A stretch of DNA of 64,000 bases from Pelomyxa schiedti (lineage: Eukaryota > Protista > Evosea): positions 1-64,000 of the forward strand of contig JAHLWZ010000797.1 in NCBI GenBank assembly GCA_020536535.1, in the 5' to 3' direction. The notes under the pieces are model-generated. The model did no database searches. It was given only the letters and a program-made list of their open reading frames with translations, and was not told the DNA's origin. This document shows positions 1 to 64,000 of this stretch, piece by piece. Both the position numbers and the translations under genes were made by a program. The first letter of the stretch is position 1. Every line of letters begins with the position of its first letter.

Positions 1-378
<378 letters not shown>

Positions 379-472
379 CGCCCCCAGCCCCGGCGAGGTT
401 TTTTTTTCTTTTCTTTCTTGCCCAAAAAAAGGTGCGAACAGACCAAGTTGTTAAGGCGTTGATTTGTTGCGT

Positions 473-3400
473 TTATAATTTCTCTACTGTTCCGGTGGTG
501 CCGTCGATTCTGAGGGTTACGCCGGTGCGGATGAATGTGGTGTCAGAGGCAGCACCTTGGACAGACACCACGGCTGGGATTCCGTACTCGCGGGCAACAA
601 CGGATCCGTGTGACAAGAACCCCCCGGCCTCAGTGACGAGGCCTGCCGCTGCTAGGAATAACGGGGTCCACGCTGGGTCTGTCCCTGGGCACACCAGAAT
701 GTCACCTGTTTACATTGTAATGAGTGGTAGGAGTGAAGCGAAATGGCATTCATGTATCTTTTGATTTGATTAATAGGAGGAGGATTCTGGTACCTGGTTG
801 TAGTTGTGTTTGGACGGGATCGTGTATTACACAAGCACGGCCGGTTACAATACCTGGTGAGACACCGGTTCCGAGCAACATGTTTTCGCTTGGAACTGAG
901 GTTCTTGATGCCTGTTTTGGTGTTTGTAAGGGATGACGAACTGGCGGCACCATACCGCATTGTAGAAAGCTCTTCCATCACTGAGAATGATCCTAGGCAC
1001 TTGTCTTCTCATAAGTTCGTGGTTATAGGCATCCTTTCTGCGTTTGATCAGTTCACGAATATCCTCGGTCACCAGACTGGAATTCTGTGTTAGTCTTTCA
1101 AGGTCGTCCATGTGCAAGAATTTGATGTCATCAGGGCATTCTAAAATGCCCGTGGCGGTCAGTTTTTCTCCAACAGAGTTCATGCCCTCACGCATATATC
1201 TGAGGATTTTCATGAGGTACATCTTGGGCCATTCCCTGAAGCCAAAGAAGTTTCTCACGTTGAAGGAAAGTCGCCGAACTAACTTCCCACCAAAATAGTA
1301 ACGAAGCCACCCTCCACTGGTGTTTTGTGCAGCTATTTCTTGTTCCATTGCTTGACGTGCTACATCTTCACCATGGGCAAATGTTATATCTGGGGTGGCA
1401 GATTCAGGAATGAGTATGAAACTCTTTAGTGTTGACATGACGGGAGCGGGATCCTCAAACCACCTCTTGACTCCAAAGTCAACTTCATTCTGACATCGAC
1501 ATCCAAAATGCTCCAAAAAAACTGAAATTCCTTTTTGAACAGGAGGTGGTAAGTCCCCGTGCACAAAGAGTTCAGTAAGTCTTTCAGGTGTCTCTGCCTG
1601 AAATAAAGACAACGAGGTATCATCACGTGAAGAGCGCATTGCTTTGGCAATACTCCACAATTCCAGATCCATTTCAGTGGTACTGTAAATAAATGATTAC
1701 AGGAGGAAAAGGCTCGATAAATTACCAGTTGTTAGGAATGCTTCTAGTGATCTTGTAGGGAAGAGTTTTGTCAAGTGCAATCTTTTCAAGTACACTGAGT
1801 GATATGAAAGAAGGAGCTGCAAAAGGAACGAGCTGTGTAAGACCCCAGGCGAGGTAGTTGGACAAGTGCTCTCTCATATATGCCCTTACTCTTGGAATAT
1901 ACTTGTAAGCATCACTATCTACTGCTGTGAGGTATTGTCTAGCGATTGAGAGTGCAGTATTGCCCTTTGCAGTAATGCGGTTACGTGTGGAAGCGGAAAA
2001 TATGAAATTGTAGATGACTTTCGGTAGAAATTTTAGCAGTGTGGACAATAGCCGAACTACTTCTCGCGCTGTGGGACCCTGTTTGCGCAATAGAATTGGT
2101 TCTTCACGTTCAAGCTCAGAAATGATACGGCAAGTAGTAGGGTCTGTTGAAGCCAAGTAATTTCGTATTATTTTCCCCCCAATGGGATTCTTGAGAATCA
2201 CATCAAGGCGCACAAATATCCGCTCGCCTGCAACTGTAAAGTAGTCTTTCTGAAGTCTCTCTTGGAGTGAAATTCCCCCGAAAAGCCCATGAGTAGCCCC
2301 GAATGCATATTTCATGACATCTTGTCCAATAGGTGTTAAAGGCTTTTGAATACATTGTAATGCTCCAAAGGAATACCACATTTTGGAAGGAGCACTTTGA
2401 GTGGGAGAATCTAGCTCCGGAACGGGATATAACGAGGTTATTGCTCGTGACTGAAGCACATGAAAATAGCCATCTGTGGTCATTGCCCACTCAATATCCT
2501 GTGGCGTTCCATATTCTTTTTGAATGAAGCTACACATTCGCGAAAGGTCCAAAACCTGTGAGTCTGTGAGTGACTTATCTTCTGGAAAGCTGTTGGGTTC
2601 TTCAGCAATGCCACTGCCGTCCTTACGACTGAGGGCCACAATTCGTTTGGAACCCGTAGTGCTGGATTCAATTCGCCACTTTCGTGAGTCTACTACAAAG
2701 TGGTCAGGTTCTACCTTGCCTGACACAAGTGCTTCTCCCAGGCCAAAAGTGGAATCAATGACAATTTCAAACCTGTTTCCACTGACCGGGTTGGCTGTGA
2801 ATGCAACTCCTGAAGCGTGAGATTGTACCATTTCTTGTACAATTACAGCCATTGATGCCCCTTCATTTAATACATGATTTCTTGCCCGATACCCGGCAGC
2901 CCTTGTGTTCCACAAACTAGACCAGCACTTCACAAGCGAGTTTATCACCTGAAGTAAGTAGTAAAAAACGAAATAAAAAGAGCAATCATCAAGGCACACC
3001 TCATCTTCTCCAATGACATTCAAGTAGGTGTCATGCAAACCAGCAAACGAACAGTCTGAAGAGTCTTCAGTAGTAGCAGATGACCTGACTGCAACAGGAA
3101 CTGGATTGCCACCACTGCACAGTGTTCTATATGCCTCACAGACCTCCTTCCTTAATCCATCTGGAAGCTCACCCTAAGTACAAAAAAAAAACTGAACAAA
3201 CTCCCGAAACAGATTAAAAAGTGGGTTTTTGGTTCCACATACCTCCAGAAAAGCAGCCCTCAGTTTTTCCGCTAATAATACACTTTCTGGTGAATCGGCA
3301 TCACACTTTGGTGTACCAACACCGTCACCCTCCTTTCTCGTAATATGTGTTGATGTCGACGTCGTTGCCGTCGAGACTTCGTTTTCGGGATGCGGGTGAG

Positions 3401-3700
3401 TGTCGGGGGCACGCTCTCCCATAATGCCATCCCACTTGGGCTTGTTTTGGTCCACAAAAGAGCAATAAGCGACGGTCGTTACGACGAAGCCCCGAGGAAC
3501 GTTGAGCCCCGCCTTGCTCAACCTGATCAAGTTATGGGCTTTCCCTCCAACGCGTGGCCTGCCTTGTTCCTCGCAAATAGACGAGGACCTGCCACACTTC
3601 CCAAAAGTTAAAAATAACTCAACAAAAGAATCTGCGGTCCTACTCTTGTTGCGGCTCCAGTGTCGGTTGGTCGACCAAAAGGCACGATCACCGGCAACAT
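473..3700 (-). CDS. Rifampin phosphotransferase-like (PEP synthase/PPDK family: ATP-grasp, substrate domain, C-terminal phospho-His swivel), spliced
   Basis: VGGKAHNL, VPRGFVVTT, VAVRSSATTED..SFAGLHDTYLNV, MAVIVQEMV..SGVAFTANP, GLGEALVSG, PQDIEWA, LQSRAITSL; middle domain SIPNN-CTTEM, FGCRCQNEVD..RWFEDP, GFREWPK; C-terminal DILVCPGTDPAWTPLF...GGFLSHGSVVAREYGIPAVV. About five GT-AG introns join the ORFs; start approximate. Confidence 0.85.
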
Positions 3701-3872
3701 CGCCTGGAAAAACTTGATGGAAAAATGACAAGTAATTCCCCTAAAAAGCTCTGATCTTTCGCAGTGAACTAAAACGCGTTGTATTGTTAAATACACCTTA
3801 CAGTTGTTTAATGAAACAGAGATGACAGCAGAATGATTCCATCATCAGGAATACCAGGCCTGTTGGCTGGAT

Positions 3873-6321
3873 TTAGTGGTTTTTGTTGTTGTGCCCGTGG
3901 CTGGATTTGTGCTTGCTGTTGTGGCTATGACTGCGTTTATCTGGTGTACCTTTCTCGTCAGAACCCTTGTTGTCATTGTTGCTTTTATCTGGTGGTTCTG
4001 CTGTTTCCTCTGGTTTGCTGCTCTCAATGTCCCTCCCTCTGTCCGCTCCCCCATCACATTCTCCCCGGTTTTGCTCATCTCCCATCTCCCCTCTTCCCTC
4101 ATACCTTTCTCCATTGTCGTTGTTGTTGTTGTCATTGCCATTATCATTCGCAGTATCTCCGTCTTTCTCTTTATCTTTGGAATAGCCTGGCCCTGCACCC
4201 TCATAATAATCAGGATTGTTGTTGTCTCTGTTGCCGTTCTCGTTATCGTTGTCGTTGTTGTTGGCGTTAGTTCCCTGCAGTTCCACGTCATCTTTCACCG
4301 AATCACTGGCCTCAGACATTGCTGATCCGTTGGTTGATGCCACTGAGCCGTAGTCGTTCATGCCCCCGAATGAATTGGCAATGGTGGCTTCGGCATCCAA
4401 CCGTAGCTTTTTGAAGGGGGTTGGTTGGTTAAGTTATTGTGGGATTCGGCGGCTGTGTGGTGATGGAATGTGTTTCAGTTGTTAGTTACCTTCTCAAGTT
4501 TCTCCCGGAACTTGGGCACTTTGGCCTTGTCTAAGCATTATGGGTGAGTTGATTTGATTTCGGCTTTAGTCTTGGATACTAACCGGTCATTAGAACTGTG
4601 GAGTGTGTTTTGCACAATTCAATCGCCTTGTGATTGAAGAAAATCTGCCACAAAAATTAAAAAGGAAGGAGGGAGTTGTGGACTACTGTAGTTGCAATAA
4701 AGTCCACAACAGCTGTGGCAAATACAAGCAAGCCAAATCCACTGATAAACTGGAAAGGAGAATCAATTTAAAAGAGCTAAGGGAGTCTCTCCCACTTCCC
4801 AAATGAAGGGAGAAACCCATACAGAAAGAAGGAGAGTGGTAAAATCGAATTTGCACAAGGTGCCAACTTGGAATGTCTGAGCAATTTAGAATCACAAAAC
4901 AAGGTTGAAAATTTACCAGTATGCGAACACCATGCCTAGAATAATGTACTTAATTAGTGAAGATTGGAAGAGGGAGTGTATTACCGTTCTTGTTTGAAGC
5001 GTAGTGTTCTATTCTCGTTGTAGTCAGTCTCAATTGTTTTATATTTTGTTTGTGGCAGTGCCTCCACGGTGATGGAGTATCTAGAAACTGTTAATTTTGG
5101 CTCTTTACCGATTTCCTACCTTATATCATTTAGGTTGAATGACCACTTATTAGAATAGCTAATTGTCAGTGTAATAACAATTCCACAGTCTCGCCAAGAG
5201 TCATCGCTATCCGGAATGGTTGCTATTAATTCACGCGTCAAAAAATTGTGGGAAAGAAAGGGAAAGCAAACATATATTATCTAGCGAGTCAATGCCAGCA
5301 GCTTTCAATAGTGCATCTACTTCAATATAATCATAGTCTTCCCGCTGCCCCACACTATTTGGGGCCTCCAATTCGACTTTCTCACCCTTATAGTTGTATA
5401 GGTCTCCTGAAAGCTTTAAAGTAGGTGTCAATACGGCGTCTACTCAAATGGACCATACATATCTGCCCTGTCGCGAGATTTTCGTCTCAGGCGAGAAAAA
5501 GCTATGGTCAATACTGACCTAATTGATACACATTATACCACTCTCCAAACAGAAGAAATAGAATACAAGAAAATGCTCAACATCAGCGATGTAAGCGCCG
5601 TACTCGTCAGATGCATCTTCAAAGAAGCACTCGAATTCTTCTCGGCTGCACCCAGGTATAGCCTTTCCACAGTCTAAGCAGGCAAATGAATGCGTACGGA
5701 GATACCTCATATTTTGTATCAATCCTTGTTGTCACCAAAATAGCATTTTGTTCCGTTGAAGGGAACCTTAATAATGAAGTTAAGAGATAGAAGATGCGTA
5801 CAATGGGAGTTAACCTTACTTCATACTTGTCCCAGTAGACACAGTTCTCTTTATCATGGATACTTGGAAGGCTACTATCTAAACAATATGTAATATTTTC
5901 TGGTGGAAGATAAGGGTCGGGCTATGAGTTCGGTTTTCCCCAAATAGATGGAGGTAAAAATGTCAGTTTCGGTCTTTTGATAATGGTGATACCTCGTCAA
6001 GAGCAAGACGAACAGCTCCAGTTGGAGCATCAGTGAGTAAGTAATTCTTCTCCCATAGGATGGTAAAAAAACAAGTATACAACTGCTTGTTGTTGAGAGG
6101 GAAAACCCAAAAAAAAAAAAAAAAAAACACAGAAGGGGAGTGTGAAACAGAGTTGCACAAACAAAATGGGTACACACAATTATGCAGCAACAACAAAACC
6201 AGTGCAGTGCTGCCAAACGCCAATCACGAACTTTGACAGTTTGCACAGTAGTGTAGCATGCAGCTTCCTCCCAAACAGAGTCCAGTGCTCCAAGTAGGAT
6301 TTTCTTGAGGCTCGCCCCCAT
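3873..6321 (-). CDS. P2X receptor (ATP-gated cation channel), Dictyostelium-type, spliced
   Basis: N-terminus YTTVQTVKVRDWRLAALHW, TM1, then EKNYLLTDAPTGAVRL; YIADVEHF; TM2 SGFGLLVFATAVVDFIA near 4690-4745; acidic Asn-rich tail in ORF 3873..4400. Confidence 0.8.
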
Positions 6322-6627
6322 GTCTATGAGTTTATATTTACTTTTGGCTCTGTTTTTACTCGCGCCGCCCTCCTTTGTTGTGTTGTACCACTTTTTTTCT
6401 TTCCCCCCCTCGAAACCTCGTTTCGTGCTGCCTTGCCGTAGGTTTTGTTGAAATCCGGTTTCTGCGATTTTTCCCTCATGGATGTTTGGATCAACAGCAA
6501 TCTGGGAGTTTCCGATAGAGGAATGACTTTCCTGAGTCTGCCCTGTGGCACCGTTTGCTGGCAACAATCTCACCTTGGGTCCAGGATTAGCATCTGAACG
6601 GATCCAGATTTCTACCAATTCTGTACA

Positions 6628-9171
6628 GGCAGACGATGGAGACCGAGACAAGGAAGTATTAAGAGGACAGTGGGGTTCTTCCTTGGTCCCTTGTTGTTAG
6701 TATCTGCATCTCTAACTCCCTTTGAGTATGTCTTTTTCCCCCAACGTACCGTTCGTGTGTGCAAAGGAACGTGCCATTGTGCCTGTGCACATTCAGTTTG
6801 GTTTGATAAATGACGATCGTTGTTTTCAGCCCGGTGAACCCACTTGTGGGACGATGCCTTGGTGTCACGTTGTGGATGTGCTGCTGGTGGGTTACGGACT
6901 GCTCGCCAATGTACGTCACTGCCCTGCTGCCTCTCGTGCTGTTCCCACTTATGGGAATACTCTCCGCGTCCGAAGTGGCGAAGCAATACGTGGATTCTCT
7001 CAGTTTCATTCAATTGGGAGGTGCCATGGTTGCCCTGGCACTGGCTCGTTGGGGATTGCAGCAGAGAATGGCTCTGTTTGCCATGTCTAAAGTTGGTAAG
7101 CTTTTGCTTTTACTGTTGCTTTTTTCTCTAGATTATGTTTTACTTGAAAACTCCTGTGAATGTGGTGGAAGTGAATAGAGTGGATGATTGAGGGGATTTT
7201 TCTCATGTGGAAGGTAGGTGCACGGCCTGAAGTACTTCTTCTTGCATTCAGCTGGATAACATTCTTTTTGAGCATGTGGATATCAAATACAACTACCACA
7301 CTTTTGATGCTAACAAACGTTCTTGCGCTCCTGTCACAACTGGAACCCCCAGTTGGCGAAATCTCTGACATATACGAAAAGTTTGCCTTTTCCTCCTAAT
7401 AAAACAAATGAAAGGAATCCTAAGAGGTCCACCCAGGCAGAGGAAAGAGGTTTCAGCCTTTGGAAAGATGGTACTTTTATCAATATCCTGGTCTTCTTCA
7501 ATTGGAGGTAATATGTCTTATTTTTTTTTTTTTGTGCTCCTCATAAGTTTTCTAAGGAGCCAGCTCGTTGGTTGGAACTGCTACAAATCTCATCTTTGTA
7601 AATGTGTACAGTGTAAATTTCCCAGACGGAGTCGAAATCACTTTTGCAAAGTGGTTCACATACTGTTTCCCGGTGTCATTCATTCTCAATATTTTTTGCT
7701 GGTTCCTGCTTGTTTGCCTATTTTGGTTCCTGCGTGGCAGCATCAGAGGTTGGTGAGTATTTCTTTTTTACTTCACGAATGTCATGTCAAAACCCAATTC
7801 CTGCCTTAGGGACATCCAACTTTGCAGGGTTAACAAAAGCTTCTTTGAAGGAACGGTATCTTTCTTTACCAAAGATATGTTATGAGGAAATCGTAGTCCT
7901 TGTGGATTTCTGTGCCCTTGCAATTCTTTTCATGTTTCGAAGTGGTAAGCACACACCTCAGTGAGATCGATTGATTACATATTTTGTCTTCAGACATCGA
8001 CTTTGGCGTTTTTGTACTTCCTGGGTGGGGAAGAGTATTCCCAAAAAATTTTGCCAATGACAGTACAGTGGCAATTCTGTGTGGCGGGATAATGTACCTT
8101 ATTCCTGGAAGACGCTCATACACAGCCGCACAACGCCATACTCCCTCTAGTGAAGATAGATCCCAGTATGACAGGGCATCTCTGGAGGAGCCACTAAGCG
8201 CCGAATCAAATGTGGGATCTGCCAACTCGGTTGAACTCAGAGAATTGCCTACCGATCACGTTGCTTTGGACATTTTGCCACATACTTCTGAGCAAGCCCC
8301 AGAACTTTCCACAAGCCTTGTGATGCAACGCCCACTGATTAATGAAACAATGCACACAACTCAGAGAGATCCTTCAAGTTGCTGTACACTGCAACATTGT
8401 ACCCCAAGGATTATATACAAAAAGCTCTTTTCTTGGGCGGATACTAAAATTCTTGATGCTGATTCATTCAAGGAACTTCCTTGGGATGTTATCATTTTGC
8501 TCGGTGGTGGACTTGCTCTTGCCCAAGTTTGTCCTGAAGCAAACCTGTATCTGTTTTATACCAAATTAGGGGCTGAATGCTAGTGGACTGGGAAGTTGGT
8601 TTGGGTCCCTTCTAAATGATCTCCAAGGAGTACCTTTGTGGGTACTTGTTCTTATAGCCTCCCTGATGACGAAGGTTGCAAAAACTCCCAGCTTATGATT
8701 CCCCAAAACTCTCCAGGCACTTACCGAGATTACTGTCAATGTTGCTGCAGCCACGATTCTGCTTCCGGTTGTTGCTAGTCTAGCAATTGCTACTGGAACT
8801 GAACCTTTGGTCCTCATGATTCCGGCTACACTGGTATACACTCAAATACCTCCTCCCGTTCCCATTTCACACTGTTGTAGTGCGCTTCTTTTGCCTTCAT
8901 GCTTCCAACTGCTTGTGCTTCAAACTTGATTGTATTTAGCAGCCGGAAGCTTCAAATACATGGTAAGTTGAAAGCCCATGTTCTGTCAGCTTATCTGCGC
9001 GCAGAAATGCTTCTTTGGGGCTCATTTCTAAGTTTACTTTGTATTGGGATACTCACCCTTGTCAGCATCCTGGGTGAGGGTTGGCTTGGTTGGTCCTTTG
9101 GTCTTAGTTCCCTCAGCACCTCCGGATCCATTTCATCAAGTTCCACGAGTTCTATTTTTCTCCGAGAATAG
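6628..9171 (+). CDS. SLC13/DASS sodium:sulfate/dicarboxylate symporter, spliced
   Basis: GFFLGPLL, WMCCWWVTD..PMYVTALLPLVLFPLMGIL, FLSMWISNTTTT, SSSIGG...LVGTATNL, LPWDVIILLGGGLALA, CASFAFMLPTACASN. Start codon probably in a small exon upstream (~6480-6630), unresolved. Confidence 0.88.
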
Positions 9172-9194
9172 AGCAAAAAAAAATAAAGTTATTC

Positions 9195-11029
9195 TCAACT
9201 ACTGGTGCTCGTAGAAGGTTGTGCTACAGAGTGGAAAGGCAACAAGCTTGTCAAAAAAGCAGGAAAGCCACACAGGGGCAGAGCTTCTTGCATGTATAAC
9301 CAGTGCTGCACCTCATGGGAAGCGAACTCACTGTTCACAATGTGCTTGTGCAGCAATTGTTCCTTGAACTCTCTCACCTGAGTTGGGAATTCTGATGCGG
9401 AGATGATTCCACGTGTTACACCAAGGGTTGTGTTGTATGAGTCAAACAATGGCTGGTCTAAATATAGTCCAACTGCCGGTGCAGTGGGAATTCCCCCGCC
9501 CACATTCTGTGGAGACATGGATTGGTTGAGGGCTTCAGTAACTACTTCGATTGGCGGGAGTGGCCTAAGGCGCAGCAAAAGGATGGCAAATCCAACCATT
9601 TTGCGGATTTGAAACTGCATAAAGCTTTGACCACTCACTTTCAGGGAAACCAGTTGCATACCGTCCACTGTAAAAAGTTTGAGAACTACGATTAGGAAAT
9701 ACAATGCACATACCGTTGAACGGATCACTGCAAGTAAAAGAAGTTATGAACCGTTTGGAGTTGGAGGCGGTAGGGGATTTTCCAATTGTGAAATTGTGGT
9801 AGAGGTGGGTTTTCTCATATAAGTGAAGAAATTTCCTGAGATAGTCGAGCCGTGGGTCACTTGCGTCTATGTTGGGCCACCACTGTTCTCTGGTAGTGGC
9901 CTGTGTAGTGGGATGGACCGTGGCCAATGGTGTGTTGCTGGTATCGGGTTTGGGGTCTGCTGCTGTAGTACTTGAAGTTGTGCAGGATGTTTCTGATTCC
10001 TCTTCACTTTCATCTTTGAAGCTCACCTCTTGATAGGATTTGTATGGTGTACCATCAGCCTTTGGAGCAGGAGCGGGAGTTGCCGAATCAGTGAAAAAAA
10101 ACGTGGGTACCACATATTCATAATCTCGGCCATTTGCACGCCGTTTGGCATCGAAGGTCATTGTTGTCTTACGGTACCCATAAATCGAAATGGTAGTACC
10201 TGCTAATTCTCTATTGATTCGCTCAATGATATCGGGTTCAATAATCATGCTAAGTTGAGCTTAAAAAGAAAAAAAGAAAACTGCAGGCACACTTTAACGA
10301 TACGACATTGCACGCAGCAGATACGCCTTTGTCAGTCCGTGTGCATCGTGACCAGGACACCTTTGTAAGAGACCCAGCATTGTCATCTGAAATGCCACTG
10401 GAAAGAAGTTTTGGTGAGTACTAATATTGGAGAAAAAAAGGAAAGAGGGAAATCAAAAGGGGAAGAAAAGTAGATTACACTACAAGAGGGGCCAAGATAC
10501 ACTACCCAGCACGGTGGATTGCAGCCAACAAATCACCCTCAATGGTTTTAGCATTTGGGTTGTGCTGCATGCCCTTGTAGCCTGTCCCCAAGTACCTCAT
10601 TAGCAAGGCCACTCTAGTCTTTGGCTTCCTCTTCTTTCCGCCACCTTCACCACCACTCTTTGTTGAATTTGCATTTGCATTTGCATTTGCAGTTGCAGTT
10701 GCAGTTGCAGTTGCCCTTGCAGATGTGCACATTACACTCGCACTTGCAACTGCAGGTGTAGGCGTCGATGGCTTTTCAGATGCGGTGGTCGCAGGATTCG
10801 TCGCATTTTCTGTGTTGGTCGCGCATTTGTTTGGTGGGCACGACGAGCACGAGTCTGCAATAATTGGTTGGGACTGAATCTGGGACGGCGAACTGCCGAC
10901 TTCACCCTGCTTGATCGAATCTGATGCCCCAGAGACATGCACCTCGCGCGTCTCCGAATTGGACGACGAAGAAGGGGACACCCGTGGCCTCTTGCTATTG
11001 GGCTCAACTTCTTGTTCTGGTTTGTTCAT
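9195..11029 (-). CDS. PUS1: tRNA pseudouridine synthase (TruA/Pus1 family), spliced
   Basis: VALLMRYLGTGYKGMQHNP..TIEGDL, catalytic RTDKGVSA, RDYEYVVP, HLYHNFT, GQSFMQFQIRKMVG, APAVGLYL. Confidence 0.9.
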
Positions 11030-11128
11030 CGGTTATTGTTGTTGTGTAGGCCCTATGATTAGGACGCGTATCGTCTATGCTTTTTGTGAAGAAAAAATCA
11101 ATGATGAGGAAGATTGATCTTGGTGCTT

Positions 11129-12215
11129 TTACAGGCATTTGGAAATAAACAGAATGTAAAGTGTGAGGGCAACAATAATGGCCATCACAGTGTTCAGACC
11201 TGTGATGGTAGTATTGTGACAGGTCCCACTATCGGGACCAGAAGAATTTGTCACAGTGCTTGAGGCATGATTTGATGTGGTTGTTCTTGTAGTTGTAGTT
11301 GTGATGGTTTTTGCTGAACTTGTTGGTGGTTGTTCTGCTGTCGAGTCATTATTATTTGATAGTGACAAAGGTAGACAACTTACCAACACTGGTATTCATG
11401 GAACAGTCACATTTACATTTAGAGCCACGAGCCGTGATTGATGTGGCTGCTGATTTAAGATAGCACTCCTCATTCTCGTACTCATCCTCACCCTTGTTCT
11501 TGTGCTCACCAGGAGCCATGCAATTGTGGTCCACTTGCAGATCCGGGTTATGGGTCCCGCTTGCACCCCTAGTGCAAGTGCAGTTGCTTTTGTGCTCATC
11601 ACCACCCATTTGGCGTAAATGCTGGTCTGGTTGGGCAATAGGAACAAGTTGTGCAGGGTCAATTTGGGGCTGGTGTTGTTGAGGATGATTGGGGGGTTGG
11701 TTGTTGTTATTGTTATTGTTCACATCAGTGCAGGCGGCAAGTTGCATTTCCTCCACGTGAATCTGGTGTGCAAGGGCCGCGTCGATGGCAACGTCATTGG
11801 CGCCAACTGCTATGGGCTGGACGTACCCAGCGGCCGCAAAGTCAGGCACGCACACGCACAAGAAGTTGCTACTCGTTATGGGATACATAGGAGGTGATAA
11901 TTAAGACAAAAACCCAATCCTCAACAACATCGCTGCAAAATCGTGTACATACGGGTCCGTTGGTGGGCGATCGGAGGTTTTATCGATACGATGAAAACAT
12001 CAAAATAGGCGAAAAATGCCCTGTAATTAATGAGAGGAGGGAAAATCTGGGTGTTGCGCTGTAACCTGGTCCAAAAAACAGCCGATGATATGCCCCTGGT
12101 TTGGTTGTGTCTGTGGTGGTTGTAAGGGAGAAATGATTTTTTTTATAGGAAAACGGGTCGATTGTAGCGATTGGGCGCTGAGAAGCACAGCAACGAATAA
12201 TGGCAAAACTTGCAT
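11129..12215 (-). CDS. Hypothetical surface/secreted protein with Thr/Ser-rich stalk and hydrophobic C-terminus
   Basis: Signal-like MQVLPLFVAVLLSAQS at 12215; ORF 11352..11888; last ORF ends TTTTTRTTTS...MAIIVALTLYILFISKCL. Exon linkage not resolved. Confidence 0.35.
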
Positions 12216-13488
12216 GTTGTGGCTGTGAATTGAGTGCAAACAACACTGTACAGCACAAATTGGCGCAGACACATCAAGTCTACCCTGTGACACTTTGAGT
12301 GTCGTTGTTCCCACCTTGCCTGCAAACTGTTCAACAACCTGGGTTGCTGCTTATTTGAAAAGTACTGGTAGCTCTCCCTGTGGACTCAGGTAGATTGAAT
12401 GACTTGCCCTTCCTAATTATTATGCAGGTATGGGAGAAGGCAGCAGAACTGTTTCTTTCAGTCCGGCTCCATACATCCCAGCCTCTCCTCACTCCTTCCT
12501 GACCTCTTATTCTTTGCCTTCCGGCTCCAATTCTTTACCTTCCGCATATAGACAGTCAAGCCCACAAGACGCTCCCCAGTCTGCACAATACCATGGAAAC
12601 CAAAACTTGTGATGGAAAAAAAAAACCTTTTTTTTTTTACAAGGTTGTTGTATTGAAGGCTGCAATGAATGGCGTGACATCCACATTTATTACTCACAGG
12701 ATAATAGATATATAATAGATATTCTCGATGTCAACATCTGCACTCCATACTTACCTGTTCCAGGCAAAAAAAGTTCTATTTCTATCCATACCACTAACAA
12801 TTCAATTCGAGTCAATCAACCCTCCCACGCACCCAAAACGTACCACCAATACTAGCCGAACGTCGTTCACCACGAAACACCGCACCACCGCGCGAACTGG
12901 AACTTCGAAATAGGAAAACAACTTGAATCTCGTTCTATTTTCTATTCGTTAGAGCAGTATGAAGAACGGAATGCAAGACACAATTCTTTTCATCGTTCGA
13001 TAAAATGGAAATAAGGTGTAGACTGGCTATGACATGTTTTGTGTCAAAAACAAGTGAGTGATTGCCCTTGGGTCACAGTCCACTTGTTCTTGTCAATACA
13101 ACATTACTTGTCACCAAGATGTTTTTTCTTGATTCTTTGGGCAGAGGGGCATCAGCAACAACAGTTTTTGTGCAAACAATGTGCTTGCTGTTTCCTTGTT
13201 GAAATATAACAAAACCAACCTTGTTTCAACCAGCCAAACCGGGACCCAGAAAATCCCTGTGTGAGTCCCAAATAATTTAATAACACAACTTCAGCTGGAC
13301 TGAGTCCCAAGGGAGGTGGGCCTGCCTGTTCGAACAATGCACGCCACTTTCGTAGTCTCTCATAGGCACGGTTTCCTACGTAGGAAACCAAAAAAATGTT
13401 TTCGTGTGAAAGCATAAACAGTACAAAAGCGGGTCTGCCTTCTTTTTTTTATGCACCCACACTCGTGTTTGAGTATGGAATTATGGTG

Positions 13489-16400
13489 TTACAGTAGAGT
13501 GATGACGATAAGGGAGAAGAGTATAATAGCAGCGTGAGCAGTTACTTGGCTGGTTCCACTCACTGAGAAACTGTCTTCAACACTTGAGGGTTCCGCGGAT
13601 TCTTCAGTACTGCTTTCTTTTTCTGAGCTGCTTTCTTTTTCTGAGCTGCTTTCTTTCTCTGAGCTACTTTGTTTAACTGGGCTGCTTTCTTCTGCTGGGC
13701 TGCTTTCTTCCACCGGGCTACTTTCTTCCTCCTGTGATTGTCAATTAGAAAAGACAAAGAAGCGGAGAACTAACCTTGGAAGAGTACGACGACAAGGAGT
13801 GCAAAAGGGAGGAGTCACTCACACCGGCTGAGTGGGATGAAAACTCCGAGATAGCGGAACTAGAGCGAGAAGAAGATGAACTGGACTCAGATACGGAGGA
13901 AGACTCTGATGAAGATAGGGAGTGAGAGGACTCAGAAGATGATGATAATGAAATGCTGCTCGAACTTTGTGAAGAACTGCTCAAACTTTGCGAGGAACTG
14001 CTCGAACTGTAGGAAGAGCTCTCTGAAGAGGAAGAAGATTCCGAAGAAGATAAGGATACTGAGGAAGAAACTGAAGAGGAGCTTGAGTGTGACAATGAAG
14101 AGCTGGAATGGGAAGATGACGATTCAGAAGAGGACGAAACAAGGCCGCACTCGTGATTGCCTCCCATGTTGTCAAGACCGTCTGGACAAGGAGTACACCC
14201 ACGTGTTGCATTCATGGCGTCCCCGCCATAGCCACGGGCACAGTAGCAGTACGTTGATGCGTTAGTCGATATTGAGTTGGGTGGACATTGTGTGCAAGTA
14301 ACGGCCTGATACACAGAGTAAGTCCCAGCGAGACATCCTGTGCAGTTGGAACTGTCATTGGTAGATTTGTAGTAGCCACCTGGACACGACAAGCAATATC
14401 CAGCGTTTTTCTGTGTTCCCGCCAGGCATATGCATTCAGTGGCACCATAGCTGAGTGTGGTTGTGTTCCCTGGACAGGATACACATTCAGCATCCCCTTG
14501 GCTGGATTTGTAGGTACCCTGCACGCAGGCAATACAAGAGGACCCACCATGACCTGCGTTGCAAAGGCACGTAGTATGATTAACCGTTACCGTAGAGTTG
14601 GGTTTACAAGGTGCACAGGGCTTGTTACTAGTGTCGGATTTGAAGTCGTTGTTTATACAAAGAGTGCACGTGGAAGTCGAGGCATCCCCGCCATAGCCCG
14701 GAAGACACAGACACGAGCTGATTGATAGCTGTCCATTAGACAGTGTCGTGGAATGGTTTGTGCAAGGGGTGCATTCTTTGTTGGAGGTTGTATTTTTGTA
14801 CGTTCCAACAGCGCACAGTACACAGGTGTCCTTGCTTAGTGTGAACTGTGGGAGACACAAGCATTGGGCAGAGGAATTACTGCCCATACTGAGTGTGGTG
14901 GCATTAGGGGGGCAGGGTGTGCAGGATTTGTTGGAGATATCTTCTTTATAAGTGCCAAAAGTGCAAGGTGAACACCCAAGATCAAGGTTAAAGTTTGTAT
15001 AACCGGGTATACAAGAAAACTGTGTGAGAGAAGTCGCTCCTTCAACTTCCGTTGTGGTGAATGGAGGTCCACTTATGCAAAGTGAGTTCCCACTTGGTTT
15101 ATAGGTACCACGTGGACAGATTGTGCAAGAGCCACCAGTGGAGTTAGCAAATCCTCCATAGCCAGCTAAGCACTGACATTGAGTAACATTAGTGCTAGCT
15201 ATGGCAGCTGTAGTGGCGTTGGGTACGCACCTGGAGCAATTGGTATTTGATATATTTGGCTTGTAAAAACCAAGTTGGCAGGCACTACAATTCCCAGATG
15301 CAGCATTACCCTCATAACCAGGCAGGCAAGTGCACTCGTTCCGTGTGATCGAGCCAATGGCACCTCGATTTGTGCTGTTGGGAACGCATCCGATACACGC
15401 TGTATTGCCTCTTTGATCCTTGAATGTGTCAGATGGGCACGATGTGCACGAGCCATTTTTCTCCCAAGTGGAACCATAATATCCAAAGCCCTCCACACAC
15501 TTGCAGTCGGATTTGCTCTCTGCTGCACCTTTCGCGGTAGTAGAGTTCGCAGGACAGCTTTGACAGAGGGAATTTGAAATGGTATCTTTATATTCACGCC
15601 CACCACACGGCTGGCATGAGTCAGTTGTTTGATTCGCAAAACCGCCATATCCTTTGGAGCATTTACAGTCCTGAATTGTTATTGATGCAGTTTTATTAAG
15701 GTTTGTGGAGTGGTCTGCACAAGACAGACAATTCTCATTAGCATCTTCCTCCTTGTACTTATCAGCGGTACACGCTGTGCAAAGTCCCGCAGAAGCATTG
15801 CCTCCATAGCCTTTGACACAATTACATGAAGAGATAGATTTCTGTCCTTTTAGCCCTTTTGTTGTTGAGTGGAGGGTGCAGTTTTTGCAGTCTGCATTGT
15901 TCCACTGGTCTTTATAGGTATCACAACCGCACGCCGAGCAGCTTCCAGTCGCTGCATTGCCTCCGTTACCTTCATTGCATTTGCAATCGGCCCTATCTAT
16001 CGAGCCTTGCTTTTTATTGGAAGAATTTGATGGGCATGCATCACAGACTGCGTTGGCGATTTTTGCTTTATATGTGTCAAAATCGCAAAGGTGACAACTA
16101 CCAGATGTTGAGTTTGCGTAACCATAGAATCCAGCCTTGCATTTGCACTCTGTTACGTCCGTAGAGCCGGTCTTATTTGTGGTAGAATTTCCACAGCACC
16201 AGGAGCAAACAGTGTTATTTATAGTATCCTTATAGTACTCTGCAAGACACTCGGTACATCCAAGGGAACTCGACGCATTCCCTGAGAAACCCTTAATACA
16301 CATGCAAAACATACTGCTGTTTGCCCCGGTTACAGAATTAGTGGAGGCATGAGGGAGACAATGGGTGCAATTGATATTGGCAAATTCTGGTTTATAGGTA

Positions 16401-19400
16401 TCAGCAGGACAAGCAGAACAATTTACCCCTAGGTCAGCACGTCCCTGGTAGCCAGGAAGGCACATACAAGCAGTAATCGAAGTTTTCGCGGTGCCATTTG
16501 TCGAGGATTTTACGGGGCATTGATGGCAGTCCAAGAGATTGGCGTACTCTGGTTTGTACGTCCCTGCACCACAAGCGGTACAGTACGGGAGAGTAGTCTT
16601 TCCAGCATCGCCGCGGTATCCTGGGAAACACTTACATGCTGACTGGAGAGTATTACCCCAGGTCCCATTAGTCCCAGCACGCTGGCCGGCCCAAATACAA
16701 CCCGCGCAAGCACCGTTAGCATTTTTTGTCTTGTAGGTATCAGGTATACAAGGATCACAGCGGCCTGAAGCCGCAGAAGCGTTGCCACTGTAGCCGGCAA
16801 GACACAAACATTCTGATATGGTACTAGCTGTCGTACTTGTGGTAGTTGAATTACCAGTACAAGAAGAGCATGCGAAGTTCCCTGCAGCCTTGTATTTTCC
16901 CTTTCCACAGACAACGCACTTGGTTGGAGGGGCCGTATCGTTGTATCGCCCGGCATTACACGAACAGTTGTATTTGCTTGGGTTTGCTGATGGACTCGTC
17001 GAATACGTCGGACAGGGTGTGCATGTTGCCGCGTTCCCGTTCGCGTCCTTGTAGAAATTAGCCGGGCAAGGAACGCAGCTACTTGTTACAGCACTACCGT
17101 TGTACCCCTTGATGCAGATGCACGTAGCATTGGAAACAGCAGCAGCAGGACCAGTAGCATTGCCAACACAAGGGATGCAAAGAGAGACGGGCCCATTGGC
17201 AAGACCGGTCTTGAATGTTCCAGCAGTACAGGGTGAGCATTTTTGAGAAGCATTTGCAAAACCATAAAAGCCGCCACTGCATTTGCAGGATGTTACACTT
17301 GTAGATGCCACAGCAATAGTAGAGGCATTGAGAGTGCATGACGTACATGAGATACCATTACCAGTGCAGTTCTTATATGTGCCAGTTCCGCAAGCAGTGC
17401 ACACTGATGTGGCTGCGTTGCCAGTGTAACCCAAATCACATAGGCAAGCAGTAATGGAGGTACTTCCTTTTTTAGCCGTTACAGAATTCGCTGTGCACGC
17501 CACACAAGCGGTATCCGACAAATTGTTCTTATAAGTATTGAAGGCACACTGATCACAAACGAGCCCAGATGCTGCAAACCCTGGATTGCAGAGGCATTGG
17601 GCGGAGGAAGTAGAGGTTTTAGCTGTAGTATTGCTGTTATTTTTACAGGCAACACAAGTGCTGTTGAGATTTGTTGACCACTTGGAATACCCACATTCTA
17701 CACATCCACTGGGCACAGCTGATTTAGTCGGAGTGGCGCCTGTATAACCCGCTTTGCATCTGCAGTCATTAGAGCAATAATGCCAACTATTGGCGGGGCA
17801 TGTAGATGTGCAATTGGACAAGTATTTGTCAGTAGGACATAGGCAACCGCCATTCAAATCCGTAGGATAACCGCCAAACTGACAATTTGAACCACAAGTC
17901 CTGTTTGAGCATGAGTGAAATCAGCGAAACACTACAAAACAGTACATTGCTTTGCAACTGCACTTCCCGGAAGCACGCGAGCAAACTCCCGTACCACTAT
18001 TGCATGTGCCGTCAGTGCCACACTTGGTTGCGCATGTCGAATCGCCATAGCCTGAATAGCAGTGACAAGCCTTATCATCACTACAAAGTCCTTGTTGACA
18101 AGAACAAATCTCAAGCTTTCCGTTGAAAGTTCGCTGTGCATGGTGAATTTGGAATTTTCTGTGAAAAAGTAACACACAAACAACGAGGAGGATTGCCCTG
18201 TGTAACCACTTGCGTGAATCTTAGATCCGTCAACAACGACAGCAGTCGTCCACTCGGTGGTTGCGGTTGTCAACTGTCCCGCAGATAAACAAGTCCCATC
18301 TGTGCTGAGTACCAAAATGCCAGTGTCAGTGGCGTCAGCATACCTGAAGTTGAATATTAAAACTATTTTTGTTCGGCAAAAAACCTACAAGGTTGTCGAG
18401 CAAATAGAAAGTTTGGCAGTAAATGGAAAGGCAGCATAGATTGTGGAACCTGTGACGAGAGATAAAGCAAAAGCTGTCTCACCCCAAATGTAATTTGCCT
18501 GATAATTATTAACGGACTTTCTATCACCACAACAATGCCCTTTATTTTTATTGTCTTTGGAGTACATACCGACGACACAAGGGGGGGTAGTATGTAGGAC
18601 TCGTCAAAGGATTTTGCCCAACTACAAGTAAGGACATATGTTGTGGTAGTCCCAGTTATTTTAGCCAAAAATAGGGCCTCGGTTGTAGTCGTAAGCTGAG
18701 TACCACAGACAGTGGTTGTTCCATTAAAGCGCCCAAATATGTAGTAGCTGTAGCTGGACAATGTTAGGGACAGAGCCCCTACTTCTGCGTGGTCAGCAGT
18801 TGTCTTGGGGGCGAGTACAACAAGTGTGGTAGAAACAGCACCAGTGCTGGGATCTAATTTTCAGAGTTGGAAACCTCCAGCCACAGATGATATACCTATG
18901 ACATAGACTGAACTCGTAGTTGGAGTAGACACAGAAACTATTGGGTAATAGGTACCCCCGGTAGTCTTTTGAATTCCAATAGAGCGTACAATGCCGAGAG
19001 TGGTACCAAGTTTTACATGCCATGCTACATTCTGGCCCACAATTTTCATAAGCCAAGCCTAAACCTCTTATGTTAATAGGGATCTAAAAGAGTCACGAAA
19101 AACTGACATCTCTGCTGCTGGAAGAGATATTTAAATTAGTAACGTCATATTTCGCATAGAAAGGATTGGCGGCGATGGATACAAAATAGCCCCCCCAATA
19201 GAGTGTACTGGAAGATGCCTAATGAGAAGTTTGAACTTGGGGAAAAACGGCCAAGGGAACCTCATAGGCACAAGCAGTGGGTGCAATCCCTGATGTAGGA
19301 GTACTCTTTGATACTTGAACCCAGGAAACAGCACCAGCCGCGGTAACACGCATAACAAAAGGCATGCCCCAAGTACTTGTTCCTATATCATAAGAAACCG

Positions 19401-20099
19401 TATAGTCTCCAAAGTAGGTCGGGCCACTTACAAGTCCAACAACAAAAACGCCCGAATTGAACTTAATTAAAGAAAACCACAAGGAAAGAAACAAATTAAA
19501 AGGTAATGAAAGGATATTCTCCAGCATTGCACACTGCACACATTTGAGCTCGAAAAAAACTAGTCGTGGCCCCTGTGGAGGTAACCCTTACCACCCACTC
19601 GTAGGCAGTGCCATTGGGATAAAGCTTCCCAACATACCCTGTCTGGGTGGCAACTGTCGAGACCTGATTTTGTTTGGTATGGAAGAAGCAATAAAGTCCG
19701 TCAAACCTGAGAAATTTGTACGTTGTTTGGGAAAGTCCATGACGCTCCCCCAGCAGCCCCAGTGAGTGTACCAATAGTGTAAATCTATGGAAAGTGAGAC
19801 GGGATGGCAGTTTATAAGCTGGTTATTAGAAAAAAAGAAAAGTTTCGTAGGTTATATTAACAGGCACAAAATACCGATCCTCCAGACATAACAGCAGTTT
19901 GACCCAATAAGGGATTTCCAGTTCCTCCCACCGCCCCCAGTCCCGGTGACTGGTCCCACGTGGTTTGAAACAGTCTATCCAAACCCACCGCGCTTTTGCA
20001 TCCCAGTGACACAATAAATATTACAACAGCCAACAACGAGAACGCGCTCGACGACGGCGAGTGCCGAACTTGTCCTCCGTTACGAAGGTTGTGGTGCAT
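13489..20099 (-). CDS. Giant Cys-rich cell-surface protein (signal peptide, beta-rich N-region, EGF-like, >20 ephrin-receptor-like/GCC2-3 Cys repeats, Ser-rich stalk, GPI/TM tail)
   Basis: ORF 13745..17857 is an array of ~54-aa units CxxC..YK...N..CxxC..STT....CxC..GYxG. Poly-Ser stalk, tail AAIILFSLIVITLL*, N-terminal hydrophobic FSLLAVVIFIVSLGC. Confidence 0.8.
13609..13720 (-). repeat. 18-bp coding tandem repeat (ESSSEK-type units)
   Basis: ctgctttctttttctgag repeated with variants; translates EESSPA/EESSPV/KQSSSE/KESSSE/KESSSE/KESSTE. Confidence 0.8.
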
Positions 20100-20340
20100 T
20101 TGTTTGTCGCCTTGTATGTATCGTGTTTTGTCGTGTTTCCGGTGCGGTGTATGGTGTAGGATGGTAACGATGATTTGTTGTTGTTTTTGATTTTTGGTAC
20201 AGCGGCGGTTTGTTCCGAGAATTCTATACTTGGATTAGATCTACGAACGCCGATGCCACCGGCAGTTGCTTTGTTTTTGCACTGAACTCGGGTTGATCTT
20301 GTGGAAGGATGCGGAACAAACGCACAGAGGTTTTTTGTTA

Positions 20341-21502
20341 CTACAAATCACCACTGTTTTCTGATAGGCCACTCTGGGGTTCAGTGGGATTTGTTGGTTC
20401 ACAAAGAGGTGTGGGAAATGGAGGAGGTTGTTTTGATTGTATTGTAGCACCCTTCTCCCATATAACTTTATAGTTCATATCTGACGCGTACATTTCCAGG
20501 TCATAAGCGAACCGCTTTGTGTAGCCCAAGTTCACAGTCACAGAGTCTTCTGACCTATTTATAATATTTTGTTTGTCATTCTAAGTGCGGCATTTCGCGA
20601 ACTGTTCGTACGTGTATAGAGCAATGTATGGCAAGAGGGTCTCCACAGGTACTTCTACATCAAAGGCAAAGCCAAGGAAGTATCCATTGCGTGTGTAAAA
20701 TATTTTGTGTTCTCTGAGGTCAAGACCGCATCCAACTATATGTCCATATCCAAAGACGGGGCCCCATCTTCTTCCCCATGACTGCTCATGAAAAGTTCGC
20801 CCATCATCCCCGTGGTATCTGTGGCTGCATAAGCAAAATCAAAGGGGGGAAAAAAGAGGAATTTTCAACCCATAGCTATCAGAATACCACCCTGGGTGGT
20901 AGTATGTGTTGGGTGCGTGTGTGGATCCTTATGAAGTCTTAGAAGAAAAAAAAAAAAAAAACCCAAAGAGGGGCAAACCATAACCGATGCCAACAGTACA
21001 GTGTGGCATACTGTTAATCAAAACCTCAAAATAACATAAAGCATAGGGAGGAAGAGGAACAGGCATGAGAGGTAGAATGGACGTTATAACACCAGAGTGG
21101 TAGCCAGACTGCCTAGTGACTTCTTTGTACGCAAAATCATACAGTCCAAAACTGTCACCTCCCTCTTTAGGAACATATACGACATTGTCATTAGTCTCCA
21201 GAGGTGAAGCTGTTCCCTTTTTTTTTTTGTTATTAGATGTTTTCAGGGTCTGGGTACTACTTTGGTGAAAAAGGGCGATGAACCAAGCCCAGAGAGCCAC
21301 GAGGAATCGACAAGGGCACCTACCCATTGTTAACCGACTAGTTTCGTGTGAGTGCATAGAAAAGAACGTGCAACCAACCACTCATAAACAGTTGCCGCCA
21401 GCGCCGACACACCATCGACACCCTGTGTAGATCTCTAAGTCCGAGGTACCTACATATTTCCGGCAACACATTGAATAGCGTATCTTCCACAACCGTAGCC
21501 AT
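20341..21502 (-). CDS. F-box + SPRY domain protein, spliced
   Basis: LPEICRYLGLRDLHRVSMVCRRWR (F-box); CYFEV..VGIGY, HPGWYSDSYG, YHGDDGRTF..WGPVFGYGHIVGCGLDL..IFYTRNG, VNLG..FAYDL (SPRY). Confidence 0.85.
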
Positions 21503-22046
21503 CCCTTCACAAAAAAGAATGATTATCACGAAACGAGTTCGGGGAAAATTTCGAATGGCTTGAAAGGAAAATCACCGCCCATTGATCCAGATATGCTTTA
21601 TTTGGAAAAAATAAATAACACCAGCGGAGGTAGATTGGGTTTGGATAGTGACCACCACACTGTGAGGTGTGCTGGGGTGTTGATGGTTGTGGTTTTACTT
21701 GTGAAGTAAGGGAGAAAGAAGCCCGAATACAAACACAAGAGTTTATAATTTATTACTTTAGCTTTTGCTGGAGCACTACAATGGTGTTGTTCCCGCCTTT
21801 TCAAGGCACCATAATCAGCTCTAGGTGTCGCCTGAATCTCCCTCATCCTTCGCGTTCTATTTTTACACGCAGATACTTTTAGTTTCATCATCAAAAACCT
21901 CTTATCATAGGACTGCTCCAATGAACTCTGTCTGCATATATGAGAGGTAGTTTGTTGCGGATTCGAACCCACAGGTTTGTCCCTTTTCCCCAGATGTCAA
22001 ACAACCATCAACGAAGATACAAAAAAGCCTCCTAACCAGAACCGCG

Positions 22047-22292
22047 ATGGACGGTGACGACGAGCATTGCGTGACGATGGGGCGGGGCGTGGTGCCGCTG
22101 GAGCGGCGGCGCCGTGCGCTGTCCGAGATGGGGCGCAACGTGGGGCTCGTGGTCGCGTTCGCGGCGGTCCTCACCGCGGCGCCGTGGGTACTGCGGCGGG
22201 CCCCGCTATGCGCCTCGCGCCGCGCCGCTGGGATCGCTGCGATGGTCGCGGGTGTGTTTGACGGCGCGTGGCGGGCCATCACCAGGACGTGA
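22047..22292 (+). CDS. Small hypothetical membrane protein (or last exon of one)
   Basis: GC-rich island matching an 81-aa ORF with hydrophobic stretches VGLVVAFAAVLTAAPWVL and AAGIAAMVAGVF. Confidence 0.4.
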   Translation: MDGDDEHCVTMGRGVVPLERRRRALSEMGRNVGLVVAFAAVLTAAPWVLRRAPLCASRRAAGIAAMVAGVFDGAWRAITRT

Positions 22293-22652
22293 CCGCACTC
22301 CCCGTTATTAAGGATCCTTATTGGGCTGTCTGCTGAGCGGTATTCTCTTGTTGGGTGAGAAATACAAAACACAAAGCACATACTGTCTGTTCTCTATGTA
22401 ACCTATGACGCAGGAAACTGGCACATGCAACAAAAACCAAAGACAATGTAAAAGCCATACCAAAAAAATACCGAGAACAAAAAAAATGCCAAACAAGTAG
22501 TATTCGTTGTGGTTGGTGTCGTACGAACCTTGAGGTGTACTTTGGGGATAGACAAAAAAAGGAAATGTTCTATTGATTCTTACAGGGGCCGTGCCAATTT
22601 GGTTTTTTTGGGTGGTTTTTATTTTTATTACAATGAAACACATGCTGTTCAG

Positions 22653-25600
22653 TTAAGATTTTCCTGGTGCCGCTTTTTCCACGTTACAGGGAAACCAAAA
22701 AAAAAAGGGAGGCCATACGTCTTGCAGCAACAGGCTTCCGTTTCTTCTTGCCGGCTATAACGCCATCAATCATATCATCCACAAGGTCCACCTGTTTCGC
22801 TGCACCACCAGAGGCTGCCGCTGTGCCACCGGGACTTGCACTTGCTGCTGCAGCTTTCTTCTGAAGGCTTGCTTGGTTCGCAGCAGCCTAAAGGTGAACG
22901 GGGTTAGTGCTCATAAGCTTGATTTTGTTTGTTGAACGTACTCGTTTGTTCCTTTCTTCTTCTCTCTTGGCATCCTTGGCCTTTTTCTCGGCGATAGCCT
23001 CATTCTCCTTTTGTGCTTTCTGAAGAAGAGAAGGTTAGCAATAAATTGTTCAGCCTGAATTGGTAGCATACTTCAAACATTTCAAAGAAAGTCTTAAATT
23101 CTTTGAAGAACTCTTCTGGGGGAAGGGGTTTGTCTGTCTCTTCTCCCAAGAACACCAACATCTTGGTGTGTAGCTCTTTGGCCCGGTCATACGTTGCTTT
23201 TAGTTGATCTACATCAGATTTGGCACATGTGAGGAAGGGCTGTTGGGATTGTGTAAATTCGAAATGCACAAAACGGGTATTTTGCACACCGCCATGACAG
23301 TGATAAAATTGTCCTCAGGGGCATCTTTTTTCAGTTGATTCAGAACCACTTCGTTTTCCCTGACACTTTTGCCGAGTCCAGCAATTTCGGCCTCAAAGGT
23401 GGTTCCAGGAACTGTACAAAAAACGGAGTCACTAAATACCACGGGGAAAACAGTATACCTGAAACACAATCAATTGTTGATTTCATTTCATCTTTAAGGG
23501 TCAACAGGTCTTTCAACGAGTCGTCAGTCGTGATTAGACTAACAAGGAAATTCATCAATGTTTGTCCATCGGTTCCCTTGGTTTCATGCAACTGAATTGA
23601 TGGTAAAGGGTAATAATTGTAAACCAGGGAGTTCAACCTTGGAAATCAAGCCAATTTTGAAGGCAGGGCACCCACCACGGGGAGTTCCGCTGTTGAGGAA
23701 GTTGCCCAAGACCAGAATCAAACTCAGTAATTTACGGAATTTGGTACTTTCCAGCACAACTCTGCAAGCATTCTCGTAGGTTGATAATTCCTGAAGATAT
23801 TTTAGTGATAAAAAGAGCATATGAGGAACACACTGGCTTCAAATCTGCTACTTTGCTGTTAAAGTCAAGTTTGAAACCCAAGGCAGACAGTTTTTCCTTC
23901 ACTTTAGGCAAAGCATTGAGCTAGTTGGGTAAGAGTAAGTGGATGCCGAAGAGTGTACGAATAAATCAATATAATAAAGGACGGACACTTACATCCCAGG
24001 CAAACTGATCAGGCATTCCCAGAGTAGAATGATCTGGTGTGGCAAGGTGATTTTTAAGGTTTTCTACCTTTACGAATGTTAAATAAGGGAAAAAAAGGGG
24101 GAAGGTACATCTGTGCTCTCTGGCATGCACTTGAGAATGGTGGCAATTACTTGGGAATCAGGGAACAGGAATTCATCACAAGCTTTGATACCAGCAAGAA
24201 TCTCTTGGGGCGTTTTGTTTTTAAATCCTTTGACCATGATAGCTATAAGTTGTATATGAGTACAAAACCAGATATGGGGATATGTATGTAACCTATATTT
24301 TGGGCCAGTTTTGGGTCGATGACACCAGCCTTCTTAGGGGGCTCATTGGTTGCAGATTTTTCTGCCTTGGGCTTTGCCTGGAATTGCGCTTCAACATCCT
24401 TAAAAGGTACTTTGATGCGGTCCAGCTCTGGCAAGTTCATAAACACCTTAATGGAAATAAGTAAAAGCTAGAGTTGTTTGGTAACGTACAGTACTGGACA
24501 AAGATTTTGGAGGAATCTTAACCCACTGGATACCCTTCAACGGCGCCGCCGGTTTGGGGATGGCTTGCAGGGCTTTCGGTAACTATTCAAAGGTGACAAA
24601 GTAGTTTCAATGTGGAAATCACACCTCAGCACCGCCGCGGGCTCTGCCACGGAATGCGCCAGGACCAGGAGGTGGAGGAGGGCCACCAGGACCACCTCCA
24701 GGAGGTGGTGGGGGGGGGGGCGGGCCGCCTCCTGGTGGTGGAGGAGGTGGGGGAGGGCCGCCACCAGGTGGTGGGGGTGGCGGAGGGGGTGGTGGCGGAC
24801 CACCCCCAGGTGGAGGAGGGGGCGGGGGAGGAGCAGGAGGACCACTGAAGCCCGGCGGAGGAGGCGGTGGAGGAGGTGCTGGCGGAGCATTAGAGTCCAC
24901 GGCCCCTCCCTTTGCTAAAAAGGCGGCAGGAGGCGGCGGTGGAGGTGGTGGAGGGGGCGGCCCGCCGCCGCCGCCAGGAACGAAACCTGGGGGAGGGGGT
25001 GGTGGCGGGGGGGGCGGGTGGGGCATCCACCGCTTCGGTTGGGGTGGCAGCCTGTTTGGCAAGAAAAGCGGGTGGTGGTGGAGGAGGTGGTGGAGGTGGT
25101 GGGGGAGGGGGCCCTCCCGAAGATGGAGCAGGGCCCGCAGTTGACGCGGCAGGTTCACTGCCACCCCCACTGGAGGAGAGTCTCCTTTCCAAAGACGTGA
25201 TTTGAGATTGAGCATCTCTGAGCTGGCATTGTAGTTCGTTGACTTGTTTCACTGAAGTGTCCAATTTTTTTTGTATTTCTGGGTCAGGTGGACCCACTGA
25301 TGTTCCCGGTGAAATGCCTTTAGAAACTTCCAGAAGTTTAATTTTGCCAGCGAGTTCTTCCACTTCCTTCCGTTTTTCTGATAACTCTTTGGTGGCAGCT
25401 TCCAGGTTTTGTTTTGCACTTTCCAGCTGGGCAGAAATAGTGGAAGAAGACATGTTAGTAGAATCGAACTTTTTCCGTGCATCTTCAGCTGCACTCAGTG
25501 CAGCTGTAAGCTTCTTATTCGCTTCTTCTTCTCGGGCTTTGACAGTCTCACTAAATGCAAAGGTCAAAGGAGCAAGTAAATACAGTTTGGGCACACAGTT

Positions 25601-27981
25601 GTCTCTCCAGGAATTTCAGTTGTTGCGTTTTATCATCCTTTTCTTCGGTTAACCTGTGTACTAGAGTTTCCCTTTCCGAGTTCGCCGTTTCTGAGAAGAA
25701 GTCCTTTAGTCATTCAAAAAGGATCTTCAAACATACGGAGGGCAGTGAATCTGGCTTGTAGTCTTTCAAATTGCTGAGACAATGCCGTATATTTCTTTTT
25801 TTCGTCAATTTCTGCCGTCTTTGGTTTGGCTGCATCAAGAAGTTGCTGGAAGTTCAACTTGGTATCTATTTTGAGTCAGTAAAGGTTGCTGGATTTCCAA
25901 ACTTGCCATCTGCTCCTATAGTTTCATCAACGGAATCCCCAGAGTTTGAAGCTATTTGGTGAACAACTAAATCCGCCAGCAAAAATCGGGAGACTCTGTG
26001 GTTAAAATTTAGTCTTGACCTGCAATTTATGTAGTACCTTTTATCGGGAGACTCGTTGTTGAGTTTGAAAAGGCTGCCCAAGAGATCGAGAAAAACGTCG
26101 CTAAGTCCAGCATCTTCACAGCCTTTAGCTAGAGCGGCAAACACTTCCTCAGGGGTTCTAGAAGATATAAGACCATAAAATAGCTTGAAAAAGTTAATAC
26201 TTCAATTCCATAGAATTCATTGCTTGTAACTCCGTTTCATCAGAGTCCTTCAAATCACACCACACTTCATAGTGCACCTTGAAGTTATCTTGAGCCTCCG
26301 TTGGTTCAGGGGGCACTTGAATCTCCTAGACTAAGTTAGTGTCAGAATGAAACTACACATAGCACACCGATATCAATTTGTGAAATCCCAAATTTATGAA
26401 TTCCTTCCTGAGATAGGACCTGTACTTGACATCTTCAACCAAATTGAGGATTTCAGTAACGAAAGCCAGGAGCTTGGTTTTATACTCCCAAGAGAAGGGT
26501 TTCTTCATTCTTGACACTAGAATCTCAAATCTGCGCTTCTCCTGGGCCACCAATTTTAATTCGTTAAATGCTTTCATGATCATTCTAAGGGAGCATGTTA
26601 GATCTAGGTAGTCAACCAGAGTTGAACATACTCCTGGCCCTGAGGGCACTGATCAGGCATCAGTAGGGGCATCAGCAGGAGAGAAATAATAGCCACTTGC
26701 AACCTTTCGTCGTCTTCGAAATGTGGCAAACTCAAGCAAAGGGCTATAGTGGTGAGGGCATCTTGGTTGGTGATAACAGCCATAAGCCCCTCGGTATGGT
26801 TAGTAATGCCCTTAAGGGCCATGAACGTGAATCGCTCCATGGTTTGGTGGTCAGCCGACTTTCTAGGAGAAGAATAAATAAAGCAGGTCGTGTGCAGTAA
26901 GGGAAATACGGTCCAGTCTTGGTAATAAGGTTTTTCAAGTGTTGGATGAGCAGAGGCAACCCGTTGAAGCTCAGGAACCTTTACAACAATATCAGTGCCC
27001 CAAGAACAAAACCGAGAGAGTGTGTTATGGGATGCAGACTCACTCAACGACCCAAGTGGCAGGTGCTGTCCTGATACTGTAGCTCAAACTCTCCAGAAGC
27101 TTCAAAGTTGGCTCCGCATTCAGCTGGGCCGTGACATAAGCCGCGGTCGGCAGCGCGTCGACTTCTTGCTTATGGGTCAGCAGCAGCTGCCACTTCATTT
27201 CCACGGGCAGCATCTCGGTCCCGGGCGGCAGCTTCATCGCGGTCATGAGCTCCTTGAACATCCTTATGATCTCGTCGTCCGGGGGCCGGTTGGCCGTCGC
27301 GGCGCCGCCGGTCTTGGACGTCGTGGTGCGGCTCTTGGACGACGGCGTGGAGGCCGGCGCCGCGGCGGCGGATGTGGACGACGTGGGCCGCGAGGAGGAG
27401 GCCGAGGCGTCCGAGGACGTGCGGGAGGGCGCGGGGGAGTCGGCCCCCGGCGGCGTGGAGGTGGACGACGACGAGGAGGTGCGCTCCGAGGCCGTGGTGG
27501 ACGCCGAGGCCGAGGCGGAGGCCGACGAGTAGGACGTGGAGGTGCGCTTGCTCGACCCGGTGGTGGGCATCAGGGGCTCAGCGGCGGCCCCGGTGGTGGG
27601 CTGCTTGGCCGCAGGGGTCGCGGGTGACGTGGAGGGGCTGGTGGTTTTGCTGGAGTGGTGGTGGCTGCTGCTGTGGGAGCTGCTGCTGCTGGTGGTGGTG
27701 GTGGGGCTGACGGTGGTGCTTGCGGAGATTGCGGTGGAGATGCTGCCGCCGCTCTTGGCGGCTCTTTTGGCCTCCTCCGCCGCTCGCTTTTCCTCCTCTT
27801 TGCGCCGTTTCTCCTCTTCCTTGCGCCTCTTTTCTTCTTCTTTGGTGGACTTCTTGTCCGGTGGTTTGGACTCTGAGTTGGTGCACACAGGTTAAAGCAT
27901 AAGTAAGGGTAACAAAAAGTGTTTTTGAGTGAAACGGTTGTTCGGTTTTTTTTGCTAGTGGAGCGTACCGTGTTTCGGCAT
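22653..27981 (-). CDS. Diaphanous-related formin (GBD/FH3, coiled coil, FH1, FH2, DAD), spliced; one apparent frameshift in FH1
   Basis: MKWQLL, LESLSYSIRT..TWV (GBD); RRFEILV, LRKEFINLG (FH3); poly-Pro FH1; LILVLGNFLNSGTPRGG..AFKI, TLMNFLV, PEEFFKEFKTF (FH2); LVDDMIDGVIAGKKKRK (DAD). First exon MPKH at 27981. Confidence 0.92.
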
Positions 27982-28123
27982 CTTCGTGCCCTGCTTTTTT
28001 TGTTTTTTTACTTTACACCCCTTTTTTTTCAGTGATTCCAACGAAATCTTTTCCTGTGAAAAAACAAAGGACGGCTTTACGTTGGACCAATTGAGTTGGT
28101 TCAAAAGGCTCTATTTATAGCAA

Positions 28124-29282
28124 TCAAGCCGAGGTTCCTCTTATGGCAGTGGAAGTTTGCTTTGTTGTGCCTTTTTGGTGTGGCCTTTGGTGTTTCGCCA
28201 CACAGAATTCATCTTTGTCCGCAGAGATCCTTTTCATTGTGTGGGTCTTAGTGCAAATTTCGAGATGAAGTCTCCCAATCCATAGAGTAGCATCATGGTG
28301 AACAGTTGGCGGAAGTTTGTGGTGCTCAAGCACTCCATTTGTCAGAAACCATTTGGTAACGTTTTATGCATAAAAGTTAAACTAATACAACGAAAGAAAA
28401 TACTAGGATTACAATGAGTACAACCACGCATTCATCGTTTTACGGCACTAACCAATTTTAGAAAGGGATGCAACGATCATATCAACATCTATGGAGGAGC
28501 CTCCAAGACATAGAAAAGATAACCTCATGAAGTCACCAAACTGATGAGTTGTTGGTACAGGGTAGTGTGGTTCCAACTCCATAGTTTTGTTTTCCGGCAG
28601 AAGTTGGGCCAATTCAGTTACATTGAAACTAGTTACAATACCTGTAGAGAGATACAAAGTTGGCTAGAAGCTCAAAAAAAGTGTGAACATTTTCCAACTC
28701 TGCGAAAAATCCAAAGGCAATGTATTAGAGTGCATGACAATAGGCCTGTGTGGTACACAAGGAAGATGTTATTGCCATAGTTGAAACCCAAAGTTAATAG
28801 TCACCCTCTTCATGCCTATTTATCCCATAATGCCCCATTACGCCTACCTCTCAGACATAGTGACCAACAGAGACACAACAGGCAGTGGGATATAGCAGTC
28901 CTCTTGCTGTCCATAATGAACATTCGAGGTGCTCGAGTCTTCAGCAGCAGTTTTAAGTGCTTCTCGATCCGTGTCAGTATCAGGTTCAAGTTGAGTGGTG
29001 CTCGAAGATTCAGCCGTTTCTGCACTGCTCAGTTCCACGTGCGAAGAATCAGGGGCCAGCGATCCAGGTCGATAAAGGGAGCTCTAACGGGCCACATGTG
29101 AAGGAGCTGGGTCATGGATCGCAGGGGAGTACGTAGCCGCCACTTCGTCGTTCGGTGGCACAACAGCAGTAAGCGCCGACGTGGCCACCAAAAAACCAGC
29201 AGGCCGTGCGAAGAAAACCGACCATCGCGCACAAAACAAGTGCTCCGAGGGCCAATGGCCGAACAGGTGCTCCGTACTGCAT
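28124..29282 (-). CDS. Hypothetical protein, spliced
   Basis: Chain of minus-strand ORFs (28844..29038, 28448..28657, 28124..28333) with plausible GT-AG boundaries; no recognised motif. Confidence 0.4.
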
Positions 29283-29391
29283 GGTGAAAAAAAATTAGGA
29301 CAGAAAAGCTATGCAAGAAAACGACAATACCGATCCTGAGCGACGATAACGGTATTTTTAAAACTTATGGATTTCTTTTCCGGTATTTTTA

Positions 29392-32300
29392 ATGCTGGAA
29401 GAAGAGTTCTCGGACGAGGAGGAGTATGAGGACGCGGAGGAGGCGAGCCGCGACGCTGCGGCCCTTAATTTTCTCAACAACATCACGTTGTCTCCGCCTG
29501 GGTCCGTGGCGTCTTCGTCGGCCGGGGCGCCGTCTCTGGGGCGCCGCCTGAGCCGGCGCCGCAGCCTGCTCGCTTCCGCCTCCGCCCAGACACCCCCGCG
29601 CGACACGAGGAACACGCCGCCCCCGCCCCCGCCGGAGCCCCCGCCGCCCGATCCGAAGCCCCCCGTGTCCCACGTCAAGTACAGGAGCAAGCTGCATGCC
29701 GAGGCCGCGACCGCTACCGCTACCGCTACCACTACCACAGCTGCGGGGGACGGAGGAGAAGGCTCGCGGGCGGTGGCGGAAGCGAAGGAACCTGAGGGCA
29801 CAACGGCGGCGGAAGGCGGACCGGCCGCAAAGCCAACTACGAGGCGGCACAAGGACCAGGCCAGAACTACAACTGAAACCGCAGCTGCCACCGATACCGC
29901 GGCTGCTGCTGCCGCCGCCGCCACCACCACCACCACCACCACTACAACAGCTACAAGTTATGGGAGCAAACGCCATAATAGCAGCAACAAGCGCAGCAAC
30001 AAAAACGGTGCCGGGGCAGTAACAGATTCGACCGACAAAAGTGGTGATTCTAGTGGATCATCCTCTAGAAAGAAGAAATGGAAGGACAAAAAGAAGCGCG
30101 ACAGAACTAACAAGAAAGGGAGCTCCTCGAACTCCCGCGACGCAAAGGGGGCGGTTCATGTAATAATATCCACCAAGGAACACAAGGATAGTTCATCTGA
30201 ATCGCGTCGCAAGCGAGAGCGAGACCATAAGCACAAGCATAAACGGAACACCAGCGAGCACAAACACGAAAAAGAACCTGTCGTCTGCATACCCACACCT
30301 AAGCTCACCTCAAGCAGCGAGCACAGAATGAAGCGTCGTTCCAGCTCGTCCTTGTCCCGTGGCAAACGGAAATTCAAGTCACGCGGCAGTTCAAACAACT
30401 CACAGCCTGGAACTGTGCCGGCTGGCGACAAAAGTGGAAGTGAGAGCACAAAAACAAGGAGTGAAGGAGATGAGGACGATGTTAGAACAACTGGGAGGAA
30501 AAGAAACAGATTTGGAAACGCCGGGCGGGGCACAAACGTTGTGCAGATTTGTGGTGAAACGACAAGCAGTACTACCACCACCCACGAGATTGACTCAGGT
30601 CTTGACGGAAGGTACCTTTTGATTCAGTCATACTTCAAGTTCTAACTATTCTTGATCTCTCCCCTTTTCGCAGCCGCACACAACAAGCACTGTCTTTTCT
30701 AAATAACATCAGCTTTGGGCAGTCACATTCACCCCGCCGTGTGCCTGCCTCTTTGGGAGGCCATTCTGCTGAAGTCATGGTTGAATCAACTCCAGTTCCT
30801 CTACCCACTGGGGTAGGTGACAGTGGCACACGAAACAGTAAGAATACTGGTAGCTTGCAGATTCCCTCTGATGTGAGCAATACTGGTGATGAAGAAGGTG
30901 TTCTGGCCCTTGTAGTTGGTGACAAAATGAATAGGCAATACATCACCAGAGTAAGCACAGTTGGTAGCGCCTCAAATTCAAGCAATATACCAGCACACCT
31001 TGCTTACACAGGCACACGTTTGAGTGACGGTGCGGCCACCAATAGTGCCCTCAATCTGTATGGGAAAGATAAACTTGGAAGAGTGCTTCTAGGTACCAAT
31101 AGTGCATTCTCTACAAGGCCGAAGACCCCCAATCAGGGAAGTGCCACATCAGGTGCCGGAGTCGGAACAGGAGGTGGTGGCAGTGACGATGGAGTAATTG
31201 AAAGCAAAGTTAGCAGTGCAGGGAAGGGAGAAGGAAGTGAACAAACAACAATTCCAAGTACTAGTGAAATCGTAAGTGCCACCAGTACATGTGTGGATAA
31301 CATGTCTCCAACAAGTGAATCTAAACAGCGAAGCAGGGGCACACAAGTCCCAAAACCACTTGAGGGTAGTACCAGTGACACTCATAAATCTCAGTCAAGT
31401 AAGGAAAAGAATCCAGAGAATGAGGGGAGTTCTGTAAAACGAAGCCGGATTGAAAAGGATACTAAGAAGTCAGGTAGGAGTAAACCAGTTGACTTGAGTG
31501 CCTCTAGTCCCAACAAAGACAGTAAGCGAATTGATACCAATGAAACCACATCCAATTCGAGTCACAAAAGAAGAAATGGCCTTGATCTTCCGCGATCTCC
31601 AATAAAGGTGCATGCCCGAGGGACCAAACCAAAAAGTAGCAGTTCCTCACCAAAATTGCCCCTAGAAGCAGTCCCCGTTATCATACGCAAATCCGCTCAC
31701 AGCAGCAGTTCTGGAAAGATTAAAAGCAACAAATCTTCGCCTAAGAACAAACACCAAAGTTCTTCCCATCACAATCCAAGTGGCTGTCAACGTTCTGAAG
31801 TTGACGATACACAAATCCACAAAAGTGTAAATACAAGTGATAACTTGTATGTGGTGGAGACAAAAGTGGAGGTTCCCTTTTCTGTGGCAATGAAGCAACC
31901 CATACCATTAACACCAAAAACGAAACCAAGTGGCATTGCACAAGCTCTGTCCTCTGAAACTGTGAGGTTATCAAATTCTCAAAAACAATTCGTTACTGAC
32001 TTCAGCAGCAAGGATCCTTTGACTGAAAAACCAGAATCTGATGCACCCAAGGCAAGCTGTCCTGTTCTTCTTAATCCTATTGGCGATGGAATCCACGTGG
32101 ACGTTCTTCGGACAGCATCAGTGTGTTACGTCTGTGATGGAATCAGTGTTTTTAGTGCTGCTTTGTAACTTCTTGTTTTAACCTCCTTACAGAGAAATCT
32201 TAGAATTCCTTTTCGTGTGTTAACCCTTACTACTCTTTGGCTTCCTGACATGGAATAGAAACGCAGGACACTTCCAGTCCGAGATTAAGTCCCACCACAA

Positions 32301-33632
32301 AGCTACACACTGGTCAAGCATGTAACGTTATGTGTGAACCAATTTCTCATTTTCTTCTCTTTAACTCGACTTAGCAAGCAGTATCTTGATCATAATAAAG
32401 GACCTTCAAAAGTCTATTTTACTGTGTCTAAGGTCTCAAGAATTCAATAATTCCTCACATACTCATTCCGTGGTTAGATGCAACCATTTGCTATATATTC
32501 CTTCAAACACCCAAAATTCAAAGGAAAGGGTCGGTGGCTAAAGCCTGTTGATGACAAGTATGCTCCCTATCTGTCCTTCTGTACTTTTTCCATTGTGACT
32601 TTATGAACAAATCAACAAAGCGTACATGATGAAGTAGTAGATCAGGTTTAATTTCATTCATCTCTTTTTTCAACACCAAGGAAACCCATACCTAGTCTAA
32701 TGACGAACTTCTGACACCAGAGTGGGCAACGTTGTCTCCTTGGTTTCCCTTTTCTTTCTCACTCATTTTCTAGTACGAACGGCTCGCAGGCAACACTCAG
32801 TTATGATCCACGCACCTTTGATGATCCATCGTTGAAAGTGGGACGACATATTACAGTAATGTCTTTGGCTAGCTTCAAGGTAAGTTGAAACAACACAACA
32901 ACCAAACCAATACATTGCCAGAGTTCAATTGTTCCTTTTGTCCGACCAGCAGAGCTGAAAACAGAACTAAACGAAAAATTTAGAGAAATGAACCCCAACA
33001 TTCATAGCACTGTGACACTTTCCTCCTTGCGCTCTATTAAACAGAAGATATTACAGATATCACAGCAAATGGTTGTTGTAAAACTATTACTCATAATCTC
33101 ACTTCAACACAGAATTTGGACTTGTCAACAGTGGCTTTAAGCTATTGTTTGATAGAAAAATTGGTCATCAAGGTGTGTCAAATCAAATTTCTCACAGGCA
33201 ATATAACAACTCAATAAACAGGGTGCGGCTGATAAAAATAATCTCAAACGTTATGCAGGTTTTCAATAAACTGAAGCCATATTATAAACTAAACAGGGAA
33301 AAAAGGCGTCTGCCTTGTGCTAGCCACCAAGTTTAATCAACAAGTCCACTTTTCAACCTTACAAGACCTTTTTGCTGTATGCAGTGAAACACAGTTTTGG
33401 CTTTACCTTATGTCACAAACAGGTACTTGACAAAGACCTTGGTGTGACTCCCGAAGAAATTCGTGCTTCAGAATTTCCTGTTTTCACCAAACTTTCATTT
33501 GGCCTGTTTGCCAAACGGTCTGATGTTATGGTGCACTATGACAGGCTCAAACAAGCAGTAAGTGTTTATTCAACCGACTCCTCTCACATAAGAACAGATA
33601 AGAAAGAAGGAGAAAAAGAAAAAGTCCAATGA
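29392..33632 (+). CDS. CABLES-like cyclin-box protein, spliced
   Basis: N-terminal AAALNFLNNITLS; C-terminal YDPRTFDDPSLKVGRHITV, SIVPFVRPAELKTELNEKFRE, TLSSLRSIK, LSTVALSYCLIEKLV, CLVLATKFN, SEFPVFTKLSFGL. Confidence 0.85.
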
Positions 33633-33722
33633 ATCGGCCTCAGGAAGTAGTGAGACCTAGCTGAAAAACCTCTTACGAAAATGCCTGTTGTAGTTTTTGG
33701 TTGTACAAAACTGTGAAAAACA

Positions 33723-35566
33723 CTATGATTTCTTCCAAACAATTGTTACTTTGGGCTTTGGTGTAGTTGGACTTGGAGTTGTGTTTGTGGGCTCTTCCGG
33801 TTTGGGTAGGGAAATTTTGGGTGACATGTATGTTATCCTGATGGCTGGTTGGTGCACTTGGGGTGGTGCCGTGGGCTGTGCCGCCGGTACCGGCGGTGGT
33901 GTGGGAGTGTGCTCCTGGTGCTGTTGGTTTTGGTCTCTTTGGTACGGTTGTGTCTGTTGTAGTGGTTGTGGTTGTGGCTGTGGCTGCGGCTGCGTCTGCG
34001 TCTGCGTCTGCGTCTGCGGCTGCGGCTGCGGCTGCGGCTGCGGCTGCGGCTGTGCTACTGCTGGCGGTTGTGACTGTAATGGTTGTAGTGGTTGTGTCTG
34101 TGGCGGTGGGGCTTGCGTTTGCATGCAACTGAAACTTTCCTTTTGGTATTAAGTGAAGGAGAATTACCCCAGAGAAGACATACTTTTTGGTTAGCTTTCT
34201 TTAGGACAAGTACTTTAACACCTTTGGATTCCATTACACGTGACTCAGAAGTGGGACTAGAAGAAGTGGTAGACATTTGGCAAGACTGTTGACTGAGTTG
34301 AAGTAAAGCCTCTTGCGGAGGGGAGAGGATTTCCGGCCTGTGTGTAGTCTGAGTGAGGTCTGGCAAGCACTGGGAACTCAAGGGTTGGGTATTCCCAGGG
34401 TGCTCTTTCTTCGTGACGGAAATCTGCACTGGATTGTGTGGTTTTAAACTGACTTGATGGGATGATGCAGGAGGTATTACTGTCGAGGAATGCTGTTTAG
34501 TCCCTCGTCCAAGGGCTTGCTTGAAAAAAATCAAATGATAAGGCTTGAGCAATCGGGTTCTTACCTCAGGTGTCAACGGAGAAAAAGGAGGTGGGGCATC
34601 TTCTCCAGAGAGTGGTTTCACACCACGCTGCTTGGCACGTAATGATTCCTAGGTACTCTTACTAGTTTGCAGGGAAAATAAATGCACACTAGTTGAGAAC
34701 GCCAGGCTAATTCCAGTTGTTCTACATGGCCACCAAGAAACTAATACTATATGAGAAGAAAAAGACTAAGAATGGGTAAACAGTTGTGTTTGATGCATCA
34801 AGGAGCAAAAAATTTCGGAAAACGGTGCAATCACATATCCGGATTTTGGCGCCAGGAATAACTGTTTCCACACTATGCTGCCAAAATCAGAAATATGTAC
34901 ACTTAAAATAATAAAGGACCTGAAACCAGGAATTTGATGGTACTCAATTGCGCGGAGATTATTACACCCATCCTAAGAATAATTGGACACAATTTGACAG
35001 AGGAAGAAAACCGTTAGGGTTAAATGCAAGGTTTGCAGGGGATTCTTTTCAGCTAGCAGGCTAGCCTTGACTCTAAAAGAAGGATGAGAAAGTAAGTAGT
35101 GCCACTAAAACAGACGTAGTGACGTCACGGCAATCTTTAACTTGGAGAACATGAGGACCTGTAATCTTTAATGTGAAAGTGTCAGAACGGCGCAAAAAAA
35201 AAAAGAAAAAAAGTGCACATACCACCCCTTTAGCATTTGGTAAAAGTGCCGTTTTTGGCAATCCTTCAACGAGATCCTACTCGAGCTTCAAAAATTACTT
35301 CCCCCTCCCAGAGTTAAATAAAACCTGCAAGTCGCACTATGGCTGCTTGAGACGAAGCCAAAGGGGGCGAAAAAAGAGAAGTATACATTTAAAAAGTGAG
35401 CCACGAGTGCGTCGCTTAGAGCCTGTTGTACTTGGATCGAAACACGTCGTTTTTCCTGAATCTCCTCGACTGCATCTAAAACCGCCGACTCAGACACCCG
35501 TAAGCCAAAACCGCACAAGGACCTCAGTACTGACTCGACGTCTACGCCAACCACAACCCCGCTCAT
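33723..35566 (-). CDS. RMI1/TDRD3-type N-terminal OB-fold protein with Q/P-rich tail, spliced
   Basis: GPHVLQV..CRDV, IPGAKI, FLLLDASNT, FLGGHVEQL..AW, then DAPPPFSPL; tail (QP)n/(QT)n. Confidence 0.7.
33960..34053. repeat. Hexanucleotide coding repeat (ggctgc/gtctgc) encoding QP/QT dipeptides
   Basis: Directly visible tandem hexamers. Confidence 0.9.
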
Positions 35567-35842
35567 TCGTTGATTGGTTTTTAAGATGGCTGGACCTGAG
35601 CAGAAACTTAGCTGAACTTGTGCTGCCAGGAGAACTTCCATCGAATGGAAGTACTCTTATGAGCTTCATTGGGTAAGGAGTGCCACCAGTAACCACAAGT
35701 TAGTCCTCCTCGTCAGTTGCAGATTCTCAGTTGCTACCAGGAATTTTCTTTCACGAGAACGGAACCAAGTTTACTAAACTTTTTTTTTCAAACAAAAAAA
35801 AAAAAACCCACAACCAACAACACGCAACTATCGACGTCACGC

Positions 35843-37347
35843 ATGGCACGCGTTGCTCGCGAAGACCCAGTTTTGATCGATCGCGACATAGATCTGCTTT
35901 ACATTGGAGAGGATCTACTCACTTCGTACATTACGAACGGCGATGCGCGCCCGATCTCTTCCGCCTCTATTTCGCCGAGCGTTTCGTGTCGGAATGATGT
36001 CAAAAACAGCATCCACGTTGCGGGCCGGAAACGGCTTCCCGCAGCGGAATACGAGTCGTCGGACGACGAGGATGTGCCTTGCCCGTCTAGAAAGCGGAGC
36101 AGGAAACACACTCTCTCTAAATCCCGTCTTTTGGTCAGCAATAAATCCTCCACGGGTATCTCTTTTCCACTTTTTTCGCTTCTTGAGATTAACCTTTACG
36201 GCAGAGCTTAAACCGTCGTGGCAGGGTTACCCTTCCCAATGCGCGGTTCCGGCCGAGGCTGATGACACATACAACTCATCCAGTGAAAGCGAATCGGATC
36301 AGTCCGAGTCCGACTGCTCCACACCAGGACAGTCAACATCCGATGATGATACTGTGGCATCAGGTTCTATCACTAGACAAAACTCGCGTACGGGCCTTTG
36401 TTGTGGCCGAGCTTCAGCTGCTAACCCAGCTCCAGCTGTTCCAGGAGAAGCATGTGAGGAAAGCGACGCTGGTGAGACTTACGATGAGGACGGAGAGGCC
36501 GATAACTTTGGGGAAAGCGATGATGACTCAAGCTCTGAATCTGGCTTGACCAACGTACCCTTCGACCCCTACCTGTTCATCAAGAACTTGCCGCCTCATG
36601 AGTCTTTAAGTCAACCTCCAGTTGTTCTTCCTCCCCCGGCAGCTTCGTCTCCCAAAGCCACTCTGGTCTTGGACCTTGACGAAACTCTGGCGCACTCATC
36701 CTTGGAATCTATTCCTGGCGAGGAACTGGTCTTCAACGTCACAATCAGTGGCAAAGACTATACTATGCACGCCAGGAAAAGGCCACATCTTGAGCAATTC
36801 TTACTTGCTGTATCAGCGATGTTTGAGGTGGTAGTGTTCACTGCCTCACAGGCTGAATACGCCAGCAAGTTGCTCGACCACATTGATCCTCAAAATCGCA
36901 TCTTCACGTAATACTCCTCACAAGCACTCTTTATGTTCTCTTTGATGTTCCTCTTCTACTCTTGTGTTGTGCCTTCCCCCTCTCTTACCCCCATTGGTAA
37001 TTAGACATCGTATCTACCGTGAAGGCTGCGTGTTTGTTGGTGGGAACTATCTCAAGGACTTGACTGTACTGGGACGAGACATGTCCCATGTCGTCATCAT
37101 TGATAATTCCCCCCACGTTTTTGGATACCAGGTAGCATATCCATTGTTAAATTACCCATCGATCTACCCGAGCACCTAGATGGATAATGGTGTTCCTATT
37201 CTGAGCTTTACTGACTGCAACGAAGACACTGAGCTTTTGAAGCTCTTACCTCTTCTTAAAGTCTTGTCTTCTGCGGACGACGTAAGGCCAATTTTGCGCT
37301 CCACATATGAAATGTACAAGCGCGTTGAGGACGCCGACTCCCTGTAA
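35843..37347 (+). CDS. CTDSPL2: CTD small phosphatase-like 2 (NIF/FCP1-type HAD phosphatase), spliced
   Basis: [77 protein letters not shown]. Confidence 0.9.
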
Positions 37348-37504
37348 TTTTTACTGGCTTCATTCTTGTATGGCTAGTCATGTGCAACTACACGGCTATT
37401 TTTCTGAGCGAGAGCAAAGGGAAAAGCTCACCACAAAACAAAAAAACCAAAATCAAAAAGATTGGAAAAATAAAACAGCAAACTTTGTATTTTAATTCTT
37501 TTTT

Positions 37505-38714
37505 CTATGTCTTTTTCCCTTTGGGCTTGGAAGGGGGGGCAGTCATTTTACGGATGTGGTCTCGTGACCGTAAGTCAGCCTGTCTGATTGGCTCTGGGAT
37601 CCTAACCTTGCATGTCACTAGCGTGAGAGATACTGCAGTGTCCAAAGAAACTAAGTGCCCAGGTGAAACGTAGAGGGCCTTGTTGCAACCATTCGGGGGT
37701 CGGACTATCTGTGAAAGAGAAGTTACGTTGAATTTGCAATAGAAGTTGAACATACAGCACCCAGAGTGGTTCCGGAGTTTCCTACTAGAACGGCATGAGA
37801 TCCGGGTGATTGGCATTGTGTCTGGAAAATCTGGTCACATTCATCAATCCCGACACCATCCACAAGCATAGTTTTCTAGCAATCAGATTAGAAACTTTTG
37901 TGCGGGTCAATGAGAAACTCACCTTGGCCACCCCCACAGTTGGAATGTTAGCAAGTACTCCAAGGTGACTGGCTAAGCCAAACCCTGATGGTTGTTATTA
38001 TCGAGGAGTGGGAAATTTAGGCAGACCGCGGGGGTGAAGAATTCCATTTCCATCTACAAGAAACACCTTCAATAATAAATTAGAGAACAAGTAACTGAAG
38101 GATTGTACCTGTGGCAATAGGTCCGGTTTTGTTGCCCTGAGTTCTTCAATCATGGGCAACAATAAAGGAGCTTCCCTGAACGCAAGAAATCCACTTATGT
38201 AAGGTGCTGTCAGTTTCACCATGGAGTAAGCTTCGTAAACTACCTGTAAATAATGAGGACAATAACTACGTAGATTGTATTCAAATAGGTTGCTCGTAAC
38301 CTTCAATGCAGGATAGGACAGTACAACAATAGAAGCACAAGCATCAACGGGGCTTCCTTTAACGAAACTGATATCAGTTCCCTTGATACTTTCTGTTCAG
38401 TTCCGCACGGTGCGAATTTGCAATAACGAATAGAGACTCACCCCTATGAGCCGCAGATTCGAGGTAGAGGGCAAAACACTCCATTCCGGATGAACGTCGT
38501 CTGTCCTCAGCCTACGTTTGAGCTCGAGTTGCTCCCTGTGTTATTAATATGTAAATCTAGCAAGTGCCACTGAAAGAAAAACACAAAAGTCGCGGCAGGG
38601 AACTAGTGTCAGAAAACGAAGGAGAGCAGGGAGAGGCTCTGCCTGCCTTTCCCAATTGGCTTTTATCTCATCAGAAGGCTGGGCCAATGTCTCACCGACC
38701 GATACCGCTGCCAT
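37505..38714 (-). CDS. ENDOV: Endonuclease V (inosine-specific nuclease), spliced
   Basis: WEREQ, GTDISF, PYISGFLAFRE, FLVDGNGILHPRGFGLASHLG, TVGVAK, YVSPGH, RIPEPIRQAD. Confidence 0.93.
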
Positions 38715-38863
38715 CTAACTACGCTCCTTTTGTTATCACAACAACCAGGAAGAAACGCTCCGTTTCCCCTTTCATCAAATCTCCACAACCAAGAAGAAAC
38801 TTGGTTTACAACCAGAGAAAAAAAAAAGAAAAAAGAACCCATCAAGGGACGACACCAAGGCAG

Positions 38864-40552
38864 ATGAGCACCGGCGACGGCATCAAGAAAGACTGTGTGA
38901 GTAGTAGTAACAGTGAGGCAGTAAGTACGGCTGGCGATCGCACGGCGAGCATTGGCGACAGTGGTGCGGGTGGCGCGCAATCTCGCGATCACGATGGCGC
39001 GACCGAGATCTCTAAGGAAGGAACCACGGGCGTGAGCGGCGCTGTCGACGGCGCAGCGGCCGAGCAGCAGGACGGCGAGGCCGCCTCCGGGGCCCCGCAC
39101 GATCTTTATGCGGCAGCGCCGCGTGATGAAAACGCCGACTGGGGACCCACCACCAGTGAAAATTGCTGGGAGGCTCAGTCTGTGGAATCTTCCGACCGCT
39201 GGGGACGTTTCTGTGTAGATGAGGACGGCGACGCTGTTGGGCCTGGCGGGGAAGACTACGACGAATGGGATTACTTGGACTCGAAAGCGGGCGCCATTCT
39301 TGGAACCCTGGGATTCGGTCCTGTGGAGGCCTCCCCTGCCGCTGAGACTCAATCGGTTCTCTCCCCCTTTACACGACTGGTCTCTTTGCCAACATGACTG
39401 GTTGAGTACACCCTTTAACTCAGTTCCCCAGGCTCATCTTGCTACTTGTGTTGTCCTTCACCCTCCTCTTCCAACTGCTTGTGCACGAGGGGGAGCAAAT
39501 GCTCTTCGATCGTTTGCCCAGTCTTGTGGGTGCACCCGGCCTACAAAAGCTAAATATGCCTATCACTCAAATAATCGGTTCCTTGGGTGGGCTGCTGTAA
39601 GTTTATCTCCCACTAAATTCATTAGCAATTCCATTTGAGGGTTTTATAATTTTAATAAAAATCAGGTGCTCTTTGCTACACCGGAACAAGCTGGTGATGC
39701 AGTTACCAAACTCCGCGCTTCAGGAGCGGATGCGACAATGGCAGAAGACTGGGAATATCAGCACCTCTTCGTCAAAAAACATCGTAGAACACTCGATACA
39801 ACAACCTTTCTTGATCAGGGTACACCGGATCCACCACTCTCGACTACATCATGTGCTACTGTTACGACTGCACCCCCTCAATTAACCTTGAATGAGTGTT
39901 TGAAGGCCGTACCTGGTACCCTAGCCCACTCAGAATGTGCAATTCGTTAACAGACTTTACAGATCTAATGGCACAAACATTCTTTGGCATAGACTTTGAG
40001 TGTGTATGCGCAATGAAAGGTTTGGCTGATGTATCTTTATGAGGTACTCAATAGGGTTTTTTTTTTAGGGGGAGTGTGCCTTCCAAACGAAATAGGAGTT
40101 CAGTCATTCAACCTTAAAGAGAGATTCTCGTGGTTTAACAGTGGTACACTCTGTGCTCCTACTGCGGCACCTTTTTTCCACTGTCTGATTAAACAAAAAT
40201 CTGTTCCTCCCCAGTAGTTTCCATCATCCTGCAGAAGATTGAAGGTAACCTTTGCAGGTATTTACAGACATCGATCCATACTGAGAGGCATTTACATGGA
40301 ATACCCTTAAACTGCACGTATAACACCCCGCACAGTAGTATTTCCCTCAACATTGGACCTAAGGAGTGCAGAGGGTGACGTGCGGCAAATTTGGACCAAC
40401 TTGACCACTTTCCTTCAATCACATTGTTCACGTGACCCAATCCTATTTGCCAAAGACTGCACTACTGAAAAGTATGGTGTTGTTGTGGAAATCACTCTCA
40501 TATAAGCTAGGGCATGTCTGAAGTGGCTTGCTGATGCTATTGGTTTCTAGCC

Positions 40553-40584
<32 letters not shown>

Positions 40585-41168
40585 CAAAAATAAAGAAAAA
40601 AGGAAAGCTGACTCTTGTTGTAGGAGAAGAAGATACACTCTCAAAGCGAGTATTCGAGCTTGAAGACCTTGTCACTATTGTATTGAGGGAGAAGAGCATT
40701 ACAATCGATCCAACAACAACGAGAAGATTTCTGTCAATACATTTTGGGTGTGAAGCCGACGCGTCTAGGAAGTAAGTTCACTTCACAGCTTCTTTTCACT
40801 TACCAACCAATAGATGCACGTGGCACTCTGAAAATTCTCTGAACCACGCGTGGCACTGTGCACTTGCAGATGCTCGTGCCATAGGATCGTGCATCCCGGC
40901 AATAGTACGGCAAGCCTCCGAGTTGGGAACTGCTGCAGGCCTCGATCCATCTCCCCTTGATCTAGAGATAATGCAATACCTGAAAGATAACCCCCCGGCT
41001 GTTGACGATGCCCCAGACTGGGGTGCCTCAGAATGGGGTAGTGTGGTTCCAGTAACAGACAGTGCCACCCAAGAACCTCCTGACGATGACGATGACAATG
41101 ACAATGAGGAGTCACCAAACAACACACCAACTACAGAACACAAGAGTGAAAAGAACTCTGGTGAGTAA
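38864..41168 (+). CDS. Maelstrom (MAEL)-domain protein with N-terminal RRM-like domain and DEDDh-type motifs, spliced
   Basis: Spliced translation: RRM-like FLGWAA-VLFATPEQAGDAVTKL; FFGIDFECVC..CLPNEIGVQSFNLKE, FFHCLIKQKSVPPQY..HLHGIP, ILFAKD..EKACLKWLA, VFELEDLV, CTWHSENSLNHAWHCALADA. All joins use GT-AG. Confidence 0.8.
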
Positions 41169-41452
41169 AACACATCCCAACAGTAAATGCTTGTGATTAT
41201 GTCGAGAATAAGAAAAAACACCATTTGTAACCGTGGATTCCCTACAAAACCACCTTTTAACTTCAAATGGGGACGGGAGGGCCGCTTAGGTGCGCTCATC
41301 CCAGGAACGACTTGCGTTGATCATGGTTTTGGCGGGAGCTCCACTCTTTCCCGTTATGGCCGGAAATCACTGTTTAGAAAAGGAAATCGTAACTTATGCT
41401 AAACAAAGTTACTTTTGGACACCACCACGCGCCACCACAAAAACATCCAGCG

Positions 41453-41739
41453 ATGGCTACATCATCAACCAGCGGGCTCTCGGCCAGCGCACGCCGCAAC
41501 GCCCCGGGCGTGGGATTTACCGCCGCAGCGCAGCCGCCCTTCCCCGGGGCGCCGCCGCTGCCCCCGCCGCCCACCCCCTCGGTCACCTCGCAGCTGTCCT
41601 TCCTGCCCCTCAGCAACACCCCCCTCACGAGCGCCACCACTTCTTCCTCGTCGCCGTCGTCCCAGGCTGTTCCCCCCCCTGCCTATGCGGTGGTGGGGGG
41701 GGAACCGTCGCCCGCCCCGCCGCCGTCGTCGTCGTGCTC

Positions 41740-41774
<35 letters not shown>

Positions 41775-44700
41775 GCGGGGCGGTGGTCCACCAGTCGCAG
41801 CCTACCACGACGACGTGCTGGGGCGGGGACGTGGCGGGGTGGAGGCAGGGGGTGCTGGGGGCGCTGACGAGGCTGTCGCGCAAGCACACGCAAGCCACTG
41901 CAATGCACGAATTGGAGAAGGCCGTCGAACAACTGGACGCAACCACACTACACTTGTTTATGGTAGCCACTCTTTTTCATTTTTCATTTTTTTTTATTTT
42001 GTACTTGGGAATTTCTTTTTTTTTTTTTTATATATGATTAGCTCTTTCTTTTTTTGTTTTTTTTTTTTCCTTCTTCTTGAACCAGCACCTGATAGTTTCC
42101 AACAGGGAATTGTGTTAGACGTAGGTCCAAATCAGTTACCCCCAAGTAAAGAAGTTGTACGACTAGTTGGCATTGCAGCACAGTGCCATCATAGCTCTTT
42201 GTCTCAATATGTTCCCAGAATGCTTACATTTCTTGTGAAAAGGATCAAGGTATCCACACCACTTAAATGTATTTATTCTCACTAGTCATGAAGGAAGCTC
42301 CAACGGCTCAAATTAGAGAAGCTTGTGTTGAGACATCTGGATTAATAGCAAAGCATATACCCCCGTACATTGGCAGAAATCCACCACTGGATTCTGCTTT
42401 TGTACTTTTCTTTAAACCACTACTTTCACTGCTTGGAGAGCAAGTATCCAAAAATTCTTAGTAAAGCGGTGCGTGCTTTTTGACACCTCACAGGACAGGT
42501 CCATCCAAACTACAACAGCACAGTGCATTGCGGAGATGGCGGTCTATTGCAATATCGGTTAGGTTACTATTTGGGAAGTCTTTACTTAATTTGTGGAATA
42601 GATTTACTTTTGAATTGTGTTGAGAAGCTTGTGTCTTCGCTTATACAAAGACTCTCGAATCCTGTCACGCATGCGCATGCTGCTATTATTTCATGCATTG
42701 CTAAAATAATGGAGGTATTCCTTCCGGTTCTGCCACTCTGGGATCGAAACTGTCATGGTAACTTAGGCTAAAACCCCCATAAGGTTATCAATGAAAGTGG
42801 ACTAGAATATGTGCCTCAAGTTATTTCTGCGTTTCTCGAGTCGCTCACACACTCCGACTGGTCAACAAGAAAAGCGGCTGCTGATGGCATATATTTGTTA
42901 TGCATTAAGTTGGGCCCTGCTATGCAACCTTTTAAGGTTGGACTTGGCAAAGTTTTATCGTCTACTAATAACTTAAACAGGATACCATTGTGGAAACCTT
43001 GCTAAAATGTCGCTTTGATAAAGTTTTCCTCCCAGTTTTTACTTGTGGAAAGTTAATACATCTAGGTGCCTCCTGTGAGGGAAGCCATTGGCTTGGGACT
43101 TCAGTTCTTCAATGTAATCCCACAACAACAGTCCAACTACTATCAATCTACATTGAGAAGAGGCACGCTTCGTACTTCAAACCTTACAGGGGAAGATGTC
43201 TGCACAGATTATGGGTTTTGCATGCCTTTTTTGTACTCTAGTTTCCTTAGTTTTGACAGGACTACAAGACACTCTCAACGACCTGCATCAAAGGGGGTTC
43301 CATCTACTTCAGCTTCCATACGTACAAATGCAACAGCCTCGAAATCTGCTGCCACTAATAGAATGTCGTTGAGAGAAAGGCTTGGTGTTAGTGGTGCAAA
43401 AAAAAACGACTGGGAAATTGTGATTGTTGAGCCACCTCCCCGAAAAACTGGTGCAGGGGAGCCACCAACCTATGGAGACAATCAAAATTCAGACCCAAAT
43501 GAGGTTGTGTCAAATGATGGAAACCCAGCTGAGGAAGAAGCAAAACAAGACAGTCCTATTACACCAAATAATGACGAGCCTTATGGCGATTTGTGTGACG
43601 AAGATGACACCAAAATTGATGTTCAGTGTCAAAATGAGAATGAATTAGTGGATGAGGAGCTACTGGATGATCAAGCGACTGACGAAGGCACAAAGAAAGG
43701 TGAAGCACCCTTCAGCAAACCCGAAGTAGAGAGTAAGGGATATGAGACCCACCAAAAAGGTGACAGAGATGACCTTAGTGAGGAAAATGCGTCTCCTCAA
43801 AGTAATGCTGAAACCCGACCTGCCGCTACAGCAGAGAATTCTAAAAGTGACCTTTCTCAAGGAAACGGGATAGACCGCTATGCAGATTGGGACGAGTTCA
43901 TTGACGAAGCGATAGAATCTCCCCAGCTAGAGGAAGAAACACTCCCCTCAGATTCGCAAGTCACATGCAACCCACAGAACTTTGAAACCAACCCGGAAGA
44001 TCTGGTTGAAATTGACGATGTCGAACGAGAATTAGAATTGAATTTGGCTGAGCAAGACTTATCAGAAGATAGAAATGAGAATGATAGACAACAAGTACTG
44101 ACTCAAAACAACTTGCAATACAACATGCATCCCGTACAACAATCTGAGAAGCAAGATTTTCACAGCAAAGTATTTCGTACTAATCTTTATATTTTGTTTT
44201 GACAAACAAAATAGGGTGGCATGAAAAGTATGGTCCCTAATTCACAGTACCAGGTACTTCACTACACCATTATTAAGTTCTGACTAGGCAATAAAAGTTC
44301 ATTCAAAGGAATCCAGAACGAGGGAATGCCATTTCACAGCCGAGACACGTTCAGGCAAGTACATCGATGAAAAGTGCACCAAGGGCGCGCACAGAACCCA
44401 GTCAAGCTGGCAATTTAACAAAAAACCCACCCAAACCCACTCAAATGGATGCCAGCACACCAAGATCCTATGTTCCACCACTTGCAAATAGGCCAGCCCA
44501 TAAATCCCTGGCACCTTCATATAAAGGGCTCACTAATTCTGTTGCCCCTAGAGTGCAATCACATACCCGACCGTTACATCACCCAAAAGTTCTCATCCAA
44601 CCAGGATCTCAGTTTTCCTCAAAATCTGTAGCAACAGAGCATAAAAAAGTCCCGTACGTTCCTCCCCCACTGCGGCACACAGAAAGCACAATCAAACATA

Positions 44701-45660
44701 TACGTACAAGCCACTCTGCAGATTCTGATATTGTCCAAGAATTACGAAATCAACTACAACTAGTTACACAGGTTCTAACGATTAATTGTCCGTCTTTTAA
44801 CCTTTATTCGTAGCAAAACGCCCAAATGATGGAGCAAGTAAAAATGCTCTCACAAGATTTCAAATCTGGTCTTGACAACTTACTCCAGCGAGTAAATGCA
44901 GTAGAGACCGCTTTTGCAGATCACATAGAAAAGCACTCTGCTCTTTCCGCCTCTATTTTGTCACAATCTGGAGGTATGCCATTTCGAACTAGAAAAGTTG
45001 GTCACCACTCCACCTCAGAAAAGGAGCACGACAGTGATTCCGAATATACCCAAACTCCACGTCATAACAGTGATGATCAACACAGCACGCGGCGTCCTTC
45101 CTCTTACTCACTTCTCTCCTCTTCGTCCTCTTCCGCCTCCTCCCTCACCTCTTCCCCACGCCTTTCTCATGCACCAAATGGTTTTGCACCATCCACAAAG
45201 CAGCTACAGTGGCTAATCTCTATTGGGCACATACAAAAAGCATATGAGGTTGTTCTTACAGCACAAGACCCTGTACAGCTTCTGCGATTAATGAAAATGA
45301 CAGGTAGGATCCAATATAAAATGTAATTATTCATGTAACCTCGGTCCAGGACCCTGTTTGCGGTCACTGTCAGGACAACAAATTGTGGAACTTTTTAAAC
45401 TCGTGACCCCGTTTTTAGAAGAATCCAAGCACCCAGGTAGCCATTTTTTCTCTTTTAACAGTTGCAGCACTTACCCACACCCAGAGATAATTCTCCCATG
45501 GGTGGAGCAAGAAGTAAAAGACCTTGGGCCACTACCCCCGAAACACACTCACCTTCTTGTGAATATGCTGTCACGCCTGGCTGGGAATCCTAAAGATGAG
45601 GGTATAAAAGCTGGCTTCCTGCTGGGACAAATCAAAAGCAAATGGTCAGGTGTACTTTGA
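41453..45660 (+). CDS. TORTIFOLIA1/SPIRAL2-like HEAT-repeat microtubule-associated protein, spliced
   Basis: KEVVRLVG, IREAC, FFKPLLSLLGEQ, SDWSTRKAAAD, CRFDKVPPVREA, DWEIVIVEP, coiled coil ELRNQLQL..RVNAVE, C-terminal AYEVVL..D..LLRLMKMTGP. Confidence 0.75.
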
Positions 45661-45867
45661 GCCTCACGAGTTCAGCTCCACAGGATCTATTCCCAATGTT
45701 GATTTCCACTGGGGTGTGCCCCACCAGCATGGAAGGGGTTTTTGTTGTACAAAAAAGTATGTAAAATAGCAGCTGTTTAATGTGGTTTTTTCCCACAACC
45801 AAACAATCACCACCCCACAAGAAGCCAACATGACTAGACATCAGCACCCAATGGTTTTGGGACTAAC

Positions 45868-46100
45868 AAAAAAAAAAGTGCTATTCCCGTCGGGAGTAGT
45901 GGAGTCTCGTGTGTATAGTTGGTCTCAGAGTGGGTTCTCCACAAAGATTCCAACACCTCCCCTATAGAGCTTTAGGAGGGCCCTGGGGAGGTCCCGGAGC
46001 ACTGTCTTGAGATGATAGGAGCCGGGTTGTGATTTTGGTTGAAGGCCGCCACGGGGGTTGCTAAGCCGTTGTAATCAACGACGACAACCCTCGCAGCAAC
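45868..46100 (-). ncRNA. Candidate structured non-coding RNA of unknown family with oligo-T terminator
   Basis: Several stems plus an H-type pseudoknot pairing in a GC-rich intergenic patch, ending at T10 on the minus strand (see findings). Confidence 0.4.
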
Positions 46101-46289
46101 ATTTCATTGATGGATAGGTTTTTGAATCGAAGGAACACGATGACATTTGAGCACCCCAACAACAGGGAACGCACCGAAATTGGCTGGAGCCGGTTGGACT
46201 TTTGCTACCCAGAAAACTGGCTCAGCTGGGATTATGGGCGAAAAGAAATCAATAAAACCGGCAAGTTGCCTTGGCTGCCCCGAACGGAC

Positions 46290-47745
46290 ATGCGACCCAC
46301 TGTTAGTGTGGTTTTTACATTGTTGGCCTGCACCTGTGTTGTTTTTGCTGATGGTGGATTATGGGAGTACCGCGGCATGACATTCACAGGGGACCGGTAC
46401 TGTCCCTACGTAAACATGGGGACCGACGTTGCAGCTCAGTCTCTGGACCATTTGGTCTCAACTGGTGCCAATTGGGTGGCAATTGTGGCCACTCTGTACC
46501 AATATACAATAAACACGTATGTGTATCTAGTAATAATTGATACACAACTGTAATGTGCTCGTCAGGTTATTGCCCTGATGAATGAGTCAATTTTATCGAT
46601 CAGTCTATTTTCGTAGATACTAACGTGTTGTTACAGAACGGATGTGTTCCCTTTGTTTGATCCAAATGAGATACTGGATACCGAATGTAATTACTACACG
46701 TTTGTGACCGAGACTGATGACAACATCAGAACTGCAATCCGCTATTCCCATAGCATTGGCCTCAAGGTGCTCCTTAAGCCACATGTTGACCTCTTGGGTG
46801 GTGGGATTGCTCCTTGTGGTATAACATTCATCATTGGGGGAAAAAACAAACACTAAGTACAATAGGCCAGTATTGGAGAGGAAATATTGGAATTTATTTC
46901 ACCGAGTCGGACTGGGACGAGTGGTTCACAAGTTATGGCACACAGTTTCTCCACTACGCGCAAATAGCTGAAGAAGAGGGGGTGGAAATGATGAGCATGA
47001 ATTGTGAGCTTATCACTGCCAACTTACAGGAGGCACATTGGAGGGACCTCGTGCAGGTTTGATTATTAATACCTATTGACTTTACCAATACACATTGGTT
47101 TCTCACTGTTTCTCAGAAAACTAGGCAAGTCTTTACTGGTCTGATTACAGAAAGTGCAAATTGGGGGCTATCCAATATTGAAATAGGATGGTGGGATGCT
47201 GTTGACATCATTGGGGTGGATGCATATTACCCAATTGATGGAACCACCCTTGATGAAATGGTTGCATCATGGGCACCAATCCTGGACAGTCTCGTTCCAT
47301 TCGTGTTGAAATTCAGTAAGTCACTGATTTTTACTGAGATCGGATACTGCAGTGGAAACTGCCAGAGGTCATATACACCCAATGAGGAAGATTACCAACT
47401 GCAAGCCACATACTATGAAGCAGTGTTTGTGGCCACACAGGGTAGAGACTGGTTCAAAGGAGTGTATGCTCAATCCTTTATGTTTTTTTTTTCGTTTGCC
47501 AATACTGGTTTTCTCAACTCAGGTTCTGGTGGAACTGGGATACTGATGCAGCCTTGCCTTTGGATGATTCCTGCCTGACACCACAAGTTGAAATTCCCCA
47601 TACCAAATTTACTACTTGACTGATCTGTTTACAGTTCAAACCAGTAGAAGATGTTCTCAGGAATTATTACAATGCCACTCAACCCAAGCCCTCTCCTCCC
47701 TCATACACTGGGTTGTGTGTTGGCCCTGGCAAATGCACCTGCTAA
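46290..47745 (+). CDS. Secreted glycoside hydrolase family 113 (beta-mannanase-like TIM barrel), spliced
   Basis: Signal peptide; GANWVAI, GLKVLLKPHVD, WRGNI, WFTSY, NCEL (acid/base E), ANWG, WWDAVDIIGVDAYYP, IFTEIGY (nucleophile E), GxFWWNW. Confidence 0.82.
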
Positions 47746-47895
47746 ACAAAACAACCAAAAAAGTCGTGGAACTCCCAAGCAAAAGCCTAATTAACAGTCA
47801 ATTGGTGCGGCAATTCCAACAATTTTTAAGATCGTTGTACTTCGTGTTTTTGAGACCCAGAAAAAAAACAAAAAAAACCTACCGAAACCGGGACC

Positions 47896-48685
47896 ATGAT
47901 GCCACAGGAGTGCTCTTATTGTCTGCGAGCTAATCCGAGTGTGAGAAAAAGGCCGGCGGACGCTGGAGCGGTGGAGATCCTGACGTGCGACGAGTGCGCA
48001 TCGGTGTTTGACAAGGCGCACCCAAACAGGATCTCGGCGTCCTCGTGCTCTCCTGTTCCGTTTGATTTCTTCTCGCCTTTGGTGCACTGTTACTACCCTG
48101 TAGAGACTGAGCTACTGGCCTCTTTTTATGAGTGCAATCCACCAATTTGCATCAGGGGCAGAAACTACAGGTTCGGCCAACTACACCCACACAAAAAGCC
48201 AGAAAAATAAAACTTAACAGTAAGCTAAACAAACTCACCTTGATGTCTAAAGGACCGTGGAGCACTGGCAGCAGTCCAAGAAATTCGAGGGCACACCCTA
48301 CGAATTGGAAATTGCGAATGCCCTGTCGCACTCAGATGCGCACATTATGGGCAACAGCAGTGGGAAAAATAAAATCCGGCCCGACTGGGAACAAGTCAAA
48401 CTCGACGTGTGTACCAACGCTTTATATCTTGTACCAAAACAAACCCTTGTCACTCACTTCCGAAACAAATAGTTACTGTATGAAGCCACGCTGGCAAAGT
48501 TTCAGCAGCACAGAGGGGCACAGCAGGCCCTCATGGCCACCAAAGGCAAGCAACTTGTGCAGGTTGACACTGATCTTTTCTGGGGAATGATGGCTGCCGA
48601 TGACCCGACAATGGCTCTGGGTGCCAACAATGCCGCTAAGGTATTGATGAGAGTCAGAGACTCCCTCGAACAACAGGGGCTGTAG
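47896..48685 (+). CDS. NADAR (YbiA/DUF1768) domain protein with N-terminal CxxC...CxxC Zn ribbon, 2 introns
   Basis: LASFY, TVEHWQQSKKF, RPDWEQVK, AKFQQH..LMAT, DLFWG, GANNAAKVLMRVR; N-terminal CSYC...CDEC. Confidence 0.85.
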
Positions 48686-48942
48686 ACCTCAGATAAAGGT
48701 TTTTGTTTTTACCTCCATCTGTTAGCCACTGATTGTAAATCTTTACTTCATAAAAAATTTTGTTTGCCTTTCTTGGGTGCGGTGTGACACTTCACGGTCG
48801 ATACAATGACGGAGGGTGTAATTCAAGGTTTGATTTGGACCTCTGTTCATTGTTCACTCAAAGCAAAAACAAGGTGGTCGTTTGCACTATTACTCACATA
48901 ACGACAAAAAAAAACAAACCAAAAGGGTTGACTCTGTTTGAC

Positions 48943-50502
48943 ATGTTACGGGTTCCTGTTGTGGTTGATGATGCCACTATCGAGGATTCTCTTGTGGAGA
49001 TAAGCACTTTTGATGCGTCGAAGCTGGTGGAGTGTCCAGTGTGCATGACACCGATGGATATGGTTTCATCCCCTGTGGCAATAATGGACTGTATGCATAG
49101 GTTCTGTCAGGGTTGCATTGAAACTGCTTTGAGGCTTGGGTGTGCTCTCTAATTATATGCACTTACTCTCACCGTTTTGCTCAGAAAGAAAGAGTGCCCT
49201 GAATGTCGGACTCCTGTGTCTTCTCGAAGGAATGTGAGGTACAAACGCGAATTAAATTCTTTATCACATAGTGATCCCATATCTCACAATTCTGGGTAGA
49301 GCTGACAGAAACTTCGCCAACCTTGTTGAAGCTATAATGTCTCAGTCACCAGACAAAGCACCAGCTCCAGAGCCTGCTCCTTCTACAAGAGAAAATGAGT
49401 CAATACCCATACCAGAAGTTGGAGAAAAGCCAGATGTAGCAGACCCTGAGAAGGTACCAGCTTTACAATGTTCGATATTCTGATATCAAGGGGTGGTAAC
49501 CCAAAAACAAGAAAGATGAAGCTCCATCGGAAGAGATACAATTGCCTCCTCCGCCAAAAAAAGTTGAATCAAAACCAATTTACTCATCACTTCATTTTAC
49601 TCTCTTCATAGAAAATAAGTTCAAGTGGCAGTGTAAGTACAAGTCCAGGTGCAAGTTCAAGTATAAGTACATCTTTGAGATTCGCTCTCACTTTACACAG
49701 GTTCACAGCCTGCACCACAGGAAGAGAAAAAACGTAAAAGAGGAAGGCCACCCACGAAAGATAAATCGTCTGAAGTCCAAGAGCCTTCATCACATAAAAA
49801 GAGGAAGACAACCAAAGAAAAGAGCAAGTCAGAGAAATCGAAATCCGAGAGGAAAAGTAAATCCAAAACAAAGAAACATGAAAGCAAGCACGAGAAAGTG
49901 AAGAAAGAAAAAAAAGAAAAGAAAGAGAAGAAAGACAAGAAAGAGAAGAAGGAAAAGGAAAAGAAAGAAAAGCACAAGACTGAAAAGTGCACAACACCCT
50001 CCACTACTGCACTGTCCCCAGCAGCAAAGAGAAGAACCAGGCGAAGTTCAGCTTTCTCCTCAACAAATTCTACAACCGTACCTGTTTAGTTCCGCTCTTC
50101 CTATCTAATCTCTGTGTAGGCACCACCAACGCCAGCTCCACCCCCTATTGACATGATACATTTCATTTTGGACTCCAAGGTACCAAACTTTACCCTCCAG
50201 AGAAAATACCTAAGGGTGCCTGCCTCGGTTACTGTATCTTCCATGTAAGTAAATATGAAACAAATCATGACCCTCTCACAAATACCATACCAGGTGCAAT
50301 TACCTTTCTGATGTACTGAGTAAGCCACCCGACTCCTTCACCATTTTCGTTGGTGATCTGGAAACACCCCTTGTACCTGAACTTACTCTCAATGACCTTC
50401 TTGAAAATGTATCGACTTCCTCATTTCAATGGAAAAAATAATCCATTGCAGCACTGGAGACAACGGGACATGATGAGGCTGCAGTTCGTGGTGAATGAAT
50501 AA
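48943..50502 (+). CDS. RING1/RNF2-like E3 ligase (PRC1 type; RING + probable RAWUL), spliced
   Basis: ECPVC...DCMHRFCQGCIETALRLG-KKECPECRTPVSSRRNVRADRNFANLV; Lys/Glu-rich linker; C-terminal RKYLRVPASVTV...LTLNDL. Confidence 0.78.
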
Positions 50503-50610
50503 TTTTGTTCTGTATACAAGATAAATCTGTGCAAATTCCGTTTTATTTCATACATAACATTAGCTGGTATATTTGGCAAGTTGAACTTTGCTGGAGGTGG
50601 ATATGACAGG

Positions 50611-52599
50611 TTAGAAACCTTGGGATTGGAAGTAGCTGGAGGCAGCACTGTGGGTTGCGTGTGCCGCTGATGAGGCACCAGTCTTCATGGACGATATGAC
50701 TCTTTGTTGCGTTTCTTCATTCTGTGCTTGCTCTGCAACTGTGTTGGCTACCTTTTGTTGAAAGGATTTGTTGGTGGCCACTGAGGCAACAGCTTTTCCG
50801 GCCGCTTTTTGCATTAAAGAATTGGAAGCCAACGCCTGTATGGCTCGAGTTAGAAAAAAACAGTGGTATCCAACATACTTTGACTAAAGAGTTGTCCGTG
50901 TTATTTGCCACGGCAGTGCCGAATTTGGCTTGAGTAGCTTCATCAGTAGACCATGATGCCACAGCACTCCCAGTCCGCTCTTGAACACGTGGATCGGTTA
51001 CTGTGTTGGCAATGGCACCGCCCACACTAGGGGGAGCAGTTTTAGAGGATAAAGTAAGAGAGAAGGAGATACGCTCTGCCGGCCATGGATTCCACTGTTT
51101 GCGGTTGCGCACGTGGTGTAGGAAGTGATCTACGTGGCGGACCTGAGTTCGTAGCATTTCTGTTTTCATTTTAGTCCTTAATTATTCCCCTTTTTTTTTG
51201 TGGAAATGCGATACACACGTTGGTGGCGGTGGCGGCGCTCTATGAGATGTCGTAACAGTAGTCTTTGGGGGTGGTGGTGGTGCATCTTGTTCTGGTTCTT
51301 CCTCCTCACCAAACGGGTTTGTTGATACCGTGGAGTGTGGTGGAGGTAATGGAGGTGCCTCATCAGTTTCACTTAGGAGCTGTTGTCGTGGGGGTATATG
51401 TGGTGGAAAGCTCTGATTGTGATGGGAGGGTATTGGAGGTGGTGCTTCTGATTCGTGGTATGGTAACGGAGGTGCATTTTCATCATAGTGTGGTGGCAGT
51501 GGTGGTGGTTCTTCTTGGCAGTCATCAAATGGAGTGGCACAGGAATTGTTCATTATCATAGATCGGGGGCGAGCTGGAACTGATGGAGTGGGTGCGGCAA
51601 GAGCCAAAATGGGCGTCATTCTATTGATAAAATCTTTCCAGGCCCCTACAGTCTTAAAGAGCAAGGTTAGTAAAGTGTTCCAATAACTCACAAATAGTGG
51701 GTGGTAAGCAATTTACTGCAATAAGTGCTGGTTCTATTTTATCACGGCGAGAGGCATAAAGACCAGCTATTTCATTTGTCACCATCTTGTTGAGTGTATC
51801 AGCATGAACTTGTGTGGAACCAACACGTGCTTCAAACTGACAACTTTTGTTGGAGTTCATATTACAGGTGATTTAGGCAAACCTCAGAGATTTTCACAGT
51901 ATCATGCCTTTCTCGGGCTTTCTTCAAGTTATCCCGAAAGCGATCGCAATCAAGCACAATAGTGTCACGCTCTTCAACTCTTTTCTTTAATTTTTATTTG
52001 TTTAATTATATAAAAGGTGAAATTACAAGCCTTTGTTAAGTTGAGCAGCTTTTCATATTCACCAATTTCTTTGTTAATTATGTCCAATCGTGCCTCCGAC
52101 AGAGTTAATGTTTAATAATAGTATTGCAGGTTTACTAAAATTGCACTCAAAGCCGTTTGATAAATAGTACAAAACTGCGGCAGGTTCTCCACCTGAGCAA
52201 GCGGCACCCCAAGAGTGGCATAGATATGGGCTGAAGAGTCGTTCATCAACTTCATTGCCTCATATAATTCTGTTTAAAAAGAAAGTTAAGCACCAATACT
52301 TTTCCAGCCCCCACAAGGTTTCCTCTATAACAACTTCATGAGAATAAAAACCCTACCCTTGCAAGACTGAAATTGCTTGAAAAGCCCCAAGTGCAATTGA
52401 TGAACATCCTCAAGGAGGTGTTTGAGCTTCCCGCGGTGATCTTCAAACACGGGATCTACGGTCTTTTCAGCCAACGATACCTTCTGCTTGAGCTGTGCGA
52501 CAGATTAATCAGTCGAATAAACAACGTACCGCAGACGCCGTATGTTACCGAAAACAACGTGTTCGTGATGCTGTGCATTTTTTTTCGTTGTTGTTCCAT
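50611..52599 (-). CDS. BAR-domain protein (amphiphysin-like) with Pro-rich/NPF linker, spliced
   Basis: QLKQKVSLAEKTVDPVFED, RVEERDTIVLDCDRFRDNLKK; PPPLP repeats, STNPF; Ala-rich helical C-terminus. Confidence 0.7.
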
Positions 52600-52869
52600 G
52601 AAACAGAGAATTGGGTGAGAAGGCAACTAAACGCATTACCGGGAAATTGATGTCATGGTTGCGTTCGTCTTCTCGCGCTTCAAGTGCAGCGCGGAAGAGC
52701 AGAACGAGCAAGCGCCGTTGCTGGCGGGACTTGTGCCGCCTTCTCGTCATCTGGAGTTGAAGTGGGTGAGACTGTGAGGCGTGTTTGGTGGAAAGGAGCT
52801 GCTTGCATGGCGGTGTTGGGATAGATGCAAAAGAAGTGCCTCAACTCTCGATTCTGACCAGCCAAATAT

Positions 52870-53797
52870 CTACACTGGGGATTTCAACGTTTCCCAGGTT
52901 GACGCCCTTCCACTACGCCAAGTTCTGTGCCATAAGTAAAAGACCACTTTTTTCTCAGTTCGAAGGAATGATCGAGCCGAGCCGTCTGCAACCGTACTTT
53001 TTTTCTTGCTCTGATTTGGACAAAGAAGAGCTTTTATTATTATTGGGTTTGGTCTCTGACCCAGGGGAGTGTTGAATCTTGTCAGTTTGGGCAAGAACCT
53101 TGTGACCATTGCTATGTCTCTGATGAGGTCGGGAAGAACATAGTTAATCACTGTGGCATTCATAGAGAACACCCTGTCCTATGAGAATGAGGGGAGCTTA
53201 TGATGGTGGTTGTTTGGATTTTGGCCTGGGTTGGTAAACCCAGTGCCCCGCGGACTTCCACACGCGCTAATTCTGGCGGGAGTGTTGAGGTGTGGAAATT
53301 ATATAGCCCTACAATGGTTTTGGCTGCAGATTTGGCTGAGTCTGGGGAGTTGGGAATTATGTTGAGGGTCTTCAGTTTCAGTTCTTGCCGGAGTTCCGAA
53401 TTATGTTGGCACCTGTTAAGGATGTGTTTTACTGTCTCTGGTGAATCACATCCATGCCGGCAAGTCGGAGCGACTTTGAAATTGTTGTGGTCATGGCGTT
53501 TGTGGTGCAAAGGCTTAATTGGGCGCTTTTCTAGTATGCTCTATAAATGTCTGTCGGAGAAGATAGGTGGGATGGGAGAGGCTTATTCAGAGTTTCTATC
53601 TCCCAGATTGGGGTTGTGTCATCTTTGATGAGAGGATTATGCCGGTTGGGGTTCCGATATCCTGAAACAGCCACTGCAACATTCCACCACTGCATATCTA
53701 GCAGGGGTGTTGCCAGGCCTCCTTGTTTCTTGAGGGCCGTCAAGTGTTCCAGTGATGTGCAGTTGGATGGAGTTATTAAGTGGAAAATTTTGGTCAT
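52870..53797 (-). mobile_element. Decayed non-LTR (LINE-like) retrotransposon fragment (post-RT and CCHC region)
   Basis: LTALKKQGGLATP (GGLG-like motif), IYR..L, CRHGCDSPETVKHILNRC (Cx3C..ET..H...C knuckle); pieces in different frames, no RT core. Confidence 0.65.
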
Positions 53798-56380
53798 GTA
53801 TGTAGACCAACGAAAAGTAGGAGACAGAAACCCACGAAAAGACAGAGGAACATGGTGGCATTGTGTTGAGCAGAATTTCGTGTTTGATCAAGGGCAACCT
53901 TGAGTTCTTGTATTTGATCCGTAAGATCGGTGGTTGTGGTTTTGTGGGAAGCCCGCATGTTGTTGAGCTCTTCTGTTTGTTGCATAATTGTGGTGTCACG
54001 TGAGGCAACAGTTTCCTTTAGTTGTTGGCACTGTTCACCACGTTGGGAGAGGAAAGCGTGAAGTTCTTGAATTTGTTCCGTCAGTTTGGTGATTTCTTCC
54101 ATTTGGTGCGCATTTGTGGTGTCACGTGAAACAACGGCTTCCTTTAGTTGTTGGCACTGTTCGCCCCGTTGGAAGAGGGAAGCCTGGAGTTCTTGTATTT
54201 GATTCGTCAGTTTGTTGATTTCATCCATTTTGCGTGTAATTGTAGTGTCACGTGAAGCAATTGTTGCATCACGGGAAGCAACGATTTCCTGTAGAGAACG
54301 AGTGTTGAGAAGATCTCTTTGTGCGCTTGATAAAGCTCGACCCAGAGTTAATACAGTGCCGGCAGAATATTGTTTTTCCTGTGAAGCTAGTTCCAAAGAT
54401 GCTTGACATTTTTTTAGGTTCTCTGTGCATTTATGAAGCCCCAGGTGGAGTTGACGATTTTCTAGTCGAATTCCATCAACACGTTTATTAAGTTCCTTAG
54501 GAAAATCCTTGTGCACACCAAGAACACCTGATTTTTCTTCAGTGAGTTTGTTATTGTTGAGGAAGAATACCTCTGAATGCTTTGATCTGAGGCCAGTCTA
54601 CCAAGCTATTGTCCACAGAAAAGAAAAACCTATGGATGCATATGATATGAGGAAAAAAGAAGCAAAGGGGGTTGACTGACCTGCCCAAGGAAGCCATAAC
54701 TGTCAACCAACCTGGATTCCACTCTGCATATATACGCCATGCCCTCTGAATCACATCAGCCCTTGGAGTTGAAATTACGAGACCACAGCAGTACTTTGAG
54801 GCCGCACGCTTTCCTTTCCCGAAGGCGAGGCAAAGTGGGAATGAGCCATCTACTATAGACAAGGCTTCGAGCATGTGCTTTTGTAAATGACTGAGTTTTT
54901 CTTTCAGTTTACGGTTGGACTCATTATCTGTGAACTCTGCAGGAACATAAGCTATCTCACACATGAAGTGCTCTGGTAAGAGCAGTTCAGGATCTGGGGT
55001 TGTTGCTCTTAGCAAGGCCTGGCAGTCTTGGTTATTGGGCAAAAACATGCACATATTGGCTGATTTGCAAATGGAAAGGCAATGCTCAGCCTTATCTGAA
55101 GTTTCGATTTGTCCGCAGCAATCTACTTGGTATTGCCCCACATAATCGCTCTGCAAGTCGATATTGAAGATAGATGTCAATCTTTCCCTCGTGGCAACTT
55201 CAACATACAGCGACTCTGTAAAATTATGATGGCTGGATCTCATAGTCGATTTGGAAGACGTGGTAGAAGAGGTGCTAGAGCCAGGAGATTTGTATATTTT
55301 CTGATATTCGACAGATGCGGGACAAAAATGTGCTGTTTCTACCTCGATTTGTACCGGAGAACAGTATTGTTGGTCTCCTCTGTCCTGAGAAGATCTTTGT
55401 TCTGTAGCCACAGGTGTAGGTGTTGGTGGGGAATGGGTTGTAACTGGCACCATAATTTGATACAAGTCTTCTGAAGTCTTACCTTCTACCCTTGCTACAC
55501 AGAGCTTTTTAGCTTTTTCCAACCAAAAAGGGCAACTAGACTGCTGAAGAAGTTGTAACTTCCGCATCAGATAGAAGAGCCGTTCCACTGTTGAAAATAG
55601 ATTGTCATCCAGTTGCAGTGGTGGTGTGGGACATTTCAGGTCATTGGGGTTGAGGAGTGAATGAAAGATGAAGCACAGAGACTGCAAGTCACAGGCAGGG
55701 TCCTGAAGCAGTCCCAGATGCTGGAACAGCGATGCCCAGACAGCATTTCCTCGGAAAGGTGGTTGCATGTCTAAGCCGAGAAACAGATTGATTGTGCCAG
55801 AGCTACAATTGACAGTTTCCGCGAGATCGAAGTCAATAATCTTGACAGGAGAGTTACTGTCTCCAGGAATGATTATATGCTGTGGCTTTAAGTCCAATAT
55901 GAAAATATTGGCCCTATTGAGTGCAGATACAGCCTCCACCACCCTAGACGTGCAATTCGCATCCCTAACGTGATCCGCATTGAGATAGGTGGTTCCCACA
56001 TCCTGCACCAAGATAGCCTTCATTCCCACAAAGAAATCCTGAGTTGTGCTTGCAATGCAACCCAACACTACAACTGAAGCAACGTGGCGTGACGCCTCAG
56101 GGTGAAGCAGCGCTCGCCTATAAGCAGCAACTTCCCTGTCGCTATGCTGCTTGACGAAAAACCGCACTCCAGTGTCTATAGCAACGTACGATCCCAGGTA
56201 TCTTCTCCCCTTCCAGTTGCCAGTTGTTGTTGCAACTTCGGTTGGATCAGTTGGTATGTACCGGGCCAAATTCATCACGTCCCCTGGTCCCAACCAGCAC
56301 CCTAGCGAATCTGGTGAGACAAGCATCTCATCGACGGCCAAGCAGAGGTCCACAGGTGTCGCCTGCAGCGCTGTGGCCAT
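53794..56380 (-). CDS. Atypical protein kinase + possible PD-(D/E)xK-like domain + coiled coil + C-terminal TM (Crinkler-effector-like)
   Basis: FFVK, ILDLKPQHI, KIIDFDLA, FRGNAVWAS, CDLQSL; then QVDCCG...MCEIAY...KEKLSHLQK. A short GT-AG intron near 54540-54570 (and probably one near 54630-54680) joins it to ORF 53794..54516 ending MFLCLFVGFCLLLFVGL. Confidence 0.65.
53970..54250 (-). repeat. 126-bp (42-aa, six-heptad) internal tandem duplication in coiled coil
   Basis: DEINKLTNQIQELQASLFQRGEQCQQLKEAVVSRDTT vs EEITKLTEQIQELHAFLSQRGEQCQQLKETVASRDTT. Confidence 0.85.
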
Positions 56381-56439
56381 TTTATTTTGTTTTCTGGTAG
56401 GGGCCATCAGATTGCAATCTATTATTTTTGACTTTGTCA

Positions 56440-57885
56440 ATGGCACAGATGAACGGAGAGTGCAGAGGAGACCTCGGTATCGCCAAGTTCACACTCAACA
56501 AGCGGCGGTACTACGTGGTTACTCGGTGGAGGGAGGACTCGTTCGACCTGTGCGTTCTGGACGGGGCGCGGGCCCTGCGCGGGTCGGCGTCGCGCGAGAT
56601 GGTGACGGGGACCCTCGCCCCTGACGGCGTCACGGCCCGCGAGTACGTGCGGCTCGCCCGCGAGGCGCTGTCCACCCAGGACCTCGAGGAGCGCAAGTTC
56701 AGCTACTCGCTCAGAGCCCTCAACGTAGGAGGCGGCGGCGGCGGGAGGGGGGACAAGGAGAGGAGCGCCTCGCAGCAGCAAGCGGACGAGGGCAAGGTGG
56801 AGTTCGTGTGGAACATCAAGCTGGGAGGAGCCGAGGGGCTAGGCGGCAGCGGAGGAGGAGGCGGAGGCGGGGGCTCCGCGGGGTTCGCGCTGCGCGGGGG
56901 GCTTGTCCTGGAGCGGTCCAAGGACGACCGCGCCGAGGTGCTCCGCGTGCTGGACGCGATGCACGACGCGGCGCGGGACTCGCGGGAGGCCGAGGGCGCC
57001 GCGGCCGCGCGGGCCGCCGAGTCCAAGGCGCAGCGCGACTCGTGCGAGGCCCAGCTGCGGCTCCTTTCGGACGCCAAGTCCGCGATGGAGCGCGACATGT
57101 ACAAGATGTTCGTCGTCGTTCTCAACCAGAAGAAGCAGAAGCTGAGGGAGCTGATGTCCAGGGTCACGCAGCTGGAGGCCGAGCTCGAGTCGAGGCCTCC
57201 CCTCGGCTCTGCGCAAAGCCACGCCTCGTCGGAGCTGGAGGAGCGCGACCCGGATCCCACGCAGAAAAGAACACAGTCAGACGTGAGTGCTTCTTCTGAG
57301 CAGGCAAGGAGGTCCAGGTCTGAAGAGAGTGGTGCTAGTGCAAATAAGCGGGGAGGAGATGATGGCGAGGATGGTGGCGGTGACGATGACGACGAGGAAG
57401 AGGGGGATGGAATCCCGTCTGCCACTTTTGAGAATGTTCTGGGCCCTACTCCGTCAATTGAACTGTTTGACCACCTGGACGAACCGGTGGCCGTGAGAAA
57501 AAGGCACCACCTGGGCACCACTTCATCTACTCTATCAACAACCTCATCTGTCACTGCTAAGCCTACAGCACCCCCTTCATCAGCCGCAACCAAGGCCTCT
57601 TTTCCGATTAAATCTTCTGTCAACACAAAGTATCCACTGGCGAGCCGGCTTCGTATCATTGACGATGAGGATGTCTACCCTGTGAACACTAAAAATGCCA
57701 ATGCGAATGTGAATGCAAATGCAAATGCAAACGCAAATGAGGCCACAGCACCAAGACCCAAGAGGCCACGCACCACAACTGAAAGCAATAATGGCTCCAA
57801 GAAAACACAGCCCAAACAAACTCTAACAACGGGGAGGCCAAGCACATCAAATGATGCAGACGACCTCCTTAAACTGATGAGTTGA
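56440..57885 (+). CDS. XRCC4: DNA repair protein XRCC4, intronless
   Basis: Head FDLCVLDG..LRG, EYVRLAREAL; ligase IV-binding helix ERDMYKMFVVVLNQKKQKLREL; C-terminal DADDLL. Confidence 0.85.
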   Translation: MAQMNGECRGDLGIAKFTLNKRRYYVVTRWREDSFDLCVLDGARALRGSASREMVTGTLAPDGVTAREYVRLAREALSTQDLEERKFSYSLRALNVGGGGGGRGDKERSASQQQADEGKVEFVWNIKLGGAEGLGGSGGGGGGGGSAGFALRGGLVLERSKDDRAEVLRVLDAMHDAARDSREAEGAAAARAAESKAQRDSCEAQLRLLSDAKSAMERDMYKMFVVVLNQKKQKLRELMSRVTQLEAELESRPPLGSAQSHASSELEERDPDPTQKRTQSDVSASSEQARRSRSEESGASANKRGGDDGEDGGGDDDDEEEGDGIPSATFENVLGPTPSIELFDHLDEPVAVRKRHHLGTTSSTLSTTSSVTAKPTAPPSSAATKASFPIKSSVNTKYPLASRLRIIDDEDVYPVNTKNANANVNANANANANEATAPRPKRPRTTTESNNGSKKTQPKQTLTTGRPSTSNDADDLLKLMS

Positions 57886-58046
57886 ACTGGGAATCCCAAA
57901 CAAAGTTCTGTGTTTGTACTATATACTGGGAAAACTTTTCGAACTCCATCAGACTTGTGCAGTAGTGCCGGAACCTTTGCTAATTACATGTCATTGGTTT
58001 TTTGACAAGAGATTAATGATAATTACCTGAAAAATACTGGCTTTTG

Positions 58047-59776
58047 ATGGAACAGAAGATGGACATGCCAAGGCCACAGCAACCCAAGCAGCCACAACAA
58101 CCAGCCGCATGTTGTTTCCCGACGAATGGTGCAACTGCAACGGTGCCGAGTGACGAGAACGCGGTTGCGACGCAGGCGACCGAGGGTAACGAGGCCAAGC
58201 CCGAGGTGAAGGCGGAGCCGGTGGATGGGGCGACGGCTGCGGCGACGGCTGCGGAAGCGGAGGTGCAGCAGCCGGCCAGGAAGCACAGGAGGAAGGACAC
58301 GGGCAACAGCAGCCCCGCGACCCGATCACGATCACGATCACGCTCACGCTCACGCTCGCAGTACCGGGGCAAGGGGAGGGCGCCGCCGTCTTTGTCGCCC
58401 CCGCGCCCTCGGTCTCGCTCCCCCTCCGCCAGCAGGCGCCGCGACCAGCACAGGGCCTCCTCGCGCCGCCGCTCGCGCTCCCCCGCCAGCCGCCACCAGC
58501 ACGGCCACCAGGGCCACCACGACCACGAGCAGCACAGCGGGCATGACAGGGACAGGGAGAGGGAGCGGGATAGGGACAGGGACAGGGAGAGGAGCAGGAG
58601 CAGGGCAAAGGAGAGGGAGAAGGAGGGTGGGGAGAAGAGGCACTGGGTGGTTGTGGAGGGCGACGGGGTGTGTCCTGCGAACAGGGCTAGCCTCAGGGCT
58701 ATGTTTTCTGATTCGGGTAAGGTCACCAAGATATACACAACGCCGGGCTCAAAACAGGCTTATGTGGTGAGGAGTATCGTTTTGGGGAGGGGAGCCTTCT
58801 TATATTCTATCTTCATTCAGGCGTTGCGAACCCCGGAACAGTGCCTTGAATGCGCTCGGTTATTCAACTGCCATGAATTCTGTGGGTTCCCCATTCATGT
58901 TACTTATTCTCCACAGAGGTCCAAGAAATTAAATGACAGGTCTGTACTCATCTATTGTGAATCTTCTTTTTATTTTACGTGCTTTCAGAAGTAACAGAAG
59001 TTGCTATGTTTGTAACGAAGTCGGTCACCTGCAATTTAATTGTCCTGATTTGTGCGTTTTTTCGCTTCCATCTAACCGCATTTCAACTTGCTGAACACAG
59101 AAGGAAAGCGAGTCAAGATAAACGGAGTTCGGGTTCGGATAATGACAACCTCTCTCCCCACAAGAAGCAGGGCAGTAAAACAAGAGAAGGGTCACCAAAC
59201 AAAACGGAATCTTTGGGAAACAATACGGCACCCGAGCGAGAAGAACCAAGCAACCAGAACCAAACTCTTAATCAGGGCCCTTGCTTCCTTGATAAACCTA
59301 GTGAGTGCTTAGGTATGCCGGCACCTGATGACAGAATGCCGATGCCGATACCTGACAGACAGGACCTAAATGCCCAAGCAATACCCACTACCGTGCACAA
59401 CAAGCAATACTTACGGGAATGTTTTCTTAAAGCCCTATATCAATACTGTTCTTCCACTACGTCTGCTGCCATTGGAATAGTGCCTACTGCACCTGAAATG
59501 AACCCAGCACTCTACAATACGCCCCTGACTGACAGGATGATACAGACACTAACACAGACACATACCAGACTTAATTTTGAAACGAACTCGAGTTACAACC
59601 TGAATAACAGAGGGCGATCCCCCCTTCCTGTTCCCAATACCATTCCCAATCTCAACTATATCTTCCAGCAGCCTAAACCACAATCACAACAACTTTTCCC
59701 AATACCCCAGGTCTTACCCACCGAACCCACAACCCCACGCGACGATGGCACCAGCCCCAGCCCATTTAGACACTAA
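58047..59776 (+). CDS. SR-like RNA-binding protein (RS/RD repeats, RRM, CCHC zinc knuckle), spliced
   Basis: RSRSRSRSRS, RDRERERDRD; LRAMFSDSGKV..QAYV; CYVCNEVGHLQFNCP at ~59003-59045. Confidence 0.7.
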
Positions 59777-60132
59777 AATTTCTTATTCTTGGTGTTGTGT
59801 GAGGTAGGGGGTTTGTGTTGTTTGGTTGGATGGCTGCAATGAATCAGTGTTGGCGGGAACCCGGGAAAACGCCCCCTCTTCCCGGGAATTGCCGGGAAGC
59901 AAAAAAAAGTTGTTGTTCGGCTGGCTTGCTTTTGATCGCGCCGCTTGGTGCAGGAAACAAGACCAAGACCCCACGGGCAACCACGCGCAGCCGCCGCTGT
60001 GTCAATCACCCAACCACCAACAAGAAATGAAATAATGGGCGACGGGATCTGCTGCGACACCTTTCCCGTTGAACGGGAATTTCGGAGAAAGAAACTGTAA
60101 GTGGGTTTTCATTAACGTATTTTGGTGTGGTA

Positions 60133-62325
60133 ATGGGCCTTAGTCTCAGAGTGATTGTGTTGGGGGCGGTTGTTCTCTCAACTATTGCACTTGGCGCACC
60201 TAGTGACCATCTCATCACTGTCTTGCCTGGAATTGTGGGTTTTGTTGTTTCGTGTTTCCACCGTCTGTTTGATGTTCTGACTTTGACAAGGAAAATGTAA
60301 CATTCTCACAATATGCTGGTTATGCACAAATTGACTCTGCAACAAATAAGAACCTGTTTTATTGGTCACTTTTTAACTCCTTTTGATTCTTCTAAGTTTC
60401 AGACTTGCTTACTATTGGAAAGGTTTGTTGAATCACAGAGGGACCCAGCTACTGACCCAGTGGTATTATGGATGAATGGAGGCCCCGGTGCATCATCTCT
60501 GCTGGGATTCTTCACTGAGCATGGTCCATTCTGGTAGAAGAAACAAACAGACAAATCAACTCTCACGTTGTTATCTGCATGAAGGCCAAATCCAGATGGT
60601 ACTACATTGCACGTGAACCCTTATGCCTGGAATAGAATTGCAAATATGATTTATCTGGGTATTAGCTCCCACCCCCTTTTTCTCTTGTCAAGATGATTCA
60701 GAGGCTCCTGCTGGAGTTGGTTTCAGTTTCAGTGATAATGAAGCAGATTATACTACTGGAGATGAGCAGACAGGTACACCTGTTTTTGCGTAAAAAAAGG
60801 AGGATAACTTTGTTCCGTACGTGTAGCTTTGGATAATTACAATTTCTTGGTTTCATGGTTCAAGCTTTATCCTGAGTTTCAACAAAATCCCTTTTATGTG
60901 TCTGGAGAATCTTATGGGTAATACTTGTGCAGTGTTAACTCCTAACCTTTGTGTGTAGAGGCCACTATGTACCTGAGCTTGCCAAAAAAATTATTGATTT
61001 GGATACAGCACATAGTATTAATATGAAGGGAATCCTCATTGGCAATCCGTATACCAATACTGACACAGCTATGTGGCCTGCGGATCCTAATGCCGATGCC
61101 TATCCTTACGTTAATTTCATGTTTGTATGAATCTGTCACCAGTGTTCTGATGCTTGAACCAGGTACACTCACGGACTTATTCCCACGAAGACCTATGGGG
61201 AGGCATCTGACGTATGTGGTTGGGGCAGTTATCTCACAGACTGCTCAGGCATCTACACTAGTCCTTCTTCTGAGTGTCTTGAAGCCCTCGATGTGAGTCC
61301 TTGGGGACTGATATCTCCAAAGTTTGACAACACACAGAAATGTCTTGTCTATATACCCTCAAATCTCGATCTCTATAACGTACTTGCTCCTGTGTGCTTG
61401 ACAGTGTCTGCTACTCGGAGGGTTCAATATGTCTCCTCCTGGAATTCGTTGATCAGAATGACATCGTACCTCCCCAATTGCATGTAGATATATTTACACC
61501 ATGTTCATATTCTCCGTACTTCTGCAGCGAATTTCAAGAGAAACAAAAAAGTCCAGTTGCCTCGGCGATCTACGATTACAATTACGACCCCTGTGTACTT
61601 ATAGGCTCAAACGCACCAATTTATTAATGGGTCCATCGATTCTAGATGGAGAATTATGTAACTGATTATCTTAATCTACCCGATGTTCAAACTGCAATTC
61701 ATGCAAGGCCAACACAATGGGGTGTAGTAAGTACTATAATACCTTACACACAGAGTCAAACTCAAACAATTCCAGTTCGAAAACAATTTGAACTATTCTA
61801 TGTCTGATCTCTATCTGAATGTCATTCCAGTAATTCAATATATTCTCGACAATTCTGACTGGACTATCTTTGTGTACTCAGGTGGTTCTTGTATTCTGAA
61901 TTTTTTACAATATCTTTATTTGGTTAATTGTTCACTCCCAGGCGCTCTTGATGGTTGCGTACCATTCATTGGTACACAAAGGTCAGCTTCCACATCGTAT
62001 TTATTCACACACTTTGACACATTTGAGATAGGTGGATTTCCTGCCTTGGCCGAGAGGTGATAAATGACTGGCGTGGATGGGACTTTGACTCCCAGGGTGC
62101 TGGAACAGTGATTGATTATGATAGAATCACCTTTTTGACAGTTAAAGCATCTGGGCACATGGTACGTAAAATCACCTCCATTTTATCTTTGTTATTACAC
62201 AAATAGGTTCCCTTGTACACACCCAAAGAAGGATTTGGTAAGCACACCCCAATTCCCTGCACTCCTTAATTCTAATAAACATATCAGCTATGTTCCAGTG
62301 CTGGATGGATAACCATGTGTGTTGA
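60133..62325 (+). CDS. Serine carboxypeptidase (peptidase S10), many introns
   Basis: Signal peptide; [71 protein letters not shown]. Confidence 0.93.
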
Positions 62326-62438
62326 GCTGCCTGAGAAGATAGAAGATAGTAGGTTCTTTCTCTGATTCCGTGTCGGTTCCGGCACGTACACAACGGCTGA
62401 ACATAAAAAATTCCTTGGCAATCACAAGAAACTGTAAA

Positions 62439-64000
62439 ATGTCGAGGTGTGTGCCGGTTGGTGATTGTGCCAAGCAGACCGAGGCCAGGAGGATCCTGTT
62501 TATCTCCAAGATCTTGTGGCAAACAGTGATACCCGAGGCGATTGCGGTGCGCCCGTCCGTCACCAAGGTCCCGCCGCTCACCGACGACGAGCTCTCGAAG
62601 CTCAAGGAGAGGTTCCCCGAGGCCAGCCGCGGAGGCGTCCCCCTCGGCCCAAACCCTCAGTGCGGGTGCTGGAGCGCCCACGCCGGCGGCTGCCTGCCCG
62701 ACATGTCGGTCGAAGACCCCCAGGCGTGGGCCCCCTACGTCGCCGCCGTCGCGTGCGTCGGCGACGCGTTCTTCACCCTGCGGCCGCTGGCTTCGCGGCA
62801 CCTGCTGGCCTGCATGGCCGCCCAGTACTTCCACGTAGAAGAGCAGGCCCTGGTCCTGTGCGCCAAGCACGGCGCCCTGGGCCTGGCCAGGACCCTGGTC
62901 GCCGAGTGGTACAAGACGTCGCCGCCTGTTTCTGTTCCCGAGTGTTCATCTCGGCTGAGTTCGGCGGTGGCCAGCTCTGCGCCGCCTCAGTGGCTGACGC
63001 CGCCGCCGCCGCCTTGGTTCTACAGTGGGGCTGCTACTCCGGGTTCTGTGAAGACTGTGGCTTGTGCTTTGCTGGAGGGAAGCTGTGGCTCCGGGAACAT
63101 GGACTTTGTGGAGTGGGTAATGTCACTGCACGGGAGCATGATCTCCCGCGGCGACATGAGAGTGGCGTTTATAAGTGCTGCTCTGCAGAACAAATCCACG
63201 GTGGTGCTGGATTGGATATGGGAACGAGTAACTCCTCCATTTGGGCTAGAAGAAGTTTGGATTGCCAAATCAGCTATAACTGAAGTTGTTCTTCAAAGGG
63301 CGGCAAATTCCTGCCACAATATTTCCGAGTGGTTGATGTCTCACTTCAAATTGCTCCCAAAGGATATTGGCGATAACCCCCGTTTTGCGTATTACCTATC
63401 AGAGTGCGCAAAATGCCCACAAAAGGCCCCAAGTCTGCTATGGTTCATTTCCTACTTCCATAACCAGTGCTCAGACTACGCTTTTCCACAAGCTTTGAAT
63501 GCTGCCTGTGTGGCAGGAAGCATGTGTTCAGTTGAACTCATATTTGCGTCTCTTTCCATTGAGGAGGTGAGCAAACTCAGTAAAGACACATGGGACCCAA
63601 TCTGTGCTATGTGGATATGCGAAAAGATAAGCCAACCCCGACCGCAAGGCATCTTTTCGCAGAGTTGTATCTTTGGGCACCTTGAACTTGCTCAGTCACT
63701 GGCAGTTGAACTTGGCGTAACCGCACTCGAAGTTAGAGCACAGAGACATCATCTTCTTTCTCAGGTCCTTGGGCGCAAGCATTTCAATGTTGCCCGTTGG
63801 CTGCTTGACAGATATGGAATTGCACGAGGAAAAGGCCCCCGTGTGTTGAGAATGGTGTGCCGGGCTGGTAATCTTGATTTCGCGCAGTGGCTAGTGGCCA
63901 GGTTTACCTTTCAGCAAGGGGCAGCTAAATGCAACAGAAATAGTGCTCTCAGCACCTGCTGTCGTGATGGTAACATCGATCTTGTGAAGTGGCTCGTTGG
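62439..64000 (+). CDS. Ankyrin-repeat-like protein, runs off window end
   Basis: Not in ORF track (no stop in window). Frame from ATG 62439 has repeated units CGSGNMDFVEWV, CIFGHLELAQSL, CRAGNLDFAQWLV, CRDGNIDLVKWLV. Confidence 0.75.
   Translation, partial: MSRCVPVGDCAKQTEARRILFISKILWQTVIPEAIAVRPSVTKVPPLTDDELSKLKERFPEASRGGVPLGPNPQCGCWSAHAGGCLPDMSVEDPQAWAPYVAAVACVGDAFFTLRPLASRHLLACMAAQYFHVEEQALVLCAKHGALGLARTLVAEWYKTSPPVSVPECSSRLSSAVASSAPPQWLTPPPPPWFYSGAATPGSVKTVACALLEGSCGSGNMDFVEWVMSLHGSMISRGDMRVAFISAALQNKSTVVLDWIWERVTPPFGLEEVWIAKSAITEVVLQRAANSCHNISEWLMSHFKLLPKDIGDNPRFAYYLSECAKCPQKAPSLLWFISYFHNQCSDYAFPQALNAACVAGSMCSVELIFASLSIEEVSKLSKDTWDPICAMWICEKISQPRPQGIFSQSCIFGHLELAQSLAVELGVTALEVRAQRHHLLSQVLGRKHFNVARWLLDRYGIARGKGPRVLRMVCRAGNLDFAQWLVARFTFQQGAAKCNRNSALSTCCRDGNIDLVKWLV

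Follow-up and report, generated by a model that had tools for sequence, protein, structure and literature searches.

In animals, Maelstrom is an essential factor of the piRNA pathway, and there is still disagreement on what it does at the molecular level. To our knowledge, true nuclease activity has been demonstrated for its protist relatives alone, and very little is known of their cellular roles. Protist MAEL proteins that carry both the DEDD and the ECHC residues have been described before, and the one from Entamoeba is a Mg/Mn-dependent exoribonuclease (PMC4408791), so that this combination in a protist MAEL is already known and is not a discovery. An earlier note on the DNA considered here had stated that protist MAEL domains such as Entamoeba's keep their catalytic residues, and both PMC4408791 and the alignment of Zhang 2008 agree. 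Animal Maelstrom (PF13017, with structures from Bombyx and Drosophila) has the zinc-binding residues, for which we follow the definition of the ECHC/EHHCHC set in PMC2628886 and PMC4408791, but it is without the DEDD residues and has been reported as inactive or weakly endonucleolytic.

The locus that we describe lies on the forward strand of the window, by which we mean the whole stretch of 64,000 nucleotides that was analysed, and it is a spliced protist gene for what we predict to be a Maelstrom-type RNA nuclease. We think it fairly probable, taking the explanation as a whole, that it encodes a protein of approximately 611 residues belonging to a small paralogous family in its genome. From its N-terminus, this protein would consist of an acidic tail with Trp-Gly motifs, a divergent RRM-like domain of approximately 80 residues, a Thr/Pro-rich linker, a MAEL domain of the ancestral type seen in protists and a second acidic Trp-Gly tail. 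The gene had been said to be hidden across many small exons, and indeed eight junctions are found in two RNA contigs from the single-cell runs X1 and X2 (one sample), which confirm the exons from 39556 onwards. Here, eight GT..AG introns (39597-39665, 39916-39962, 40020-40068, 40214-40257, 40318-40363, 40472-40510, 40543-40623 and 40772-40813, with GT..AG assigned after small boundary shifts that repeated letters permit) join the exons of 39556-41191 in a single open frame. Translated exon by exon with the phases carried over, this frame reaches a TAA at 41166-41168, and the RNA contigs extend 3' as far as 41191.

The RNA covers exon 2 (39432..39596), which encodes the first two thirds of the RRM-like domain (CVVLHPPLP ... 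LGWAA), over 39556-39596 only, and both contigs contain the 39596/39666 junction that leads into exon 3 (39666..39915), where the end of the RRM-like domain (VLFATPEQAGDAVTKL) is followed by the Thr/Pro-rich linker. RNA junctions likewise delimit exon 4 (39963..40019), with MAEL strand beta1 and the ExoI Asp and Glu in GIDFEC; exon 5 (40069..40213), with the zinc-site Glu of PNEIG and the His of FFHCLI..PP; exon 6 (40258..40317), with a conserved His in HLHGIPLN; and exon 7 (40364..40471), with a helix, the strand PILFAK and, at its end, TTE. The very short exon 8 (40511..40542, ACLKWLADAI) accounts for 31 letters of both RNA contigs, and the 81-nt intron after it (40543-40623), which contains an A19 tract, was placed from the coordinates of the contig pieces. 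The RNA contigs also include exon 9 (40624..40771), the middle of the MAEL domain, and exon 10 (40814..41168), which carries CTWH, WHCALADAR, the acidic tail and the stop. Upstream of all of these we propose an exon 1 at 38864..39379, comprising an ATG and a 172-codon acidic, low-complexity N-terminal tail within an open frame of 231 codons, and a 52-nt GT..AG intron 1 at 39380..39431, which emerged from an enumeration of frame-keeping GT..AG pairs and would take the reading from frame 2 to frame 0. Donors at 39318, 39323 and 39356 are possible alternatives for this intron. A frame-0 Met at 39219 was also considered as the start, and was rejected since the coding periodicity there is that of frame 2.

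The window exons are collinear with four paralogues of the same genome, on contigs C213, C277, C526 and C870, and intron positions are common to the window gene and its paralogues. Exon-wise local alignment gives a sum z of 19.4 with C213 and of 13.1 with C277, scores that none of 2000 shuffles reached in either case. Individual exons tell a similar story: in exon 4, stretches of 10-13 residues have 77% identity with C213 and 70% with C277, exon 5 aligns with segments of C213, C277 and C526 that match PF13017 positions 7-38, HGIPL of exon 6 is common to C277, C213 and C870, exon 9 aligns with C213 at a z of 8.9, and exon 10 aligns with C277 and C213 at z 5.6-6.4. PF13017, for which the Pfam gathering cut-off is 22 bits, scores 59.6 bits on C526, 26.7 bits on C277 in a six-frame scan (21.7 and 13.8 bits as pieces) and 17 bits on a piece of C213. 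It is because it is homologous to the Pfam-recognised C213 and C277, and shares introns with them, that we regard the window gene as a MAEL member. On these comparisons the family would have at least five paralogues, three of which (window, C213 and C277) appear to keep the nuclease site, in a form with Glu at ExoII.

The Pfam model that recognises animal Maelstrom and the paralogues gives no score on the window exons themselves. Scanned one by one, both untrimmed and trimmed, these exons match none of PF13017, PF00929 and RRM_1 even at an E of 10, and the six-frame Pfam scan of the genome did not pick up the locus. Among solved structures (phmmer, PDB sequences) there was nothing relevant to window exon 5, exon 10 or the paralogue C526, and exon 10 searched with HMMER against 1.84 billion representatives returned a spurious repeat protein, P0001, alone. 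Searches of the gene's own genome with exon 5, exon 3 and a C277 exon gave self-matches only, a word-based homologue search with the intron-free C526 as query found none, and the C213 first exon had no relatives among metagenome contigs. A single-sequence AlphaFold2 model of the C526 MAEL domain was uninformative (pLDDT 43).

The motifs are beyond chance: they occur in the same order in C213 and C277, where some of the introns also sit at matching positions, and the MAEL hallmarks that had been claimed for this DNA do stand, in their order. All six residues of the EHHCHC set are present in the exon translations: E at 40089-40091 (PNEIG), H at 40179-40181 (FFHCLI), H at 40295-40297 (HLHGIP), C at 40815, H at 40824 and C at 40857, with CLKWLA in exon 8 and CTWH..WHCALAD in exon 10. 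The Glu/Cys/His/Cys zinc set noted earlier is thus E 40089, C 40815, H 40824 and C 40857. What the sequence supports is a putative Maelstrom-domain gene with this set and an acidic set of the DnaQ-H type in addition.

For the acidic set, the translation of exon 4 upholds the ExoI-like IDFE reported at 39992-40000, with D at 39992-39994 and E at 39998-40000 in the context FFGIDFEC, and DFE is also present in C213, C277 and Entamoeba. The ExoIII-like HCALAD, previously placed at approximately 40854-40871, is there as well: H 40854 and D 40869-40871 in WHCALAD form a His-x4-Asp that is conserved in C213 and C277. The third acid had been guessed to be the Asp of FAKD (40455-40457), which we reject, since both catalytic paralogues, C213 and C277, have Gly at that place. 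Most likely it would be the Glu at 40467-40469 (TTE), which precedes a conserved Cys by three residues, as does its counterpart in C213 (ATE-KKC) and in C277 (HTE-ILC); Entamoeba has an Asp at the corresponding offset (AGD-KKC). With Glu in place of Asp at ExoII, the site is D-E-E-D-h and not strictly DEDDh, so that the DEDDh motifs of the earlier note survive as a retained acidic set and fail in the strict sense, for which ExoII would have to be Asp. In C526, four of the five catalytic positions are lost (H-F-Q, Q, R), with Arg replacing the ExoIII His.

For the RRM-like domain the support is indirect. Against a local profile built from 19 RRMs of the same genome, the C213 first exon aligns by hhalign with RRM columns 1-46 (probability 70.8%, P 3.8e-5), and exon 2 of the window gene is 40% identical to that C213 exon (z 12.6). 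Residues 1-19 of exon 3 fall on RRM columns 48-66, the beta3-alpha2 region (hhalign P 0.0019), with a score against the local 19-sequence profile of 3.8 bits (E 2.3), while a two-sequence profile of window and C213 gives P 0.053 against RRM. There is an RNP1-like L-G-W-A-A-V-L-F, interrupted by the intron between exons 2 and 3, which contains a stop, and keeping the Gly, the Trp and the last Phe, and an RNP2-like V-V-L-H-P-L. From 39556 onwards, where the RNA contigs begin, the RRM-like and MAEL exons are on one transcript. The earlier proposal that an RRM replaces the HMG box stands as to the single transcript and the RRM match of the C213 exon, and falls short in that the window's own exons have no significant RRM match; judging from the sequence, we think that an RRM-like domain probably sits where animals have their HMG box.

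How sure can one be of this domain, and of the exon ahead of it? That exons 2 and 3 encode something other than an RRM, be it another small domain or disorder with RNP1-like letters by chance, is in our view unlikely, and yet it is the alternative that we take most seriously. Exon 2 matches no RRM in Pfam, in the local 19-sequence profile or by hhalign and has no usable match in an ESM Atlas feature search, the C213 first exon has no Pfam RRM match, the RNP2-like stretch is without its aromatic residue, and neither the C277 N-terminal open reading frame nor the exon-2-like one on C1694 gives a signal. The latter is one of two half-domain look-alikes (C1694 and C845) that exon 2 finds in its own genome, both of them free of MAEL exons and of RRM signal, and its AlphaFold2 single-sequence model, made as a proxy for the domain, was uninformative (pLDDT 44). 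Against this, however, three independent partial alignments share a consistent register, with the C213 exon ending at the RNP1 Gly after columns 1-46, exon 2 ending in the same LGWA and exon 3 continuing from column 48, and both the window gene and C213 keep LGWAA and, after it, (V/L)(L/V)F. Some of the same evidence bears on whether the transcript in fact starts near 39556, with translation from the Met at 39738-39740, which would make a MAEL-only protein of approximately 360 residues and leave exon 1 and exon 2 untranslated or unattached. Both RNA contigs do begin there (39556/39561), and no contig of the X1/X2 RNA covers exon 1, intron 1 or most of exon 2; one of the contigs has GTACATGGG ahead of its first aligned letter, which we take to be the end of the template-switch oligo; and GC3 is 0.62 in exon 1 as opposed to 0.29-0.45 elsewhere, exon 2 having 0.29. 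We nonetheless judge such a start to be improbable, given that the exon 2 protein is conserved with the first coding exon of C213, that the intron following LGWAA is at the identical position in the two genes, and that the junction 39596/39666 preserves the frame, with frame 0 open for 139 codons upstream. Exon 1 has strong RNY periodicity in its coding frame (purine 0.72/0.56/0.38 by codon position), other genes of the genome also have GC-rich first exons, and single-cell cDNA is frequently truncated at its 5' end. Moreover, with DWG (39140), RWG (39200), CWE and EWD, the putative exon 1 resembles in its acidic Trp-Gly character the RNA-verified C-terminal tail.

As for the MAEL domain, one might ask whether the locus is just an ordinary DEDDh exonuclease of the RNase_T/ERI-1 type (PF00929), with MAEL motifs arising by coincidence, and to this we give next to no credence. 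It is true that such enzymes belong to the same superfamily, and that IDFE at ExoI and HC..DAR at ExoIII look like the RNase_T-family gene on contig C839, which has the DFE and H-C-x-x-D-D-A-R-like letters. But PF00929 matches 14 places in the genome, C839 included, and none in C797, C213, C277 or C526, the last three of which match PF13017 instead, and the ECHC set (the PNEIG Glu, and Cys-x2-His before the His-Cys pair) is present in the window gene, whereas RNase_T/ERI-1 proteins are without the CxxH...C zinc set. A weightier matter is whether a genuine MAEL domain is catalytically silent here and, like that of animals, binds RNA or acts as a scaffold, its acids being leftovers or residues that hold the fold. 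We consider this rather unlikely, even if the family offers grounds for it: the site is clearly gone in C526, and Bombyx MAEL is inactive and yet binds single-stranded RNA (PMC4408791). The ExoII Glu is itself no guarantee of activity, since in the Klenow exonuclease the exchange of Asp and Glu for one another, a conservative change, lowers activity by >96%, as cited in PMC7654266. All five positions are retained, however, in three paralogues that are otherwise just 20-40% identical, the ExoII Glu is invariant among the window gene, C213 and C277, and the motif contexts agree with those of the active Entamoeba enzyme. Natural D-E-E-D-h enzymes are active, too, as is exemplified by the nidovirus nsp14 ExoN, a 3'-5' exoribonuclease with Glu at motif II, where Glu and Asp alternate among its relatives (PMC7654266); this enzyme, which belongs to another branch of the superfamily, has a different pair of zinc fingers and requires a cofactor protein, and it is a precedent for the residue only.

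If the predicted nuclease is indeed active, the mechanism would most likely be that of the Entamoeba MAEL protein, namely Mg/Mn-dependent degradation or trimming of single-stranded RNA in the 3'-to-5' direction. The strand 1 Asp and Glu, the ExoII Glu and the His-x4-Asp of the last helix would make up a two-metal exonuclease site (D-E-E-D-h), the Glu/Cys/His/Cys zinc site would hold the fold together, and the RRM-like domain would bind the substrate or offer a surface to partners. As to a role in a small-RNA pathway, we can only infer one. Piwi domains occur at four or more loci of the genome, with Piwi-domain proteins on contigs C803, C249, C877 and C848, and the protein would have four Trp-Gly (WG) motifs, at 39140, 39200, 41019 (DWG) and 41034 (EWG), which is few for an Argonaute-hook (GW/WG) protein. 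It is tempting, if a long shot, to imagine a family of active RRM-MAEL exoribonucleases of the D-E-E-D-h kind that dock to Argonaute/Piwi via their Trp-Gly tails and act on small-RNA precursors or targets, trimming them or clearing them away. Were this to be true, it would reveal the ancestral job of Maelstrom, predating both the silencing of the nuclease and the HMG-box swap in animals.

Where, then, does this gene stand among its relatives? Its EHHCHC residues come in the same order as in animal Maelstrom, which has an HMG box where we propose an RRM-like domain. The arenavirus nucleoprotein exonuclease, cited as the closest structural relative of MAEL (PMC7968707; note in PMC4408791), combines an active DEDDh-type site with the same kind of ECHC zinc site; it is viral and fused to a nucleoprotein core. 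Also close are EHI_192630 of Entamoeba histolytica and its paralogues (PMC2628886; Chen 2015, PMC4408791), whose sequences we took from the supplementary alignment of Zhang 2008 (PMC2628886) and which, like the window gene, have a MAEL domain with ECHC/EHHCHC and DnaQ-H acids. The contexts in common are DFE on strand 1, EIG, HGI, an acid three residues before a Cys, and H-C-A-L-x-D-A-R, the Entamoeba alignment having DFE, IEIG, D-KKC and H[C]ALSDAR at the corresponding places, and in both cases there are several paralogues, some of them minus the acidic set, and the host is an amoebozoan, probably so for the window. The overall similarity between the two is below the reach of word-based or phmmer searches, and the Entamoeba domain starts 12-42 residues from the N-terminus or is duplicated, hence without a preceding RRM-like domain; Entamoeba also has Asp where the window gene has Glu at ExoII, and is without the two acidic Trp-Gly tails. 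What the locus adds is a set of MAEL paralogues, at least five in number, in a protist that is free-living and uncultured. Two of the copies (window and C213) have a probable RNA-binding domain ahead of MAEL, and at least one has parted with its nuclease site, so that a single genome would repeat the switch of the active site that has been proposed for the family at large. Should the activity and the RRM be confirmed, these genes would lend themselves well to the question of which substrates the ancestral Maelstrom nuclease had; on present evidence they extend a known biology and are not a new kind of system.

By transitive homology, we assign the gene at 38864-41168 to a family of Maelstrom paralogues in this genome, because its exons align in the same order with those of two paralogues on other contigs (C277 and C213), because several intron positions are common to the window gene and its paralogues, and because pieces of C277 and C213 match positions 7-38 and 167-196 of PF13017, the Pfam Maelstrom (MAEL) model. 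The exon-wise z scores are 7.9, 9.3, 7.3, 2.2, 3.6, -0.7 and 5.6 against C277 (sum z 13.1) and 12.6, 10.7, 6.4, 10.4, 4.2, 8.9 and 6.4 against C213 (sum z 19.4, over nine pairs, the listed seven omitting a wrong-frame pair with z -0.4 and a weak tail pair with z 0.8), and neither sum was reached by any of 2000 shuffles. All six residues of the EHHCHC zinc set are present, in order, and the Maelstrom identity proposed in the earlier note is upheld. Pfam recognises the family through the paralogues, but not through the window exons, none of which gave a match singly; likewise, a six-frame PF13017 scan of the whole 52-Mb assembly missed the window locus and found three others, namely an intron-free domain on C526 (59.6 bits), C277 (26.7 bits) and, below the cut-off, C529 (17.8 bits). 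Two further copies, C213 and C870, came from a small profile of the C277/C526 N-terminal motif, and the spliced window protein is absent from the protein libraries searched.

That the gene is hidden across many small exons is borne out. Three-frame translation of 38864-41168 gives short open pieces with a frame switch every 50-150 bases, the pattern expected of a gene with many small introns, and in each of two single-cell RNA-seq runs on one sample, one assembled contig maps here; both contigs are split into eight pieces, beginning at 39556 or 39561 and ending at 41191 or 41134. Seven joints were reported for these contigs, and an eighth intron, 40543-40623, is deduced from the piece coordinates, the A-rich repeat inside it having been skipped in mapping. 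After small shifts permitted by repeated letters, all eight introns (39-81 nt) are GT..AG, and exon-by-exon translation with carried phases keeps the frame open across every junction to the TAA at 41166-41168. Since a DNA run of the same study covers the gene without gaps, the stretches skipped by the RNA contigs are introns and not assembly differences. One RNA contig bears loose letters, GTACATGGG, at its 5' limit (39556/39561), which we take to be the end of a template-switch oligo and hence the 5' end of that cDNA. The RNA contigs thus confirm the exons from 39556 onward, while for exon 1, its intron and most of exon 2 the support comes from elsewhere. In exon 1 (38864-39379), a frame of 231 codons is open and shows a strong coding periodicity (purine fractions of 0.72, 0.56 and 0.38 at the first, second and third codon positions), and the acidic Trp-Gly character of the exon matches that of the RNA-verified C-terminal tail; for its junction with exon 2 there are several candidate GT..AG introns that keep the frame, of which 39380-39431 is the shortest. 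The GC3 of exon 1, 0.62, is far higher than that of the other exons, and GC-rich first exons also occur in neighbouring and paralogous genes. The two acidic tails hold four Trp-Gly motifs (DWG, RWG, DWG and EWG, at 39140-39268 and 41019-41036), too few to name an Argonaute hook on sequence.

The gene sits between a minus-strand Endonuclease V gene (37998-38303; PF04493, 57.8 bits) and another plus-strand gene, which begins near 41396; a plus-strand NIF/FCP1-type phosphatase gene is found farther upstream (36402-36908; PF03031, 84.3 bits). GC reaches 0.60-0.70 in the first exons of adjacent genes (38800-39400 and 41400-41950) against about 0.40-0.47 elsewhere in those genes, and C526 and C277 are likewise GC-richer at their 5' ends.

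The DEDDh site that the earlier note saw as apparently retained stands for four of its letters, D, E, h and D, whose coordinates were correct: exon translation places the ExoI Asp at 39992 and Glu at 39998 within GIDFEC, and the ExoIII His at 40854 and Asp at 40869 within WHCALAD. The Asp in FAKD, tentatively named as the third acid, is rejected, Gly standing at that place in both C213 and C277. The third acid is most likely a Glu at 40467-40469, the last residue of exon 7, which the window gene (TTE-KAC) has in common with C213 (ATE-KKC) and C277 (HTE-ILC); in every case it lies three residues ahead of the Cys that is conserved in the CLKWL helix. The predicted site is consequently D-E-E-D-h, with Glu at ExoII. 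We regard exonuclease activity of the protein as likely but not assured, since nsp14, an exoribonuclease, naturally has Glu at motif II, its relatives having either Glu or Asp there (PMC7654266), whereas in Klenow such Asp/Glu swaps remove more than 96% of the activity (cited in PMC7654266). Single-sequence models of two intron-free proxies, the C1694 domain and the C526 MAEL domain, were uninformative. Could the gene instead be a plain ERI-1/RNase T exonuclease? Against this, the RNase_T family (PF00929) matches 14 other places in the genome but neither the window gene nor C213, C277 or C526, and we continue to read the gene as a Maelstrom. A separate locus, C839:39768-41172, has two RNase_T domains in succession, both on the same strand, and looks like a tandem gene of the classical DEDDh exonuclease type; the ExoI and ExoIII letters of these domains are similar to those of the MAEL family.

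Among the paralogues, C213 (about 265-2409, minus strand) is the closest; its first exon is already the RRM-like one, with no long acidic exon seen ahead of it, and the gene retains DFE, ATE-KKC and FHCAFSDAR and has exons 4 and 5 fused. C277 (1146-3294, minus strand) also retains the catalytic set, with a 352-codon Ser/Thr/Ala-rich N-terminal ORF and a 3' part broken by an assembly gap (a string of N). In C526 (locus L001, 1339-2187) a Pro-rich exon precedes the MAEL domain, and His-Phe-Gln, Gln and Arg occupy four of the five nuclease positions, marking it as the switched, site-lost version in the same genome; with these losses, the one family includes both kept and lost nuclease sites, as in Entamoeba. 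C870 (about 1486-1990, plus strand) is a further MAEL-like paralogue (IPIEIGICAF, RRVHGIPI, CISWLARQAG). The weak C-terminal match on C529 (18 bits) lies inside what seem to be three tandem copies of a roughly 850-base unit, and may represent a fragment that has degraded or been repeated.

The RRM is the weakest part of the interpretation. Exons 2 and 3 (39432-39596 and 39666-39915) match no Pfam family, an RRM_1 six-frame genome scan placed none of its 87 matches (E up to 1e-5) in the window, and exon 2 does not match a local profile built from 19 of them. The start of exon 3, however, although scoring only 3.8 bits against that profile, ranks first of 900 open pieces taken from the window, and its residues 1-19 align with profile columns 48-66 (hhalign, P 0.0019). 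The first coding exon of C213, which is 40% identical to window exon 2 and shares its LGWAA end and intron position, aligns in full register with columns 1-46 (hhalign, probability 70.8%, P 3.8e-5), and a joint window and C213 profile gives the same register at a P of only 0.053. These three partial alignments would fit together as one RRM with an intron inside RNP1, and exons 2-3 quite probably encode an RRM-like domain. Its RNP2 aromatic residue is absent, so it may perhaps not bind RNA in the classic manner. No RRM signal was found in the C277 N-terminal ORF, nor in the exon-2-like ORFs of C1694 and C845. A possible 12-nt micro-exon (LVFN) lies in C213 between LGWAA and the remainder of the domain. 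Open pieces at C1694:2605-2760 and C845:14279-14413 share 35-40% identity with exon 2 of the window gene; no MAEL exons lie near them, one has an in-frame TGA, and the two may be copies that have decayed or may form a small family of their own.

Piwi domains do occur in the genome, scoring up to 142 bits, in at least four loci (C803, C249, C877 and C848), all with introns, and a putative small-RNA context for the gene is plausible. Taken as a whole, the observation in the earlier note is confirmed and its interpretation partly supported.

The MAEL domain was defined by Zhang et al. 2008 (PMC2628886), in whose Entamoeba family the nuclease site is kept in some members and lost in others, and the Entamoeba protein that carries both motifs acts as an exoribonuclease dependent on Mg/Mn, Bombyx Maelstrom being inactive (Chen et al. 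2015, PMC4408791); a MAEL core combining nuclease site and zinc set is therefore already known from protists. The alignment in the supplement of Zhang et al. 2008 has D-KKC, in the Entamoeba sequences with DEDHD retained, where the window gene has TTE-KAC, and the DFE, IEIG and H[C]ALSDAR of those sequences correspond to its DFE, NEIG and HCALADAR. No description of an RRM-MAEL architecture was found in the literature, domain-architecture databases lying outside the search. Three features set the window gene apart from known MAEL proteins: a probable RRM-like domain that precedes the MAEL domain in two or more of the paralogues, a conserved Glu at ExoII, and two acidic Trp-Gly tails.
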